Source: Alphaproteobacteria bacterium
GTDB lineage: Bacteria > Pseudomonadota > Alphaproteobacteria > GCA-2731375
Length of the DNA: 64,000 nucleotides
NCBI GenBank assembly: GCA_965225945.1
Contig: CBDDBZ010000033.1
Location: 96,001-160,000, forward strand
Direction: 5' to 3'
Shown here: positions 1 to 64,000 of the stretch, piece by piece
Numbering within the stretch: the first letter of the stretch is position 1
Layout: every line of letters starts with the position of its first letter
Notes under the pieces: generated by a model
What the model saw: only the letters and a program-made list of their open reading frames with translations
What the model was told of the DNA's origin: nothing
Databases searched by the model: none
Translations under genes and position numbers: made by a program

Positions 1-325
1 GGTGCTGGTGGCTAACGCCGTGGTGGATACCGATCAGCCACGTCTTCAGGTTGGCGAAAACCAGATGGATGATCGGCAGGTATTGCTCGGCAACCTCTGG
101 ATCACCACACTCGGCAACAGCGAAGTGCTCGTAGCCGCGCTTACCGAGGCCAGCATAGCCGCTCCAATCGTCAGTAACGATCAGCGATCCCGGCGCGACG
201 GTGCTCTCGACGAACCCACAGAGCGACTCGGCGCTACGGTCGAGCACGACGGCGAGCCGAACGCGTCCGGCATAGCGTCCGTCTTTCCGGTTGTCGAGCT
301 TGGTGCCCGGCTTTCGATGACGCAC
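1..325 (-). mobile_element. 5'-truncated second copy of the IS1595-family transposase (continues beyond window start)
   Basis: Reverse complement of 947-1298, lacking the 27-bp duplication of the intact copy, with at least one SNP. Homology stops abruptly at 325. Confidence 0.9.
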
Positions 326-346
326 TGCGGTGGTCCTGGTTCGTTG

Positions 347-1478
347 CTTGCCTATCCGGTTTACACCCACACCCACTAGGGCTAGAATGGGCGCAAACCG
401 GATATAGGGGAGCGCGCCATGGATGTTCTCGACCGCGCCGATCTCCCATTCCCGCATTCGCTACCCGAGTTCCAGCGACTTTTCCCCGATGATGCGGCCT
501 GCGCCGCCTACCTGGAGAAAGCCCGCTGGGGAGACGGCTTTGCCTGCCCGCACTGCGGCACGGCGGGAGAGCCGTTCCACTTTGAAAACCGCCCTGGCGT
601 CCTGCGCTGCCGCAAGTGCCGCCAGAACACCGGGCTGACGGTGGGAACAGTGATGGAGCGTAGCCACACTCCGCTGAACGTCTGGTTCTGGGCCGCTTAT
701 CTGGTCGCCAGTCAGACGCCCGGCATGTCCGCCGTGCAGTTTCAGCGGCAACTTGGTCTTTCGCGCTACGAGACGGCCTTTCAAATTCTCCACAAGCTCC
801 GCTCGGGCATGGTGCGGCCCAACCAAGACAGGATCGGTGGACAGCCCAAGAACCATGTTGAGGTGGACGAAACCTGGGTTGGCGGGCGAACGCGTGGGGA
901 AGGCCGTGGTGTTCACCACAAGGTTCTCGTCTCCTGTGCCATCGAGGTGCGTCATCGAAAGCCGGGCACCAAGCTCGACAACCGGAAAGACGGACGCTAT
1001 GCCGGACGCGTTCGGCTCGCCGTCGTGCTCGACCGTAGCGCCGAGTCGCTCTGTGGGTTCGTCGAGAGCACCGTCGCGCCGGGATCGCTGATCGTTACTG
1101 ACGATTGGAGCGGCTATGCTGGCCTCGGTAAGCGCGGCTATGAGCACTTCGCTGTTGCCGAGTGTGGTGATCCAGAGGTTGTTGCCGAGTGTGGTGATCC
1201 AGAGGTTGCCGAGCAATACCTGCCGATCATCCATCTGGTTTTCGCCAACCTGAAGACGTGGCTGATCGGTATCCACCACGGCGTTAGCCACCAGCACCTA
1301 CAAGCCTACCTCAACGAGTTCACCTTCCGCTTCAACAGGCGGTTCTACCCGTTCAACGCCTTCCGCTCATTGCTCGGCATCGCGGGCGACACCTCTGCTC
1401 CAACCTATGCCGAGCTTTACTCGGGAGAGTGGCGGCACCCTACATGTAGCGGTCATGGGCGTTAACCGGATAGGCAAG
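347..1478 (+). mobile_element. IS1595-family insertion sequence
   Basis: Terminal inverted repeats CTTGCCTATCCGGTT at 347 and AACCGGATAGGCAAG ending at 1478 flank the transposase. No target duplication visible. Confidence 0.9.
419..1465 (+). CDS. IS1595-family transposase
   Basis: N-terminal zinc ribbon (CPHC...CRKC), VEVDETWVGG, TDDWSGY and HLQAYLNEFTFRFNRR motifs. In-frame 27-bp duplication at 1154-1207. Confidence 0.92.
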   Translation: MDVLDRADLPFPHSLPEFQRLFPDDAACAAYLEKARWGDGFACPHCGTAGEPFHFENRPGVLRCRKCRQNTGLTVGTVMERSHTPLNVWFWAAYLVASQTPGMSAVQFQRQLGLSRYETAFQILHKLRSGMVRPNQDRIGGQPKNHVEVDETWVGGRTRGEGRGVHHKVLVSCAIEVRHRKPGTKLDNRKDGRYAGRVRLAVVLDRSAESLCGFVESTVAPGSLIVTDDWSGYAGLGKRGYEHFAVAECGDPEVVAECGDPEVAEQYLPIIHLVFANLKTWLIGIHHGVSHQHLQAYLNEFTFRFNRRFYPFNAFRSLLGIAGDTSAPTYAELYSGEWRHPTCSGHGR

Positions 1479-1628
1479 AATATATCATCCGGCGAGGCAG
1501 TATTCATAAATGTAGAGATAAATTTGAGAAGATGCACATCGGCCCGTCGGGAACATTCCGACGCCCGGGGGAGCGGGCAGCCCGGCGTCTAGTCGGATTC
1601 TATCCACTAGCTTCGAACCCGCAGCGCT

Positions 1629-2951
1629 TCAGCCGAGCAGAAGGCTGCGGCGAGAGGCCAGGAATTCGTCGACGGCGGCCTCGATCACGTCGAAGTCCGC
1701 GTCATCGAGCGGCAGCATCAGATTGAACATGCCGCGACGACCGATATAGATCCCGCGCGCGATCAGGTCTAGCTGGAAGAGGGGCCTGAGCTCGTTGCGG
1801 CCGGCCTGGACGGCGTCGAAGTCGGCGATCTCTCCGGCGCGAAAATGGACCGTGAACATCGAGCCGCGCCCCCGAAACTGGACCGGCACGCCCTGCGCGC
1901 GGGCGCGGGCGTTCAGCCGCTCGCGCAAGCCGTCGCCGCGGGCGTTGAAGGGTCCGGCCGCCTCGGGCGGGTAGACCTCCTCCAGGCCGGCGAGCCCGGC
2001 GCTCATGGTCATGACGTTGTTGTTGAAGGTGCCGGAATGCGGCACTGCGTCGGCGCGGCGGGGGTCGAAGCGGTCCATGATGTCGGCGCGGCCGCCGAAG
2101 GCGCCGAAGCTCATGCCGCCGCCGACATACTTGCCGAGGGTGGTGAGGTCCGGTGTGATTGCGAGCTCGCCTTGCAGGCCGGCGGGGCCGAGGCGCGACG
2201 TCATCACCTCGTCGAAGATCAACAGCACACCGGCTCGGGCCGTCTCCTCGCGCAACATCGCCACGAATTCGGGCGTCGCCGGAATGCACCCCCCGCCGCC
2301 GAGCATCGGCTCCACGATCAGGCAGGCGAGATCGCCCGCGTGCTCGGCGATCAGGGCGCGACAGCCCGCGACGTCGTTATAGCGGCCGACGACGTAGGGG
2401 AAGGGGGCGTTGATCGGCATCGTCGGGTCGGCGAAGTAGAGCAGCCCGCCGTGATAGCCGCCGAACATCACCATCACATGATCGCGTCCGGTGACCACGC
2501 GGGCGATGGAGATCGCCATCAAGTTGGCCTCGGTGCCGGAATTGGTGAAGCGCACCCGCTCGATGGCGGGAAAGCGGGCGACCACGGCCCGGGCGAGCGC
2601 GCCCTCCTTCGCGTTGGGGCCGCCGAGCAAGATGCCGCCGTCGAGCGCCGCCTTGACCGCGGCCACAATCACCGGGTTCGAGTGGCCGTAGAGACCCGCT
2701 GTGTATTCGCCCAGGACGTCGACGTATTCATGCCCGTCGGCGTCGAGGACGCGGGCGTCCCGGCCCTCCACGAGGGCGAGAGGGAAGGGGTCGTAGTGCA
2801 GCGTGGTGCGCGTATTGCCGCCGGGCATGGCGGCGGCGGCGGCCTCGTTCAAGCGCCGGCTCTCAGGGTTGGCCTCGACGTAGCGGGCCTCGGCCTCGGT
2901 TAGCGCGGAGGCGAGATCGACGTTGGCGCCGGCGAGGCTTGCTTGGCTCAT
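1629..2951 (-). CDS. Class III PLP aminotransferase (glutamate-1-semialdehyde aminomutase-like)
   Basis: FTNSGTEAN, LIFDEVMT, TLGKYVGGG and HSGTFNNN motifs. Confidence 0.88.
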   Translation of the reverse strand: MSQASLAGANVDLASALTEAEARYVEANPESRRLNEAAAAAMPGGNTRTTLHYDPFPLALVEGRDARVLDADGHEYVDVLGEYTAGLYGHSNPVIVAAVKAALDGGILLGGPNAKEGALARAVVARFPAIERVRFTNSGTEANLMAISIARVVTGRDHVMVMFGGYHGGLLYFADPTMPINAPFPYVVGRYNDVAGCRALIAEHAGDLACLIVEPMLGGGGCIPATPEFVAMLREETARAGVLLIFDEVMTSRLGPAGLQGELAITPDLTTLGKYVGGGMSFGAFGGRADIMDRFDPRRADAVPHSGTFNNNVMTMSAGLAGLEEVYPPEAAGPFNARGDGLRERLNARARAQGVPVQFRGRGSMFTVHFRAGEIADFDAVQAGRNELRPLFQLDLIARGIYIGRRGMFNLMLPLDDADFDVIEAAVDEFLASRRSLLLG

Positions 2952-2963
2952 TCCCGTCTCCCG

Positions 2964-3077
2964 TCAGAAAAATGTCTTGAAGGCGATTATCGTGAAGGTG
3001 TCCCTGATCCCGGCCAGGGGCTGAATTTCCTCCGTGACGAAGCGGCCGATGTCGCGCCCCTCGTTCAGGTAGCACTT
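2964..3077 (-). pseudogene. C-terminal remnant of a small Lrp/AsnC ligand-binding domain protein
   Basis: KCYLNEGRDIGRFVTEEIQPLAGIRDTFTIIAFKTFF resembles the C-terminus of this family. Upstream sequence is not family-like. Confidence 0.55.
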
Positions 3078-3272
3078 AGAGCACTTTCCGACCAGGTTAA
3101 AACGTTTGACCGGGATGATTTTGGGTCGTGGCGGCGTTCCGCTCGCGACGGCGATGCGGGGTATCGGTAGCTGAGCGCAACGCCGCCACGGCGCGAAAGA
3201 ACCCGGCCGTCGGTGGGCCAACTCGACCCCGCGCCCGGCCGCTTGCCCGATGAACCACATCGCGGCGCGGCT

Positions 3273-4661
3273 TCACTCGGGCGGCTTGCGGCGAACGGGA
3301 CGCAGGACGAAAGCGGGCAGGGAATCGACCGAGCCCTGGGCTGGTGTCTCCTTGGCCGCGCGCTGGCGCGGCTTCGAGCTTGGTTTCGCCTTGGCCTCGC
3401 CGTCACGCGGCCGCGCTTTGCGTAACTGTCGAGATTTGGCTTTCGGCGCGCTCGCCTGCGGCGTCGAGGCGCGATCCCGGCGGGGCGCGGGGCGCCGCGC
3501 GCGGCGGCCGCGGCCGTCCTCCTCCGCCAACCGCTCGCCCTCGACGCCATCGATTTCGAAGCGGGGGATCGCGCGGCCGATCAGGCGTTCGATGGCCGTA
3601 ACGAACTTGGTGTCCTCGGGCGCGGCCAGGCTGAACGAGCGCCCGCGCATTCCGGCCCGACCGGTACGCCCGATCCGATGCACATAGTCCTCGGCGTGAT
3701 AGGGCATATCGAACAGGAAAACGTGGCTGAGGCCGACGATATCGAGGCCGCGCGCCGCCACGTCGGAGCAGACGAGGAGACGCAGTTCCTCGTTGCGGAA
3801 GCGTTCCAGGGTCTGGGTGCGGTGGCTCTGCGTCATGTCGCCATGCAGCGCCGCCGCGTCGAAGCCGTGCTTGGCGAGCGAGCGGGCGATGATGTCGACG
3901 TCGCGCTTGCGGTTGCAGAAGATCAGCGCGTTCTTGACCGGCTGCGAGCGCAGCAGCGCGCGAAGCGCCGGGCGCTTGTCGTCCGGGTGGACGATCGAGA
4001 GGCGCTGCTCCACCATTTCCGCCGGCGAGGCCGGCGGCGACACCGAGATCTCGACCGGATTGGTCAGGAACATGTCGGCCAGGCGGCGGATCTCCGCCGG
4101 CATGGTGGCCGAGAAGAACAGCGTCTGGCGCTTCGGATTGACCAGTCGCACGATCCGCTCGACGTCCGGGATGAAGCCCATGTCGAGCATTCGATCCGAC
4201 TCGTCGATCACCAGCGTCTCGACCCCGCGAAGCAGCAGTCCCCCGCGCTCGAAGTGATCCAGCAAGCGGCCGGGCGTGGCGACCAAAACGTCGACGCCGC
4301 GGTCGATTTTGCGGGCCTGGTCGTCGAACGAGGTGCCGCCGATCAGAAGCGCCATGGTGAGGCGGTGGAACTTGCCGTAGATCTCGAAATTCTCGGCCAC
4401 CTGGGCCGCGAGTTCGCGCGTCGGCTCCAGGATCAGCGAGCGCGGCATTCGCGCCCTCGCCCGCCCCTGGGCCAATCGGTCGATCATCGGCAGCACGAAG
4501 GCCGCCGTCTTGCCGGTGCCGGTCTGGGCGCAACCCAGGATGTCGACGCCGGCCACGACGTGTGGGATCGCCTGCGCCTGAATGGGCGTGGGTTCCTTGT
4601 AGCCGGCCTCGTCGACCGCCCGCAGGACGGACTCACTCAGTCCGAGTTCCGAAAATGACAT
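3273..4661 (-). CDS. DEAD-box ATP-dependent RNA helicase (RhlE-like)
   Basis: Q motif, AQTGTGKT, PTRELA, DESD, SAT, ARGLD and HRIGRTGRAG motifs. Start taken at MSFSELG. Confidence 0.93.
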   Translation of the reverse strand: MSFSELGLSESVLRAVDEAGYKEPTPIQAQAIPHVVAGVDILGCAQTGTGKTAAFVLPMIDRLAQGRARARMPRSLILEPTRELAAQVAENFEIYGKFHRLTMALLIGGTSFDDQARKIDRGVDVLVATPGRLLDHFERGGLLLRGVETLVIDESDRMLDMGFIPDVERIVRLVNPKRQTLFFSATMPAEIRRLADMFLTNPVEISVSPPASPAEMVEQRLSIVHPDDKRPALRALLRSQPVKNALIFCNRKRDVDIIARSLAKHGFDAAALHGDMTQSHRTQTLERFRNEELRLLVCSDVAARGLDIVGLSHVFLFDMPYHAEDYVHRIGRTGRAGMRGRSFSLAAPEDTKFVTAIERLIGRAIPRFEIDGVEGERLAEEDGRGRRARRPAPRRDRASTPQASAPKAKSRQLRKARPRDGEAKAKPSSKPRQRAAKETPAQGSVDSLPAFVLRPVRRKPPE

Positions 4662-5114
4662 AAATTGAAGAGGCGATTCGTTGTTTGTCTTTGGGGTTTG
4701 ACTTCGGCGTTTGTCTTTGGGGCCCGTCGTCGCAAAGGCCGCCAACATGATCGAGGCCGCATGAGGGCGAGATAGTACGCAATAGGGCGCGAGTCAATGT
4801 CGCGCCGCCAAAAGCGGGGCGAGGGGGAATGGCGACGCGGCAATCGCTGGTCTCGGTGCCCGATTTGCCCTGCACCGAGCTTGTGTGGCGCGATCGGCTC
4901 GAGGTGCTGGAGGACCTGGCCGAGACGACGGTGGCGAGCGCGCAACGGGGCCATGATTCGCTCTCCGCCGTCGCCGACCGGCCACCGAAGCGACGGCGAT
5001 CGGCCGACCACGAAATACCGGCACCGCATCGAATTCATGAATAGTATCAATAAACATATTTAAATATCTGAAATGACGATATTATTCGATTTCAGGAATT
5101 CCAGCGGGGAGATC

Positions 5115-6255
5115 TAGTGTTCCGATCCTAACAAAAGTTTCCCAAAGGGCTTGCGTTCTGCGATTCTGGGGGAATGACGAAGACATTGGCATGCATCTGG
5201 CTGTCTCCCGCGGAGCGGGCGACGCTGGAAGGGTTGGTTTCTGGGCGGAACACGCCGCAGAAGCTGGTTTGGCGGGCACGGATCGTGTTGCTGTCGGCTG
5301 ACGGGATCGGCACGATGACGATCGTCCGGTTGGTCGGCAAAAGTAAGGTGACGGTGTGGCGCTGGCAGGAGCGCTACCTTGCCAAAGGCATCGCCGGACT
5401 GCGCCGCGATGCGACGCGACCGGGACGCAAGCCGCCGCTGAGCGCCGAGGTGATCGAGCGGGTTGTGCATAAGACCTTGCACGAGACGCCGGAGGCGGCG
5501 ACGCATTGGAGCATCCGCAAGATGGCCCGTGCCGTCGGCCTCAGCTACACCAGCGTGCAGCGGGTCTGGAAGGCGCACGGCCTCAAGCCGCACCTGGTGA
5601 AGACCTTCAAGCTGTCGAATGACGAACACTTCGTCGAGAAGGTGCGCGATATCGTCGGTCTCTATCTCGATCCGCCGGACAAGGCGCTGGTTCTCTCGGT
5701 CGACGAGAAGAGCCAGATCCAGGCGCTCGACCGCACACAGCCCGGCTTGCCGATCAAGAAGGGCCGAGCCGGCACCATGACGCATGACTACAAGCGCCAC
5801 GGCACGACGACATTGTTCGCCGCGCTCGACGTCGCCACCGGCAAGGTCATCGGCCACTGCATGAAGCGGCACCGCCATCAGGAATGGCTGAAATTCCTGC
5901 GCCGTATCGACGCCGAGACGCCCAAGAAGCTCGACCTGCATCTGATCGCCGACAACTACGCCACCCACAAGCATCCCAAGGTCAAGGCGTGGTTGGCAAA
6001 ACATCCTCGCTTCCATATGCACTTCACTCCGACATCCGCCTCCTGGCTCAGCCAGGTCGAACGCTTCTTCGGCCTGATCACCAGCGATCAAATCCGTTGC
6101 GGCGTGTTCAAGAGCGTCGCCGAACTCGAAACAGCCATTCAGGAATACCTCGAGCACCACAATGCCGATCCAAAACCCTTCGTATGGACCGCTTCCGCCA
6201 CCGCCATACTCGAAAAAGTCGCTCGTGGGCGACAGGCGTTAGAGTCGGGACACTA
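5115..6255 (+). mobile_element. IS630-family insertion sequence
   Basis: Inverted ends TAGTGTTCCGATCCTAAC and GTTAGAGTCGGGACACTA, with a TA duplication inside CTAG at both ends (5114 and 6253). Confidence 0.92.
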
Positions 6256-6256
6256 G
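5174..6256 (+). CDS. IS630-family transposase
   Basis: HTH region plus VDEKSQIQAL, HDYKRHGT, ADNYATHK and SWLSQVERFF (DDE). Confidence 0.95.
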   Translation: MTKTLACIWLSPAERATLEGLVSGRNTPQKLVWRARIVLLSADGIGTMTIVRLVGKSKVTVWRWQERYLAKGIAGLRRDATRPGRKPPLSAEVIERVVHKTLHETPEAATHWSIRKMARAVGLSYTSVQRVWKAHGLKPHLVKTFKLSNDEHFVEKVRDIVGLYLDPPDKALVLSVDEKSQIQALDRTQPGLPIKKGRAGTMTHDYKRHGTTTLFAALDVATGKVIGHCMKRHRHQEWLKFLRRIDAETPKKLDLHLIADNYATHKHPKVKAWLAKHPRFHMHFTPTSASWLSQVERFFGLITSDQIRCGVFKSVAELETAIQEYLEHHNADPKPFVWTASATAILEKVARGRQALESGH

Positions 6257-6363
6257 GGCCTGGCCCTGTAGAGCAGGACGTTCGCGGATTGGCGAAATTG
6301 CATTTGTACCGAGCTTGGCGAACGTATGATGTTGATTTCATTGTTGAACGTGATCTGAGCATA

Positions 6364-6391
6364 ATTTGTCATAATATATATTATGCGATAT
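6364..6391 (-). other. XerC/XerD dif chromosome dimer resolution site
   Basis: Minus strand reads ATATCGCATAA-TATATA-TTATGACAAAT, an 11-6-11 layout matching E. coli dif (GGTGCGCATAA-TGTATA-TTATGTTAAAT). Intergenic, and GGGNAGGG motifs mostly converge on it. Confidence 0.85.
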
Positions 6392-6464
6392 CTCTCACCA
6401 GGCGGGCGGCAACCACCCTGGTTCCCAGTTGCGCCCGGCGACCGCCGCCTTAAGATGCGCCGCC

Positions 6465-7310
6465 ATGACGACTCCCGAGACGAATGGCGCCGAAAGGAAT
6501 GGCGCCGAGGCCATGGTCCGGCTGCTGGAGATCATGCGCCGGCTGCGCGATCCGGAGCACGGCTGCCCCTGGGACGTCGAGCAGGATTTCGCCTCCATCG
6601 CCCCCTATACCATCGAGGAGGCGCACGAGGTCGCCGAGGCGATCGCCCTGGGCGACATGGAGCAGCTCCGGAGCGAGCTGGGCGACCTGCTGTTCCAAGT
6701 GGTGTTCCACGCCCAGATGGCGCGCGAGCGCGACGCCTTCGCCGACGTGGTCGCCGCGATTTCCGACAAGATGATCGCCCGCCACCCCCACGTCTTCGGC
6801 GAGCTGGCGATAGAGGGTGCCCGGGCACAGAGCCGCGCCTGGGAAAGCCACAAGGCCGACGAGCGCGCCCGGCTCGCCGCCGGCGAAGGACGCCGGGCGA
6901 GCGTGCTGGACGGTATCGCGCGCGCGCTGCCCGCCCTGCTGCGCGCGCTCAAACTGCAAGCCCGCGCCGCCCGGGTCGGCTTCGATTGGGCCGAGGCGGC
7001 GCCGATCATCGACAAGATCGCCGAGGAATGCGCCGAGTTGATCGAGGTCGGGGGCGAAGCGGACGCCGGCCTCGATCGGCGTTTGGAGGAGTTCGGCGAC
7101 CTGCTGTTCTCGATCGTCAACCTGGCGCGCCATCTGGATCTCGACCCCGAGGAGGCGCTTCGGCGCGCCAACCGCAAGTTCGAGCGCCGCTTTCGCGCCG
7201 TCGAGGCGCGCTTCGCCGAAGCCGGGCGCGAGCTCGACCAAGCCGACCTCGACGAGATGGAAGCCGCCTGGCGGGCGGTGAAGCGAGCCGAGCGCGAGCC
7301 TCCGGCGTGA
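6465..7310 (+). CDS. mazG: Nucleoside triphosphate pyrophosphohydrolase MazG
   Basis: LRDPEHGCPWD, EEAHEV, ELGDLLFQVVFH, RHPHVFG and EEFGDLLF motifs. Confidence 0.95.
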   Translation: MTTPETNGAERNGAEAMVRLLEIMRRLRDPEHGCPWDVEQDFASIAPYTIEEAHEVAEAIALGDMEQLRSELGDLLFQVVFHAQMARERDAFADVVAAISDKMIARHPHVFGELAIEGARAQSRAWESHKADERARLAAGEGRRASVLDGIARALPALLRALKLQARAARVGFDWAEAAPIIDKIAEECAELIEVGGEADAGLDRRLEEFGDLLFSIVNLARHLDLDPEEALRRANRKFERRFRAVEARFAEAGRELDQADLDEMEAAWRAVKRAEREPPA

Positions 7311-7717
7311 CCGAGGCCGTCCCTCCCCTTCGCGACGACGTCGGGGATCGCCTCGCCGGTGTCGCCGTGTGGGCTCCGTTCGCCCGGTTACCGGACGCTC
7401 GCCTGGTCGAGGCCGCGCCCGACCGCGTCGTCGTCTAGATGCGCATCGAGGCGCATCGCATGAACGGCGCCGGCCGAGTCCACGGCGGCGCCATCGCCGG
7501 CCTGATCGACATCGCCGCCACCGCCTGGGCCACCGACGACGCCGTCTTCGGGACCCCTGGCACCACTCTCGCCGTCACCGCCAACATATTGGCGCCGGGT
7601 TTGGACGGTACGCTCCGCGCCGAGGGCCGGATCATCCGCGTCCACGTCGCCGACCGCGCCGGCAACGGCGTCGCCGAGGGCCAGGTCAGCTACAAGCTCG
7701 ACCTCCGCCGCCCCTGA
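7307..7717 (+). pseudogene. PaaI/hotdog thioesterase with in-frame TAG at 7436-7438
   Basis: GTG overlaps the mazG stop. NGAGRVHGGAIAGLID motif lies downstream of the TAG. Apparent internal deletion near RIIRVHV. Confidence 0.7.
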
Positions 7718-7955
7718 TCGCACCCTCGGCCGCCAACGTCGGCTTTCGGGCCCGGCCCCCGATCGCACCATTTTTTGCAGGATCGCACTTTCGGCGGGAG
7801 GAGATATTGTCGTATTATTTTGGTGCCAAGCCAGTTGGCGGAATGGACATGTTCGCGACCGAAGTCGAGCGAGTTCCAACATTTGACTGGCCTTTCCATC
7901 GCCACACCGGTACGCTGATTTTTGCTCACAACACATCTGTTTTTGGGAGCCCCTC

Positions 7956-8624
7956 ATGCAAAGACCTACGGCCGTGTCACGGCGCAAGCTGCTTGGTGGC
8001 GTCGTTGCTGGTACCGGTGCGCTGATCGCAGGTAAGGCGGCGCAGGCAGCGTGCGCCCTCACTCCGCGTCAAATCAACGGGCCGTTCTTTCCGGTCGCAA
8101 TCAACGATTATGACTGGGATATGACTCACATGCCCGGCCGGCGCGACCGCGCCGTGGGCGACGTGATCGAGATCGTCGGCCGCGTGCTCGACACCGACTG
8201 CAAGCCGCTCCGCGGCCCCATTCTCGACGTGTGGCAGGCTAACGCGGCGGGGCGCTATCTGCATCCACGTGATCCCAATCCGGCACCGCTCGACCCCAAT
8301 TTCGAGGGCTATGCCCGATTATATACCGAAGCGGATGGGGTCTATCGAATTCGAACGATTGTTCCCGGCGCCTATCCAGTGGAACCGGACTGGGTGCGCC
8401 CGCCGCATATTCACTTCAAGGTGCACCCGGCGACCGCGCCGTCTATCACCACGCAAATGTACTTCGCCGGACACGAGTTGAACGACAAAGACGGATTGTA
8501 TGCGCAGACGCCGGAGGCGGCGCGCCCGCTCATAACCGTCGCGTTCGACAATTCCACGGCTGACGGAGTTCGTCTCGGCAATTTCGACCTGCACGTCGAA
8601 ACCGGTCCGGAACTGCCGATCTGA
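7956..8624 (+). CDS. Intradiol ring-cleavage dioxygenase (protocatechuate 3,4-dioxygenase-like) with Tat signal
   Basis: SRRKLL twin-arginine leader, GPFFP, WQANAAGRY, PGAYP and RPPHIHFKV iron-ligand motifs. Confidence 0.85.
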   Translation: MQRPTAVSRRKLLGGVVAGTGALIAGKAAQAACALTPRQINGPFFPVAINDYDWDMTHMPGRRDRAVGDVIEIVGRVLDTDCKPLRGPILDVWQANAAGRYLHPRDPNPAPLDPNFEGYARLYTEADGVYRIRTIVPGAYPVEPDWVRPPHIHFKVHPATAPSITTQMYFAGHELNDKDGLYAQTPEAARPLITVAFDNSTADGVRLGNFDLHVETGPELPI

Positions 8625-8937
8625 CAAACCGCGAAACCAATATGAGGTCGTCGTCGATACGGTTGTCGCCTCGATGACCCGGAAGGTTACCTGGGCCGAC
8701 GACCGAGGTGGCACTAGCGCGAAGTTGGACGACGTGGACAAGGCCGACTTGGGGTCATCTCCAGCCGGTTAGAATCCGCTAATGTTTTGGAGAGTCTTGT
8801 GGGCACTCCTGACGTCGATTCAGCGAAAGATGGTATATCGCGGCGGCTGTGGCTGATGATATCAGGATGATGGCAGCCCCTTCACGCATGATCGATAAAT
8901 CGGGGTCGCCCTGACCTCGAACATCGAGGAAGGAGCG

Positions 8938-9990
8938 ATGACGATGGCACATTTCGTAGGTCTGGATGTTTCGGTGAAGGAGACGGCGGTATGCGTCGTC
9001 GACGAGGTTGGCGAGGTGGTGTTGGAGCGGAAAGTGCCGACCGAGCCGGACGACATCGTCACGCTGCTGACCTCGATCGGCGTGGCCTATGGCCGGATCG
9101 GGATCGAAGCCGGTCCGCTCTCGCAATGGCTGGTCAACGGTCTTGCCGCCGCCGGGCTGCCGGTTGTCTGCGTCGAGACTCGGCACATGAAAGCACTGCT
9201 CAAGGGGCAGCAGATCAACAAGAGCGACCGCAACGATGCGCGCGGCATCGCCCAGATGATGCGGGTCGGGCTGTTCAAGCCGGTGCATGTGAAGACCCTG
9301 GTTGCCCAGGAGCAGCGGATGCTGCTGACCAGCCGCAAGCTGCTCCAGAGAAAACTGCTCGACGTCGAGAACGATCTACGCGGGACGCTGCGCAACTTCG
9401 GTCTCAAGGTGGGCATGGTCAGCACCCGCGGGTACGAGGCGCGGATCCGCGAGCTGGTCGAAGACTTTCCGAAGCTGGCCGCTATTGTGGAACCGCTGCT
9501 CACCGTCCGGCGAGTGATGCGCCAGCAATTCGCGGTCCTCCACAAAATGGTGCTCGACACGGTCCGCCATGACCCGGTCTGCCGACGGCTCATGACGGCA
9601 CGCGGCGTCGGCGTGGTCGTCGCGCTGACCTACCGGGCTACCATTGATCAGCCGCAGCGCTTCGTTCACTCCAGGGCGGTCGGCGCGCATGTCGGCCTGA
9701 CGCCGAAGCGCTTCCAGTCCGGCGAGATCGACTATGATGGTCGCGTGTCCAAGTGCGGCGACAGCATGCTCCGCACGATGCTGTACGAGGCCGCGCAGTC
9801 GCTCCTCACCCACGGCCGGAAATGGTCCTGGCTGAAGGCGTGGGGCATGCGAGTGGCCCAGCGACGTGGCATGCGCCGTGCCATCGTCGCCGTCGCGAGG
9901 CGCCTGGCCGTAGTTCTGCACCGCATGTGGGTCGACGGCACCGAGTTCCGCTGGAGCAACGGCCCTGCTGACGCCGTCAAGGCGGATTGA
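8938..9990 (+). CDS. IS110-family DEDD recombinase/transposase
   Basis: GLDVS, IEAG, KSDRNDA (DEDD) and C-terminal GLTPKRFQSG...ISKCG-like (VSKCG) motif. Confidence 0.95.
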   Translation: MTMAHFVGLDVSVKETAVCVVDEVGEVVLERKVPTEPDDIVTLLTSIGVAYGRIGIEAGPLSQWLVNGLAAAGLPVVCVETRHMKALLKGQQINKSDRNDARGIAQMMRVGLFKPVHVKTLVAQEQRMLLTSRKLLQRKLLDVENDLRGTLRNFGLKVGMVSTRGYEARIRELVEDFPKLAAIVEPLLTVRRVMRQQFAVLHKMVLDTVRHDPVCRRLMTARGVGVVVALTYRATIDQPQRFVHSRAVGAHVGLTPKRFQSGEIDYDGRVSKCGDSMLRTMLYEAAQSLLTHGRKWSWLKAWGMRVAQRRGMRRAIVAVARRLAVVLHRMWVDGTEFRWSNGPADAVKAD

Positions 9991-10040
9991 ACCTTCGACT
10001 GTACTGACAAGGAGATCAACGAGTTCTGCTTAGGCAGAGA

Positions 10041-10209
10041 GATGTCCTCACGGGGACGACGGGTGGGGTGAGTTCGTAATGTCGGTAGACCCTGCCGCTG
10101 ACCGGCGGCAAGGACGCGCGAAAGATTGAACCGCCTCATCCTCTGATCCCATCATGAGGTGGCCACGCGCCAACCTCGAAGAGAAGCAAGAGCCCCGTGC
10201 GGCAACATC
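10041..10209 (+). ncRNA. Putative bridge/seek RNA of the IS110 element
   Basis: Manual fold: closing stem 10049-55/10193-99 and two stem / internal loop / hairpin domains, whose loop strands match the element's target flanks and donor junction (see findings). Boundaries approximate. Confidence 0.75.
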
Positions 10210-10370
10210 CGCCAGTGCGGAACGACGTGAAGAAGGAATATGGCATGACGTAACCAGAAAGGGCTTGACCGAGGACGCGATAGAGAAGCCGACATTCGGT
10301 CCCGGTCGCACTTGCCCCCCTCCCCGCCAACGGGCAAGCTCGGCGAAACGAACTGGAGGAGGAAAACGCC

Positions 10371-11165
10371 ATGTCGCGCGCGGAGATCAACGGAACCACT
10401 ATTCACTACCACTTCGACGGCTCCGACGACGCGCCCGCCGTCATGCTGTCCAACTCGCTCGCCTCCAACCTTTCGATGTGGGACCACCAGGTGCCGGCGC
10501 TGCTGGAGGCCGGCTACCGGGTGCTGCGCTACGATAGCCGCGGCCACGGCCGCTCTTATGCGCCGGCGGGGCCCTATTCGATCGAGCTGCTGGGCCGCGA
10601 TGCGGTCGGCTTGATGGACGCTTGCGGGCTCGACCGGGTTCGTTTCTGCGGCCTCTCCAAGGGCGGCATGGTCGGCCAGTGGCTCGGCGCCAACGCCGGC
10701 GATCGGCTGATCTCGCTCGCGCTCTGCGATACCGCCTCGCACATGGAAGGCGGCGGCGATGCCTGGCAGCAGCGGATCGAGGCGGTCGAGGCGGGTGGCA
10801 TGGAAGCCGTCGTCGACGGCACCCTCGAGCGCTGGTTCACCAAGCCCGGAATGGCGCGACTGCCAGACGAGGTCGGCGCCGTCAGGGCGATGATCCTGGG
10901 CACGCCCGTCGTCGGCTTCCAGGCCTGCTGCATGGCCATCCGCGACATGGACCTGCGCCCGGGACTCGGGCGGATCACGACGCCGACGCTGGTCATCGTC
11001 GGCGAGGAGGATCCCGGCACTCCGGTCGAGAAGGCGCGGGAGATCCACCAGGGGATCGCCGGCTCGGAACTGGTGATTCTGCCGGACTGCGCGCATCTCT
11101 CGAACCTCGAACAGGCGCCCGCGTTCAACGAGGCCCTGCTCGGCTTCCTCGCCCGCCACGGATAG
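10371..11165 (+). CDS. pcaD: 3-oxoadipate enol-lactonase
   Basis: LSNSLAS...MWDHQ, RYDSRGHGRS, GLSKGG nucleophile elbow and AHLSNLEQ. Confidence 0.8.
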   Translation: MSRAEINGTTIHYHFDGSDDAPAVMLSNSLASNLSMWDHQVPALLEAGYRVLRYDSRGHGRSYAPAGPYSIELLGRDAVGLMDACGLDRVRFCGLSKGGMVGQWLGANAGDRLISLALCDTASHMEGGGDAWQQRIEAVEAGGMEAVVDGTLERWFTKPGMARLPDEVGAVRAMILGTPVVGFQACCMAIRDMDLRPGLGRITTPTLVIVGEEDPGTPVEKAREIHQGIAGSELVILPDCAHLSNLEQAPAFNEALLGFLARHG

Positions 11166-11228
11166 TCGCGAGATCGTCGCCGGGTCGCCCCAAGCCGCTC
11201 CGGCTCGCGCGACCTCTCGGGGCGAACC

Positions 11229-12749
11229 TCACGCGGGCGGCACCGGACGGCGCGCCAGGAACACCAGCGGCATCACCAGAAACGCGCAGGCGGCATAGGC
11301 GAGGTAGACGTTGGTATAGCCGATCAGGCTCGCCTGTCGGCCGATTTCGGCGCCGAGGCCGGCGAGGCCCCGGGGGCTGGAGAGGTCCCAGCCGCCGACG
11401 ATGGTCCCGTAAACCAGGTTCTCGTTGAAGGGGTTCAAGCTCTCCACCATCTCGGCATAATTGGTCCGGGCGCCGCGCACCACCAGCGAGGCGCTGATCG
11501 CGATATGGGCGCTGCTGCCGATGTTGCGCAGCAGATGGAAGACCGAGGCCGCCTCCGGTACGTCGCGCGGCGCCAGGGTCGCGAAGGTCACCACGGTGAT
11601 GGGCGACCACATCAGGCCGATACCGAAACCCTGCAACATCGTGGTCCAGGCCACCGCCCAGGTGGTCATGTTGACGTCGAAGCGCGACATCGCGTAGCCC
11701 GCCAAACCTTGCATGAAGAAGCCGATGAAGAGGTTGATCCGGGGGTCCAGCCTGCCCATGCCGAACAGGAGGGCGAAGCAGCCGAGCAGCAGCCCGATCC
11801 CCCGCACGCCCTGCAGGATGCCGATGGCGGAATCCGGATAGCCCCGCAGGTCCTGCAGCATCGGCGGCTGCAACACCAGGGTGGTGAAATAGAGCATGCC
11901 GAAGGCGAGGCCGAGGATGATGCCGACGGCATAGTTTCGGTCGCGGAACAGCCTGGGGTCGAGGAGCGGCCGGTCGGTGGTCAGCAGGTGGACCACGAAG
12001 AGGTAGAAGGCCCCCGCCGCGGCGAGCCCGAGGATCGAGATCGTCATCGAATCGAACCAATCCAGCCGCTCGCCCCAATCCAGCATCAACTGCAACGAGG
12101 AGACCGCGACCGCCAGCAGGATGAAGCCGGTCCAGTCGAACCGGCTGGCCGCCGGCGCCGCCGCTTCGTCCCTCACATGCGCCCAGACCGCAAGGAGGCC
12201 GAGCGCCGCGAGCGGCGAGACCATCAGGAAGACCCAGCGCCAAGAGAAATCCTCCGCCGCGTAGCCACCGACGATCGGCGCGACGATGGTGCCGGAGGTG
12301 ACGCCGATGCTCCAGAGCACGACCACCCGGCCGTGCCGTTCCTTGGGAAAGAGCCCGAGGATGATGGCTTGGCTGAGCGGAATGATCGGCGCCCCGGCGG
12401 CCCCCTGGATGGCTCGGTAGACCACCAGCTCCGGCAGCGAGGCGGCGATGCCGCAGAGCGTCGAGAAGACCCAGAAGACGAACATCGCCCAGAGCATCAC
12501 CCGCCTGCGGCCGAAGCGGCCGGCGAGCCAACCGCTCAAGGGCATCACGATCGCGGTGGCCAGCAGGTTGGCGGTCACCACCCAGGTGATCTGATCCTGG
12601 GTGGCGGCGAAGGTCCCCTGCATCTGTGGCATCGCCACGTTGACCGTGGTGATGGTGAGGACGTAGATCGCGACCGTGAAGGTGAGCGAGACGAGGACGG
12701 CGACCGGCCTCGGTCCGGCGGCCACGTCATCGCCTCGGGGCGCCGTCAT
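11229..12749 (-). CDS. DHA2 (EmrB/QacA) MFS efflux permease
   Basis: GWLAGRFGRRR motif A, WRWVF motif and about 14 hydrophobic segments. Confidence 0.9.
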   Translation of the reverse strand: MTAPRGDDVAAGPRPVAVLVSLTFTVAIYVLTITTVNVAMPQMQGTFAATQDQITWVVTANLLATAIVMPLSGWLAGRFGRRRVMLWAMFVFWVFSTLCGIAASLPELVVYRAIQGAAGAPIIPLSQAIILGLFPKERHGRVVVLWSIGVTSGTIVAPIVGGYAAEDFSWRWVFLMVSPLAALGLLAVWAHVRDEAAAPAASRFDWTGFILLAVAVSSLQLMLDWGERLDWFDSMTISILGLAAAGAFYLFVVHLLTTDRPLLDPRLFRDRNYAVGIILGLAFGMLYFTTLVLQPPMLQDLRGYPDSAIGILQGVRGIGLLLGCFALLFGMGRLDPRINLFIGFFMQGLAGYAMSRFDVNMTTWAVAWTTMLQGFGIGLMWSPITVVTFATLAPRDVPEAASVFHLLRNIGSSAHIAISASLVVRGARTNYAEMVESLNPFNENLVYGTIVGGWDLSSPRGLAGLGAEIGRQASLIGYTNVYLAYAACAFLVMPLVFLARRPVPPA

Positions 12750-12820
12750 GATCCCGTCCCGCGGGCTGGGCCGAAACGCTTCTCCGTCATCAATGCCGAG
12801 GCTCGGAACGCCCCCGAAAC

Positions 12821-12930
12821 GTCATCGCGAGCGAAGCGTCGCGATCCAGGGCGACCTCCCCAGCGTCGACCGTCGCGCGGGCTTGGACGCCGCCTGGATC
12901 GCCACGTTCGTTTCGCTCGCTCGCAATGAC
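12821..12930. repeat. Alphaproteobacterial palindromic intergenic element (RPE/REP-like)
   Basis: GTCATCGCGAGCGAAGCG ... CGCTCGCTCGCAATGAC ends with inner GCGATCCAGG / CCTGGATCGC arms. Confidence 0.7.
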
Positions 12931-13088
12931 GAGACTCTCTCGACGTCGCGAGCTCGGCTCGGAGATTCCGTATGGTCGGACGGTGCCCCAGCTTTCTCGC
13001 CCTCCTCTCACACCCCTGCAGATCCCGCTTGTCAGCCTTCGTCGAGGTCCGGGCTCGAATACTCGAGGCCGGAGTCGCACATCAAGGT

Positions 13089-13121
13089 AACGACGGTCGC
13101 GATCTTGGTGTCGAAGCGCAT
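13089..13121 (-). pseudogene. N-terminal fragment resembling DUF2000 family
   Basis: MRFDTKIATVV followed by unrelated sequence. Very short match from memory. Confidence 0.3.
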
Positions 13122-13147
13122 GAACGCGAAGCCTTGTTTTGGTTGCT

Positions 13148-13876
13148 TTAGCTGAAGTGCATCGCGCCGTTGACGTCCAGTACCGCGCCGGAGACGTAGC
13201 TGGCCGCGGGCGAGACGAGGAAGGCGAGCGGGCCCGCCAATTCCTCCGCGCGGGCCATCCGGGCGAGCGGGAAGGCAGCGGGATCGAACGGCTCCCCTTG
13301 CGTCATCGCCGTCGCCACCGGGCCCGGCGCCACCGCGTTCACCAGGATGCCGTGCGGCGCGCCTCGCTTGGCGCCCCAGCGGACGAAGCCGTGAATCCCG
13401 CCCTTGGCCATGACGTAGTGCGGCGCCGCGCGCACCCCGCCGATGCGCCCGGCGATCGAGCCGACAAGCGCGAAGCGCCCGCCGCCGCGTTCCACCATCC
13501 CCGGCCAGAAGGCGCGGACGACGTTGATCGGTCCTTGCAGGTTGACCTCGAAGACCTTGTCGGCGACCGCGTCCCAGCCCTCGTCCCACCAATCGTCGAA
13601 GGGACAGATCGCGGCGCAGTCGACCACCGCGTCGACGGCGCCGGCGGATGCCGCCCAAGCCTCGACGGCGGCGCGATTCGTGATGTCGAGCACCGTCGCC
13701 TCCGCCTCGCCGCCACGCTCGCGCAGAAATTCGGCGAGCGGTGCCGGCGCCTCCAGATCCGCAAGGTGGACGGCGGCCCCCATCTCCGCCAGCAGCCGCG
13801 CCGTGGCCGAGCCGATGCCGCCGGCCGCGCCGGTGATCGCCACCCGAGTGCCCGTCATGTCGAATGCCGTCGCCAT
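13148..13876 (-). CDS. Short-chain dehydrogenase/reductase
   Basis: TGAAGGIG, YVMAK and NAVAPGPV motifs. Start at MATAFD after GAGGAG. Confidence 0.9.
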   Translation of the reverse strand: MATAFDMTGTRVAITGAAGGIGSATARLLAEMGAAVHLADLEAPAPLAEFLRERGGEAEATVLDITNRAAVEAWAASAGAVDAVVDCAAICPFDDWWDEGWDAVADKVFEVNLQGPINVVRAFWPGMVERGGGRFALVGSIAGRIGGVRAAPHYVMAKGGIHGFVRWGAKRGAPHGILVNAVAPGPVATAMTQGEPFDPAAFPLARMARAEELAGPLAFLVSPAASYVSGAVLDVNGAMHFS

Positions 13877-13902
13877 CGCTCCTCCTCGCGCGTGAAGCGC
13901 GC

Positions 13903-14060
13903 CTATTGCAGTATCCGCGCTACCTTGCGGGCGAGTTCGTCCGGATCGAACGGTTTGCCGATCAGGATCGCGTCGACCGCCGCGTCGTGTCTCTGTAGCA
14001 TGTCGGCGGCGGTGCCGGACATGTAGGCGATCTTGAGATCGGGTCGGTCGAGTTCGCCCC
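13903..14060 (-). pseudogene. C-terminal remnant of a response-regulator receiver domain
   Basis: Manual translation RPDLKIAYMSG...LIGKPFDPDELARKVARILQ*. No start codon or N-terminal half. Confidence 0.65.
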
Positions 14061-14166
14061 ACGCTGCCGGTCCCGCCAGCTGGTCGTTCGGGCTATGACG
14101 GCGTTATGCTCCCTCGCGCGGGGCCGTGTCGAATTGACGGGCGCCCGGGAGCGCGGAGGTGAGACG

Positions 14167-15127
14167 ATGACGACAGCGGCCCCGCCGGCGAGCGCGAACA
14201 TCGCCAATACGGATCAGTTCGAATACTGGAACGGCGAGACGTCCGAAAAGTGGGTCACGCATCGCGACGTCCTCGACGCCAGCTTGGCGGAAATGGCGGA
14301 TTTGCTGTTGCGCGCCGCCGACCCGCGCGTTGCTGAGCGGGTGATCGACATCGGCTGCGGCACCGGCGCCACCAGCCGCCGCCTCGCCGAAAGGGTGGCG
14401 CCCGGCGGCGAGGTCGTGGCGCTCGACCTCTCGGGCCCGATGCTGGAGCTCGCCCGGACAGAGCCCCGGGAGAACCTGAGCTTCCTCCAGGCGGACGCCC
14501 AGAGCTTCGCTTTCGCGCGCGGGGCCGCCGACCTCGGTTTCGCGCGCGGGGCCGCCGACCCGCTTTCGCGCGCGACCTCGCGACCTCGGCGCGACCTCGG
14601 TTTCGCGCGCGGGGCCGCCGACCTCGGTTTCGCGCTTCGGCGTGATGTTCTTCGCCGACGCGATCGCCGCCTTCGCCAACATTCGCGCCGGCCTGCGCGC
14701 CGGCGGGCGTTTCGCCTTCGTCTGCTGGGCGCCGCTCCGGGACAATCCCTGGTTCTTCGAACCGCTCGAAATCGTCGCCCGGCGGCTCGGACAGCCGACG
14801 CCGCCCGAGCCCGGCGCGCCCGGCCCGTTCAGCCTCGCGGAGTGCGACTACGTCGCCGAGCTTCTCTGCGAGGCGGGCTTCGCGAGTGTCGAGGTCGAAG
14901 CCGTCGCGACGCGGATGGGCGGACAAGAGGATGGCGAGACGGCGGCGCGGTTCGCTTGCCGAATGGGGCCGGCCTCGAGGCTGCTTCTGGAACGCGAGCC
15001 GGACGCGGCCACGCTTGCTGCGATCGTCGCCGAGATCGCGGCGAAATTTCGGTCCTATCAAACGGCCGAGGGCATCGTCTTGCCGGCCCTGGTCAACCTC
15101 GCCACGGCGGTCAATCCCGGCGCGTGA
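14167..15127 (+). pseudogene. Class I SAM-dependent methyltransferase, frameshifted at a 27-bp repeat expansion
   Basis: IDIGCGTG in the first frame. SRFGVMFFAD...PGPFSLA in a second frame after the repeats at 14511-14634. Confidence 0.8.
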
Positions 15128-15155
15128 GCCTACGTTCACGAGCGCGGCAGCAATT

Positions 15156-16952
15156 CTATTCCGGTACGCCCGCCTTCCGCAGGCCATCGAGCAAGCTCTT
15201 CAAAGGGGTTTCGTGCACGCCGACGAAACGGTCGCGGATGAAGCTGATCGAGAGCGCCGGTTCGAGCTGTATGGCTTTTTCGACCGCCGTCCGCGCCGCG
15301 CTTTTTTGCCCAGCCTCCGCCAACGCGGCGGCGAGATGCATGTAAGGCAAGAAGCCGGCGTCGGGGAACTGACAGGCCTGCTGGCAATGTGCGATGCATC
15401 GTGGCGCCCGAGAGCACGTAGCGCCGAACCTTTGAGCATGAGTGTCATCCAGCGCAAAGGATCGCGCGGGCTGAGCCGAAGCGCGGTATCGTAATGTGGG
15501 AGGGCTTGTTCCGCATGGCCGGCGCCATGATAACGGGCCCAACCGAGGCCAAAAATGTCCCCGGGCGAAGTTGGGATTGATCGCAATCGCGGTCTGCATT
15601 TCGCCAATCGCCATTTCGACTTCACCGGTTAAGACCATTTCGACTTCACCGGTTAAGACATGCACCCGCCCCAAGGCGTAATGCGCCACCGGTTCGTTCG
15701 GATCGAGAGATACCGCCTGTTCGGCCGCCGCTCGCGCTGACGCCGTGGCTTTCGCCCTATCCTCGGCGTAGCCCAACATCACCGAATTCCAGAGAGCAAA
15801 AGCGAGGTGGGCATGGGCCGCCGCGAATTCCGGGTCCAGTGCGATCGCTTCCCGGAATAGGCGTATGGCCTCGGTGTGGTCGGCCTTATTGAAGCGATAT
15901 AAATGCGACAGGCCGCGTTGCAGAAGCTCCCAGGCATCGAGGTTTTCCGGCGGCTTGCGCCGGGCGCGCTCACGCTCTCGCACCCCGATCTCCGGCTCGA
16001 CCGCGACCACGATCTGCTCGGTGATCTGGTCCTGCAAATCGAAGACGTCATCCAGCGCGCCGTCGAAGCGATCGGCCCAGAGGTGGGTGCCGCTGGTCGC
16101 ATCGATCAACTGCGCGGTGATACGCACGCGGTTACCCGCCTTACGTACGCTACCTTCGACGACGTAACGGACTCCCAGTTCGCCGGCCACCTGGGTGATA
16201 TTGATGGCGCTGCCCTTGTAGGTGAAGGAGGAATTGCGGGCGATCACGAACAGCGAGCGGAAGCGCGAGAGCGCGGTGATGACATCCTCGGCGATGCCCT
16301 CGGCAAAATACTCTTGGCCCGGATCATCCGACATGTTGTCGAACGGCAGCACGGCGATCGAGGGCTTGTCGGGCAACGGCAATGCGTCATCGCCGACGGT
16401 TTCCGCCACGGCGGCAGTGGACGTTTGCGTGGGAGACCAACGCCAGACCCGGACCGGCTTGGCGATGTTCTTCACCTCGTGGCTGCCGTCGTCGACGAAT
16501 TGGCTGTCGATCTTGCCCTGCACCTGCTCATGAACGTTGCCCGAGATGGCGATACTGCCGGGCTCGGCAAGCGCCTCCAGACGCGCCGCGACATTGACGC
16601 CATCGCCATGGATGTCGTCGCCGTCGATGATGATGTCGCCGAGGTTGATACCCACTCGAAACAGCATCCGGCGATCCTCGGGCGTCGCGGCGTTTCGTTC
16701 CGCCATGGCCCGTTGGACCTCGACACAGCATCCGACGGCGTCCAGAACACTGGCGAATTCCAACAGGATCCCGTCGCCGGTGGACTTGACGATCCGCCCC
16801 CGGTGCTCGGCGACCTTGGGATCGACCAGTTCGCGCCGATGCGCCTTCAGCGCCGCCAGCGTGCCCTCCTCGTCCGCGCCCATGAGGCGCGAATAGCCTG
16901 CCACGTCGGCGGAGACGATGGCGGCTAATCGGCGTCGTGTGGCCTCGGACAT
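15156..16952 (-). CDS. Class III adenylate/guanylate cyclase with TolB-like and TPR regions (compensated frameshifts in TPR part)
   Basis: ADVAGYSRLM, GDGIL, FRVGINLGD, GDGVNVAARLE and PSIAVLPF motifs. About 50 aa near 15395-15555 read in another frame. Confidence 0.85.
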   Translation of the reverse strand: MSEATRRRLAAIVSADVAGYSRLMGADEEGTLAALKAHRRELVDPKVAEHRGRIVKSTGDGILLEFASVLDAVGCCVEVQRAMAERNAATPEDRRMLFRVGINLGDIIIDGDDIHGDGVNVAARLEALAEPGSIAISGNVHEQVQGKIDSQFVDDGSHEVKNIAKPVRVWRWSPTQTSTAAVAETVGDDALPLPDKPSIAVLPFDNMSDDPGQEYFAEGIAEDVITALSRFRSLFVIARNSSFTYKGSAINITQVAGELGVRYVVEGSVRKAGNRVRITAQLIDATSGTHLWADRFDGALDDVFDLQDQITEQIVVAVEPEIGVRERERARRKPPENLDAWELLQRGLSHLYRFNKADHTEAIRLFREAIALDPEFAAAHAHLAFALWNSVMLGYAEDRAKATASARAAAEQAVSLDPNEPVAHYALGRVHVLTGEVEMVLTGEVEMAIGEMQTAIAINPNFARGHFWPRLGPLSWRRPCGTSPPTLRYRASAQPARSFALDDTHAQRFGATCSRAPRCIAHCQQACQFPDAGFLPYMHLAAALAEAGQKSAARTAVEKAIQLEPALSISFIRDRFVGVHETPLKSLLDGLRKAGVPE

Positions 16953-17003
16953 GGCGCCAGTGTAGCCAAGGCGCCGGCGACCGGGAATAGCGGGCGGGCA
17001 CGT

Positions 17004-17468
17004 TCATGCGCCGCCGGCTTCCGCCTTCTTCTCCCAGCCGCCCATTTCGGACTGCTGCCAGTAGGTGAGCGGGTAGCCGGCGTCGCGGTAGTCGCGCCAA
17101 CGTTCCCTGGCCGCCTGGACCGCCGCCTCGTCACGGCCGTCGAACAGGTCGAGCGCGCGGGCGAATGTCTCGACGAAGCCCGGGCGCAGCCCATCGACGA
17201 CGACGAGGACATCCGCCCCGTTCGGGTTTTCTTCCGCAGTCGTCAGGTAGATCGGCTGGCGCTCGGGGCTGCCGGCGCGGGCCGAGCCGTGGGGCAACCA
17301 GGAGCCCGGATCATAGGTCCAGAGCATGGCGTCGAGCGCTTCCAGCCGCTCGGGCGAGCCGGTCAGCAGAACCGTCCTGTGGCCGCGCTCGACGATCTTC
17401 TCCAAGAGCCGCGGCAGCGCCTGCTCCAAGGCCACGCGCCGCAGGTGATAGAAGGCGATCTCGGTCAT
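17004..17468 (-). CDS. holC: DNA polymerase III subunit chi
   Basis: MTEIAFYHL...LWTYDPGSWLPHG...ARERW...YWQQ. Start overlaps the pepA stop. Confidence 0.92.
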   Translation of the reverse strand: MTEIAFYHLRRVALEQALPRLLEKIVERGHRTVLLTGSPERLEALDAMLWTYDPGSWLPHGSARAGSPERQPIYLTTAEENPNGADVLVVVDGLRPGFVETFARALDLFDGRDEAAVQAARERWRDYRDAGYPLTYWQQSEMGGWEKKAEAGGA

Positions 17469-18955
17469 TTGGCCTCGTAGTTGTCGCGGACCAGGCGGTC
17501 GAGGGCGCGCACGCCCCAGCCGGTGCCACCCTTGGGCACGGTGGGCTTTCCGCTCTTTGCCCAGGCGACGCCGGCGATGTCGAGATGGGCCCAGGGCACG
17601 TCGCCGACGAAGCGTTGCAGGAACTGCGCCGCCGTGATGCTGCCCGCCGAGCGGCCGCCGACGTTCATCATGTCGGCGATGTCGGAGTTGATCTGCTTGT
17701 CGTAGGCCTCGCCCAGCGGCAGCCGCCAGATCCCCTCGCCTTCCGCCTTGCCGGCGGCCGTCAGTCGCTCGGCCAGTTCGTCGTCGTTGCCGAAGAGGCC
17801 GGCGTATTCGTGGCCCAGCGCGGTGATCATGGCGCCGGTCAGCGTCGCGAGATCGACCATGAAACGGGGCTTGAAGCGCTCCTTCACGTACCAGAGCGCA
17901 TCGGCGAGGACGAGCCGGCCCTCGGCGTCGGTGTTGATCACCTCGATGGTCTGGCCCGACATGGAAGTAACGACGTCGCCCGGGCGCTGCGCGGTGCCCG
18001 AGGGCATGTTCTCCACCAAGCCGATGACGCCGACGGCGTTGAGCTTGGCCTTGCGGCCGGCGAGCGCGCGCATCAGGCCGGTCACCGTGCCGGCGCCACC
18101 CATGTCCCACTTCATCTGTTCCATGCCGCCCGCGGGCTTGATCGAGATGCCGCCGGTGTCGAAGCAAACCCCCTTGCCGATAAAAGCCACCGGCTTGGCC
18201 TGCCGAGGCCCGCCGTTCCAGCGCATGACCACCAGCCGGCTCGCCCGCTCGCTGCCCTGGCCGACACCCAGTAGCGCGCCCATGGCGAGCTTCTCCATCC
18301 GCGCTTCGCCCAGCACCTCGACCTCGAGCCCGTGATTCCTCAGCTTGCGACATTGGGCGGCGAAGCTCTCGGGATAGAGCACGTTGGCCGGCTCCGAGAC
18401 CAGATCGCGGGTCAGGAACACGCCGTCCGCGACCGCGTCGAGCGGTGCGAAGGCACGCCGGGCCGCCGCCGCGCCCTTGGCGGCGATCACCACGCGCGCG
18501 AGGGTCGGCTTGTCGGTGGGTTTTTGCTTGGTCCGATACTTGTCGAAGCGATAGCCGCCGAGACGGGCGCCATAGCCGATTCGGGCCGCCACCTCCTTGG
18601 CATCGAGGGCGGAATGCCTGAGATCCTCGGCCAGGATCACCAGCGCCTTCTCGCCACTGGTGGCGAGCTTGCCGACGGCGCCGCCACCGACCGCCTCCAC
18701 GGCCAGCGCCTTCACCTCGCTCGGCTTGCCGAGGCCGGCGACCAGGACCCGATTGATGCCGGCCCCCGGGGCCAGCAGCTCGAGCCAACTCCCCTTGCCG
18801 GCCTTGAACGCGACCGCCTTGACGGCGCGAGCGATCGCCCCGCCCAGCGCGGCGTCGAGCGCGCCGCCGTTCGCCAACAGCTTGCCCCCCTCCCCCGCCA
18901 GGACGACGACCGCGCCTCCCTTGACCTGCCTCGGCTCGCTGAACGAGATCTTCAT
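17465..18955 (-). CDS. pepA: Leucyl aminopeptidase (M17)
   Basis: GKGVCFDTGG, MKWDMGGA, NTDAEGRLVLAD and WAHLDIAG motifs. Confidence 0.96.
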   Translation of the reverse strand: MKISFSEPRQVKGGAVVVLAGEGGKLLANGGALDAALGGAIARAVKAVAFKAGKGSWLELLAPGAGINRVLVAGLGKPSEVKALAVEAVGGGAVGKLATSGEKALVILAEDLRHSALDAKEVAARIGYGARLGGYRFDKYRTKQKPTDKPTLARVVIAAKGAAAARRAFAPLDAVADGVFLTRDLVSEPANVLYPESFAAQCRKLRNHGLEVEVLGEARMEKLAMGALLGVGQGSERASRLVVMRWNGGPRQAKPVAFIGKGVCFDTGGISIKPAGGMEQMKWDMGGAGTVTGLMRALAGRKAKLNAVGVIGLVENMPSGTAQRPGDVVTSMSGQTIEVINTDAEGRLVLADALWYVKERFKPRFMVDLATLTGAMITALGHEYAGLFGNDDELAERLTAAGKAEGEGIWRLPLGEAYDKQINSDIADMMNVGGRSAGSITAAQFLQRFVGDVPWAHLDIAGVAWAKSGKPTVPKGGTGWGVRALDRLVRDNYEAK

Positions 18956-19170
18956 CGTCTACCCTCCAAGCCCCGCGTCCCGTCCCCGACCATTAGAGCA
19001 TGACGCCGCGCCATCTTAACCGGGGAGGGCGCGATGGAAATAGTCGGAGGCGAGAGATCCCTGGCCTCGACGCCGCCAGCCTTCTATACGGGGGGCCGAG
19101 CGGCTATTCTCCGCCGTCCCGCCGAGTGGAGGCGGCGGGACGACGCTCGACGCAAGAGCCCGAGGGATCG

Positions 19171-20722
19171 ATGACGCGATATCGCATTGCCTTCGCCGCC
19201 GCGGCTATTTTTCTCCTCTTTCCTCTCTTCGCGCCGAGCGGTGGCGCGCAGGAGGTTCAGCGGATCTTCGCGCCGAGCGGTGGCGCGCAGGAGGTTCAGC
19301 GGATCTTCGCGCCGAGCGGTGGCGCGCAGGAGGTTCAGCGGATCTTCGCGCCCGACGACGGTCATAAGCGGCTTCGCTGGAACGAGGAGGTGATCATCTT
19401 CGCGCCGAGCGGTGGCGCGACGCGGATCTTCGCGCCGAGCGGTCGATTCGGATCCTTCGCGCCGAGCGGTGGCGAGGAGGTTCAGCGGATCTTCGCGCCG
19501 AGCGCGCGCGCAGGAGGTTCAGCGGATCTTCGCGCCGAGCGGTGGCGCGCAGGAGGTTCAGCGGATCGCCGCCATCGTCAACGACGAGGTCATAAGCGGC
19601 TTCGATCTGGAACGACGGGTGGAGCTGATCATCCGCTCGACGCAAGCGGTCGATTCGCTCCAAGCGCGCCAGCGCTTGCGACCCAAGGCCTTGGGTATCC
19701 TGATCGACGAAAAGTTGCGCATTCAAGCCGCGGCCCGCCTCAACCTCAGGGTGAGCGATCGCGACATGGCCCAGGCCGTCCGCCGGCTGGAGCGTCAGAA
19801 CGATGTCCCCGAGGGCGAATTTGACAACTTCATGCAGGCCAATGGCTTCGATCGCGATTCCTTGCTGCAGCAGATGCGCGCGGAGATCGCCTGGGGCAAG
19901 TTTCTCCGCCGCCAGGCCACGCCCGTCTCCGACGACGAGGTGGACGAGGAGCTGTCACGGCTACAGGCCGACATCGGCAAGCCGGAGTATCTGATTTCGG
20001 AGATATTCTTGCCCGTCGCCTCCGCCTCCAACGAGGCGGAGATCCAGCGCTTGGCGCGAGAGCTGGTGGCGCAGCTCGACGGCGGCTCCGCCTTCGGCGC
20101 CATCGCGCGTCAGTATTCCCGGGGCGCCACCGCGCACGACGGTGGCCGCGTCGGCTGGATCAAGGTGGATCAGTTGGCGGACGAACTGGCCAAGGCCGTT
20201 CGCACCCTTCCGCCCGGCGGCCGGAGCGAGCCGATCCGGACCCTCGGCGGTTACTACATCCTTCAACTGCAGCGCCAGCGCCGCTTCCTCGTCGCCGACG
20301 CGAGCCAAGCACGGGTGCGACTGCGCCAAGTCAGCATCACCGTCTCGCGTTCCGGCAAGGCGGGCGCGGCGCGGCGTCTGGCCGAGGAACTCCGCGCCTC
20401 GGTCCGGGGCTGCGCCGCCATCACCGGTGCCGTCCAGGCGCGGGACGACGCGGTCGCGGACGATCTCGGCACGCTGCCGTTGGCGCAACTCTCGCCCCAG
20501 ATCCAGAGCGCGATCAAGCAACTGCCCGTCGGCCGGTTCAGCGCGCCGATCGAGCTCTCCGATTTAGTGTTGCTGCTGATGGTGTGCGAGCGCGAGCAAC
20601 AATCCACCAAGTTGCCGGAACGCGACGACGTTGCCGCGGAACTGGGCCGGCGCCAGCTGCACAAGCTCTCCCAGCGTTTTATTCGCGACCTCCGGCGCGA
20701 CGCCATGGTGGAGTATCGGTGA
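19171..20722 (+). CDS. surA: SurA-like periplasmic chaperone/PPIase, 5' end disrupted by a 39-bp tandem array (apparent frameshift)
   Basis: Signal peptide from 19171, RIAAIVNDEVIS, FGAIARQYS...GGRVGW and IRDLRRDAMVEYR. Lies upstream of pdxA-rsmA. Confidence 0.8.
19226..19565 (+). repeat. 39-bp tandem repeat (FAPSGGAQEVQRI), partly garbled
   Basis: Three perfect copies at 19226-19342, degenerate or chimeric copies, then a final copy at about 19527-19565. Confidence 0.9.
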
Positions 20723-21747
20723 GCGCGCGCGGGCCGGAGGCGCCTCCCCTCGCCCTGACCATGGGCGAGCCCGCAGGCATCGGTGGCGAAATCACGCTCC
20801 GGGCCTGGCACGCCCGCGACAAATTCACCCTCCCCCGGTTTTTCGCGATTGACGACCCCGCGCGCCTCGAAGCGGTGGCCGCCGCCATGGGGCTAGCCGT
20901 GCCGATCGCGGTGATCGACGCGCCGGAACAGGCGGGGGCACGCTTTTCCGGCGCGCTGCCGGTTTTGCCCTTGTCACTCGCGATCCCGACGGTCCCGGGC
21001 CGGCCCGACCCGAGGAACGCGCCTGCGACCTGCCGCGCGATCGAACTGGCGGTGGAACTGACCCGGGCCGGCAGGACCACCGGCATGGTCACCAACCCGA
21101 TCCAGAAGGCGACCCTCTACGAGGCCGGTTTCCGCCATCAGGGCCATACCGATTATCTGGCCGCCCTTCTCGGGGCCAAGAGCGAACCGGTGATGATGCT
21201 GGCCGCGCCAGGGCTGAAGGTGGTGCCGGTGACGATCCATCTGTCGCTGGGCCAAGCCGTGGAGAGCTTGACGACGGCGGTGATCCTGCACGCCGCGCGG
21301 GTGAGCGAGGCGGCGCTGCGCGACGATTTTGCCATCGCGCGACCCCGGCTCGCGATCGCCGGGCTCAATCCGCACGCCGGCGAGGCCGGCGCGCTCGGGC
21401 GCGAGGAGATCGAGATCATCGCACCGGCGATCGAGGCGCTGAGACGCGAAGGGATGGACGTCGTCGGCCCCATGGTCCCCGACGCGATGTTCCACGCCGG
21501 CGCCCGAGCCGGCTACGACGCGGCGATCTGCATGTATCACGACCAGGCATTGATTCCGCTGAAGACGCTGGACTTCGAAAATGGCGTCAACCTGACCCTG
21601 GGCCTCGCCATCGTCCGCACCTCGCCCGATCACGGTACCGCGCTCGACATCGCGGGCCAGGGGCGCGCCAGCGCGGCGAGCTTGATCCAGGCCATTCGGC
21701 TCGCGGGCGAGATTGGCGCCCGGCGGCGGGCGGCGGCGGAGCGATGA
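20719..21747 (+). CDS. pdxA: 4-hydroxythreonine-4-phosphate dehydrogenase
   Basis: TMGEPAGIG, GHTDYL, LNPHAGE, MYHDQALIP and RTSPDHGTA motifs. Confidence 0.96.
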   Translation: MSARGPEAPPLALTMGEPAGIGGEITLRAWHARDKFTLPRFFAIDDPARLEAVAAAMGLAVPIAVIDAPEQAGARFSGALPVLPLSLAIPTVPGRPDPRNAPATCRAIELAVELTRAGRTTGMVTNPIQKATLYEAGFRHQGHTDYLAALLGAKSEPVMMLAAPGLKVVPVTIHLSLGQAVESLTTAVILHAARVSEAALRDDFAIARPRLAIAGLNPHAGEAGALGREEIEIIAPAIEALRREGMDVVGPMVPDAMFHAGARAGYDAAICMYHDQALIPLKTLDFENGVNLTLGLAIVRTSPDHGTALDIAGQGRASAASLIQAIRLAGEIGARRRAAAER

Positions 21748-22589
21748 GCGAGGCGGTCCCGGCCCTGCCGCCCTTGCGCGAGGTGATCCGCGCGCACGGC
21801 ATAATCGCGCGCCGCGGGCTCGGGCAACATTTCCTGCTCGACGGCAACCTCACCACCAGAATTGCCCGCGCGGCGGCCCCGCTGGATGAACTCGACGTGC
21901 TGGAGGTCGGCCCCGGCCCCGGCGGGCTGACCCGTGCGCTGCTGGACGAGGGCGCGCGCCGCGTGGTCGCCATCGAGCGTGATTCCCGATGCATCGAGGC
22001 CCTCTCGGCGCTCCGCGCGCGATATCCCGAGCGCCTGCATCTGGTCGAGGGCGATGCCTTGGAGGTCGATTCCGCCAGCCTGCTCGGCGACGCGGCCTGC
22101 GTCGTCGCCAACCTTCCCTACAACATCGCGACGCCCTTGCTCTTCGGCTGGCTCGACGGGGGGACGCGCTATCGCCATCTGACGGTGATGGTGCAGAAGG
22201 AGGTGGCCGCCCGGCTGGTCGCGGTACCCGAGACCAAGAGTTACGGTCGCCTCGCGGTTGCGACCCAGTGGCGGGCCGAGGCTCGTGCCCTCTTCGACGT
22301 CCCCGCCCGCGCCTTCACGCCGCCCCCCAAGGTGACCTCGACGGTGGTTCGCCTGACGCCGAGGCAGGCCCCCCTCGCGCCGGCACCGGCGAAAGCGCTG
22401 CACGACGTGGTGAAGGCGGCCTTTGGCCAGCGGCGCAAAATGCTCAGGGCGAGCCTGAAGGCGGTCGCCTCCGATAGCGAGGCGCTGCTGGCGGCGGCCG
22501 GGATCGAGCCCACGCGCCGGGCCGAGTCTCTCGCCATCGAGGAGTTCTGCGCGCTCGCCCGCCAGCTCGCCATCGACCGGGAGGATTGA
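21744..22589 (+). CDS. rsmA: 16S rRNA m6,2A1518/1519 dimethyltransferase
   Basis: LGQHFL, EVGPGPGGLT, ANLPYNI, QKEVA and FGQRRKMLR motifs. Confidence 0.96.
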   Translation: MSEAVPALPPLREVIRAHGIIARRGLGQHFLLDGNLTTRIARAAAPLDELDVLEVGPGPGGLTRALLDEGARRVVAIERDSRCIEALSALRARYPERLHLVEGDALEVDSASLLGDAACVVANLPYNIATPLLFGWLDGGTRYRHLTVMVQKEVAARLVAVPETKSYGRLAVATQWRAEARALFDVPARAFTPPPKVTSTVVRLTPRQAPLAPAPAKALHDVVKAAFGQRRKMLRASLKAVASDSEALLAAAGIEPTRRAESLAIEEFCALARQLAIDRED

Positions 22590-22593
22590 GCGC

Positions 22594-23391
22594 TCACCCC
22601 GCGCCGCGCGGGCGCCCGAGCGCCGCCTCGCAGGCGCCGGGCGGGCCGGTGTCGAGCCGCGCCTCGATCTCCCCACGTTGCTGCTTCGAGAGGCGCTCGA
22701 CGAGCCGGCGGCGCTCTTCGTCCAGCACCTCTTCCCCCGCCAACTCGGCCAGACGGAGCCACTTGTAGGCGGCGGCGGGATCGCTTCCCCCGGCCTCGCC
22801 GTCGCCCATGAAAATGCGCGCCAGGCGAAGCCGCGCCTGCCCCTCGCCGGCTCGCGCGGCGCGGCAGAGCTCGATCGATTGGAACGAACGCGTCGGATCG
22901 AGCGGGTGACAGGCGGCCTCGCTCGGCGCCAGTCGGTCGGCCAGGATCTCAGCGTCTTCCCTGCCCCGCCCCCAGCCGAGACAGACGGGCCGTCCGTCGG
23001 AATCGTAGACGATCCCCACCAGCGACTTTCGGCGACGATATTCCTCGTAGAGGCGGAACGGTTGGCTCACCAGATAGAGCGCCACGGCACCGGCAAGCAG
23101 GATCAAGCAGCCCTCGTTCGAACAGCGCAGGCCTGCCGTCAGGCCGCGCGACGAGGCGCCGACGGCTGAGCGCCCGGCGCGATAGACGGCGACCACCCGG
23201 GCGCCCCCGCCGCGAATGGCGAGGGGAGCGCCGAGCCGGCGTTCGATGCCGCTTCGCCCGAGGGCGCCGTCGATGGCGCGGGCCGGTCCCGGCGGCGCGG
23301 CGCTGGAGACGAAGAGGTCGCAGGCGGCGAGCTGGAGGACGAGCCCGGCCGCGACCAGAACGCGCCCGGCACCAGCCGCTCGCTGGCTCAT
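22594..23391 (-). CDS. Hypothetical lipoprotein with C-terminal Sel1-like segment
   Basis: Lipobox LAAC, GGAGG ribosome-binding site and AYKWLRLAE motif. Confidence 0.6.
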   Translation of the reverse strand: MSQRAAGAGRVLVAAGLVLQLAACDLFVSSAAPPGPARAIDGALGRSGIERRLGAPLAIRGGGARVVAVYRAGRSAVGASSRGLTAGLRCSNEGCLILLAGAVALYLVSQPFRLYEEYRRRKSLVGIVYDSDGRPVCLGWGRGREDAEILADRLAPSEAACHPLDPTRSFQSIELCRAARAGEGQARLRLARIFMGDGEAGGSDPAAAYKWLRLAELAGEEVLDEERRRLVERLSKQQRGEIEARLDTGPPGACEAALGRPRGAG

Positions 23392-23644
23392 GTGATGCCT
23401 CCTCCAAGAGGGGGCGGGCAGCCCCTAGATAGCTCCATTCGCGGCACTGCGTCCGTTGTACCTGCGCCGAGAACCTGCACCATACCAAGGCCCGAATTTC
23501 CGGGCCTTCGGTCTTTGGTGCATAACTCGCGAATTGTGTACCAGTACGATGATTCAGGGTTCACCAAAAAGCAGGCGTTCAAACCGGTGGACGGATGCGC
23601 ATATGAGTTGGCGATCCACCCAGGATTTATGGTACAATATCAAT

Positions 23645-23848
23645 ATGATGACCAAGGCCGAGAAACATCAGCGCCTGCGTGAGGCGATGCATAGCTCCGC
23701 GATCGAGGGGCTTCCCCTGACAGATGATGAGCGGAAGGTCCTGGAGTACTTCGTTGACAATAACGTGCCCGAGGACGAGCACGATCGCCTGGCACTGATG
23801 TACTTGGCCGGGCAATGGGCACCGCCGCGGCTAGAGGCGGCGGAGTGA
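23645..23848 (+). CDS. VbhA/FicA-type antitoxin
   Basis: 67 aa with the (S/T)xxxE(G/N) inhibitory motif SSAIEG. Stop overlaps a Fic-like start. TACAAT at 23633-23638 just upstream. Confidence 0.75.
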   Translation: MMTKAEKHQRLREAMHSSAIEGLPLTDDERKVLEYFVDNNVPEDEHDRLALMYLAGQWAPPRLEAAE

Positions 23849-24040
23849 GCGAGGGCGAAGACCCTTACGTCTATCCCGGTACGAGACGGAGGAGCTGGCC
23901 GAGGTGGTGCTGGTCGACCATTCCTATGCGGGCCTGCCGATCACCGGCACGGCGGACACGCTGGCCGGCCGAGTGGCGGCGCTGGTCTACCTCGATGCCT
24001 TCACGCCGGAAGATGGTGAATCGGGCATGAGCATCAGAAC
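23845..24040 (+). pseudogene. Deletion junction: Fic toxin N-terminus joined to an alpha/beta-hydrolase fragment
   Basis: VSEGEDPYVYPGT, then in another frame VVLVDHSYAGLPITG...LVYLDAFTPEDGES. Confidence 0.7.
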
Positions 24041-24183
24041 CCGCGAACCCGGCGCCGCGATGCCATCCACAACATTTGGATGACGGAACCGGACTGGCTT
24101 CTCGACATTCTGCGCAGCCATGCCCTTTGAGACGGGTTGGCGTATAACAACCACGTGGCGACGAACAACCGGGCGACGGCACC

Positions 24184-25038
24184 ATGAAGCGAAACAGCCA
24201 TATCGAGGTCGCGCCGCTCTCCGGCGCGCTCGGCGCGGAGATCTCCGGCGTCGACCTCTCGGAACCCTTGGAGGACGCGGTCTTCGAGGACATCAGAGAG
24301 GCCCTCCACGAGCACCTGGTGATATGCTTCCGCGAGCAACATTTGACGCCCGAGCAGCACAAGGACTTCGGCCGCCGTTTCGGGCCGCTCAACGTCCACC
24401 CGCACTACCGGCCCGTCGAGGGCCACCCCGAAATCCTGCCGATTCTCAAGCAGCCGGGGGACACCGGCAACATCGGCGGGGCCTGGCATTCGGACGTGAG
24501 CTTCCTGGAACGGCCCTCGCTCGGCTCCCTGCTCTATGCGCTAGAGGTGCCGCGCCACGGCGGCGACACCCTGTTCGCCAACCAGTACCTCGCCTATGAG
24601 ACACTTTCGGAAGGAATGCGTGGGCTGCTGGACGAGTTGTCCGCGGTCCACAGCGACGCCGTGTTGAGCCGGCCGGAGAACAAGACGCGCGCCAACGCCG
24701 AGCGTTCGACCAAGCTCAAGGAAGAAGAGCTCACGGAGGAGGTGGAGAACGTCCACCCGGTGATCCGCGCTCACGGCGACACGGGGCGCCGCTGCCTCTA
24801 CGTCAATAGCGCCTTCACCCGACGCTTCCAGGAGATGACGGTGGCGGAGAGCCGGCCGCTCTTGGAGTTCCTTTACGATCACGCGGTCCGGCCCGAGTTC
24901 ACCTGCCGCGTGGCTTGGGAAAAGGACATGCTGGTGATGTGGGACAATCGCTGCACGCAGCACTATGCGCTGAACGACTATCCGGGCCAGCGCCGCGCCA
25001 TGCACAGGGTGACGGTGGAGGGCGAACGGCCGCGCTGA
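24184..25038 (+). CDS. TauD/TfdA-family 2-oxoglutarate/Fe(II) dioxygenase
   Basis: WHSDVSF, GGDTLFAN, HPVIRAH and WDNRCTQHYA motifs. Confidence 0.92.
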   Translation: MKRNSHIEVAPLSGALGAEISGVDLSEPLEDAVFEDIREALHEHLVICFREQHLTPEQHKDFGRRFGPLNVHPHYRPVEGHPEILPILKQPGDTGNIGGAWHSDVSFLERPSLGSLLYALEVPRHGGDTLFANQYLAYETLSEGMRGLLDELSAVHSDAVLSRPENKTRANAERSTKLKEEELTEEVENVHPVIRAHGDTGRRCLYVNSAFTRRFQEMTVAESRPLLEFLYDHAVRPEFTCRVAWEKDMLVMWDNRCTQHYALNDYPGQRRAMHRVTVEGERPR

Positions 25039-25062
25039 GGCGGCCGGTTCGGACCGCGGGCG

Positions 25063-25893
25063 GTGACCAGCGACGTCGCGATCCTGATTCCCTGTCATCG
25101 CGCCGAGGCCACCATCGCACGCGCGGTCCGGAGCGCGCTGGTTCAGACCCACCGTGCCATCGAGATCGTCTTGGCGCCCGACGACGGCGTCGACTATTTG
25201 GCTCTGTTGGCCGGACTCGGCATTGACGACGAGCGGATCCGCCAAGCGCCGCTCGGCCCGGTTCACTCCGGCCCCTCTCGCGCCCGCAACCGGGCCCTCG
25301 CCGAGACTTGCACCGCCTTCGTGGCGCCACTCGACGCCGACGACACGTTGGCGCCGAGCTATATCGGCGAACTCCTGAGCGCGGCCCAAAAAGACGGTGC
25401 CGCCGCCGCGTTGTTGGAGGCGCGATTGGCCGACGGGCGCCGTATCACCAATCCGGCGGAGAGCGACGAAAACCCGACGCTCGAGTGGCGCGATATCGTG
25501 CTTTCGGACTTTCCGATCTTCTTTCTGGCGCGCCGAGAACTCCTGTCCCGGGGCTGGCCCGAGGAGCTGCGCTTCGCCGAGGATCTGGTGGTGAACCTGG
25601 AGCTCAAGGGGCGGGCGCCGCGTTACCGGCTCGCGCCGCTTGCGCGCTACCTCTACACCATCGGCGACGATACGCTGACCACCGCCTCGACAGCGGGGAG
25701 CGATGCCGATTCGGACTACGAGCGCATAATCGCGCTGGTCGAGGCCGGCGCGCTGCCGCTTCGCGAGGACGCGCGGAGCCGTGTCGTCGGCTGGATTGCC
25801 GAGAAGCGCGCGCGCAACGCTGCCTACCAGGCCGCGCGTCGCAACGGCTTCGAGGGCACGTTCTACGATTTCAGGCTATCGGCGGGGCGCTAG
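25063..25893 (+). CDS. Glycosyltransferase family 2
   Basis: ILIPCH, GPSRARN, LDADD and AED motifs. Confidence 0.8.
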   Translation: MTSDVAILIPCHRAEATIARAVRSALVQTHRAIEIVLAPDDGVDYLALLAGLGIDDERIRQAPLGPVHSGPSRARNRALAETCTAFVAPLDADDTLAPSYIGELLSAAQKDGAAAALLEARLADGRRITNPAESDENPTLEWRDIVLSDFPIFFLARRELLSRGWPEELRFAEDLVVNLELKGRAPRYRLAPLARYLYTIGDDTLTTASTAGSDADSDYERIIALVEAGALPLREDARSRVVGWIAEKRARNAAYQAARRNGFEGTFYDFRLSAGR

Positions 25894-25905
25894 CGCGCCG
25901 AGCGC

Positions 25906-26433
25906 TCAACGCAGCAGCAGACGGATGTTCTCGGCGAACTCGCCTTGCTCGTCGAGGACGTTGATGATCTCGCCCTCGTTTTCGGTCTCGTAGACCTGTC
26001 CGACGAGCGCGGTCGTCACCGTCTCGCCATCATCGGATAGCGGCAGGAGGAGACGCACGGTGGTGTGCCACTTGCGCACGGCGTCGCCGTGCTCGCATTC
26101 ACAAAACAGACCACAGCCCTCGTTCACCATTTCCTTGTAGAGGCCGGTGACGTAATCCTTGAAGGTTCCGTCCGGCAGGACATCGCCGAGCAGTTTGCCG
26201 CGACTATCATGGCCGAGCGCGCTGGTCAGCGCGGCCCCCACCATGCGCAACCGGTAGGCGGTCCCGTCGGCCTCGACGTCGACCAGCATGATGTTGGGAA
26301 GCAGCTCGGTGATTTCCATGACGTCGATGTCCGCCATCGACGGCATCTCTCGTCCCTGCCGCTTCGAAAGCCAATAGTCATAAAGCTGCAACAAAATCTC
26401 GTCATCGATGATCTTGCTTATTCGGTCAAACAC
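25906..26433 (-). CDS. PAS-domain (PAS_5-like) protein
   Basis: LYDYWLSKRQGREMP, LLPNIMLVDV, YRLRMVG and RLLLPLSDDG. Start uncertain. Confidence 0.75.
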   Translation of the reverse strand: MFDRISKIIDDEILLQLYDYWLSKRQGREMPSMADIDVMEITELLPNIMLVDVEADGTAYRLRMVGAALTSALGHDSRGKLLGDVLPDGTFKDYVTGLYKEMVNEGCGLFCECEHGDAVRKWHTTVRLLLPLSDDGETVTTALVGQVYETENEGEIINVLDEQGEFAENIRLLLR

Positions 26434-26727
26434 GACGCAAATCCAGCCTAATTCCGGTTCTCTATGATTCTTCGCCGTCGAACGTCGCCCGTCAAGGAGA
26501 TCCCGGCAGCGTGATCCCCTCCCGCCGTCGTCATATTTGTAGACCGAGAGAAACACAGTCGCGTCCCTCTGTCAAAACCGAGAAGCAGGATTGGCCGCGC
26601 TCGGCCTGTGCCATTCGCCCGGCGGCGTAATCACCACGGGCCATGGTCTCTACTTGCCTTTCGATCGGGGAATGCATAATCCTGGGAACCGGGCGGTCCC
26701 GGCGCGAGCCGGCGACGAGGCTAGGGG

Positions 26728-28002
26728 ATGAAGTCGACGATGCCGATCGCGAATTGCTCGGACCCACACCGGCGAACATTCGCGCCGGGCGAGGTCGTTT
26801 TCGAGCAGAATGCGCCCGGCGACGTCGCCTACATCATCGAGCGTGGTCACGTGACGGTGACCCGGCGGCGGGGCGGGCGGGCGATCGACATCGCCAGCCT
26901 CGGCATCGGCGAAATCGTCGGCGAATCGGCCCTGATCGACGATCATCCCCGGACCGCGACGGCGACGGCGACCGTGGAGACCGAGGTCTTCATCGTCGAG
27001 CGCGATCTCTTGCAGCGCCACTTGGGAAAGGCCGATCCGCTGATCGCCATGCTGGTCCGCGTGCTGATCGACCGGCTGCGAACGGTGCAGCATCGTCTGA
27101 TTCCCTTCGAGGAGGACGAGTCGTCCTACCCGCCGGACGAGCGACGCCGCGCGCGTCGCCTGGCCGCGCCGGAAGCTTTGGCGCTGGGAGATTTCAAGCG
27201 CGAGCATGAATTGAAGCGCGGCATCGCCAGGGGTGAATTCGATCTGACGTTGCAACCGATCTTGCGCCTCGCGGACCGGCGCCTAGCGGGCTTCGAGGCC
27301 CTGATGGTGTGGCGACATCCGTCTCTGGGGCGGCTTACGCCGGCGGACTTCATCGATATCGCGGAACGCTCGGGCCTGGTCCGCGAGCTGGACGAATTGG
27401 CGCTCCGCTCGGCGATTTCGGCGCTGCACGAGATCGGGCGAGCCGTGGGCGCGCGCGCGCGCGAGTTGTCGTTCAGCGTCAATCTCTCCGGCGTCCATGC
27501 GGGTCAGGCGGCGACGGTGACGTGGATCGGCGACGTTTTGGCCGAGACCGGAACGCCGCCCGATCGCTTGACCCTCGAGATCACCGAGAGTTGGCTGGTC
27601 GGCGACCCCGAGGCGGCGGTCCAGACCCTGAGGGCGCTGAAGGACCTGGGCCTCCGTCTTGCCCTCGACGACTTCGGCACCGGATATTCCGGTCTCGCCT
27701 ATCTCCACAGCTTTCCCCTCGACTTCTTGAAGGTCGACCGTGGCTTCATCAGCGGGTTGCCGGGCGATGCCGGCGGCGCGCGGATCGCCGAGGCGATCAT
27801 CCGCCTCGCCGACACCTTCGGGCTCGCCGCGGTCGCCGAGGGGATCGACGATCCCCGCCAGCTGGAGGCACTGGACGCGATGGGCTGCGCCTTTGGACAA
27901 GGCTTCCTGTTCTCCCGGCCGCTCGACCTGAGCGACGCCATCGACTACGCCAGGCGGGGCGCATCCTCGCCAGCGGCCTCCACCGTGCTCGAAGGCGGTT
28001 GA
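26728..28002 (+). CDS. cNMP-binding domain + EAL c-di-GMP phosphodiesterase
   Basis: GEIVGE...PRTATA cyclic-nucleotide motif, then QPI...FEAL, LEITES, LDDFGTGYS, LKVD, AEG and QG. Confidence 0.9.
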   Translation: MKSTMPIANCSDPHRRTFAPGEVVFEQNAPGDVAYIIERGHVTVTRRRGGRAIDIASLGIGEIVGESALIDDHPRTATATATVETEVFIVERDLLQRHLGKADPLIAMLVRVLIDRLRTVQHRLIPFEEDESSYPPDERRRARRLAAPEALALGDFKREHELKRGIARGEFDLTLQPILRLADRRLAGFEALMVWRHPSLGRLTPADFIDIAERSGLVRELDELALRSAISALHEIGRAVGARARELSFSVNLSGVHAGQAATVTWIGDVLAETGTPPDRLTLEITESWLVGDPEAAVQTLRALKDLGLRLALDDFGTGYSGLAYLHSFPLDFLKVDRGFISGLPGDAGGARIAEAIIRLADTFGLAAVAEGIDDPRQLEALDAMGCAFGQGFLFSRPLDLSDAIDYARRGASSPAASTVLEGG

Positions 28003-28194
28003 CACCTCGCCGCGCGCCAAATAGACGACATGGCGGAGGCTCGCCCAAGCTGGAAATTCCGGCCTCGTTTGCCGTGGCATCTCGGTCAGGGCCATCGACA
28101 TAATGGTGAAGATTGGGCTAAACTCCTTCGGATATTTTTGGTTGACGGTCGTGGCCATCGCGGAATCGAGGCGGCGACCGGGGTGGGAGAGTGC

Positions 28195-28617
28195 ATGTTC
28201 GAAAAATTGAAGAAACTCGACCACATCCTGCAGACGACGCCGGAGGAACGGCGCCGCGAAGCGCGGGAGGGGGTCGAGGGTGGACTGGTCGTCGTCGACG
28301 GTGACGCCTACGCCCTCGCGGATTGGAGCGCGCATGGTTTTTGCGTCGCGGATTACACCGCCGAGCGGAAGCCCGGGGATCGTGTGGAAATGTACTTCTC
28401 AATCCCGATGGGGGATGAAACGCTGGAGTTCAAGTGCCGAACGGTGATCGCGCGCTATGATGCCAAAAAGAAAGAACTCGGCGGCATGTTCTCCAATCTG
28501 GACGATGAAATGCAGGATTTGATCGACGAGCATTTCAACGTCTTTTCCGCCAAGCGCTACAGCAAGCGGCGGCCTGATGCAAGGGTTGAAGTCGACGCTG
28601 AAACGCTCGGGCGATAA
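28195..28617 (+). CDS. PilZ-like domain protein
   Basis: ERRREAR (RxxxR) and DWSAHG (DxSxxG) motifs. Confidence 0.7.
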   Translation: MFEKLKKLDHILQTTPEERRREAREGVEGGLVVVDGDAYALADWSAHGFCVADYTAERKPGDRVEMYFSIPMGDETLEFKCRTVIARYDAKKKELGGMFSNLDDEMQDLIDEHFNVFSAKRYSKRRPDARVEVDAETLGR

Positions 28618-28779
28618 TGAGGATTAGCCTGATCGGCTGGCCATCTCCGCGATCGCGAATTCGGAGAATAGACCTCCGAAGGTTATCTGCGTAGGTCGTG
28701 CGAGTGTCGGGTGAATTCCCCGTGAAAATGTCCCTCGCTTCGCGTCACGTGTAGTTTTTCACACACTGGAATCGGCGAG

Positions 28780-29170
28780 AATGAGGCCCCGGGGCGACAA
28801 GCACCTCGACGAAACCGGCCTTCGCCGAGCTCGAGCGGAGCGCGGCGCTTGACAGCACCACCAGCAGCAAGCCGCCCGCCAGCGACGGCCTGCGCAAGAA
28901 GAGCGGAACCCAGAGGCGCACCCGAAGCCAGCGCGGCAAGTCCGGCAGGCCAAGCGGCGGCCAGCCGGGCCACAAGGGAACGACGCTGACCATGTTGTGG
29001 GGTTCGGGCTGCGGCGCACCGCTGTCGGACGCCGACCGTCGCCCGTCTGTCGACAGGTCTTCGATTGCCCGAGCCACGCCCCCTGGAGGTCACCGAACAC
29101 CGCGCCCATCGCTGCCTCTGCGGCGCCTGCGCCACCGTGACAGGAGCCGTCTTCCCGGACGGCTCGCCGC
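28780..29170 (+). mobile_element. Degraded IS66-family transposase remnant
   Basis: Frameshifted pieces SSKPPASDGL...GGQPGHKGTTL, RQVFD and EVTEHRAHRCLCGAC. Boundaries approximate. Confidence 0.75.
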
Positions 29171-29282
29171 CTCGAGGGTGGATTTGGCCGAATCAAACCG
29201 GGGAAAAGCACACCGACGAATCGAAGGAATTTAGTCACGATCAACGAATTCGATCTTTCGCCGCGCCTCGGGCGGTGCGGGT

Positions 29283-30185
29283 TCAGCCCGACAACAGCAG
29301 GAGGATGCCGCCGACGATGAGGAGGATGCCGATCACCTCGCCTGGATTGGTGCGCTCGCGGAAGAAGACGATCGAGGCGATGAAGGTGAAGACCAGTTCC
29401 ACCTGGCCGACGGCGCGGACATAGGCGACATTCTGCAGCGTCATCGCGGTGAACCACCCGACCGATCCGATCATGCCGGTGATTCCGACCCAGACGGCGA
29501 GCTTCCAGGCGCGCAACAGTCGCGTGAGCTCTCCCGGCACCCTGAGGCGCATGTAGAGGCCCATGACGATCGTTTGCAGCACCAGCACGCAGGCCAGCGT
29601 GAAGGCGGCGCGCATCACCACTTCGCCGCCATCGAGGGCCAGCGCCGCGCCCCGGTAGGCGATGCCCGACAGGCCGAAGAGAGCGCCCGAGGCGATGCCG
29701 ATCCAGGCCGCGCGGTCGGCCAAGCTCGCCACCAACGACGCGACCTCGGCGTTCGAGCGCGCGATGGTGATCGCGACGACGCCGACGAGGCTTATGAGGA
29801 TCGCTAAAGTGGCCCCGGCGGTCAGCGGATCGCCCAAGATGATGATGCCGAAGACCGCCGTCTGGATCGTCTCGGTCTTGGAATAGGCGGTGCCGGCGGC
29901 GAAATTGCGCAGGGAAAATAGCGCCACCAGCAGCGCCGTCGCGCAAATCTGACTGACCGCCCCGAGCACCGCCCAAAAGGCGAACGTCCAGGTCGGCGCC
30001 GGCCAGGCGAAGCCACCGATCCAGGCCAAGCCCACGACATAGGCAATCGCGAAGGGAAAGGCATAGGCGAAGCGCGCCATGGTGGCGCCGGAGGTGTCGA
30101 GCCGCCCCTTCAGATGGCGTTGCAGCGCCGAACGCAGGTTCTGCATGAACGCCGCCGCGATCGTGATCGGTATCCAGGCTTCCAT
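29283..30185 (-). CDS. EamA/DMT family transporter
   Basis: About 10 hydrophobic segments, YSKTE and YVRAVGQVEL motifs. Confidence 0.85.
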   Translation of the reverse strand: MEAWIPITIAAAFMQNLRSALQRHLKGRLDTSGATMARFAYAFPFAIAYVVGLAWIGGFAWPAPTWTFAFWAVLGAVSQICATALLVALFSLRNFAAGTAYSKTETIQTAVFGIIILGDPLTAGATLAILISLVGVVAITIARSNAEVASLVASLADRAAWIGIASGALFGLSGIAYRGAALALDGGEVVMRAAFTLACVLVLQTIVMGLYMRLRVPGELTRLLRAWKLAVWVGITGMIGSVGWFTAMTLQNVAYVRAVGQVELVFTFIASIVFFRERTNPGEVIGILLIVGGILLLLSG

Positions 30186-30238
30186 GGCCGGTTGCGCCCT
30201 CCCCTGCCCTCGCGCCGCGACTTCACGGCTTCACGGCT

Positions 30239-31261
30239 TCACGGCTTCACGCCCACGCCCTCGGCCGCCGCCACGATATCCGCCCAAACGCCGTCGCCGA
30301 TCCGGATACCGCCAGCCGCCGCCTCCCGCGCCAGCGTGGTCTCGCGCTCGCCGGGCATCATCACGGAATCGACGCCCACCGCCGGCTTCGAAGCGCGCAC
30401 TTCCGCGACGAACGCCTCGGCGCGCCTCTCGTATTCCGCCATCGGCTGGAAGGCATCGGCGCCGAGCAGGATCATGAGCCAATTGTATTCCACGGGGTCC
30501 CCCAGCATGGCGTCGCCGACCAGTTCGGCGATGATCCCGAGCCCGCTGCCCTTGGGCCCCGCCGCCGCCAGCAAAGCCCCGCCGTCGTAATAGGCCTCGG
30601 GGTCTCGGGTCGGTTCGCCATGGCGGTCGATGGCGGCATCTGGTGGCAGGGTCTCGCCATTGGCGCGGGCCACCGCCACCTTACCCGTGGCAACGGTCGA
30701 AATGGCGAAATCGCAGATCACGGCTTCGCCGCGCGGGCCGGGCAGGGCGAGCGTGTAGGGATTGGTGCTCATCACCGCCTCGACGCCGCCGAACGGGACC
30801 ACATTGCCCCAACGTCGCCGGCCACCGCCGCCGAAACTGATCGCCAGGAAGCCGGCGGCCGCGGCCTGTTCGCCGTAAGCGCCCATCCGTCCCGTGTGCC
30901 CGCAATTGACGATTCCCGCGGCGGCCAGACCTCGCTTGCGCGCCTCCACGATCAGCGCCTCGGTCGCCCTGGCCATGGCGACGATGCCGATGCCGCGCGC
31001 GCCGTCCACCTGCAGCAGCCCCTCGCGCAACCTGCGCACGAGCGGTTCGGCCTCGGGGTCGATGACGCCCTCGCCGGCCTCGCTAAGATACTGCCCGAGG
31101 CGGTTGACGCCATGCGACGACACGCCCTTCATCTCGGCATCGACGAGATGGCGAGCCACGATATCGGCGTTGGCCGGGGTGAAACCGCCGGCGGCGAGGC
31201 ACTCGCGGATCAGCGCGGTCAGCCGCGCGGGCTGCATGGGCTCGGTGGGCATCGCTTCCAT
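30239..31261 (-). CDS. Ldh_2-family (malate/L-lactate/ureidoglycolate-type) oxidoreductase
   Basis: GVSSHGVNR, NCGHTGRMG, STNPY, GPKGSGL and MPGERE motifs. 8-bp repeat at the 3' end (30221-30251). Confidence 0.88.
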   Translation of the reverse strand: MEAMPTEPMQPARLTALIRECLAAGGFTPANADIVARHLVDAEMKGVSSHGVNRLGQYLSEAGEGVIDPEAEPLVRRLREGLLQVDGARGIGIVAMARATEALIVEARKRGLAAAGIVNCGHTGRMGAYGEQAAAAGFLAISFGGGGRRRWGNVVPFGGVEAVMSTNPYTLALPGPRGEAVICDFAISTVATGKVAVARANGETLPPDAAIDRHGEPTRDPEAYYDGGALLAAAGPKGSGLGIIAELVGDAMLGDPVEYNWLMILLGADAFQPMAEYERRAEAFVAEVRASKPAVGVDSVMMPGERETTLAREAAAGGIRIGDGVWADIVAAAEGVGVKP

Positions 31262-31416
31262 TCCCGGTAATTCGGCACGCTCGTGGCGCGCCCCGCTCGA
31301 TTATCGCCTCCGCCCCCGACTGTCGCTACCCTTCGGTTCACCGGTTGGATCGCGTCGCGCGGTCGTTGGAGGTCGTGGCGGCGCTCGCGGGGCAATCGCC
31401 GGTTGTCGCCGTCCCG

Positions 31417-31446
31417 TTGACATGAGACATATTCGTCCTATATTAC
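31417..31446 (+). promoter_or_regulatory. Sigma70-like promoter of hicAB (probably leaderless)
   Basis: TTGACA at 31417-31422, AT-rich -10 candidate TATATT at 31439-31444, and ATG at 31450. Confidence 0.6.
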
Positions 31447-31449
31447 TCC

Positions 31450-31665
31450 ATGACCGGGAACAAATTGATCAAGAAACTCAAGAAACTGGGCAAGAGCCTC
31501 GGGGTTGAAGTCCGCTACGATCCGAGGCACGGCAAAGGCAGTCACGGGAAGCTTCACTTCGGCGCTCGCTCCACGACGATCAAGGATCCGAAGAAGGAAA
31601 TCGGCGCCGGCCTGCTCAAGGGGATGCTCGACAACCTCGGCCTCGAAAAGGAGGATCTTTCATGA
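31450..31665 (+). CDS. hicA: HicA-family mRNA interferase toxin
   Basis: 71 aa, basic, with GKGSH motif. ATGA overlap with hicB. Confidence 0.85.
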   Translation: MTGNKLIKKLKKLGKSLGVEVRYDPRHGKGSHGKLHFGARSTTIKDPKKEIGAGLLKGMLDNLGLEKEDLS

Positions 31666-32084
31666 GAATGGCTTATCCGGCGAGCTTCGCCACCGACGAA
31701 GATGGCCGCGTGCTCGTGACCTTCCGCGACTTCCCGGAAGCGATCACTGACGGCGCGGACCAGGCAGAGGCGGAGAGCGAGGCGCTCGATCTTCTACATT
31801 CCGTCTTGGAGTTCCGCATGCGCGACCGAGACACGATTCCGCCACCTTCGCGCGCTCGTAAGGGCGAGAAGGTGATCACACCGGACTTGGACATCGCGCT
31901 CAAGGCCTCGCTTCACATGGCGATGCAGCAGAATGGTGTGACGATCGCCGAACTCACCCGCCGCCTCCAGGTCGACAATCGCGAGGCCCAGCGGATCGTG
32001 AACCCGCGACACGCCACGAGAACCCACCGAATGCAAGAGGCGCTGCGTGCCGCCGGCCGCGCCGTGGCGATCGAGCTTCGCTAG
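31662..32084 (+). CDS. hicB: HicB-family antitoxin with C-terminal HTH
   Basis: YPA...VTFRDFPEAITDG...EA...IPPPS followed by an HTH-like region. Confidence 0.88.
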   Translation: MRMAYPASFATDEDGRVLVTFRDFPEAITDGADQAEAESEALDLLHSVLEFRMRDRDTIPPPSRARKGEKVITPDLDIALKASLHMAMQQNGVTIAELTRRLQVDNREAQRIVNPRHATRTHRMQEALRAAGRAVAIELR

Positions 32085-32147
32085 CTCTTCCTCGGCCGGA
32101 TATCATGCCTATAGGCATGACGGCGCTGGCCGGGACCAGGTTCCGCC

Positions 32148-33392
32148 TCAACGGATTTCCAGGCCGGTCATGTCGATTGCCGGGGCGCGGCCGGCGATCA
32201 GGTCGGCGACGATTCGGGCGGAGCCGTTCGACATGGTCCAGCCGATGTGGCCGTGGCCGGTGTTGTAGTAGAGATTGTCCTGTCGCCCGCGCCCGATATA
32301 GGGACAGTTGTCCGGCGTCATCGGCCTGAGGCCCGCCCAATAGTCGGGCTTGTCATAGTCGGCGGCCTCGGGCAGCAGATCGCGCACCGCGCCCAGCATG
32401 TGGGTATAGTCGGACGGCTGGTGGCTCTTGTCATGGCCGGCGAACTCGGCCGTGGCGGTGACCCGCAGACGATCACCCATCCGCGTGAAGGCGCAGAGGT
32501 TATTTTCGTCGATGCCGTTGATCGCGGGCGGATTGTTGCGCCCGGCGATCGGCAGGGTGACCGAATAGCCCTTGACCGGATAGATCGGCAACCGCAGACC
32601 CAAGGGCTTGGAGAAACGCGGGCTGGCGCAGCCCATGGCCACGACATAGGCGTCGGCCACCTCCTCGCCCCGGTCGGTCACCACTTTCTCCACCCGGTCG
32701 CGCTCGACCGCGATGTCGGTGACGGTGGTATCGAATTTCACCGTGGCGCCCCGGTCGCGACAGAGCCCGGCCAAGCTTTGCGTGAACTTGTGGCAATCAC
32801 CGGTCTCGTCCCCGAGCGCGTGGACGGCGCCGGCGATTTTGTCCTTGGCGGCCGCCAGGGCGGGCTCGACCTCGGCCACCTCGTCAGGCGTGAGGGCGCG
32901 CAGATCCTCGCCCAGGTCCGTCAGGATCGCCATCTCCCGGATGCAATTCTCGAACGAGGCGGGATCGCGGTAGAGATAAAGGAAGCCGCCGCCCCGGCGG
33001 TCGTACTCGATGCCGGTCTCGGCCACGACCTCATGCAGCACCGCCTTCGAATAGACGCAGAGCCGGTGCTTGTTCCGAGTATTGCGGCGATAGCGCGCCG
33101 TCGTGCATTGGCCCAGGAATTGCCACGACCAATGCCAGAGCCCCGGGTCCAGGCTGAAGCGGAAACGAAGCGACTGATCGTTCCGCCAGAGCGAACGCAG
33201 CAGCGTCATCGGCGCCTTGGGCGACGACCAGGCATAGGCATGGCCCGGCGCGATGGCGCCCGCGTTGGCGAAACTGGTTTCCTCGCCCGCCGCGCCGAGC
33301 CGCTCCACCAGCGTGACCTCGTGACCGTCGCGAAGCAATTGCCACGCGCTCGTCACGCCGATGACGCCGCCGCCCATCACCAACACTTTCAT
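32148..33392 (-). CDS. D-amino acid dehydrogenase (DadA-like)
   Basis: GGGVIG, ETSFANAG, YPVKGYS, WAGLRPMTPD and NTGHGHIGWT motifs. Confidence 0.9.
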   Translation of the reverse strand: MKVLVMGGGVIGVTSAWQLLRDGHEVTLVERLGAAGEETSFANAGAIAPGHAYAWSSPKAPMTLLRSLWRNDQSLRFRFSLDPGLWHWSWQFLGQCTTARYRRNTRNKHRLCVYSKAVLHEVVAETGIEYDRRGGGFLYLYRDPASFENCIREMAILTDLGEDLRALTPDEVAEVEPALAAAKDKIAGAVHALGDETGDCHKFTQSLAGLCRDRGATVKFDTTVTDIAVERDRVEKVVTDRGEEVADAYVVAMGCASPRFSKPLGLRLPIYPVKGYSVTLPIAGRNNPPAINGIDENNLCAFTRMGDRLRVTATAEFAGHDKSHQPSDYTHMLGAVRDLLPEAADYDKPDYWAGLRPMTPDNCPYIGRGRQDNLYYNTGHGHIGWTMSNGSARIVADLIAGRAPAIDMTGLEIR

Positions 33393-33526
33393 CCCGCTTT
33401 CCCATCGATCGGGCGTGGATTGGGCAGACGTGCGCTTCCCCTCGGCCGAGAATTTGGCCCGCTCGCGCAGCAGGACCCACGCCGACGATGTTTCGGCGTG
33501 GGTCCTCCCCGCGTCGTGTCCGCTCG

Positions 33527-35215
33527 CTACTTGTCGAGCCAGAAGGTATCCATGCGGACCACGTCATAGATGCCGAAATAGTTGTAGGGGTTGTGGCCCT
33601 TGACGTAGTCGTACCAGCCGTCGTTGATCTTCTCCCAAGAGATCGGGAGCAGCGGCGGGTCCTCCTCCATGATCATTTCCGCCTGCCGGATGTAGTCGAG
33701 CCGCTTCGCCGCATCGACCTCGCTGTCGATCTTGCCCAGCAGCGCATTGAACGGATCGTTTTGCCATTGCGAATAATTCTGCGGGCCGCCCTTTCCGTAC
33801 CAGGTGTTGAAGTAGTCCGACGGGTCGATCAGCGTCGAGACGATCGCGCCGATCGATAGATCGAAGTTGCCCGAGTTGGTGTCGTCGAACCACACCGACT
33901 CGACCACCGTGCGCAGGTTGCACTCGATATTGAGGGCCTGTTGCAACATCGCCTGGATCGCTTGCGACCAGAGCTTGAAGCTGGCCACGTCGCGCACGAT
34001 GAAGTCCAGGCCCTTGATGCCGTTGGGATGACCGGCGGCGGCCAGCAGCGCCTTGGCCTCCTTGATCGAGGCCGTGGTATCCGGCTGATAGCCAAGCCGC
34101 TTCACCAGCTCCGGCTTCGGCGTGGCGACGTCCGAGAAGGGATAGACGAAGCCGCCGACCATCATCGGCGCCACGTCCTTGACCACGTCCACCAACACCG
34201 GCCGATCGAATACCAGATGCATGGCGCGGCGTACCCTGGGGTCGTTGAACGGCTCGCGCTTGGCGTTGACCCAAACCGCCTGGATGACGCTTTGGAAGTA
34301 GTCGGTCGCGGTCATGCCGGCGCGCTTGTCGACCTCCTTGCGGGTTACCGGGTCGATCAGCCGGGCGTAGTCGGTGCGACCGGCGAGGAGCGCCGAGCCG
34401 AGCTCGGGCGAGAACGGCAGGCCGTGCAGGAACTCGATGCCGTCGAGGTACGGCAGGCCTTCCATCCAATAGTCCTTGTTCTTCTCCATCACCCAGATTT
34501 CCTGCTCGATCCGCTTGACGCTGCGGAACGGGCCGGTGCCGGGGACGTCCAAGGTCTTGCGCAGGTTGTAGTTGTTGTCCTCCAGCGTCTTCTTGCGCAC
34601 GATGCCGTTCCAGCCGCTGGCGATCGCGCCCATGATGAAGTCGGGTGGGCGTGGCACCGAGAGCTTGAATTCGACCGTGTATTTGTCGCGCACGTTGATC
34701 TCGGCGACCGAGGGGAAGAGCGCGCTGCGCGGAATGGAGATGCCGGCCGGCGGCTTGGTGATACGGTCGAAGGTCGCCTTCACGTCCGCCGCCGTCAGCT
34801 CCGCGCCGTCGGAAAACAGCACGCCCTTGCGCAGGAAGAAGGTCAGGGTCTTGCCGTCCTTGGCGATCTCCCAGCTATGCGCGAGGTCGGGGATGATGGT
34901 CTGGCCACTGTCCACCGGGTTGCGGCGAATCAAATTGTCATACAAACACCCCTGGCTGCCCAGGTTGTTGACCGTGCCGGATTGGTGGAAGTCCAGGTGC
35001 GGCGGGCGCATGGTGATGCCGTAGCGCATGACCCCGCCGGACTTGGGGTTCGGCTCGGGCGCGACGAGCTTGAACTTCGAGCCGTCCATTTCCATCGGTA
35101 CCGCGGCATGGCCCAAGCCCCACGACATCGCGTAGGCGCTTGCCGCGGTCGCGGCGCTGGCCTTCAAAAAGTCGCGTCGGGTCCACCATGGCGTCGAGTG
35201 TCGTCGGCTTGTCAT
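33527..35215 (-). CDS. Family 5 (peptide/nickel) ABC substrate-binding protein with Tat signal
   Basis: TRRDFLK leader, PDLAHSW, LRKGVLFSDG, GTGPF and DPRVRRAM motifs. Confidence 0.9.
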   Translation of the reverse strand: MTSRRHSTPWWTRRDFLKASAATAASAYAMSWGLGHAAVPMEMDGSKFKLVAPEPNPKSGGVMRYGITMRPPHLDFHQSGTVNNLGSQGCLYDNLIRRNPVDSGQTIIPDLAHSWEIAKDGKTLTFFLRKGVLFSDGAELTAADVKATFDRITKPPAGISIPRSALFPSVAEINVRDKYTVEFKLSVPRPPDFIMGAIASGWNGIVRKKTLEDNNYNLRKTLDVPGTGPFRSVKRIEQEIWVMEKNKDYWMEGLPYLDGIEFLHGLPFSPELGSALLAGRTDYARLIDPVTRKEVDKRAGMTATDYFQSVIQAVWVNAKREPFNDPRVRRAMHLVFDRPVLVDVVKDVAPMMVGGFVYPFSDVATPKPELVKRLGYQPDTTASIKEAKALLAAAGHPNGIKGLDFIVRDVASFKLWSQAIQAMLQQALNIECNLRTVVESVWFDDTNSGNFDLSIGAIVSTLIDPSDYFNTWYGKGGPQNYSQWQNDPFNALLGKIDSEVDAAKRLDYIRQAEMIMEEDPPLLPISWEKINDGWYDYVKGHNPYNYFGIYDVVRMDTFWLDK

Positions 35216-35348
35216 CTCTCTCTCCTCCCTAACTTTCCAGGCCCCCCGAATTCCAGGCCTTTCCGTGACCGCGGGCTGTATGCTCTGATAGCTCGCCCTC
35301 GAACCCAGGGCCTGGAGAGCACCGTGGCGCGATCTCGGGAGTCGCATC

Positions 35349-36413
35349 TTGAACCAAACAGAGTCTGTTGAACAGGGGGGCGGGAGGCCGGACCCGGGCA
35401 CGGGCACGGGCGAGACGATTCTGGAGATCGATAACCTTCATACTCAATTCTTCACCGAGGACGGCGTCGTGCGGGCGGTGGACGGCGTGTCCTACCAGGT
35501 CAGGAGCGGCGAGACGCTCGGCGTGGTCGGTGAATCGGGCTGCGGCAAGAGCGTGACCGCGCTCTCCATCCTGCGTCTCGTCGCCGATCCGCCCGGCCGC
35601 ATCGTCGAGGGGACCATCCGCTTCGAGGGCACCAACCTGTTGGCTCTGAGCGAGACCGAGATGGAGGCGATCCGCGGCAACGAAATCTCGATGATCTTCC
35701 AAGAGCCGATGACTTCGCTCAATCCGCTGTTCACGGTGGGGCGCCAGATCAGCGAGGCGATCGCGCTCCACCAGGGGCTGTCGCGGAGCGCCGCCATGGA
35801 TCTTGCCGTGGAGATGCTTCGCCGCGTGCATATGCCCGAGCCGGAACGCCGCGTGCTGGCCTATCCCCACCAGCTTTCGGGCGGCATGCGCCAACGGGTG
35901 ATGATCGCCATGGCGATGTCGTGCAACCCGAAGGTTCTGATCGCCGACGAGCCGACGACGGCACTGGACGTCACGATCCAGGCGCAGATACTCGACCTCA
36001 TGCGTGAAATTCAGGACGGTCTCGGCCAGGCGATCATCTTGATCACCCACGACATGGGCGTGGTTGCCGAGCACGCCGACCGGGTGGTGGTGATGTACGC
36101 GGGGCGGAAAGTCGAGGAGGCCGAGGTCGACGAGCTGTTCGATCACCCTGGCCACCCCTACACCATGGGCCTTCTGGGTGCCATTCCGAACCTCGACGAC
36201 GCGGCCCGCGCCGAGACCGGGCGGGTGCGGCTGAACGAGATCAAGGGCATGGTGCCCTCGCTGCTCGACCTGCCGCAGGGCTGCATCTTCGCGCCGCGTT
36301 GCGGCTTCGCCAGTGACCAGTGCCACGCCGCCTATCCGCCGTTGGTCGAGCACCGCCCCGGCCACTGGGTCGCCTGCTGGCACGCCGAGCGCTTGCTGGG
36401 AGACGGCACGTGA
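35349..36413 (+). CDS. Peptide ABC transporter ATP-binding protein (OppD/DppD-like)
   Basis: [25 protein letters not shown] and C-terminal Cys motif. Confidence 0.93.
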
Positions 36414-37456
36414 GCGCGCCGACGGCCACCGACGTCGCCGACGGCGGCGAGGCGCCCCTGCTCGAGGTCCAGGGCCTGAAGAAGCACTTCCCGATCCACA
36501 AGGGTGTCTTCGGCCGCATGGTCGGGCGGGTCTATGCGGTCGACGGCGTCTCCTTCCACATCAAGCGGGGCGAGACGCTGGGGCTGGTCGGCGAAAGCGG
36601 CTGCGGCAAGTCGACCGTCGGCCGCACCGTGCTGAAACTGCTGGATCCGACCGAGGGCAGGATCAAGGTCAAGGGCGAGGACATCACCGACCTGAACACG
36701 GTGGCGATGATGCCGTTTCGCCAGCAGATGCAGATGATCTTCCAGGATCCTTACGCCTCGCTCAATCCGCGCATGTCGGCCGGCGACATCGTGGGCGAGC
36801 CCCTGCTCATCCACCAGACGGCGACGCGCCAGGAGCGCCGCGAGCAGGTGGCGGCGCTGTTCGAACGGGTGGGGCTGGGGCCACGGCACATGCATTCCTA
36901 TCCGCACGAGTTCTCCGGCGGTCAGCGCCAGCGCATCGGCATCGCCCGGGCACTGGCCCTGAATCCGGAGTTGATCATCGGCGACGAGCCGGTGTCGGCG
37001 CTGGATGTTTCGATCCAGGCGCAGATCATCAACCTGCTGATGGATCTGCAGGAAGAGCTCGAGCTGTCGTATCTCTTCGTCGCCCACGACCTGGCCGTGG
37101 TCGAGCACATAAGCCACCGGATCGCGGTGATGTATCTCGGCAGAATTGTCGAGACCACCGACAAGACCAGCCTCTTCGAGGCGCCGCTACACCCCTATAC
37201 CGAGGCCCTGCTCTCGGCGGTGCCGATCCCGAAGGCACGGGCCCGCGGGCGCAATCGGGTGATTTTGAGCGGCGACGTGCCGAGCCCGATCAACCCGCCG
37301 TCGGGCTGTCACTTCCACTCGCGTTGCCCCTATGCGATGGCGCGCTGTCGGGCCGAAGAGCCGAAATTGCGCGAGATTCTGCCGGGGCACTGGGCCTCCT
37401 GCCACCTGCACGACGGTGGTGCCACCCTCCCCTTGGCCAAACCGACGGCGGCGTAG
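36410..37456 (+). CDS. Peptide ABC transporter ATP-binding protein (OppF/DppF-like)
   Basis: [25 protein letters not shown] and GDVPSP...[12 protein letters not shown] overlap with the previous gene. Confidence 0.93.
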
Positions 37457-37483
37457 CGGCGGCCGGGACTTTCGATTCCGGTC

Positions 37484-38401
37484 TCAAACGGAGCCACGCA
37501 GCCGCGGGTCGAGCATGTCGCGGATGCCGTCGCCCAGCAGATTGAAGGCCAGCACCGTGATGGTGATGGCGAGACCCGGGAACAGCACCAGCCACCACGG
37601 CGGTATGATGCCCGCGTTCAGCGCGTCGGCCAGCATGTTGCCCCACGTCGGGGTCGGTGGCGGGATGCCGACGCCGAGAAAGCCGAGCGAGGCTTCGATG
37701 ATGATCGCGACGCCGAGATGGGTCGTGGCCAGGATCAGGTAAGGCGCCACGCACTGCGGCAGAATGTGGCGCAGCATGATGCGCCAGTGGGAGGCGCCCA
37801 CGCTGCGCGCGGCCTCGACGAAAGCCATCTCCTTCAGGGACAGCACTACGGAGCGGATGACCCGCCCGCCGAAGGGTATTCGCGTGATGGCGATGGCGAT
37901 AATCACCGTCGTGGTGCTGGCGCCGAGCGCCATGGCGATGGCCATCGCCAATATCAAGTCGGGAAAGGCCTGCAGGAACTCGATGATGCGCTGAGAGACG
38001 ATATCGAATCGGCCGCCGAAATAGCCGCTGGCCAGGCCCCAAAAGCAACCCAATGTGGTCCCCAGCAAGACCGCCGCGATGGCTATCGTCAGCGACACGC
38101 GGCTGCCGTGGATGGTGCGGCTGAGCGTATCGCGACCGATCTGGTCGGTGCCGAAATAGTTGATTTCGTCGGGTGCCAACTGCATGCGCCGGAAGTCGGA
38201 TTTCAGCGGATCGAAGGGTGCGATGAGCGGCGCGGTGATGGCCATGACGACGATGGCAATCGCCACCACGCCCCAGAAGGCGGAGAGCGGCGAGCGCCGG
38301 GCGAAGCTCTCGAGCCCGTTCCGCGCTCGCGCCGCCAGCGATCGGGCCGGCCGCGTGGCCCCCGGCGGCAACGCGGTCGTCGTCTCGGGCCGCGTGCTCA
38401 T
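37484..38401 (-). CDS. Peptide ABC transporter permease (OppC/DppC-like)
   Basis: FGTDQIGRD, FVEAARSVGA (EAA loop) and LLGDGIRDMLDPR motifs. Confidence 0.92.
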   Translation of the reverse strand: MSTRPETTTALPPGATRPARSLAARARNGLESFARRSPLSAFWGVVAIAIVVMAITAPLIAPFDPLKSDFRRMQLAPDEINYFGTDQIGRDTLSRTIHGSRVSLTIAIAAVLLGTTLGCFWGLASGYFGGRFDIVSQRIIEFLQAFPDLILAMAIAMALGASTTTVIIAIAITRIPFGGRVIRSVVLSLKEMAFVEAARSVGASHWRIMLRHILPQCVAPYLILATTHLGVAIIIEASLGFLGVGIPPPTPTWGNMLADALNAGIIPPWWLVLFPGLAITITVLAFNLLGDGIRDMLDPRLRGSV

Positions 38402-39360
38402 TGAATCCGAATCCTCGGGTCGAGCCAGGCGATGATCAGGTCGACCATGATGTTGAGCAATACGAAAACGATGGAGTACACGAAGACCAAGTTTTGCATC
38501 ACGAAGATGTCGCGCTCCTTCACCGCGTTGAACATCGCATTGCCGAGCCCGGGCGTGCCGAAGGCTCGCTCGATCGGGATCGAGCCCGCCAGCACGAAGC
38601 CGAGCAGGATGCCGGAAAGCGTGATCACCGGCAGCAGCGCGTTCGGCAAGGCATGCAGGCTCACCACCAGCCGCCCGTTCAGGCCCTTGGCGCGTGCCGT
38701 CCTGATGTAGTCCTCGCGGATCACCTCCAGCAAACAGGACCGCGCCATGCGGGCGATGTAGGCCGCCTGCCCCAATGCCAGGACCACCGCCGGGCCGATA
38801 ATCATTTGGAACAGCAACCAGGGCTCTTCGAATATCGAGGCACCGGCGGCGGTCAGCGGCGCGCGATAGCCGAAGCCGAACAAGAGTCCGAGCACGATCA
38901 GCATGCCCAGCCAGAAGCCGGGCACCGCCAGGCAGGTGATGGAAAGGAACCTTCCGACGTTGTCACCGATGCTGTTGGGGCGCAGCGCGCTGACCAGGGC
39001 CACGGGAATGCCGATGATCCAGGACAACACCACCGAGAGCGCGGCGATCTGGGCGGTCAGCGGGCCACGCCGCAGGATCATGTCGCCGACGCTTTCGGCG
39101 CGGAAGAAGGAACGGCCGAAGTCGCCGCGCGCGATGTCGGCCATCCACTTGAAATACTGCACGAGGAGAGGATCCGTCAGGCCCAGCTCCTTCATGTAGC
39201 TTTCGCGCTGCGCTTCGGTCAGCTTGATCATGCCCTCGGGACCGAAAATCGCCGTCAGCGGATCCCCCGGCATGACCCGCATGACCAGGAACACGATAAT
39301 GGACACACCGAAGATGGTGAGGGCACCAAAGGCGAAACGCCGCACGATATAGCTATACAT
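38398..39360 (-). CDS. Peptide ABC transporter permease (OppB/DppB-like)
   Basis: PGDP, GDFGRS, DYIRTARAKG and LDPRIR motifs. Confidence 0.92.
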   Translation of the reverse strand: MYSYIVRRFAFGALTIFGVSIIVFLVMRVMPGDPLTAIFGPEGMIKLTEAQRESYMKELGLTDPLLVQYFKWMADIARGDFGRSFFRAESVGDMILRRGPLTAQIAALSVVLSWIIGIPVALVSALRPNSIGDNVGRFLSITCLAVPGFWLGMLIVLGLLFGFGYRAPLTAAGASIFEEPWLLFQMIIGPAVVLALGQAAYIARMARSCLLEVIREDYIRTARAKGLNGRLVVSLHALPNALLPVITLSGILLGFVLAGSIPIERAFGTPGLGNAMFNAVKERDIFVMQNLVFVYSIVFVLLNIMVDLIIAWLDPRIRIQ

Positions 39361-39623
39361 CGGACACGGGACTGAAAGGCATGAGACTCGAAACCGAGAT
39401 GATCGCCCGGGAGGGGATGAACGGCGGGGAAAGACTGCGACCAGCTCGACGCGGGAGTCAAGCAATCCCGCCAGCTCCGGGGGGCGGCGCGGATCGAGCC
39501 GGGCCGTGGCGCTCGGCCGCGTCGGCGAACTGAGGCGCCGATGGCGAGAGGGAAGCGTCGCGTTCGGGTTTGCGGGCCTCGCTCTGGATCACTACGCTCG
39601 ATCGCCTTGGAAGGAGTCGAACC

Positions 39624-40090
39624 ATGCCGATCACCAAGGGAATCAAACAGCTCGTCGCCGAGGCGGAGGCCGAAATCGAGGTCTGGAGCGTCGAGCAGGC
39701 GATGGCCGCGCACGGCGGCGAGGAGACCGTCTTCGTCGACATTCGCGATGTCCGCGAGCTCTGGCGCGACGGCACGATTCCGGGCGCCCTCCACGCGCCG
39801 CGCGGCATGCTGGAATTTTGGGTCGATCCGGAAAGCCCCTATGCCCGCGAGATTTTTCAGAGCGGCAAACGCTTCGTCTTCTTCTGCGCCGCCAGCCGGC
39901 TTCTTCGGGCGACCCGCCGACCCGGGCGACCCGGGCGACCCGGGCGACCCGGGCGACCCGGGCGACCCGGGCGACCCGGGCGGTGCAGGACATGGGGCTG
40001 GCCCCGGTCTGTCACTTCGAGGGCGGTTTCGGTGCCTGGAAGCAGGCCGGCGGCCAGGTCGAGCCGCGCGAGCCGAAGCCGCGCAATTGA
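39624..40090 (+). pseudogene. Rhodanese-domain protein frameshifted by a 9-bp repeat array
   Basis: DIRDVRE...PRGMLEFW...FFCAA in one frame and AVQDMG...FEGGFGAWK in another. Seven copies of CGACCCGGG at 39918-39980 plus an 8-nt copy at 39910-39917. Confidence 0.8.
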
Positions 40091-40101
40091 AGCCCGCTCC
40101 C

Positions 40102-40596
40102 ATGACGGCGCGGGAGCGGCGATACGCGTGGATCGAGACGGCGGGCGCGGCCGAGATCGCGGCCGAACTCTCGGGCCTCGAATTCCTCCAGGCCTACCGG
40201 GACGGGCGGGTGCCCGCCTGCTCGATGCAAGCCACGCTCGACTACGAACTGGTGGAGGTCGCGGACGGGCTGGTGATTTTCCGCGGTCGGGCCCGGGATT
40301 TCATGCTCAATCCCTCGGGCACCGTGCACGGTGGCTTCGCCGCCTCGATGCTGGATTCGGCGATGGGCTGCGCCGTGCATTCGACCCTGCCGGCGGGCCG
40401 CAGTTACACCACGCTCGAATTCAAGATCAACCTGGTCCGCCCGCTCAGCGCCGAAGGGGCGGAACTCAGGGCCGAGGGCCGCGTCCTCTACCGGGGACGG
40501 CGCATCGCCACCGCCGAGGGGCGCCTTCTCGACGACGAGGATCGCCTTTACGCCCACGGCACCACGACCTGCCTGGTGTTCGATCTCGAGGGGTGA
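40102..40596 (+). CDS. PaaI-family thioesterase
   Basis: NPSGTVHGG...LDSAMGCA, YTTLEFKIN and AHGTTTC motifs. Confidence 0.88.
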   Translation: MTARERRYAWIETAGAAEIAAELSGLEFLQAYRDGRVPACSMQATLDYELVEVADGLVIFRGRARDFMLNPSGTVHGGFAASMLDSAMGCAVHSTLPAGRSYTTLEFKINLVRPLSAEGAELRAEGRVLYRGRRIATAEGRLLDDEDRLYAHGTTTCLVFDLEG

Positions 40597-40880
40597 AACC
40601 GACGCCAAGAGGCGTTCACTTGACGAGCGCGCGCGGTCCGAACGAGGCGTCGATGTTTTCCTCCAGGATCGGGGAGCTCCGGAAGCGGGCGCCATCGCCG
40701 GGTGGACCAGCATCCTCTCCGGGACTGGTGCGACGGTATTTGGCGAGCGCGCCCTCGGCCATCTAAAATCACCTCGCGGTTGGTCGAATTCCGCTCCGGT
40801 CCGTTGAGGCACTCGACCATATCTGTTCCAATCAACGCGCTCGACCGGCACGGTCCGGGATCACAACGGGAAAACGCGAG

Positions 40881-41360
40881 ATGGGACGGAAGCTCGGCAT
40901 CGGCGACGCTTTTCCCGAAATGGCCCTGAACTTGGTCGACGGTAGCACCCTGTCGCTGCCCACTGGCTTGCGGGGCACCTACAACATCGTCCTGTTCTAT
41001 CGCGGCCATTGGTGACCGTACTGCCGCCGGCAGTTGGTCGGTTTTTCCCGTCTGCTCGACGATCTGGTGGCCCTCGACACCACCATCGTCGCCGCCAGCG
41101 TCGACGATACCGACCATGCCCGCGAGGTCGCGGAAAACCTGGGCTTTCCCATCGGCCATGGCGTCTCCCGGGCCGACGCCGAGATCCTCGACGCCTGGTG
41201 GGAGGATCGGCGCGCTATCATCCAGCCTTCGGAGTTCCTGCTGGGCGACGATCACCGCGTGCTCTGTTCCAGCTACAGCGACGGGCCGCTCGGCCGGATG
41301 GAGGCGGCCGACACGGTGCGCACGATCGAATTATTGGAGGCCCGCAAGAAGAACGCCTGA
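40881..41360 (+). CDS. AhpC/TSA (peroxiredoxin-like, thioredoxin fold) probable selenoprotein, 159 aa, UGA at codon 45
   Basis: MGRKLGIGDAFP...LFYRGHW-U-PYC-RRQL. The TGA at 41013-41015 occupies the first Cys position of the CxxC and is in frame with ORF 41034-41360. Confidence 0.8.
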
Positions 41361-42248
41361 TCAGCGGCCCTGGCGCGCCAGCCGGGCCTCGCGGTGGGTG
41401 ATGTAGGCGGTCGAGGCGAAGATCACCCCACCGCCGAACCAGGTCCACAGCGTCGGCACCTCGGCGAACACGACGAAGGCGAAGATCGCGACCAGGGGAA
41501 GGCGGACGAATTCCAACGGCTGGATCTGGGTCACTTCCGCGCGCGCGAAGGCCCGGGTGAAGCAGAGATGCCCGAGCGTGCCGGCCGCCGCCAGCAGGAC
41601 CAGCCAAAGCCAGGCCTCGCCGCTCGGCCATTGCCAGACGAAGAGCGCCGGTATCAAGGCCAACGGCGAATGCAGCAGCGCCATGTAGGTGACGATCGCC
41701 GCCGGCTGCTCGGTGCGGGTCAGCGGCTTGAGGATCAACGTCGTCAGCGCGATCGAAAACGCGCCGACGACCGCCAGCATCGCGCCCGGCGAGATCGAAT
41801 CGGCCCCGGGATGCAACACCACCAAGACGCCCACGAAGCCGACGACCAGCGCCGTGATCCGCCGCGCCCGCACGACTTCCCCCAGCACCAGCACCGCGCC
41901 GAGGGTCGCGAACAACGGCGCGGTGAAGCTCAGTGCCGTCACCTCGGCCAGGGGAATGAGGGTGATCGCGGTGAAGCTTGCAGCCATGCCGAGGATGTTG
42001 ATGGCCGCGCGCAAGCCGTAGAGGCCGATGCGTTTCGTCTTCAGGGCCCCGAGGCCGCTTCGCGCCAGCCACGGCAACATCATCAACAGCGCCAGAAAAT
42101 TGCGAAAAAAGACGACCACGAGGGGATCCAGCTCGGCCGTCGAAAGTCGGATGAAGCCGCTCATCGCGGCGAAGCAGGCCATCGCCGCCAGCATGTAGAA
42201 CGTCGCCGCGAGCGGCGCGCGGCGACTTTCGGGTCGGATCACGGGCAC
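41361..42248 (-). CDS. EamA/DMT family transporter
   Basis: FFRN, FTAPLF, LGEVV...GFVGVLVVLHPG motifs and about 10 hydrophobic segments. Confidence 0.88.
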   Translation of the reverse strand: MPVIRPESRRAPLAATFYMLAAMACFAAMSGFIRLSTAELDPLVVVFFRNFLALLMMLPWLARSGLGALKTKRIGLYGLRAAINILGMAASFTAITLIPLAEVTALSFTAPLFATLGAVLVLGEVVRARRITALVVGFVGVLVVLHPGADSISPGAMLAVVGAFSIALTTLILKPLTRTEQPAAIVTYMALLHSPLALIPALFVWQWPSGEAWLWLVLLAAAGTLGHLCFTRAFARAEVTQIQPLEFVRLPLVAIFAFVVFAEVPTLWTWFGGGVIFASTAYITHREARLARQGR

Positions 42249-42257
42249 GCCCGGAGC

Positions 42258-42544
42258 CTAGTGGATGAAATCCAACATATGGTACCCCTACGACGGTTTC
42301 CCGAGTTCGTCCGGAAAGGCGCCCGGTGCGCCGTGATGCGGGCGCATCACAAGCGCCGGGCAACGCGTCCGGCGGGCTCGGGAAGCCGCCCTTCGGGTCC
42401 CATATCCTGGCTTCTCCCAAATCCTGGCTTCTCGCTGCGTCGGGCACCCTTGACGATGTGCCGGCATCGCCGGCGGGCGCCCTCCTGGCGAGAAACCAGG
42501 ATATGGGATCGTAGGGGTACCGTATGTTGGATTTCATCCACTAG
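42258..42544. mobile_element. MITE (287 bp) with 36-bp terminal inverted repeats bounded by CTAG
   Basis: CTAGTGGATGAAATCCAACATA(T/C)GGTACCCCTACGA at both ends (35/36 identical). No transposase inside. Confidence 0.88.
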
Positions 42545-42558
42545 CCCGGGCGCCCCTC

Positions 42559-43332
42559 TCAGGGCCGTCCCGCCGAAACGCCGCCGTCCACCATATAGAC
42601 GCCACCGGTGCAGAAGGAGCTATCGTCGCTGGCGAGGAAGAGCATCAGGCGGGCCACCTCCTCCGGCTCGCCGTAACGCTTCAGCGGCGTTCCCGCCGCC
42701 ATCGGCCGGTTCGAGGGATCGCCGACGGCGAAACCCATCTTCTCCTCGATCGAGGTGATCATCCGGGTATCGATGGGCGAGGGATTGACCGTGTTGACGC
42801 GGATATCGGATGGCGCGCCTTCCATCGCCGCCGCCCGCATCATGCCGATCACCGCGTGCTTCGAGGTGGTGTAGGCCGAAAGCCCGCGCACCGCGCGAAT
42901 CCCGGCCGTGGACGAGGTGATGACGATGCTGCCGCCGCCCTGTGCCTCCATCAGCGGGAAGACCCGCTTCAAGCCCAGCCAGACGCCCTTGACGTTGACC
43001 GCCATGACCTTGTCGTAGAGCGCGTCCGGATAGTCCACCAGCGCCACCACGTCGCCCTCGATGCCGGCGTTCAGGAGGGCTATGTCGAGGCCCCCGAAGC
43101 GATCCACGGTAGCCTGCACGTAGCCGTCCGACTGGGCCGGATCGGTGACGTCTGCGGCGTGATAGGCGACGTCCTCGCCCCCAATCCCCGTCGCGGCCTC
43201 GGCCAGCGCGTCGGCGTTCAGGTCGACCAGCATGACCCGGGCGCCCTCGCCCGCGAAGATCCGCCCCGCCGCCCGGCCGATGCCGCCCGCGCCCCCGGTG
43301 ATGATCGCGACCTTGCCGTCGAGCTTGCCCAT
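42559..43332 (-). CDS. Short-chain dehydrogenase/reductase
   Basis: TGGAGGIG, LNAGI and YTTSKHA motifs. Confidence 0.92.
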   Translation of the reverse strand: MGKLDGKVAIITGGAGGIGRAAGRIFAGEGARVMLVDLNADALAEAATGIGGEDVAYHAADVTDPAQSDGYVQATVDRFGGLDIALLNAGIEGDVVALVDYPDALYDKVMAVNVKGVWLGLKRVFPLMEAQGGGSIVITSSTAGIRAVRGLSAYTTSKHAVIGMMRAAAMEGAPSDIRVNTVNPSPIDTRMITSIEEKMGFAVGDPSNRPMAAGTPLKRYGEPEEVARLMLFLASDDSSFCTGGVYMVDGGVSAGRP

Positions 43333-43378
43333 GGACTCCCCCGCCCTCCCCTCGTCTGGTGAAAATTCGTGCCCGCGT

Positions 43379-44578
43379 TCAGAGCACGGCGGTATCGGCC
43401 GGATGGCCCAGCATGTAGGCGCCGACGGTCTGAAAGTGGGTCTGGCGGCCCTGAAGCTGCTGCGTCACCGTGTGGAGATCGCGGAAGCGCCGCTCGAACG
43501 GGCTGGAGGCGAAGATCGCGGTGGCGCCGGCGAGATCGTAAACCTTGTCGGCGACGTCCTTGGCCTCGTGGATCGCATGGGTCGTGGCGAGCCGAATACG
43601 GACACGGTTTTCGATACTCAGTTCGCCGCGGCCGACCACGTCCTCCCAAATCTCGCCGAGCTCGGCCAAAACAAACGTCCGAGCCGCCTTCAGGCGCACT
43701 TCGCCGCGCGCCACCTCGCCCTGCACCACCGCGTTGTCGCGCAGCACGTCGCGCGCCATGCGGGGCGTCTTCTCCATCGCCAGCGCCTTGAAGGCGTCGA
43801 ACATGGCGCGCGAGAGCCCGAGCGCGGTGGCGGAAAAGCCCGAAGCGTAGAGCGACATCTGCCGATACTGATAGAGCGGGGCCTGATAGCGCCGTTCCGC
43901 CGCATCGTCGCGCGAGATGGTGTATTCGCAGCGAACGTAAAGATCCTCTGCCTCGAAGGCATCGCTGCCGGTGCCGCGCAGGCCGATGGTGTCCCAGATC
44001 CGCTCGAGCGGCAGCTCGGCTGCCGGCACCAGCGCGGTACGCATGATCACCTTGCCGCTCTCGTGGTGGCGCGGCTCGTCGTTCTCGTCGACCAGGACGC
44101 AGGCGGAGCCCAACCAGGTCGCGTGATGGGCGCCGCTGGCGAAGGACCAGCGGCCGGTGATGCGGAAGCCCTCGCCGTCGAGGCGGGCGGTGGCGGGCCC
44201 CGGTCCCCAGGCCACCACGCCGCGAGGATCGTCGCCCCAAATCTCGTTCGCCACCTCGGGCTCCAGATAGGCCGCCGCCATGGCGCAGCCGTTCGCCTGG
44301 CAGAGGCACCACGCGGTGCTGCCGTCGAGCTTGGCCACTGCCTCGATCACGCCGAAAAATTCGGGCGGGCTCAGCTCGGCCCCGCCGTAGGCGCGCGGCA
44401 GCAGCAGGCGGAACAGCCGCGCCTCGTGCAGCCCGTCGAGGAGCGCCTCGGGAAGTTCGCAGCGGCGATCCCCTTCCGCCGCCGAGTCCAGAATCAGCGG
44501 CGCCAACCCCTCGACGCGGGCGAGAAAGTCCTCGCCGGTCTCGCTGCCGGCCGAAACCTCGCTGTGCGCGATGACCAT
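43379..44578 (-). CDS. Acyl-CoA dehydrogenase-fold flavin-dependent monooxygenase (HsaA-like)
   Basis: GRWSFASG, WDTIGLRGTGS and ERRFRDLH motifs. Confidence 0.85.
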   Translation of the reverse strand: MVIAHSEVSAGSETGEDFLARVEGLAPLILDSAAEGDRRCELPEALLDGLHEARLFRLLLPRAYGGAELSPPEFFGVIEAVAKLDGSTAWCLCQANGCAMAAAYLEPEVANEIWGDDPRGVVAWGPGPATARLDGEGFRITGRWSFASGAHHATWLGSACVLVDENDEPRHHESGKVIMRTALVPAAELPLERIWDTIGLRGTGSDAFEAEDLYVRCEYTISRDDAAERRYQAPLYQYRQMSLYASGFSATALGLSRAMFDAFKALAMEKTPRMARDVLRDNAVVQGEVARGEVRLKAARTFVLAELGEIWEDVVGRGELSIENRVRIRLATTHAIHEAKDVADKVYDLAGATAIFASSPFERRFRDLHTVTQQLQGRQTHFQTVGAYMLGHPADTAVL

Positions 44579-44835
44579 GGCCCCTCCCTCGGTTCGATTG
44601 GTGGGGGCTAGATTAGCGATTGGCGCGGTCCGGGGAAAGGCACGCCATGGGGGGGATCTTCGAATGGCATCCGGCCCTTGGCGGGCGGCGTTTCGCTCCA
44701 TGGCTTCGCTGCCCCGCTCGCCTGTTCGCTCGGGCCGGTGTTTGCTGCTATCGTCGCGGGCGAAGCCAGCATATCTCGGGATCGTCGGGCCAGGTGCGAG
44801 CCGCCGGCCCCCCGAGGCACCCGGGAGATCGTCGC

Positions 44836-45915
44836 ATGCAACTCGGCCTCTTTACCATGCCGCTCCACCCGCCGGGCGCCAATTTGACGGAGACCCTCAA
44901 ATCGGACATGGCGCAGATCGTCGCGCTCGACGAGCTCGGCTACGACGAAGCCTGGATCGGCGAGCACTTCACCGCGGAGTGGGAGAACATCCCCTCGCCG
45001 GAGCTGTTCATCGCCCAGGCGATCGCGCTGACCAAGCGGATCAGGCTGGGCACCGGCGTCAGCTGCATGCCCAATCACAACCCCTTCACGCTGGCCCACC
45101 GGATCGCGCAGCTCGACCACATGGCCGAAGGCCGGTTCAACTGGGGCATCGGCACCGGCAGCTTTCCCGGCGACATGCGGGTCTTCGGCTATTGGGGCGA
45201 GGATGCGGCGGTGGACAACGTCGCCTACACCTGGGCTTCGCTGGACACGATCCTCGCGCTCTGGACCGACCCGAGGCCGGGCGTCTACGAGAGCAAATGG
45301 TGGCGCTTCACCATACCCGAGATCGAGGACGACATTGGGCTCCGCGCGCACATCCGACCCTACCAACGGCCGCACCCGCCGATCGGCCTAGCCGGCGTGA
45401 CGCCGTACTCCTCGACGCTCAAAATGGCCGGGGCCCGGGGGTGGATCCCGATGTCGATCAACCTGGTCCCGCCGGGGCTGCTGAAAACCCACTGGGAGGC
45501 GATCGAGGCGGGCGCCCGCGAGGCCGACCGGACGCCCGAGCGCGGCGCGTGGCGGGTGGCGCGCGAGATCTTCGTGGCCGAGACCAGCGCTGAGGCACGA
45601 AAACAGGCGACGAGCGGCGTCATGGCCCGCGATTTCGAGCAGTATTTTCTCCGCCTGCTGCCCAAGGTGGGCATGCTCGGGCTGATGAAGAACGATCCCG
45701 ACATGGCCGACTCGGACGTGACCATCGATTATCTGGTCGACAACGTGTTCATCGTCGGCTCCGTCGACGAGGTCGCCCAGAAGCTGAACGACCTGGTGGG
45801 CGAGATCGGCGCCTTCGGCACCCTGCTGGCGATGGGCCACGAATGGGAGCCCTATGAGGCCTGGCACCAGTCGATGTCACTGCTGCAGAACGAGGTGCTG
45901 CCCAAGCTCGGCTGA
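44836..45915 (+). CDS. Luciferase-like (LLM) flavin-dependent monooxygenase
   Basis: MPLHPP, AWIGEHF, IRLGTGV, LDHMAEGR and PYQRPHPP motifs. Confidence 0.88.
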   Translation: MQLGLFTMPLHPPGANLTETLKSDMAQIVALDELGYDEAWIGEHFTAEWENIPSPELFIAQAIALTKRIRLGTGVSCMPNHNPFTLAHRIAQLDHMAEGRFNWGIGTGSFPGDMRVFGYWGEDAAVDNVAYTWASLDTILALWTDPRPGVYESKWWRFTIPEIEDDIGLRAHIRPYQRPHPPIGLAGVTPYSSTLKMAGARGWIPMSINLVPPGLLKTHWEAIEAGAREADRTPERGAWRVAREIFVAETSAEARKQATSGVMARDFEQYFLRLLPKVGMLGLMKNDPDMADSDVTIDYLVDNVFIVGSVDEVAQKLNDLVGEIGAFGTLLAMGHEWEPYEAWHQSMSLLQNEVLPKLG

Positions 45916-46085
45916 GGCAGCGCTCGGCCCGATCCCCCCTCGAAGGCGCGCGAGCCGCCGCCGCGCCAGAACCCACGCCGAGGTCGACGACACCAAAGCG
46001 AGCCCCGAGTCTCGGCTTGCGGCGCCTGCGTGCGTGGGGGGCTTGCGGCGCCTGCGTGCGTGGGGGCGGAAACATTACGTTTTGT

Positions 46086-46127
46086 ATTGACATATACCAA
46101 TTGACATATACCAAATGTATCGATACA
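46086..46127. promoter_or_regulatory. AT-rich element with 14-bp tandem repeat containing TTGACA, plus a palindrome
   Basis: ATTGACATATACCA twice (46086-46113), followed by TGTATCGATACA. Confidence 0.45.
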
Positions 46128-46390
46128 GTCCGTACCACGCCCCGCGCGAGGCCGAGGTCGGCCCGCCCGCTCCCCCTCCTTCCCGGCGGGCGGGCCCGGC
46201 CAAGGGAGAGGGAGAGCATGGCGGGAGAGGCGAAGCGTCGGCACCGCGACATGATCCTGGCGGCGGCGAAGCGATCGGCGGTCCCGATTCCTTGCCGTTT
46301 GGCCACGAGGACGACACGATTCGTGACGCCGGCCGGGCGAGGTTCGAGGCCCGTCCGCGCCGGCCCCTCGACGGCCGGGACCCGGGCGCC

Positions 46391-46732
46391 ATGACCGGCC
46401 TCGTCGAGACCCTCGCGGCCCTCCGCTATGATCCGCTGACCATCGCCCTCGTCGCCCATAACCGCGCCGCCGAGGCGGTCTTCGACCACTGGGGCTACCG
46501 AACCACGCGCGCGCTCGACGCGGTTTGCGCGCGGGGCTATTTCGACGGGCTCCACGGCCTCAAGGTCGGTGACGGCATCCGCGTCACCCGCATTTCGCCC
46601 GACGGCAGGCGGCTCTTGGATGCAGCCGACCTGGTCGTCGCCGAGGTCGAGCCGAACGTCAAGGTCATGGCCCTCAGTGGGGCGAGGCTGGACGATTTCG
46701 ACCCGCGCTTCCGCCTCGGCGGCACGGACTGA
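46391..46732 (+). CDS. Small hypothetical protein, possibly phage-related
   Basis: WGYRT...GYF...LKVGDGIRV pattern recalls a small uncharacterised alphaproteobacterial/phage family (from memory). Confidence 0.5.
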   Translation: MTGLVETLAALRYDPLTIALVAHNRAAEAVFDHWGYRTTRALDAVCARGYFDGLHGLKVGDGIRVTRISPDGRRLLDAADLVVAEVEPNVKVMALSGARLDDFDPRFRLGGTD

Positions 46733-46968
46733 GGCGGCGAAAGGGGCGCACGCGATCGCCGGGATGCGACGGCCGGCCCGTCGCGCGCTCGGTTGGACGC
46801 GGCGCGGGCCAGGCGATAGGATGCCTCGAATAATCGAGGCTCCCCTCCGATTCGGGCCGACGCCGTGGCGATCTTGCTAGGTCCATCTGCTTCCTGCGTC
46901 GCGAGCCGGCACCGCTCGGGCATCGCTCGCGGCGCCTATGAGCGGGTCCGGAACAAGGCGTCTGGCGG

Positions 46969-47958
46969 GTGACCACGCTGGTCACCGGGGCGACCGGCTT
47001 CGTCGGCTCGGCCGTCGTCAGGGCCTTGCTGGGGCGCGAGCGGTCGGTCCGCGTCCTGGTCCGCCCGTCGAGCGAGCGCGCCAACATCGCCGGCTTGCCG
47101 GTCGAGGTCGTCGAAGGCGACCTACGCGAGCCGGCCTCGCTGGCTCGAGCCCTCGCCGGGGCCCGGGCGCTCTATCATGTCGCCGCCGACTATCGCCTCT
47201 GGGCGCGCCATCCCGAGGAGATCTATCGCTCCAACGTCGAGGGCACGCGCGATCTGATCCGTGCCGCGCTCGACGCAGGCGTCGAGCGGATCGTCTACAC
47301 CTCGAGCGTCGCCACCCTCGGCCTCCGTCCCGACGGCGAGCCGGCCGACGAGGCGACGCCGGTCACGCTCGAGGAGATCACCGGCCACTACAAGCGTTCC
47401 AAGTTCCTCGCCGAGGCCGAGGTCCGACGGCTCGTCGCCGAGGAGGGGGCGCCGGTCGTGATCGTCAACCCCTCGGCCCCCGTCGGCCCCCGCGACATCA
47501 AGCCGACGCCGACCGGCCGGCTGGTGCTGGAGGCCGCCGGCGGCAAGATGCCGGCCTATGTCGAGACCGGCCTCAACCTGGTGCACGTCGACGACGTCGC
47601 CGAGGGTCATCTCCTCGCCTTCGAGAGCGGCACCATCGGCGAGCGCTACATCCTCGGCGGCGAGAATCTGGCGCTGATCGAGATCCTGCGCCGCATTGCC
47701 TCGTTGGTCGGCCGCCGGCCGCCCAGGCTCCGCTTGCCCCACGCTCTGGTCATTCCCATCGCCCATGTCGCCGAGGCGATCGCGCGGCTCGGCGGGGGAG
47801 AGCCGTTCGTCGCCGTCGACGGGGTCAGGCTGGCCAGGAAGCGCATGTATTTCACCGCCGCCAAGGCGGAGCGCACGCTCGGCTACCGCTCCCGGCCGGT
47901 CGACGAGGCGCTGGCCGACGCCGTCGCCTGGTACCGCGAAACCGGCGCGCTGTCCTGA
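46969..47958 (+). CDS. hpnA: Hopanoid-associated sugar epimerase HpnA-like
   Basis: TGATGFVG, HVAADYRLW, YKRSK, GPRDIKPTPTG and GERYILGG motifs. Confidence 0.82.
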   Translation: MTTLVTGATGFVGSAVVRALLGRERSVRVLVRPSSERANIAGLPVEVVEGDLREPASLARALAGARALYHVAADYRLWARHPEEIYRSNVEGTRDLIRAALDAGVERIVYTSSVATLGLRPDGEPADEATPVTLEEITGHYKRSKFLAEAEVRRLVAEEGAPVVIVNPSAPVGPRDIKPTPTGRLVLEAAGGKMPAYVETGLNLVHVDDVAEGHLLAFESGTIGERYILGGENLALIEILRRIASLVGRRPPRLRLPHALVIPIAHVAEAIARLGGGEPFVAVDGVRLARKRMYFTAAKAERTLGYRSRPVDEALADAVAWYRETGALS

Positions 47959-48061
47959 GAGGCTGACCGCGACACCACCGGGGCAGCACCCCGACCGCCA
48001 CCGCGCCGGACCCGCCGCGAGGGTTCCCTTCCTAGCTGGCCCGTAGCGCCCAAAACGTCAT

Positions 48062-48229
48062 CGTGAAGGAAGCGAGGGGCCGAACGTTTTTGCCGCTTAG
48101 GTTCAGAACGCGTGGCCCGTCGCCTCGACCGAGCGCAGCAGGCGGCGTGAAGGAAGCGAGGGGCCGAACGTTTTTGCCGCTTAGGTTCAGAACGCGTGGC
48201 CCGTCGCCTCGACCGAGCGCAGCAGGCGG
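48062..48229. repeat. 84-bp perfect tandem duplication overlapping the 3' end of the adjacent gene
   Basis: 48062-48145 is repeated at 48146-48229. Confidence 0.92.
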
Positions 48230-49689
48230 CGCAGCGCGATCAGGCGGTCGCGGCCGTCGGCGTCGGCAGCGGCGCGGGTCGAGAGCGCCTCCATGAAGCC
48301 GGGCGCGCGCACCACGCCCAACGCCTTCGCCCGAACTTGCCCCAAGGCCCGGCCCTGGGTGACGCCGGCCTCGGCACAGAAGCTCAACAGCCGCACCGCG
48401 CGTTCGGTCGGATCGTCCGCGCCCTTCGCCAAACGCTCCAGCAGGCGCGAGCCGGTCAGCACCTCGTACCAAAAATCATCGAGCGCCGCCCTCAGCGTTT
48501 CGCGCCGTACCTCGGCCAAGCCGGAGGCGGCGACGCGGCGCTCCAGTTCGGCGAGCCGGCGCATTCGCTGGCGCGCGTCGTTCGCCGGCACCTCGGTGAA
48601 ATCCGCCCGATTGGCGCGCGAAGCGACGATAGCCTGGATGTAATCGCCAAGGAGCTCCTTGCTCGGCCCCTCGATGATGCCGTCCTCGATCTCGAGCAGG
48701 CGCTCGAACTGGGCGAGCGCCCCCTGGGCATCCTTCAACAGGCCGCCGATCGCCTCGGGATGGAGCTGGCGGCGGGCGCGGGCGCGAAACGCCTCGGTCA
48801 TGGCGAGGCCGCCCCGGAGCCTGCCCTCCGCGTCGCGAAGCCCCTCGATCAGGCTCGCCTGGGCCCGCGCCTCGTTCATCAGGTCGCCCTCGGCGAGCGG
48901 TCGATGGCCCCAGAGCGTCTGGGCGATCCGGCGCAGCACCGTATCCCGACACCGCGGCATCCAGCCGGCGCCGATCCAGCGACAGAGGCGGTCACGGCCC
49001 CTAGGCACGTCGGGCCGTCCCCCGGTCTCTCCCTCGACGAGCGCAACCAGACAGCGCAGCGCGGCCATCAGATCCGGCTGCTCCCCCAGCAGGTCGGTGA
49101 GCGCGCCGGCATCGTCCAGGAAATCGGCGATCAATTGGTCCAGCAGGGGGACCGCCCCGTCCGGGGCATTATCGAGCAATCCCAATAGCACGCGCAGTCT
49201 GTCGGAGAGCGAGTCCTCGCCGGCGACGTGCTGCGACAGCGCCGCGTTGAAGCAATATGTGGGGTCCGGATCCTCTCCCACCCGGCGGGCGAGCGCGGCC
49301 AGGTCGTCGTTCTGCAACACCGGCATGCGGCCCGAGCGGGCGTCGCTCCGGACCTGTTTCAGGATTTCGTCGAACAGCGCATAGAGCACCCGCATGCGCT
49401 GCTGCACGTCACCCTTGGTTCCCTTGACCTGAGCCCGGGCCGCCCACTGCACCGCGCCCTGCAGCAGACTTCCTGCGTTCTCCAGACGGGCGAGATGCTC
49501 CGGCAGGTGCAGCAGCTCGGTCGGCGTGATCTTGTATTGCGCCAGCCAGTCGGCGAGGAGACGGCGGATGGTCTGTCGCGACCTCAGGCCATAGATCGCC
49601 TTCGGTCCCTCGCAGACCGGCACCGGGTCGTCGCCGGGCGTGTCGCGAACTTGCGCGCCAGCCAGATCGAAACCTCTCGGGCTCGCCAA
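48187..49689 (-). CDS. Hypothetical protein (predicted mostly helical)
   Basis: 500-aa ORF with GC3-rich codon usage. No motif recognised, start uncertain. Confidence 0.7.
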   Translation of the reverse strand: MASPRGFDLAGAQVRDTPGDDPVPVCEGPKAIYGLRSRQTIRRLLADWLAQYKITPTELLHLPEHLARLENAGSLLQGAVQWAARAQVKGTKGDVQQRMRVLYALFDEILKQVRSDARSGRMPVLQNDDLAALARRVGEDPDPTYCFNAALSQHVAGEDSLSDRLRVLLGLLDNAPDGAVPLLDQLIADFLDDAGALTDLLGEQPDLMAALRCLVALVEGETGGRPDVPRGRDRLCRWIGAGWMPRCRDTVLRRIAQTLWGHRPLAEGDLMNEARAQASLIEGLRDAEGRLRGGLAMTEAFRARARRQLHPEAIGGLLKDAQGALAQFERLLEIEDGIIEGPSKELLGDYIQAIVASRANRADFTEVPANDARQRMRRLAELERRVAASGLAEVRRETLRAALDDFWYEVLTGSRLLERLAKGADDPTERAVRLLSFCAEAGVTQGRALGQVRAKALGVVRAPGFMEALSTRAAADADGRDRLIALRRLLRSVEATGHAF

Positions 49690-49816
49690 CCCTGGCTCCC
49701 TTCATCTCCAGGGGCCACTCGCCTCGCGCGCGACCCTCGAGACAATATTTTCAAACAGTCGCCTTAATAATTTGAAAACATGGGGCAAATCGAGGCCATC
49801 GGCGCGGGCGGATGCT

Positions 49817-50488
49817 CTAACCCTCGGCGTCGGGGAGATGACGGCGCTTGACGAGGCGTAGGGTCAGCTCCTCCGCGCGGGCCGGCGTCATCCGCGCCAA
49901 GATCGCCGCCATCTTGACCTCGCGCATGCGCCCCGTCACCTCCAACAGCACCTCGATGTCGAGGCGGTTGAGGATCCGCGCCGCGTCCTTCGGCTTCATG
50001 GACTCGTAGACCTTGACCAGGCTCTTGAGCTGCTCCTCGCGGTGTTCTTCCTGGCCCTCCACGAACTCGGCGATGCGCACCTCGATCTTCTTCAGTTGGG
50101 CGATCTTCTCGTCGATCCGGTTTTCGGTCGCCTTCAGCACGCCCTCGCGGACGTCCATGTCGCGGCGCAGCGCGTCGAGCCGCTGGCGCCGCTCGGCCAA
50201 GGCCTGGAGCACGACGACCTCGCTCGCGGTGAGCGTGGCCGGGTCGATGGCCGCCGCCTTGGCCGTTTCGCCGTCACCGCGGCTCGAAGCCGTGCGGTCT
50301 TCCTTCTCGGTCTCGGTCTTGCTCTCCGTCTTTGCCTTGGCGGGCGCCTTCTTGGCCAGCGCCTCCTGGGCGACGGCGCCCGTCGGTCCCAGCGCCTGGA
50401 ATCCCTCCCAGACGTCCTCCAGCTTGAAGACGCAGACCAGGCCGGCGGTCAGGATCAGCACCGGCAGCAGGCGTAATCGGCTCGACAT
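49817..50488 (-). CDS. motE: MotE-family flagellar motility protein
   Basis: LVKVYESMKPKDAARI...AAILARM motif. Downstream of fliM. Confidence 0.8.
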   Translation of the reverse strand: MSSRLRLLPVLILTAGLVCVFKLEDVWEGFQALGPTGAVAQEALAKKAPAKAKTESKTETEKEDRTASSRGDGETAKAAAIDPATLTASEVVVLQALAERRQRLDALRRDMDVREGVLKATENRIDEKIAQLKKIEVRIAEFVEGQEEHREEQLKSLVKVYESMKPKDAARILNRLDIEVLLEVTGRMREVKMAAILARMTPARAEELTLRLVKRRHLPDAEG

Positions 50489-50510
50489 CGGCAGCCCTCA
50501 TTCCGCTACT

Positions 50511-50957
50511 TCAGCGCACGGCACGCAAGGCGCGACGCAGTTCGCGCTCCGATTCCGACGGTGTGCGGGCGATGGGCTCGTCGGTCACGCCCGCCGACAA
50601 CGGCCGGGCGGCGGCGGCGCCCGGCTCCGGGCGAGCGACGGTGGCGAGCCGTGTCGCCACGGAATCCGCCGACTCGATCATGCGACGAAGTTCGTCCACC
50701 AGCTCTCGTCCCCGGGCCAAGCGCCCTTCCAACTCCACGCCCAGCACGTCGCCGGCTCGGGCCAGCTCGCCTAGGCTGGCTTGCGCGTGTCCGGCCGAGC
50801 GCTCCAACTCCCTCGCCGATTCCGCCATTTCGCCGCGCGTGGCGCGAAGCGCGCCCAAGCGTTGATTGAGCACCAGGCAATAGCCGATCGTCACCATCAA
50901 CAAGACGACCAGGACCAGGTCGATCCAGAGCTGGGCGTTGCCCGAAAGCACGCTCAT
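50511..50957 (-). CDS. Flagellar-associated membrane/coiled-coil protein (DUF6468-like)
   Basis: N-terminal transmembrane segment (TIGYCLVLNQRL), C-terminal SESERELRRAL. ATGA overlap with fliM. Confidence 0.7.
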   Translation of the reverse strand: MSVLSGNAQLWIDLVLVVLLMVTIGYCLVLNQRLGALRATRGEMAESARELERSAGHAQASLGELARAGDVLGVELEGRLARGRELVDELRRMIESADSVATRLATVARPEPGAAAARPLSAGVTDEPIARTPSESERELRRALRAVR

Positions 50958-52090
50958 CTGAGGCGTTCCTCGACCCTGACGGCGATGTTCTGGCCCCTGC
51001 GACCCATCCGCCCTATCAGCAGGGAAATGCCGCCGCAGCGCAGTTCCACCGGCGAATCCGGCTTGTTGTTGAGCATCAGCGTGCGGCCGACCTCCAGGTT
51101 CATCACCTGGCGGAGCGACATCGTCTGATCCTCCAATACCGCCTCCAGGTCGATCGAGGTCTGCCACAGCTCCGTGGCGAGATGGCTTTCCCAGATGGAA
51201 TCCCGGCCGAACTTCTCACCCATGAACATCTGCAGAAGGAGCTTGCGAATGGGCTCCAGGGTCGCGTAGGGCAGCAGCAGCTCCAGGCGGCCGCCGCGAT
51301 CCTCCATGTCGATGCGGAGCTTGACCAGGACGGCGGCGTTGGCGTGCTGCGCGATCGAGGCGAAACGGGGGTTGGTCTCCAACCGGTCGAAGACGAAGTT
51401 GATCGGGCTCAGCGGCTCGAAGGCGGCGGAGAGGTCCTCCAGCACGACCTCGACCATCCTCGCGACCAGGTTGATCTCGATCGTGGTGTAAGGCCGACCC
51501 TCGATGCGCATGGCGGCGGTGCCGCGCCGCCCGCCGAGCAAGACGTCGACGATCGAATAGATCAGCGAGCTGTCGACCGTCAGCAGGCCGTAGTTGTCCC
51601 ATTGCTCGGCCCGGAAGACCGAAAGCATCGCCGGAAGCGGGATCGAGTTCAGATAGTCGCCGAAGCGGATCGAGGTGATGTTGTCGAGCGAGACCTCGAC
51701 GTTGTCCGAGGTGAAGTTGCGAAGCGAGGTCGACATCATGCGGATCAGGCGGTCGAACACCACCTCCAGCATCGGCAGCCGCTCATAGGAAACCAGCACG
51801 CTGTTGATGATCGCCTGAATGCCGGTGCGATTGGCGTCGTCGTCGTCGTCGCCATCGAAGCCCAGCAGGCTGTCGATCTCGGCCTGGTCCAGCACCCGGC
51901 TGTTGCCGGCACCGTCGCCCTCGTCCTCGTCCTCGTCCTCGTCGACCATCGCCGCCCAATCGGCGGCCACGTCGTCATCGCCGCCGGCGCCGCTCTCGCC
52001 CTCGCCCTCGGCGGATTCGGCGGCCATCATGGCCTCCCACTCCGCCGCGGTCTGGGCGTCGTCGGGCGCTGTATCGTCGTCCGCCATCAC
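50954..52090 (-). CDS. fliM: Flagellar motor switch protein FliM
   Basis: VLDQAEIDSLL, YERLPMLEVVFDRL and GEKFGRDSIWE motifs. Confidence 0.96.
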   Translation of the reverse strand: MMADDDTAPDDAQTAAEWEAMMAAESAEGEGESGAGGDDDVAADWAAMVDEDEDEDEGDGAGNSRVLDQAEIDSLLGFDGDDDDDANRTGIQAIINSVLVSYERLPMLEVVFDRLIRMMSTSLRNFTSDNVEVSLDNITSIRFGDYLNSIPLPAMLSVFRAEQWDNYGLLTVDSSLIYSIVDVLLGGRRGTAAMRIEGRPYTTIEINLVARMVEVVLEDLSAAFEPLSPINFVFDRLETNPRFASIAQHANAAVLVKLRIDMEDRGGRLELLLPYATLEPIRKLLLQMFMGEKFGRDSIWESHLATELWQTSIDLEAVLEDQTMSLRQVMNLEVGRTLMLNNKPDSPVELRCGGISLLIGRMGRRGQNIAVRVEERLR

Positions 52091-52102
52091 CGCCCCCCGG
52101 AC

Positions 52103-53052
52103 TTACTGAACCAAAAATTCCTTGAACAGGATGTCATTCACCTTCGGCGCCCCGGTCGAGGCGTGAATGCGGGCGAGCAATTCCTCCTTGAGCAGCATCG
52201 GCCCGGCCGAGCCGCTCAAATCCTCGATCCGAAGCTCGCGCAGATAGATCTGGAAGGTGTCGATGATGCGCGGCAGCACGGCCTCGACCTTGCGCAGATC
52301 GTCGTCGTCTTCGAGCTCCAACGCGATGGCGATCTTGAGGTAGCTGTTCTGTCGCCCGCCACTGTTGAGGTTCACCAGAATGTGGGGCAGGTTGTAGAAT
52401 ACCAGCCCCCTCGCCGTCGCCGGCCCCGCGCCACCCTCGTCGGCCACCGTGGCCGGCGCCTCGCCATCGGCCGGCGGCGCAAGAAGAAAGAAGCTTGCCT
52501 ATCCGGTTATCACCCACACCCACTATATGTAGTGTGCACCCATTTTCCTGAGTAAAGCTCGGTGCAGGTCGAAGCGGAGATATCTCCGGCGATGCCGAGC
52601 AGGGACTCGGACGGCATTGTAGCGCCTTTTAGGCGACACTTTAGCGTGGTGGAAATCCTAATCATTGAGTCGGATTTGGCAAAACGCCACGTTGCATAAA
52701 GGACCGTCACTTCATTGAAATTTATCTGAAATCGGAGGTGAACGACACCGATGGAATATTCCAGGAAATCAGAGCTTCATTGAATTGTAGGATTCGAGTG
52801 CCGGATTATTCACAAATAGCTCTGTGAACTGGTTTTCAAGTTCGCTCAATACGTCATATGAAGTAAACGGATTGAGGATCACGTTCTTGCGTGTCGCTTC
52901 GTCTTCGCTGCGACTCAAAACGCGCAGGAGACTAACAGGCGCGGACGGGTTCTTCGCAACGATTCGTGCCAGCGCGTCGCTTTCTTCGACTAGTGCCGTC
53001 AATCGCTCATCTCAGCAGCTTCCCGTCTGGCGTTTACGTCGACATCACTCAT
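52103..53052 (-). pseudogene. fliL: fliL disrupted by IS1595-derived cassette with deletion of most of the transmembrane segment
   Basis: C-terminus (ILVNL...YLK...PRIIDTFQIYLREL...LFKEFLVQ) at 52103-52493. Probable start MSDVDVN at 53052-53032. Foreign DNA lies between them. Confidence 0.8.
52494..53031 (-). mobile_element. Non-autonomous IS1595-derived cassette, copy 1 (left end deleted)
   Basis: 43-bp end identical to 63590-63632, transposase C-terminal remnant (SLLGIAGD...ELYSGKW) at 52510-52608, and LRV-like ORF part at 52769-53031 matching the reverse complement of 63795-64000. Confidence 0.85.
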
Positions 53053-53125
53053 CTGCTTGTCCGATCGAATCGTCGTTCGCCCGAGACCTTAGGTGACCTT
53101 GGTTAAGAACTTGTTGCCGAGGCGG

Positions 53126-53246
53126 CGGCAAAGCGCCGGGCGGCAACAACGACCGGGCAAGGACGATCCCCCCGGGCCTCGGGCGGCGGCCGACGGCACC
53201 GCTCGGCGCCATATTCCGCCTCTTGGCGCTTGGCACGTTCGATGCA
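53126..53246 (+). promoter_or_regulatory. Sigma54 promoter of flgF with upstream ftr-like (FlbD) site
   Basis: TGGCACGTTCGATGC (GG-N10-GC) at 53231-53245 and CGGCAAAGCGCCG at 53126-53138, about 100 bp upstream. Confidence 0.65.
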
Positions 53247-53293
53247 CCGCCCCTTCCGCCCCCTCCCCGCAGCATGCGGAAGGATGCCGGTCC

Positions 53294-54019
53294 ATGATGG
53301 AAAATGTCGGATACATCAGCCTCTCGCGCCAGATGGCGCTACGCCAAGAGATGGACGTCATCGCCAACAACATCGCCAACACCGGGACCACGGCCTTCAA
53401 GTCGCAGACGATCCTGTTCGCGGAATATCTGGTCGAGCAAAAGGGCAACGCCCCCGACATCTCCTTCGTGCAGGACCTCTCGGTCTTTCGCAACACCGCC
53501 TCGGGCCCACTGGTGAGGACCGGCGGCAAGCTCGACTTCGCCGTCGAAGGCGACGGCTATTTCGTCGTCGAGACGCCGGAAGGCCGCCGCTACACCCGGA
53601 ACGGGCGCTTCTTCCCGAACGGCGATGGCGAGCTCGCCACCCGCGAGGGCCACGCCGTGCTGGACGTCTCGTTCAATCGGATCGTCTTCGATTCGGCCGC
53701 GCCCGGCCTCGAAATCACCGCCGAGGGCGCAATCTCCAACAGCGAGGGCCCGATCGCCACCCTAGCCCTGGTCCGCTTCGCCAACGAGCAGAGACTCGCC
53801 GCCGAGGGCAACGGTCTCTATCGAGGCGACCAGCCGGTCGAAGCGGTCGAGCAGCCGCGCATCCTCCTGGGCGCGCTCGAAGGCTCGAACGTCGAGCCGA
53901 TCGTCGAGATGACCCGGATGATCAACGTCGCCCGCAGCTATCAGACGGCGCAGCGGATGATCAACGACAGCCACGATCTGCAGCGCCGGATGATCCGCAA
54001 CCTGGGCAGCGTGCAATGA
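53294..54019 (+). CDS. flgF: Flagellar basal-body rod protein FlgF
   Basis: YISLSRQ...ANNIANTGTTAFK, YTRNG and LEGSNV motifs. Confidence 0.92.
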   Translation: MMENVGYISLSRQMALRQEMDVIANNIANTGTTAFKSQTILFAEYLVEQKGNAPDISFVQDLSVFRNTASGPLVRTGGKLDFAVEGDGYFVVETPEGRRYTRNGRFFPNGDGELATREGHAVLDVSFNRIVFDSAAPGLEITAEGAISNSEGPIATLALVRFANEQRLAAEGNGLYRGDQPVEAVEQPRILLGALEGSNVEPIVEMTRMINVARSYQTAQRMINDSHDLQRRMIRNLGSVQ

Positions 54020-54028
54020 CCGACCGCC

Positions 54029-55251
54029 CATGGTACACGACGGCATTTACGTAGGACGTTGAAAAGGTTGTAGGATTCCCGATTCACTCCACGATGAGTC
54101 AAGAGGGAAATCATGCGAGACAACCCGATCAACGCCCTGCGTGAGACGCTACGATGCGGCTTCGCCTTTCGCAAGAGCCGTCTGGAGAGCCTTTGCGTCT
54201 TGGTCTTCGGCGTGTTCGTCGCCCGGACGGTGAACCTCTCTCACTTGGCCTGCCACTTTCCGGGGCGCGCGCGATCCAGCTCCAACTATCGGCGCCTGCA
54301 ACGGTTTTTCGAGCAAGTCGATTTCGATTACGATCGCCTCGCCGAGTTCCTGGTCGCGATGATGGGGCTCCAGGCGGGGCCGTGGCGGCTGACCATGGAC
54401 CGGACCAACTGGCGGCTGGGTCGCCGCGACGTCAACATCTTGATGATCGGCATCGTCAACCGCGCCATCGCCATTCCCGTGTGCTGGCGGGTGCTCGACA
54501 AGGCGGGCAATTCCAATACCAAGGAGCGGATCGCGATCCTCGAACACGTCCTCCGGCTCTTCGGGGTCGACAAGATCGCCAGCCTCCTGGCCGACCGGGA
54601 ATTCATCGGCGACGCCTGGCTGGCATGGTTGCAGGAAAAGGCCATCCCCTTTCACATCCGCATCCGATCCAACATCAAGATCGCCAACACGCGTGGTCGC
54701 ATGGTCAAGGCGAGGGAGCTGTTTCGCGACCTCAAACCCGGGGAAAGCCGCATCCTCTCCAACGCCAGGCGCCTCTCGGAGGCCAGAAAACCCAAGGCCA
54801 GGCCCGTCTTCGTCGCCGCGCTCCATCTCAAGACCGGCGAACTGTTGATCGTCGTGACCAACGACGCGCCCGAGGAGGCCTTGGCCATCTACGCCCAGCA
54901 CTGGCAAATCGAGACCCTCTTCGCCGCCTTGAAAACCCGTGGCTTCAACCTCGAAGACACCCACATGACCGACCCGGAGCGCATCTCCAAGCTCACCGCC
55001 GTCCTTTCCATCACCTTCTGCTGGGCGCACAAAGTCGGCGATTGGCTCCACGAGGCCGAGCCGATCCGCCTCAAAACCCACAAAAGGATGGCAAAATCCA
55101 TCTTCCGATACGGTTTCGAGTGGATAAGGCGACAGCTCGTCAATCCTATCGACAGGCGTCAAGCCATTGAGCTGATTCGTTTCCTCGTCCCCGGAAAACC
55201 ACCAGTCCAGGTGCCCAGGCCAAAGCCAGCATGAACGAGTCGTGTACTGTG
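54029..55251 (+). mobile_element. IS4-family insertion sequence between flgF and flgG
   Basis: Inverted repeats CATGGTACACGAC / GTCGTGTACTGTG and 9-bp target duplication CCGACCGCC (54020-54028 and 55252-55260). Confidence 0.92.
54113..55234 (+). CDS. IS4-family transposase
   Basis: MDRTNW, LADREFIG and YAQHWQIETLFAALK (YREK-like, with R replaced by H). Confidence 0.92.
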   Translation: MRDNPINALRETLRCGFAFRKSRLESLCVLVFGVFVARTVNLSHLACHFPGRARSSSNYRRLQRFFEQVDFDYDRLAEFLVAMMGLQAGPWRLTMDRTNWRLGRRDVNILMIGIVNRAIAIPVCWRVLDKAGNSNTKERIAILEHVLRLFGVDKIASLLADREFIGDAWLAWLQEKAIPFHIRIRSNIKIANTRGRMVKARELFRDLKPGESRILSNARRLSEARKPKARPVFVAALHLKTGELLIVVTNDAPEEALAIYAQHWQIETLFAALKTRGFNLEDTHMTDPERISKLTAVLSITFCWAHKVGDWLHEAEPIRLKTHKRMAKSIFRYGFEWIRRQLVNPIDRRQAIELIRFLVPGKPPVQVPRPKPA

Positions 55252-55280
55252 CCGACCGCCATAAATGGCGACTCCCCGCG

Positions 55281-55352
55281 CCGCCCCGCTCCCCCGGCCC
55301 AACCACCCATGAATGGTACCCTCGGGGTGGTTGGGCCGGGGGAGCGGGGCGG
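55281..55352. repeat. Perfect 28-bp-stem hairpin upstream of flgG
   Basis: 55281-55308 is the exact reverse complement of 55325-55352. Confidence 0.85.
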
Positions 55353-55426
55353 TCAGGACTGCCGTCGGTTGGTATGAGCCCGGCCGGGTGGCGGCCACCA
55401 AACAGCAACCGAGCGGAGCCGAAGAC

Positions 55427-56212
55427 ATGAGAAGCCTCTCCATCGCGGCCACGGGCATGCTCGCGCAGCAGCTCAACGTCGAGGTGATCTCCAACAACAT
55501 CGCCAACATGAACACGACCGGCTTCAAGCGTCAGCGGGCCGAGTTCCAGGATCTGCTGTACCAGAACTTGCGGCGGATCGGGGCGCAATCCTCCGATGCC
55601 GGCAACCTGATCCCGGCCGGCGTGCAGATCGGCGCCGGCGTGATGACGGCGGCGGTCTATCGCCTGAGCGATCAGGGCGCGCTGCAGAACACCGAGAACA
55701 ACTTCGACTTGGCGATCCAGGGCCGGGGCTATTTCCAGATCGAGCTGCCGAGCGGCCAGACCGGCTATACCCGCGCAGGCTCCTTCCAGGTCAGCGCCGA
55801 CGGCCAGATTGTCACCAATAACGGCTTTATCGTGCAGCCGGGGATCACCATTCCGCAGGACGCGATCGACATCACCATCAACGCCAGCGGCGAGGTGCAG
55901 GTCTCGATCGACGGCCAGGTGGCGCCTCAGTTGGTCGGCCAGATCGAGCTCGTCACCTTCTTCAACGACGCCGGCCTGGAGGCCCAGGGCGACAACCTGT
56001 TCCTGGAGACCGCGGCCTCCGGCGCCGCCAACGCCGGCGTTCCCGTCAGCCCCGGCATCGGAACCCTGCTGCAAGGCTTCCTCGAGACGGCCAACGTCAA
56101 CCCCGTCGCCGAGATCACCAACCTCATCAAGGCCCAGCGCGCCTACGAGATGAACTCCAAGGTGATCACCACCTCGGACGAGATGATGCGCACCATGAGC
56201 ACGCTCAGATAG
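55427..56212 (+). CDS. flgG: Flagellar basal-body rod protein FlgG
   Basis: ISNNIANMNTTGFKRQRAEFQDLLYQ and QRAYEMNSK motifs. Confidence 0.97.
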   Translation: MRSLSIAATGMLAQQLNVEVISNNIANMNTTGFKRQRAEFQDLLYQNLRRIGAQSSDAGNLIPAGVQIGAGVMTAAVYRLSDQGALQNTENNFDLAIQGRGYFQIELPSGQTGYTRAGSFQVSADGQIVTNNGFIVQPGITIPQDAIDITINASGEVQVSIDGQVAPQLVGQIELVTFFNDAGLEAQGDNLFLETAASGAANAGVPVSPGIGTLLQGFLETANVNPVAEITNLIKAQRAYEMNSKVITTSDEMMRTMSTLR

Positions 56213-56220
56213 GAGTGTCC

Positions 56221-56946
56221 ATGATGATCCCCCGCCTCGCCCTCGCCTTCGGTCTCGCCCTCGCTCTCATCGCCCCGGCGCCCTCGTCCGCGCTCTCCAG
56301 CGGCGAAGCCGCCATATTCGAGGCCATCGAGAACGCGCTTCGCGACGCCGGCGCCGGCGAGCGGCTTCGGGTCGAGACCAATCGGCGCGACTTGATGCGC
56401 CGGCTGGTCCGGGCCGGGAACGGCAATCTCGCGGTCGAGATCGTCGACTTCGACCCGGCGAGCCGGCGCTTCGCCGCCGTGCTGCGCCTGGGCGCGGGTG
56501 AATCGCTCACGACCACTCGGCTCGCCGGGCGGGCTTACGAGATCGTCGATTTGCCGGTGCCGCGCCGCGCCGTCCCCCGGGGGGCTGAGTTGACCCGGGC
56601 GGACCTCGATTGGCGCCCGTTCCGCCTCGACCGCCTGGGCGCGGACGTCATCGAGGACGAGGCGGCGATCGTCGGCATGACCAGCCGGCGGCGGCTCGGC
56701 GCCGGCCGGCCGCTCCGCGCCGGCGACCTGACGCCGCCCGTGGTCGTGGCCAAGGGCAAAGTGGTGGCGATCGTCCTGGAGGTGCCGGGCATCAGCCTCG
56801 GCACCCTCGGCCGCGCGCTCGCCGATGGTGCCGAGGGTGCCTTCATTCCGGTGATGAACTTGCGCTCCAAGCGCACGATCGAGGCCCGCGTGACCTCGCC
56901 GGCGACGGTCCGGGTGGCGACCCGCGCCGGCCACTTCAAACCTTGA
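56221..56946 (+). CDS. flgA: Flagellar P-ring formation chaperone FlgA
   Basis: Signal peptide, SAF-like region and GRALADG...VMNLRSKR. Located between flgG and flgH. Confidence 0.85.
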   Translation: MMIPRLALAFGLALALIAPAPSSALSSGEAAIFEAIENALRDAGAGERLRVETNRRDLMRRLVRAGNGNLAVEIVDFDPASRRFAAVLRLGAGESLTTTRLAGRAYEIVDLPVPRRAVPRGAELTRADLDWRPFRLDRLGADVIEDEAAIVGMTSRRRLGAGRPLRAGDLTPPVVVAKGKVVAIVLEVPGISLGTLGRALADGAEGAFIPVMNLRSKRTIEARVTSPATVRVATRAGHFKP

Positions 56947-56972
56947 ACCCGAGACCCGAGGAGCAATCTCCG

Positions 56973-57731
56973 ATGCCGAAGAACCCGCAGCCGCGGACCA
57001 TCGCGCCGCTCGCCCTCATGCTCGCTCTCGCGCTCCCCGGCTGCAACGCCCTCGATCGGGTGAGCGAGATCGGCTCGCCTCCCGCCCTCAGCCATATCGA
57101 GAACCCGGTGCAACAGGCGAGCTACCGGCCGGTCTCGCTGCCGATGCCGAGGCCCGAGCCGGTGGTGCGCCGCGCGAACTCGCTTTGGCGCCCGGGCGCC
57201 AGGGCCTTCTTCAAGGATCAGCGCGCGGCCCGGATCGGCGATATCCTGACCGTCGACATCACCATCGACGACGAGGCCCAGATCGACAACGAGACCACGC
57301 GGACGCGGGCCGGCGGCGAGGACGCGGACGTCACCGCGATCCTCGGTTTCGAAGGCGTGCTCGCCAAGGTCCTGCCGGACGACTTCACGCCTGCGAACGT
57401 GGTCAGCCTCGGCAGCACCTCCAGCCACACCGGCGCCGGCTCGGTCAATCGCAGGGAGACCATCAATCTGACGGTCGCGGCGATCGTCTCCCAGGTGCTG
57501 CCGAACGGGAACCTGGTGATCACCGGCAGCCAGGAGGTCCGGGTCAACTACGAGATGCGGATATTGACCATCACCGGTGTCGTCAGGCCGGAGGACATCA
57601 GCGCCGCCAACACCATCAGCCACAACCAGATCGCCGAGGCCCGCATCGCCTATGGCGGGCGCGGCCAGATCACCGACATGCAGCAACCCCGCTACGGCCA
57701 GCAGCTCTTCGACATCATCTTCCCGCTTTGA
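56973..57731 (+). CDS. flgH: Flagellar L-ring protein FlgH
   Basis: Lipobox LPGC, SLWRPGARAFFKDQRA, IGDILTV, LPNGNL and QQPRYGQQ motifs. Confidence 0.96.
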   Translation: MPKNPQPRTIAPLALMLALALPGCNALDRVSEIGSPPALSHIENPVQQASYRPVSLPMPRPEPVVRRANSLWRPGARAFFKDQRAARIGDILTVDITIDDEAQIDNETTRTRAGGEDADVTAILGFEGVLAKVLPDDFTPANVVSLGSTSSHTGAGSVNRRETINLTVAAIVSQVLPNGNLVITGSQEVRVNYEMRILTITGVVRPEDISAANTISHNQIAEARIAYGGRGQITDMQQPRYGQQLFDIIFPL

Positions 57732-57899
57732 GGCGAGTGACGTAACCGGGCCGCCCCGCTTCCCGCTCCGGGCCAACAGGAATGGTGGCCCCGAGGGGGC
57801 GGGGCCATCGAGGCTCATGTTCCAAGGTAGGACAGTGCTCGGCAAGCACAAATAGCCAAACGCAAGCGCGGAAAATTCATGCCCCGATACGAGCGAGAT

Positions 57900-57935
57900 G
57901 GTTAATCATTCGAACCATCGTTCGAATGATTAACC
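57900..57935. promoter_or_regulatory. Perfect 16-bp-arm palindrome in AT-rich spacer
   Basis: GGTTAATCATTCGAAC-CATC-GTTCGAATGATTAACC. Confidence 0.5.
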
Positions 57936-59760
57936 GCTAATGGAAACTGTCTATACCGAAAAATTTCTCCTGGTATTGTTCTCGAAATTTCAAGCGTCCA
58001 TGAACCGGCTTGGTTCGAATCCTGTTGCTTGATTTCTTTCCCGCCAGCATCCAATCTACCTTGGTGGCTATTTAGGCAAACTGAATACATGCGACCGAAA
58101 TTGCTCCTGGTGCTCTTGCTCGCCGGTCTTTTGTTCGCGGACATGCTCGCGCCGGAGCATGCCGCGCGTGCCGCCCCCGGCGACGAGCTTCTGGTCGTCG
58201 ACTGCCTTCTTCCCGGAAAGGTCCGACGTCTCGGCAGGCGTGTCACCTTCGTGACCGCGCGTCGCGCCGTGCGCACCACGGCGTCGGATTGCGAGATCCG
58301 TGGCGGAGAATATACCGCCAACGATCGAGCCAACTACGCCACCGCGCTCAGGGTTTGGCTTCCTCTCGCCAAGGGAGGCGATGCGGCGGCCCAGAACCAT
58401 GTCGGAGAGATCCACGAAAAGGGCTTGGGCGTCGAGCCTCAACACGAGATCGCCGCGGCCTGGTATTTGAAGGCGGCGAAACAGGGCTTCGCCCGTGCCC
58501 AGATCAACCTGGGCTCGCTCTACGAGCGTGGGCTGGGCGTGCCTGAGGACATGGTCAAGGCGGTGGAGTGGTATCGCCGCGCCTCCGGCCTGTCCGAGGT
58601 CGGCCTCGCCTATGTGCCCGCCGACGTCAAGGCGGAGTTGGAGGAGCTGCGTTCGGATCGCGATAGCTTGGCGGCGCAACGGGACGCGCTGGATCGCGAG
58701 CTCGATGCCGTTCGCTCCCAGCTCGAGCGCGCCAAGGAAGAGCTGCGGCGCCAGCATCGGCGAACCAACGCGACCTTGCGCGAGTTGGAGACGACCCGGG
58801 TCGAACTCGAAGCCCGGCGCAAGGTTGCCGAGCGCCAGGGCGACACGGCTAAGGTCGCGCGACTGCAAAAGGCGCTCGAGGCGAAGGCGGGGGAAGCGAA
58901 ACGCAAGAAGCGCGAGCTGGACCGATTGCGCGATCGCGTTTCAACGCTCAACGGCCAAGCGACGCGGCTCGAGGGGGCATTGGTGAAGGCGCGCTCGGAT
59001 CGCGAGCGTGATCGAACCCAACAACAAGATGCCAGTGTTTCCGCGAAGCAGGATCTTTCGGAGACGGCGGCGAGGCTACGCGAGGCCGAGGCGAGACTCG
59101 CGCGGGCGCGACGGGTCGAGGCGGGCGGCCGCGCGGAAGTGGAGCGGATACGAATCGCGCTCGCGACGGAGCAGAGCGCGGCCAAGCAGGATCGCGCCCG
59201 AATCTCGGGGCTCGAGCGCGATCTCTCGGCGAAGGAAGACACGCTGGCCGAACGCGACCAGAGGCTGGCCGAACTCGACGGCGAAATCTCCTCGCTACAC
59301 GACGAGCTCAAAGCGCTGAGGACCGAGGCGACGACAAAGCGGGAAGTGGCGGCGACAAAGCGGAAAGTGGCGGCGGCGGGCACGAGGGGACCGATCATCG
59401 AGATCATCGAACCGCCCCTGGCGCGAACGCGGGCGGCGGACCCCGCCAGCGTGAATATCAAGGCGACGTGGGAGCGCCTGGTCATCGGCAGGGTTCAGGC
59501 ACCGGGCGGCCTCATCGCCTTCATGATCAACGACGAGGAACAAACCACCGGCAAGGACGGCATGTTCCGGGTAAAGGTGCCCGTCGACTATCCGGAAACC
59601 CCGGTCCATATCGTCGCCATCGACGCCGCCGGCCTTCGTTCGTCCCTCTCCTTCGTCATGAAGCCGAATGCCGATCCGAACCCCGAGCCGAAGCGAGAGG
59701 CGCCGAGCAAGAAATTAGCCGGAGTTGTATCGCACCCGGTTCCTTGGACACAAGTTTGTC

Positions 59761-60672
59761 TCATGCGGCGGGCCTGAGTGACATCGCGGTGTGCCACGCC
59801 TGACGAGCTTGAGCGGGGCTCAGGTAGCCGTTCTTCTCCACGATCCACTGGGCATTGTACTGTTCGACGAACCCGCGGACGGCGTTCCGCAGCTCCGCGA
59901 TGTTGCGGTAGATGCGGCCATGGATGATCTGTTCCTTGAGCGTGCGATTGAACCTCTCGGCGACGCCGTTGGTCTGGGGCTGTTCGACGAAGGCGTAGGA
60001 CGGCTGGATGCCCCAGAACTTGATCTGGTTGGTGAAGTGGTCCGACAGATACTGGGAGCCGTGATCCATCCGCAAGGCCAGCCCCCGCGCCGCACCGGCG
60101 GAGGTCGAGGCATACAGCCTCGCAAGCCCCATGGAGATCGGCTGAAGGGCGGCGAAGCGGTCGCCTCGCTTGCACACATGCCAGCCGACGCACTCGGCGT
60201 TCCAATGCTCGATGGCGGTGAATATCCAGCCCCAGCCGTCGTCCACCGTGAACACCCGAACGCCGTCCGTGCCCCACATGAGGTTGGGGGCATGGGTGAT
60301 GATCTCACCGACATGGGGATTTCCGCCACGGCGGCGGCAGCGATGGGGCGAGAGCAGGTTGTTCTCGCGCATCACCCGGAGCACCCGCTTGCGGGAAACA
60401 CGGATGCCACGACAGACCCGAAGCCGAGCCCAGACCTTGCGGTGTCCCTCGCCCTCCCAGGGGGATGCCTCCAGGTCGGCCTCGATGGCCACCAGCAGAG
60501 CCTCGTCCGAGATCGAGGGCTTCGGTCCCCGGCGCTTTGCTGGTGGGCGCTCAGCGGTGGCCTGCTGCCGGGATTTCATGGCGTAGAACGAGGAACGGGC
60601 AAAACCCCAGGCCGCACAGACCCGCTGGAGGCCGTAGGCCAAACCCGTGCCGGGAGAGGTGGCGGCACTCAT
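59761..60672 (-). CDS. Integrase-core (rve) DDE transposase, OrfB-like
   Basis: GHRKVWARL, WGTDG, MDHGSQY and NGVAERFNRTLK motifs. Confidence 0.92.
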   Translation of the reverse strand: MSAATSPGTGLAYGLQRVCAAWGFARSSFYAMKSRQQATAERPPAKRRGPKPSISDEALLVAIEADLEASPWEGEGHRKVWARLRVCRGIRVSRKRVLRVMRENNLLSPHRCRRRGGNPHVGEIITHAPNLMWGTDGVRVFTVDDGWGWIFTAIEHWNAECVGWHVCKRGDRFAALQPISMGLARLYASTSAGAARGLALRMDHGSQYLSDHFTNQIKFWGIQPSYAFVEQPQTNGVAERFNRTLKEQIIHGRIYRNIAELRNAVRGFVEQYNAQWIVEKNGYLSPAQARQAWHTAMSLRPAA

Positions 60673-61100
60673 CGCCGCGACCTCCGCCGCCCCAAAGGGC
60701 CGGACGTCTCCGTCTTGGCCTCCAGCAGTTCCACCTGCATGATCAACTCCCCGATCCGCTTCATGGCGATGTCCAGTTCCGCCTTTACCGGATCGCCCTT
60801 GCGTTCCTTGAGCGAGGCATCGATCCCGGCGATCGCCTTCTCACGCCACTGCTCGAGCCGGAAAATCTCCACGCCCAACTGCCGCGACAAAAGTTCCACC
60901 GGCTCGCCACGCAAAAGCCGCAGGGCAACCTCACGCTTGCGCGTCACCGTCCACCGCTGGCCAAGTCCCAGCGGGCCTGCCGGCGAAACCTGGCCCGGGG
61001 AAAACGTGGACGAGCCAAGCTCGCCCTCGTTTACCACAGGCCCATCAACAGCAACTTTGTTCTCAAAATTGTCGGTCATGTTCCGGTCCTCCTTGGACAC
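60669..61100 (-). CDS. HTH transposase subunit, OrfA-like
   Basis: RWTVTRKREVALRLLRGE...LSRQLGV plus coiled coil. ATGA overlap with orfB. Confidence 0.85.
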   Translation of the reverse strand: MSKEDRNMTDNFENKVAVDGPVVNEGELGSSTFSPGQVSPAGPLGLGQRWTVTRKREVALRLLRGEPVELLSRQLGVEIFRLEQWREKAIAGIDASLKERKGDPVKAELDIAMKRIGELIMQVELLEAKTETSGPLGRRRSRR

Positions 61101-62126
61101 TTCGATTAAGCCAATTCTGTGTCCAAGGAAATCGGGTCCGACTCAAAATTAGCCGGAGTCTCCTTCGGCACCTTCCATGCCCTGGTCATCGGCAACAACG
61201 AATATGCCCACCTGCCCGACCTGAAAACCGCGCGCGGCGACGCGCAAGCGGTGGCGAAATTGCTGGAGACGCGCTACGGCTTCAAGACAACGGTCCTCCT
61301 GAACGCGGATCGCTATGCGATATTGTCGACGTTGAACAAGCTTCGCGCCGAACTGAGCGAAGACGACAATCTGCTGATCTATTATGCCGGTCATGGTGAA
61401 CTCGACCGCGCCAACGATCGCGGTAATTGGCTGCCGGTCGACGCGGAACCCGACAGTACCGCCAATTGGATCTCGAACATTCAGATCACCGACGTGTTGA
61501 ATTCCATGCTGATCCGCCAAATCATGGTGGTGGCGGATTCCTGCTATTCCGGCACGCTCACCCGGGCGGCGCTGGCCCAGTTGGACGGGGGGGTCTCGGA
61601 CAAGGGTCGGGTGAAATGGATCAAGGTCATGGCGACGAAGCGGGCACGCGTCGTCCTCTCGTCGGGCGGGGTTCAGCCCGTGCTCGACAGTGGCGGAGGA
61701 AAACACTCGGTCTTCGCCAAGGCCTTCATCGAGGTTCTTCGGAGCAACGATTCGGTGTTGGAAGGCCAGCTCGTATACCGGCGTGTCGCGCAGCGGCTCG
61801 CGGATTCATCGGCGGCCCGCATCGGTCAGATTCCGAGCTATGCCCCCATCAAATACGCCGGGCACGAAGCCGGCGACTTCTTTTTCGTCCCCCGCGCCCA
61901 CGACTAGCGCGGCGCCCCCGGCCTTTGGCGGCCGCCGCCCCCGATTGAGCCGGCGGGTCGAAGCAGTGTGGTAAAAGTCCCCACGGTCTCCGAATATTTG
62001 CGCGAAGAGGCGTAGCGCGTTGAATTCCCCTAGTATTTCTGGGGCAACTTTGGTATCAAGCCTATCGTCGGAGTCGAAGCTATTGGCTTGATCGTCCGAC
62101 TTCTCGAATTCGTTTTGGAGGGGATT

Positions 62127-63589
62127 ATGTCCGAAGGTATCGCGCGTGACGGGGTTTCGGGCGCTCTCGCCGCCGATTGCAAGCCTGTGAACCCGATCGC
62201 CTCCATGGCGCCACGCTTTGAATTGAAAACCGCCCGAATTTCGAGATCCGCCTTAATCGCATCGTTGGTATTGTCATTTGTCGCCATTACGGCCGACCCG
62301 GCGGTCGCGCAGAGTCTCGCCAATCTGCCGGGGCAGACAGAGTTGCAAATTCGCACCGGTACCGCCATCACCACGGTTTGCGTAGCCCTGATTGGCTTGC
62401 GGACCGACCGCACCGGCCCCTCCGATACCGAAGACCTCTTCGCGCGTTGTGGAGACATGGTTCAGACCGCCAACGATATCCTCGGTGCCGGCGCAACGAC
62501 TTTCAGTCTCGGCTTGACCGCGGCGCAAACAAACGAGGCCCTGGTGGAAATCGCGCACGACGAGGCCGCGGCCTTCGGCGCCAACAGCACGGAAATCCGA
62601 AGCTCCCAGGCCAAGTCGATCGCCGGGCGATTGTCGGCCATACGGCGCGGCGCCACGGGCTTCAGCCTCGCCGGTCTTCACTTCGACGTGCCGGGCGAGG
62701 CGAGGCGCCGCGTCTCGCTCGCGGATATGATGGGGAGCGTCGATTCCGCCGGCGAAGCGGCCGGAAGCTCCGGGGAAAGCTGGTTCGCGGGGAGGCTCGG
62801 CGCCTTTCTCAGTGGTTCCCTCGGCACCGGCGACGCGGATGGATCGAGCGAGGAGGCCGGCTATGACGTCACACTCTTCTCCATCAGCGCCGGTCTCGAC
62901 TATCGTATCACGGACAGTTTCGTCGCCGGGGCCGCCATATGGTTACGGCAATAGCGATTCGAGCTTCGACGGCGGCGGCAACATGGATACCGACGCTTTC
63001 AATATCACTCTCTACGGAACTTATGGCATTACCGATGCGCTCTACGTCGAAGGTGCCTTCGGCTATACGCGAAGTGAATACGATATATCCAGGCGCATCG
63101 TCTATGGGGCGGCCATCAGGCCGGTCAACAGGACGGCCAGGGGAGATCCGTCGGGAGATCAGTTCCTGATCAGTTTCGGCGCCGGTTACGACTTCGCCGT
63201 CGGCGGATGGACGATCACTCCCAGGGCACGTATCGACTATCTCAATTCGAGCATCGACGGCTTTACGGAAAGCGGTGCGCGTGGATTGAACCTCCGCTAC
63301 CGCGGCCAGGACTACGAGTCGCTCGCCTCCGACGTCGGCGCGGACATTGCTTACGCGATTTCGACGGACTTCGGCGTCGTCGTTCCACAGGCGAGCTTGG
63401 CATGGATTCATGAATACATGGATGATTCCCAATCCCTCACGGTACAGTACGCCGCGGATCCGAATAACTTCACGTTTTCGGTGTTGACGGACAATCCGGA
63501 CCGAGATTATTTCGGGCTCGGTCTATCTCTTCTCGCGGTATTCCCCGGCGGCATCAACGGGTTCGTCAACTATTCGACCATCCTCGGAC
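62127..63589 (+). pseudogene. Autotransporter beta-barrel domain outer membrane protein, frameshifted and truncated
   Basis: Short passenger, then barrel strands (AGLDYRITD, GAGYDF, VVPQASLAWIHEY, PDRDYF). Frameshift near 62938, and the last strand is cut by the element at 63590. Confidence 0.85.
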
Positions 63590-64000
63590 CTTGCCTATCC
63601 GGTTATCACCCACACCCACTATATGTAGTGTGTCTCCTTGGACTGCAGGCAAGGGCCGGCGCAGGCGCATTGAGGAGGCGATCCGGCTAATTCTTGATTG
63701 TTCTGAAAACCGAACCGGAGTTTAATTCACGTCACGTACTTAACATCGGGGGACGGAACGGTGGCGACCAAGGGAAAAACGAAGAAACCCACGGCCAGAC
63801 GGGAAGCTGCTGATGAAACGACATCGTCTGAGCGATTGACGGCACTAGTCGAAGAAAGCGACGCGCTGGCACGAATCGTTGCGAAGAACCCGTCCGCGCC
63901 TGTTAGTCTCCTGCGCGTTTTGAGTCGCAGCGAAGACGAAGCGACACCCAAGAACGTGATCCTCAATCCGTTTACTTCATATGACGTATTGAGCGAACTT
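63590..64000 (+). mobile_element. Non-autonomous IS1595-derived cassette, copy 2 (runs off window)
   Basis: Begins with the same 43-bp end as 52494 and carries the LRV-like ORF. Confidence 0.85.
63761..64000 (+). CDS. Leucine-rich-repeat-variant/HEAT-like passenger protein (partial)
   Basis: GTG start, MATKGKTKKPTARREAADETTSSERLTALVEESDALARIVAKNPSAPVSLLRVLSRSEDEATPKNVILNPFTSYDVLSEL, with repeated VxxNPxxP-like units. Confidence 0.7.
   Translation, partial: MATKGKTKKPTARREAADETTSSERLTALVEESDALARIVAKNPSAPVSLLRVLSRSEDEATPKNVILNPFTSYDVLSEL

Follow-up and report, generated by a model that had tools for sequence, protein, structure and literature searches.

The interval 8830-10288 is one of several copies of an IS1111-type insertion sequence (IS110 family) that has recently been active and carries its own bridge RNA, a reading to which we give a probability of about 0.93. 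It lies in DNA from an Alphaproteobacteria bacterium (GCA_965225945.1, contig CBDDBZ010000033.1, positions 96,001-160,000 of the forward strand), and this whole analysed stretch of 64,000 nt is called the window below. A first-pass annotation had proposed an IS110 element with a bridge or seek RNA at this place, and the proposal is borne out by the Pfam and NCBIfam matches of the protein, by the matches of the guides and by a covarying fold; every coordinate and string given in that annotation is present in the sequence and correct to the base. The class itself is known, as it was described in 2024 and NCBIfam already labels the protein as RNA-guided.

The boundaries can be observed directly, and the features that define them, together with the flanks, are the following.

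8830-10288, plus strand: insertion sequence of 1459 bp, with ends identical in 10 full-length genome copies and alignable with 55 related loci
8823-8829, either strand: left flank GCGAAAG, the right-target half plus core (minus strand CTTTCGC), the same as the guide at 10118-10124
8830-8836, plus strand: left-end donor half ATGGTAT, pairing with the guide at 10146-10152 bar one C/T mismatch at 8834
8836-8842, plus strand: left sub-terminal inverted repeat TATCGCG, with its reverse complement at 10276-10282
10264-10269, plus strand: conserved motif CTTGAC close to the right end, shared by almost all related right ends
10276-10282, plus strand: right sub-terminal inverted repeat CGCGATA, seen by direct inspection of the sequence
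10282-10288, plus strand: right-end donor half AGAGAAG, its last two bases being the core copy; right ends are invariant in 60/60 sequences
10289-10296, either strand: right flank CCGACATT, the left-target half (minus strand AATGTCGG), whose reverse complement is the guide at 10078-10085

The core AG occurs twice, at 8828-8829 and 10287-10288, and there is no long target duplication, only this 2-nt core common to the target and the joined ends. Among the 55 aligned related loci, AG stands directly 5′ of the left end in 53, the exceptions being L039 and the truncated L047, and the left end of relatives reads ATGGTGT or ATGGGGT. The sub-terminal inverted repeat has 7 bp here, compared with 9-10 bp in relatives, and so sits at the lower bound of the 7-17 bp given for the IS1111 group in the available portion of PMC11208160. 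Relatives carry TATCGCGGC or TAATCGGCC at both ends; the subgroups thus differ in sequence while the inversion is kept. The non-coding DNA is unevenly divided, with 298 nt downstream of tnp (9991-10288) versus 108 nt upstream (8830-8937). As for CTTGAC, it is possibly a −35 element. A simple sigma-70 promoter spanning the junction could not be fitted to it at a standard spacing, as the distance between the motif and the right end is 19 nt here (22 nt in subgroup 2), which leaves 22-25 nt to any −10-like hexamer in the left end.

The coding part of the element comprises one gene, in which a single codon deserves separate mention.

8938-9990, plus strand: transposase/recombinase open reading frame of 350 aa, recognised by Pfam, NCBIfam and catalytic residues
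9601-9603, plus strand: codon 222, CGC (Arg), elsewhere Pro in a PG[VI]G motif, found by comparison of copies and relatives

The protein matches the Pfam domains DEDD_Tnp_IS110 (PF01548, 5.7e-19) and Transposase_20 (PF02371, 2.8e-19), and it scores 247 bits with NCBIfam NF033542, “IS110 family RNA-guided transposase”, for which the cut-off is 140. Sequence matches in the PDB include ISCro4 (1.5e-12) and IS621 (8wt6, 1.5e-11), with the DEDD and SG residues aligned, and the match to IS621 is mostly confined to the Tnp domain. The catalytic residues of IS621, given as D11, E60, D102, D105 and S241 in the available part of PMC11208158, lie opposite D10, E57, D97, D100 and S261, in a pairwise alignment whose N-terminal part is weak alone (independent E-value 90). 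The motif GL-P----S(t)G is also present, as GLTPKRFQSG at residues 253-262. Every IS110-family and IS1111-group feature that was tested, in the protein and in the element, was found.

The element had also been described as intact, and this stands insofar as the reading frame is open and the catalytic residues align; residue 222, by contrast, is Arg where Pro is otherwise invariant. In fact, Arg222 is private to the window copy: the 9 other full copies all have Pro, as do 66/66 relatives for which the motif could be located; in IS621 and ISCro4 the Pro of PGIG occupies the aligned position; and position 9602 is C, giving Pro, in the covering contigs of three public runs. These observations speak for an element of the same kind whose window copy is non-autonomous, its recombinase crippled by Arg in place of Pro222 in the Tnp domain, within the conserved PG[VI]G motif, so that this copy, with intact ends and guide RNA, could move only with protein from a sister copy. 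Against it, the frame is open and all catalytic residues are there, and the change is recent and may be neutral, given that this copy and its sisters agree elsewhere at 99-100% identity. We consider this reading a serious one, if somewhat short of even odds; it is nested in the best explanation and compatible with it.

The specificity of the element would reside in four guide strands in its right non-coding end, which had been claimed in the first pass and lie where they were claimed, matching the flanks and the element ends.

10078-10085, plus strand: left target guide AATGTCGG, 8/8, the reverse complement of 10289-10296; hypervariable in the family
10118-10124, plus strand: right target guide GCGAAAG, whose final AG reads the core, 7/7, identical to 8823-8829
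10146-10153, plus strand: left donor guide ATCCCATC, 7/8 against the reverse complement of 8829-8836 (core G plus left end)
10180-10186, plus strand: right donor guide AGAGAAG, 7/7, identical to 10282-10288

When 200,000 first-order Markov sequences modelled on the non-coding end were simulated, the four guide strings were found singly in 1,111, 10,031, 9,810 and 13,404 of them and all together in none (0/200,000; the product of the four frequencies is 9e-7). On the donor side, the right guide is invariant in 60/60 sequences and the CCAT of the left guide is conserved family-wide, as is, in all members of subgroup 1, the C/T mismatch between the left guide and the left end. The guides differ in how they treat the core. 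AG forms the end of both right-hand guides, for target and for donor. Of the two core bases, the left donor guide pairs with the first alone. After the left target guide comes TA here, CA in most of subgroup 1 and CT in subgroup 2; since TA occupies the place where a core CT would pair, the core is not read by every guide. All four guides of IS621 include the core dinucleotide, according to the available portions of PMC11208160 and PMC11208158; this rule does not hold here, and it is not a criterion for IS1111-type seekRNAs.

The guides are embedded in a predicted bridge or seek RNA of ~155 nt (10046-10201), encoded on the tnp strand by the 3′ non-coding end, and its fold was observed through covariation in the following elements.

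10025-10038, plus strand: hairpin immediately 5′ to the guide RNA; in two pairs both bases differ between the subgroups (CG/UA 34/27, AU/GC 32/27)
10049-10055, plus strand: 5′ strand CACGGGG of the closing stem P1, paired with 10193-10199; 7/7 pairs in 56/60 sequences
10058-10076, plus strand: 5′ strand of the outer stem of the target-loop domain, paired with 10127-10143; 15 pairs, 96.4% of cells paired, 7 changed on both sides
10088-10115, plus strand: inner hairpin of the target loop; 8 pairs counted, 86% of cells paired, 7 changed on both sides
10127-10143, plus strand: 3′ strand of the outer stem, with the same covariation count
10156-10177, plus strand: donor-loop hairpin; 7 pairs, 99.8% of cells paired, 4 changed on both sides
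10193-10199, plus strand: 3′ strand CCCCGTG of P1, as for its 5′ strand

Overall, 92.8% of cells are paired across 36 base pairs, compared with 39-50% in slid controls, and 21 of the pairs are changed on both sides. G-U pairs are frequent and fit the plus strand only, one pair being G-U in 59/59 sequences. The scaffold is kept in 79 of 81 sequences (80 related loci and the window), and its two hypervariable blocks fall exactly at the target guides. The stems proposed in the first pass (10061-10076/10127-10141, 10093-10110 and 10156-10177) are all part of the minimum free energy fold and supported by covariation, and the closing stem 10049-10055/10193-10199 is an addition to them; its offset is nearly fixed, being 6 nt in two sequences and otherwise 5 nt, and the pairing persists across four or more sequence variants. 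The folding energy of the whole 298-nt end is unexceptional (z = −1.6, with 13 of 200 shuffles folding at least as well), and a scan of 8600-10500 gave no Rfam match at E up to 1. A covariance model built in this work also finds the RNA behind the transposase gene of an ISMno22-family element (113 bits), in Bosea (139) and in Methylorubrum (93).

Guides and targets vary in step, as was directly observed in 56 distinct related insertions, for which the guide registers of the two subgroups were chosen after seeing the data. The left guide matches its cognate flank at a mean of 6.66 of 8 positions and non-cognate flanks at 4.61, and the variable 5 nt of the right guide give 3.96 versus 2.02. The summed score was reached in none of 10,000 permutations, a result also obtained for every subgroup separately and when each guide pair was represented once. 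Additionally, 25 of 26 right-guide classes fit best on their own left flanks, and the 26 right and 22 left guide variants change together with the flanks, so that the lack of guide/target covariation in homologues, which had been set as a refuting outcome, was not what we found. Some members fit poorly at the assigned register, namely L056 (2/8 left-guide positions) and L058 (1/8), and L051 (3/8) and L077 (2/8) fit only when shifted.

These data bear on the alternative that the recombinase protein alone, or the sub-terminal repeats, choose the target, and that the matches between RNA and ends are not guides but remnants of target DNA once captured, or else a feature with a regulatory or antisense role. 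What it has in its favour is the donor side, which is uninformative for covariation: the donor guides yield little of it because they and the element ends are almost invariant. On the target side, however, two short blocks in the loop of a covarying stem track the two flanks across 26 and 22 guide variants, and target DNA, once captured, would not come as two strands of opposite sense on either side of a hairpin. Furthermore, in IS1111-type relatives the RNA co-purifies with the transposase, is essential and can be reprogrammed, as reported in the available part of PMC11187229. We therefore regard target choice without guides as highly improbable.

In the bridge RNA reading, the predicted RNA folds as a three-way junction enclosed by the closing stem 10049-10055/10193-10199. 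Its target-binding domain consists of an inner hairpin and an internal loop on a long stem, and in its donor-binding region a hairpin stands between two single strands. In the target loop, the 5′ strand has the left target sequence of the minus strand, AATGTCGG, and the 3′ strand is complementary to the minus-strand core and right target, CTTTCGC, with equivalent relations between the two donor strands and the joined element ends. By analogy with published systems, the RNA would be transcribed, processed and bound by the protein, and the element would pass through a circular intermediate. On the model of IS621 and ISEc11, the DEDD/Ser recombinase would act as an RNA-bound tetramer that brings the excised circle together with a REP-like repeat of the genome, and would go on to exchange strands, by the same chemistry, at the CT (AG) core.

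The genomic copies and their sites, also observed directly, fit such a scheme. The host genome holds 10 full copies with 98-100% identity, together with an interrupted copy and a solo 3′ fragment, each of them at a junction of the type ...AAAG/CCGACATT; the outcome that other copies would insert at unrelated sites, which had been named as a refutation, is thus not observed. The right flank CCGACATT is exact in 7 of the 10 full copies and one base off in the other 3, and the left flank GCGAAAG is exact in 5, with the terminal AAAG in 9. The insertion site is within a REP-like repeat of ~160 bp present in roughly 10-20 copies. All perfect 15-mer sites in the genome are occupied and none stands empty, and there are 7 empty sites with one mismatch, compared with 0.5 expected by chance, 4 of which differ exactly in the core (AG to AC). 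The left flank (8250-8829) had no match in 30 relatives, nor was an orthologous empty site found there, and the empty site consequently rests on paralogous copies of the repeat. The RNA is found in only 2 of 30 relatives and was not found in the 2 same-genus genomes searched, which fits a recent gain and spread. The neighbours of the solo 3′ fragment are ordinary genes (DHDPS-family, ATC_hydrolase), with no other IS.

That the element is a dead relic spread by segmental duplication rather than by transposition is very hard to believe, for although identical 30-nt flanks on both sides are common to three copies (C24:86304, C29:43159 and the interrupted C37 copy) and insertions disrupt the frame of the C26 copy close to the N-terminus, the surroundings of the other 8 complete copies differ, with only the short target in common, the copies are 98-100% identical, and the distribution of the RNA fits recent gain and spread.

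Several further searches addressed expression and the circle. A scan of 8700-10400 for sigma-70-like promoters gave 0 sites, and the two terminator-like sites in the same interval are both on the minus strand inside the open reading frame. The 24-mer of the circle junction, with up to 2 mismatches, was not found in the assembly, and neither the circle junction nor the empty-site joint was seen in contigs of 4 of the 24 listed public runs, 2 of them from RNA libraries. The element is present in the RNA-library contigs, a presence that is no proof of transcription. One joint in one contig skips 9419-9934, with a shorter side of 22 letters. Finally, X1 depth is ~251 inside the element versus 34 in the left flank, which fits a multi-copy repeat and nothing more.

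The closest published counterparts in general organisation are the IS1111-type seekRNA elements ISEc11, ISKpn4, ISPa11 and ISPst6. As described in the available portion of PMC11187229, they share with this element a long non-coding region downstream of tnp and sub-terminal inverted repeats, a transposase of 330-350 aa (350 aa here) with the GL-P----SG motif, and natural redirection by changed loops, likewise seen here in related elements. The same source gives a short seekRNA form of 70-100 nt and a long form of 145-170 nt; the target domain alone, of 86 nt, fits the former, and the stem-enclosed RNA, of ~151 nt, the latter. The target differs, being here a REP-like repeat, AATGTCGG-CT-TTCGC.

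With the IS621 bridge RNA, to judge from the available parts of PMC11208160 and PMC11208158, the element shares two guide strands each for target and donor, a 5′ guide in the sense of the top-strand left half, a 3′ guide complementary to the top-strand core and right half, the CT core and a DEDD/Ser recombinase. By contrast, the RNA lies here in the right end, downstream of tnp, and in IS621 in the left end; the genes point the opposite way relative to the CT-core strand; a single stem closes the fold, a three-way junction; and the 5′ guides miss the second core base, the left target guide of the window copy pairing with neither.

An ISMno22-family element (NCBI product name; locus L117) on plasmid pMNOD02 of Methylobacterium nodulans has an RNA of the same family and shares the end motifs ATGG... 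and ...AGAGAAG, with ~66% DNA identity and different guides. Its own left guide matches its own right flank at 9/9 positions, and its left flank matches the right guide at 4/7. A full-text literature search for the name ISMno22 gave no papers. Another parallel is ISPpu9/Ssr9 of Pseudomonas putida, which, in the available text of PMC12288879, is likewise an IS110-family element in REP sequences with a small-RNA gene downstream of tnp and extra solo copies of the RNA module; the element described here has one solo fragment only. Ssr9 is reported there to be unnecessary for transposition, whereas the downstream RNA here carries guides.

It is conceivable, if rather doubtful, that this clade uses a distinct bridge RNA variant and that the host genome is target-saturated, in which case the element could have eroded its own target family. 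Such a variant would have one three-way junction with one covarying closing stem, and only the two 3′ guides would read the full CT core, the 5′ guides reading at most its first base. If so, core recognition and strand exchange would be divided among the guides differently from IS621.

Knowledge of the class is unchanged by this element. For the host, it accounts for about a dozen repeat-associated insertions and marks one REP-like repeat family as a landing pad. For the family, it adds a cleanly delimited group of IS1111-type bridge recombinases with a large natural reprogramming series, in which each of 26 right-guide and 22 left-guide variants comes with matching insertion sites, and a covariation-backed structure that includes a closing stem bounding the long form of the RNA. 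Together, the series and the structure could aid the choice or engineering of IS1111-type orthologues, which are less studied than IS621.

The insertion sequence, an IS110-family element of IS1111 type, spans positions 8830-10288 (1459 bp), begins with ATGGTATATCGCG and ends with CGCGATAGAGAAG (sequence read over 8700-10420). AG lies directly outside its left end (8828-29) and again forms the final two bases of its right end (10287-88), and in silico removal of the element leaves GCGAA-AG-CCGACATT. It is intergenic, between ORFs of 222 aa (7956-8624) and 264 aa (10371-11165), and contains a single long ORF with 108 nt of non-coding sequence to its left and 298 nt to its right. The first-pass annotation had described an IS110 element with four guides legible against its own junctions; all of its strings and coordinates were found in the sequence, and the observation is confirmed. 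Of 200,000 sequences simulated from the non-coding end with a first-order Markov model, 0 contained all four strings together, and the product of the single-string frequencies is 9e-7.

Features of the element (window positions)
8938-9990, + strand: transposase ORF, 350 aa
10025-38: extra covarying hairpin, just upstream of the RNA
10049-55 / 10193-99: closing stem
10058-76 / 10127-43: target-domain stem
10078-85: left target guide, reverse complement of right flank, 8/8
10088-10115: target-domain inner hairpin
10118-24: right target guide, same as left flank, 7/7
10146-53: left donor guide, reverse complement of left end plus core G, 7/8
10156-77: donor hairpin
10180-86: right donor guide, same as right end, 7/7

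A search covering one genome for each species yielded 80 related loci, with proteins 65-95% identical. Their alignments have sharp left and right boundaries, and DNA similarity runs beyond the stop codon to element position ~1370, where it stops. The aligned non-coding ends consist of a fixed scaffold and two hypervariable blocks, located exactly at both target guides. Hardly any variation is seen in the donor guides or at the element ends. For covariation, 81 sequences were considered, of which 2 lacked the RNA and 22 a flank; the removal of one duplicate from the 57 with both flanks readable left 56. In these relatives, which are not independent of each other and for which the guide register was chosen per subgroup after data inspection, the left guide matched its own right flank at a mean of 6.66 of 8 positions (non-cognate flanks: 4.61), and the right guide, at its five variable bases, gave 3.96 matching positions with cognate and 2.02 with non-cognate flanks. 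Guide/target covariation among homologues, a check suggested in the first-pass annotation, is borne out by permutation: the observed sum was 595, compared with 404 +/- 11 (maximum 453), and none of 10,000 permutations reached it (n=56, with four loci of poor fit at the assigned register, L051, L056, L058 and L077, retained in the counts). The result persisted when the subgroups were analysed separately and when every guide pair (40 in all) was reduced to a single representative, and own flanks were fitted better than those of other classes in 25 of 26 right-guide classes.

RNAalifold on 61 sequences gave four helices, and 60 of these sequences went into a covariance model. The fold includes a closing stem absent from the first-pass annotation. 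In the model-based alignment, the 36 pairs are 92.8% paired, compared with 39-50% when partners are slid by 1-3 columns; changes on both sides are seen in 21 pairs, and none of 500 shuffles reaches any of five measures. The closing stem, in at least four sequence variants, keeps 7/7 pairs in 56 of the 60 sequences. As many pairs are G-U, the fold fits the + strand only. The target domain alone measures 86 nt and the stem-enclosed RNA ~151 nt, close to the 70-100 and 145-170 nt forms reported for IS1111-type seekRNAs (PMC11187229).

The protein matches DEDD_Tnp_IS110 and Transposase_20 in Pfam and NF033542, "IS110 family RNA-guided transposase", in NCBIfam (247 bits; cut-off 140), and the only solved structures related by sequence are ISCro4 (1.5e-12) and IS621 (1.5e-11). 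D10, E57, D97, D100 and S261 align opposite the IS621 catalytic residues, as these are named in the passages of PMC11208158 that describe them. Codon 222 encodes Arg in the window copy and Pro in each of the other nine full copies of the host genome, in IS621 and ISCro4 (inside PGIG) and in all 66 related loci with the motif located (80 compared, 14 without a motif match). The term intact, used in the first-pass annotation, thus needs a caveat: the ORF is open, but the Arg222 protein may or may not be functional.

The host assembly (6.27 Mb, 39 contigs) holds ten full-length copies (98-100% identity), one copy interrupted twice and a solo 262-bp piece; the covariance model found 12 copies in this genome and no locus of any other kind. 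The first-pass annotation had made its reading depend on other copies lying at related sites, which they do: among the 10 full copies, 7 have exactly CCGACATT as right flank and 3 deviate from it by one base; on the left, 5 have GCGAAAG and 9 a flank ending in AAAG. Three copies have identical 30-nt flanks and therefore represent one site inside a larger repeat; the remaining copies have differing surroundings. The guides are the same in nine full copies, the diverged one (G000:C29:43159-44614) having two changes inside guides, one immediately 3′ to the left guide and a 3-bp deletion; its guides, AATGTCTG and GCAAAAG, are similar to those of relatives. In another (G000:C26:7840-9307), small insertions disrupt the transposase N-terminus, and both copies are decayed. 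The interrupted copy (G000:C37:368927-374285) carries an IS21-family insert (IstA/IstB, 2545 bp) at element position ~1061-1067 and an IS256-family insert (Mutator-type transposase, 1338 bp) at ~1370-1379, directly after the closing stem of the RNA. The host genome has 53 and 27 matches over 1 kb to these inserts, respectively, and is thus rich in IS elements.

The host genome retains no perfect empty 15-mer target site. Seven sites carry a single mismatch, where chance would give 0.5. Four of these (G000 C25:157324, C29:100457, C29:102711 and C36:267678) are unoccupied and otherwise perfect, differing in the core, AG to AC (GCGAAACCCGACATT). The insertion site is part of a ~160-bp repeat with some 10-20 members, some with an inverted second arm, as in a REP-like element.

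The solo piece (G000:C37:60701-60962; minus strand, 1501-1762 of its extracted locus L013) carries nothing but the guide-RNA gene with the right end. It begins within the upstream hairpin, at element position 1198 (window 10027), its right end is followed by the usual CCGACATT, and ordinary genes flank it. A Sphingomonas glacialis locus (L028, 1494-1665) has a second, tandem module of RNA plus right end, which begins no more than 1 nt from element position 1198. Such pieces recall the solo ssr9 modules of ISPpu9. In the related loci L044 (~2895-2942), L056 (2827-3544) and L068 (~2800-2960), a full element likewise has partial tandem repeats of right end or RNA region beside it.

Outside the host, the covariance model matched in 2 of 30 relatives and in neither of two genomes of the same genus. 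Homologous RNAs lie behind an ISMno22-family gene in M. nodulans, on a plasmid of Bosea and on the megaplasmid of M. extorquens AM1; at these loci, too, the left guide fits the right flank. More distant IS110-family transposase genes of the host genome (G000 C13:8764-9147, C30:143710-144093, C30:137246-137629, C16:1253-1636 and C11:19105-19488) share 65-71% DNA identity over parts; at three of the five (L015, L016, L018) the RNA model found no match, and their guide RNAs, if present, would be of another type.

On the minus strand, where the core reads CT, the 5′ loop strand has the sense of the left target and the 3′ strand is the complement of core plus right target, the rule described for IS621 (PMC11208160); the top-strand match comes first in transposase orientation, as outlined for the IS1111 family in PMC11187229. 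Given this order, we take the element to work like those systems, with transcription, processing, binding, circle and chemistry included by analogy: a complex of recombinase and RNA would form a synapse between the REP-like target and the joined ends of an excised circle, and strand exchange would follow at the core. CTTGAC (10264-10269) is kept near the right end in nearly all relatives, 19 nt from it in the window copy and 22 nt in subgroup 2. It resembles a -35 box, but in a circle any left-end hexamer of -10 type would be 22-25 nt away from it. Unlike in IS621, the RNA is in the right end, its fold is a three-way junction, the second core base is unread by the 5′ guides (followed by TA in the window copy, CA in the majority of subgroup 1, and CT in subgroup 2), and a C/T mismatch between donor guide and left-end base 5 is conserved in subgroup 1.

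All IS110-family and IS1111-group features that were tested are present in the element. Descriptions of RNA-guided IS110-family elements as a class date from 2024; according to Durrant et al. (PMC11208160), bridge RNAs were predicted in 93% of ISfinder IS1111 elements, and the NCBI family model already bears "RNA-guided" in its name. A literature text search by name for ISMno22, the nearest named relative, found nothing. The interpretation as an RNA-guided recombinase is supported, with the Arg222 caveat on the window copy, and the element belongs to an already known class of RNA-guided IS elements.
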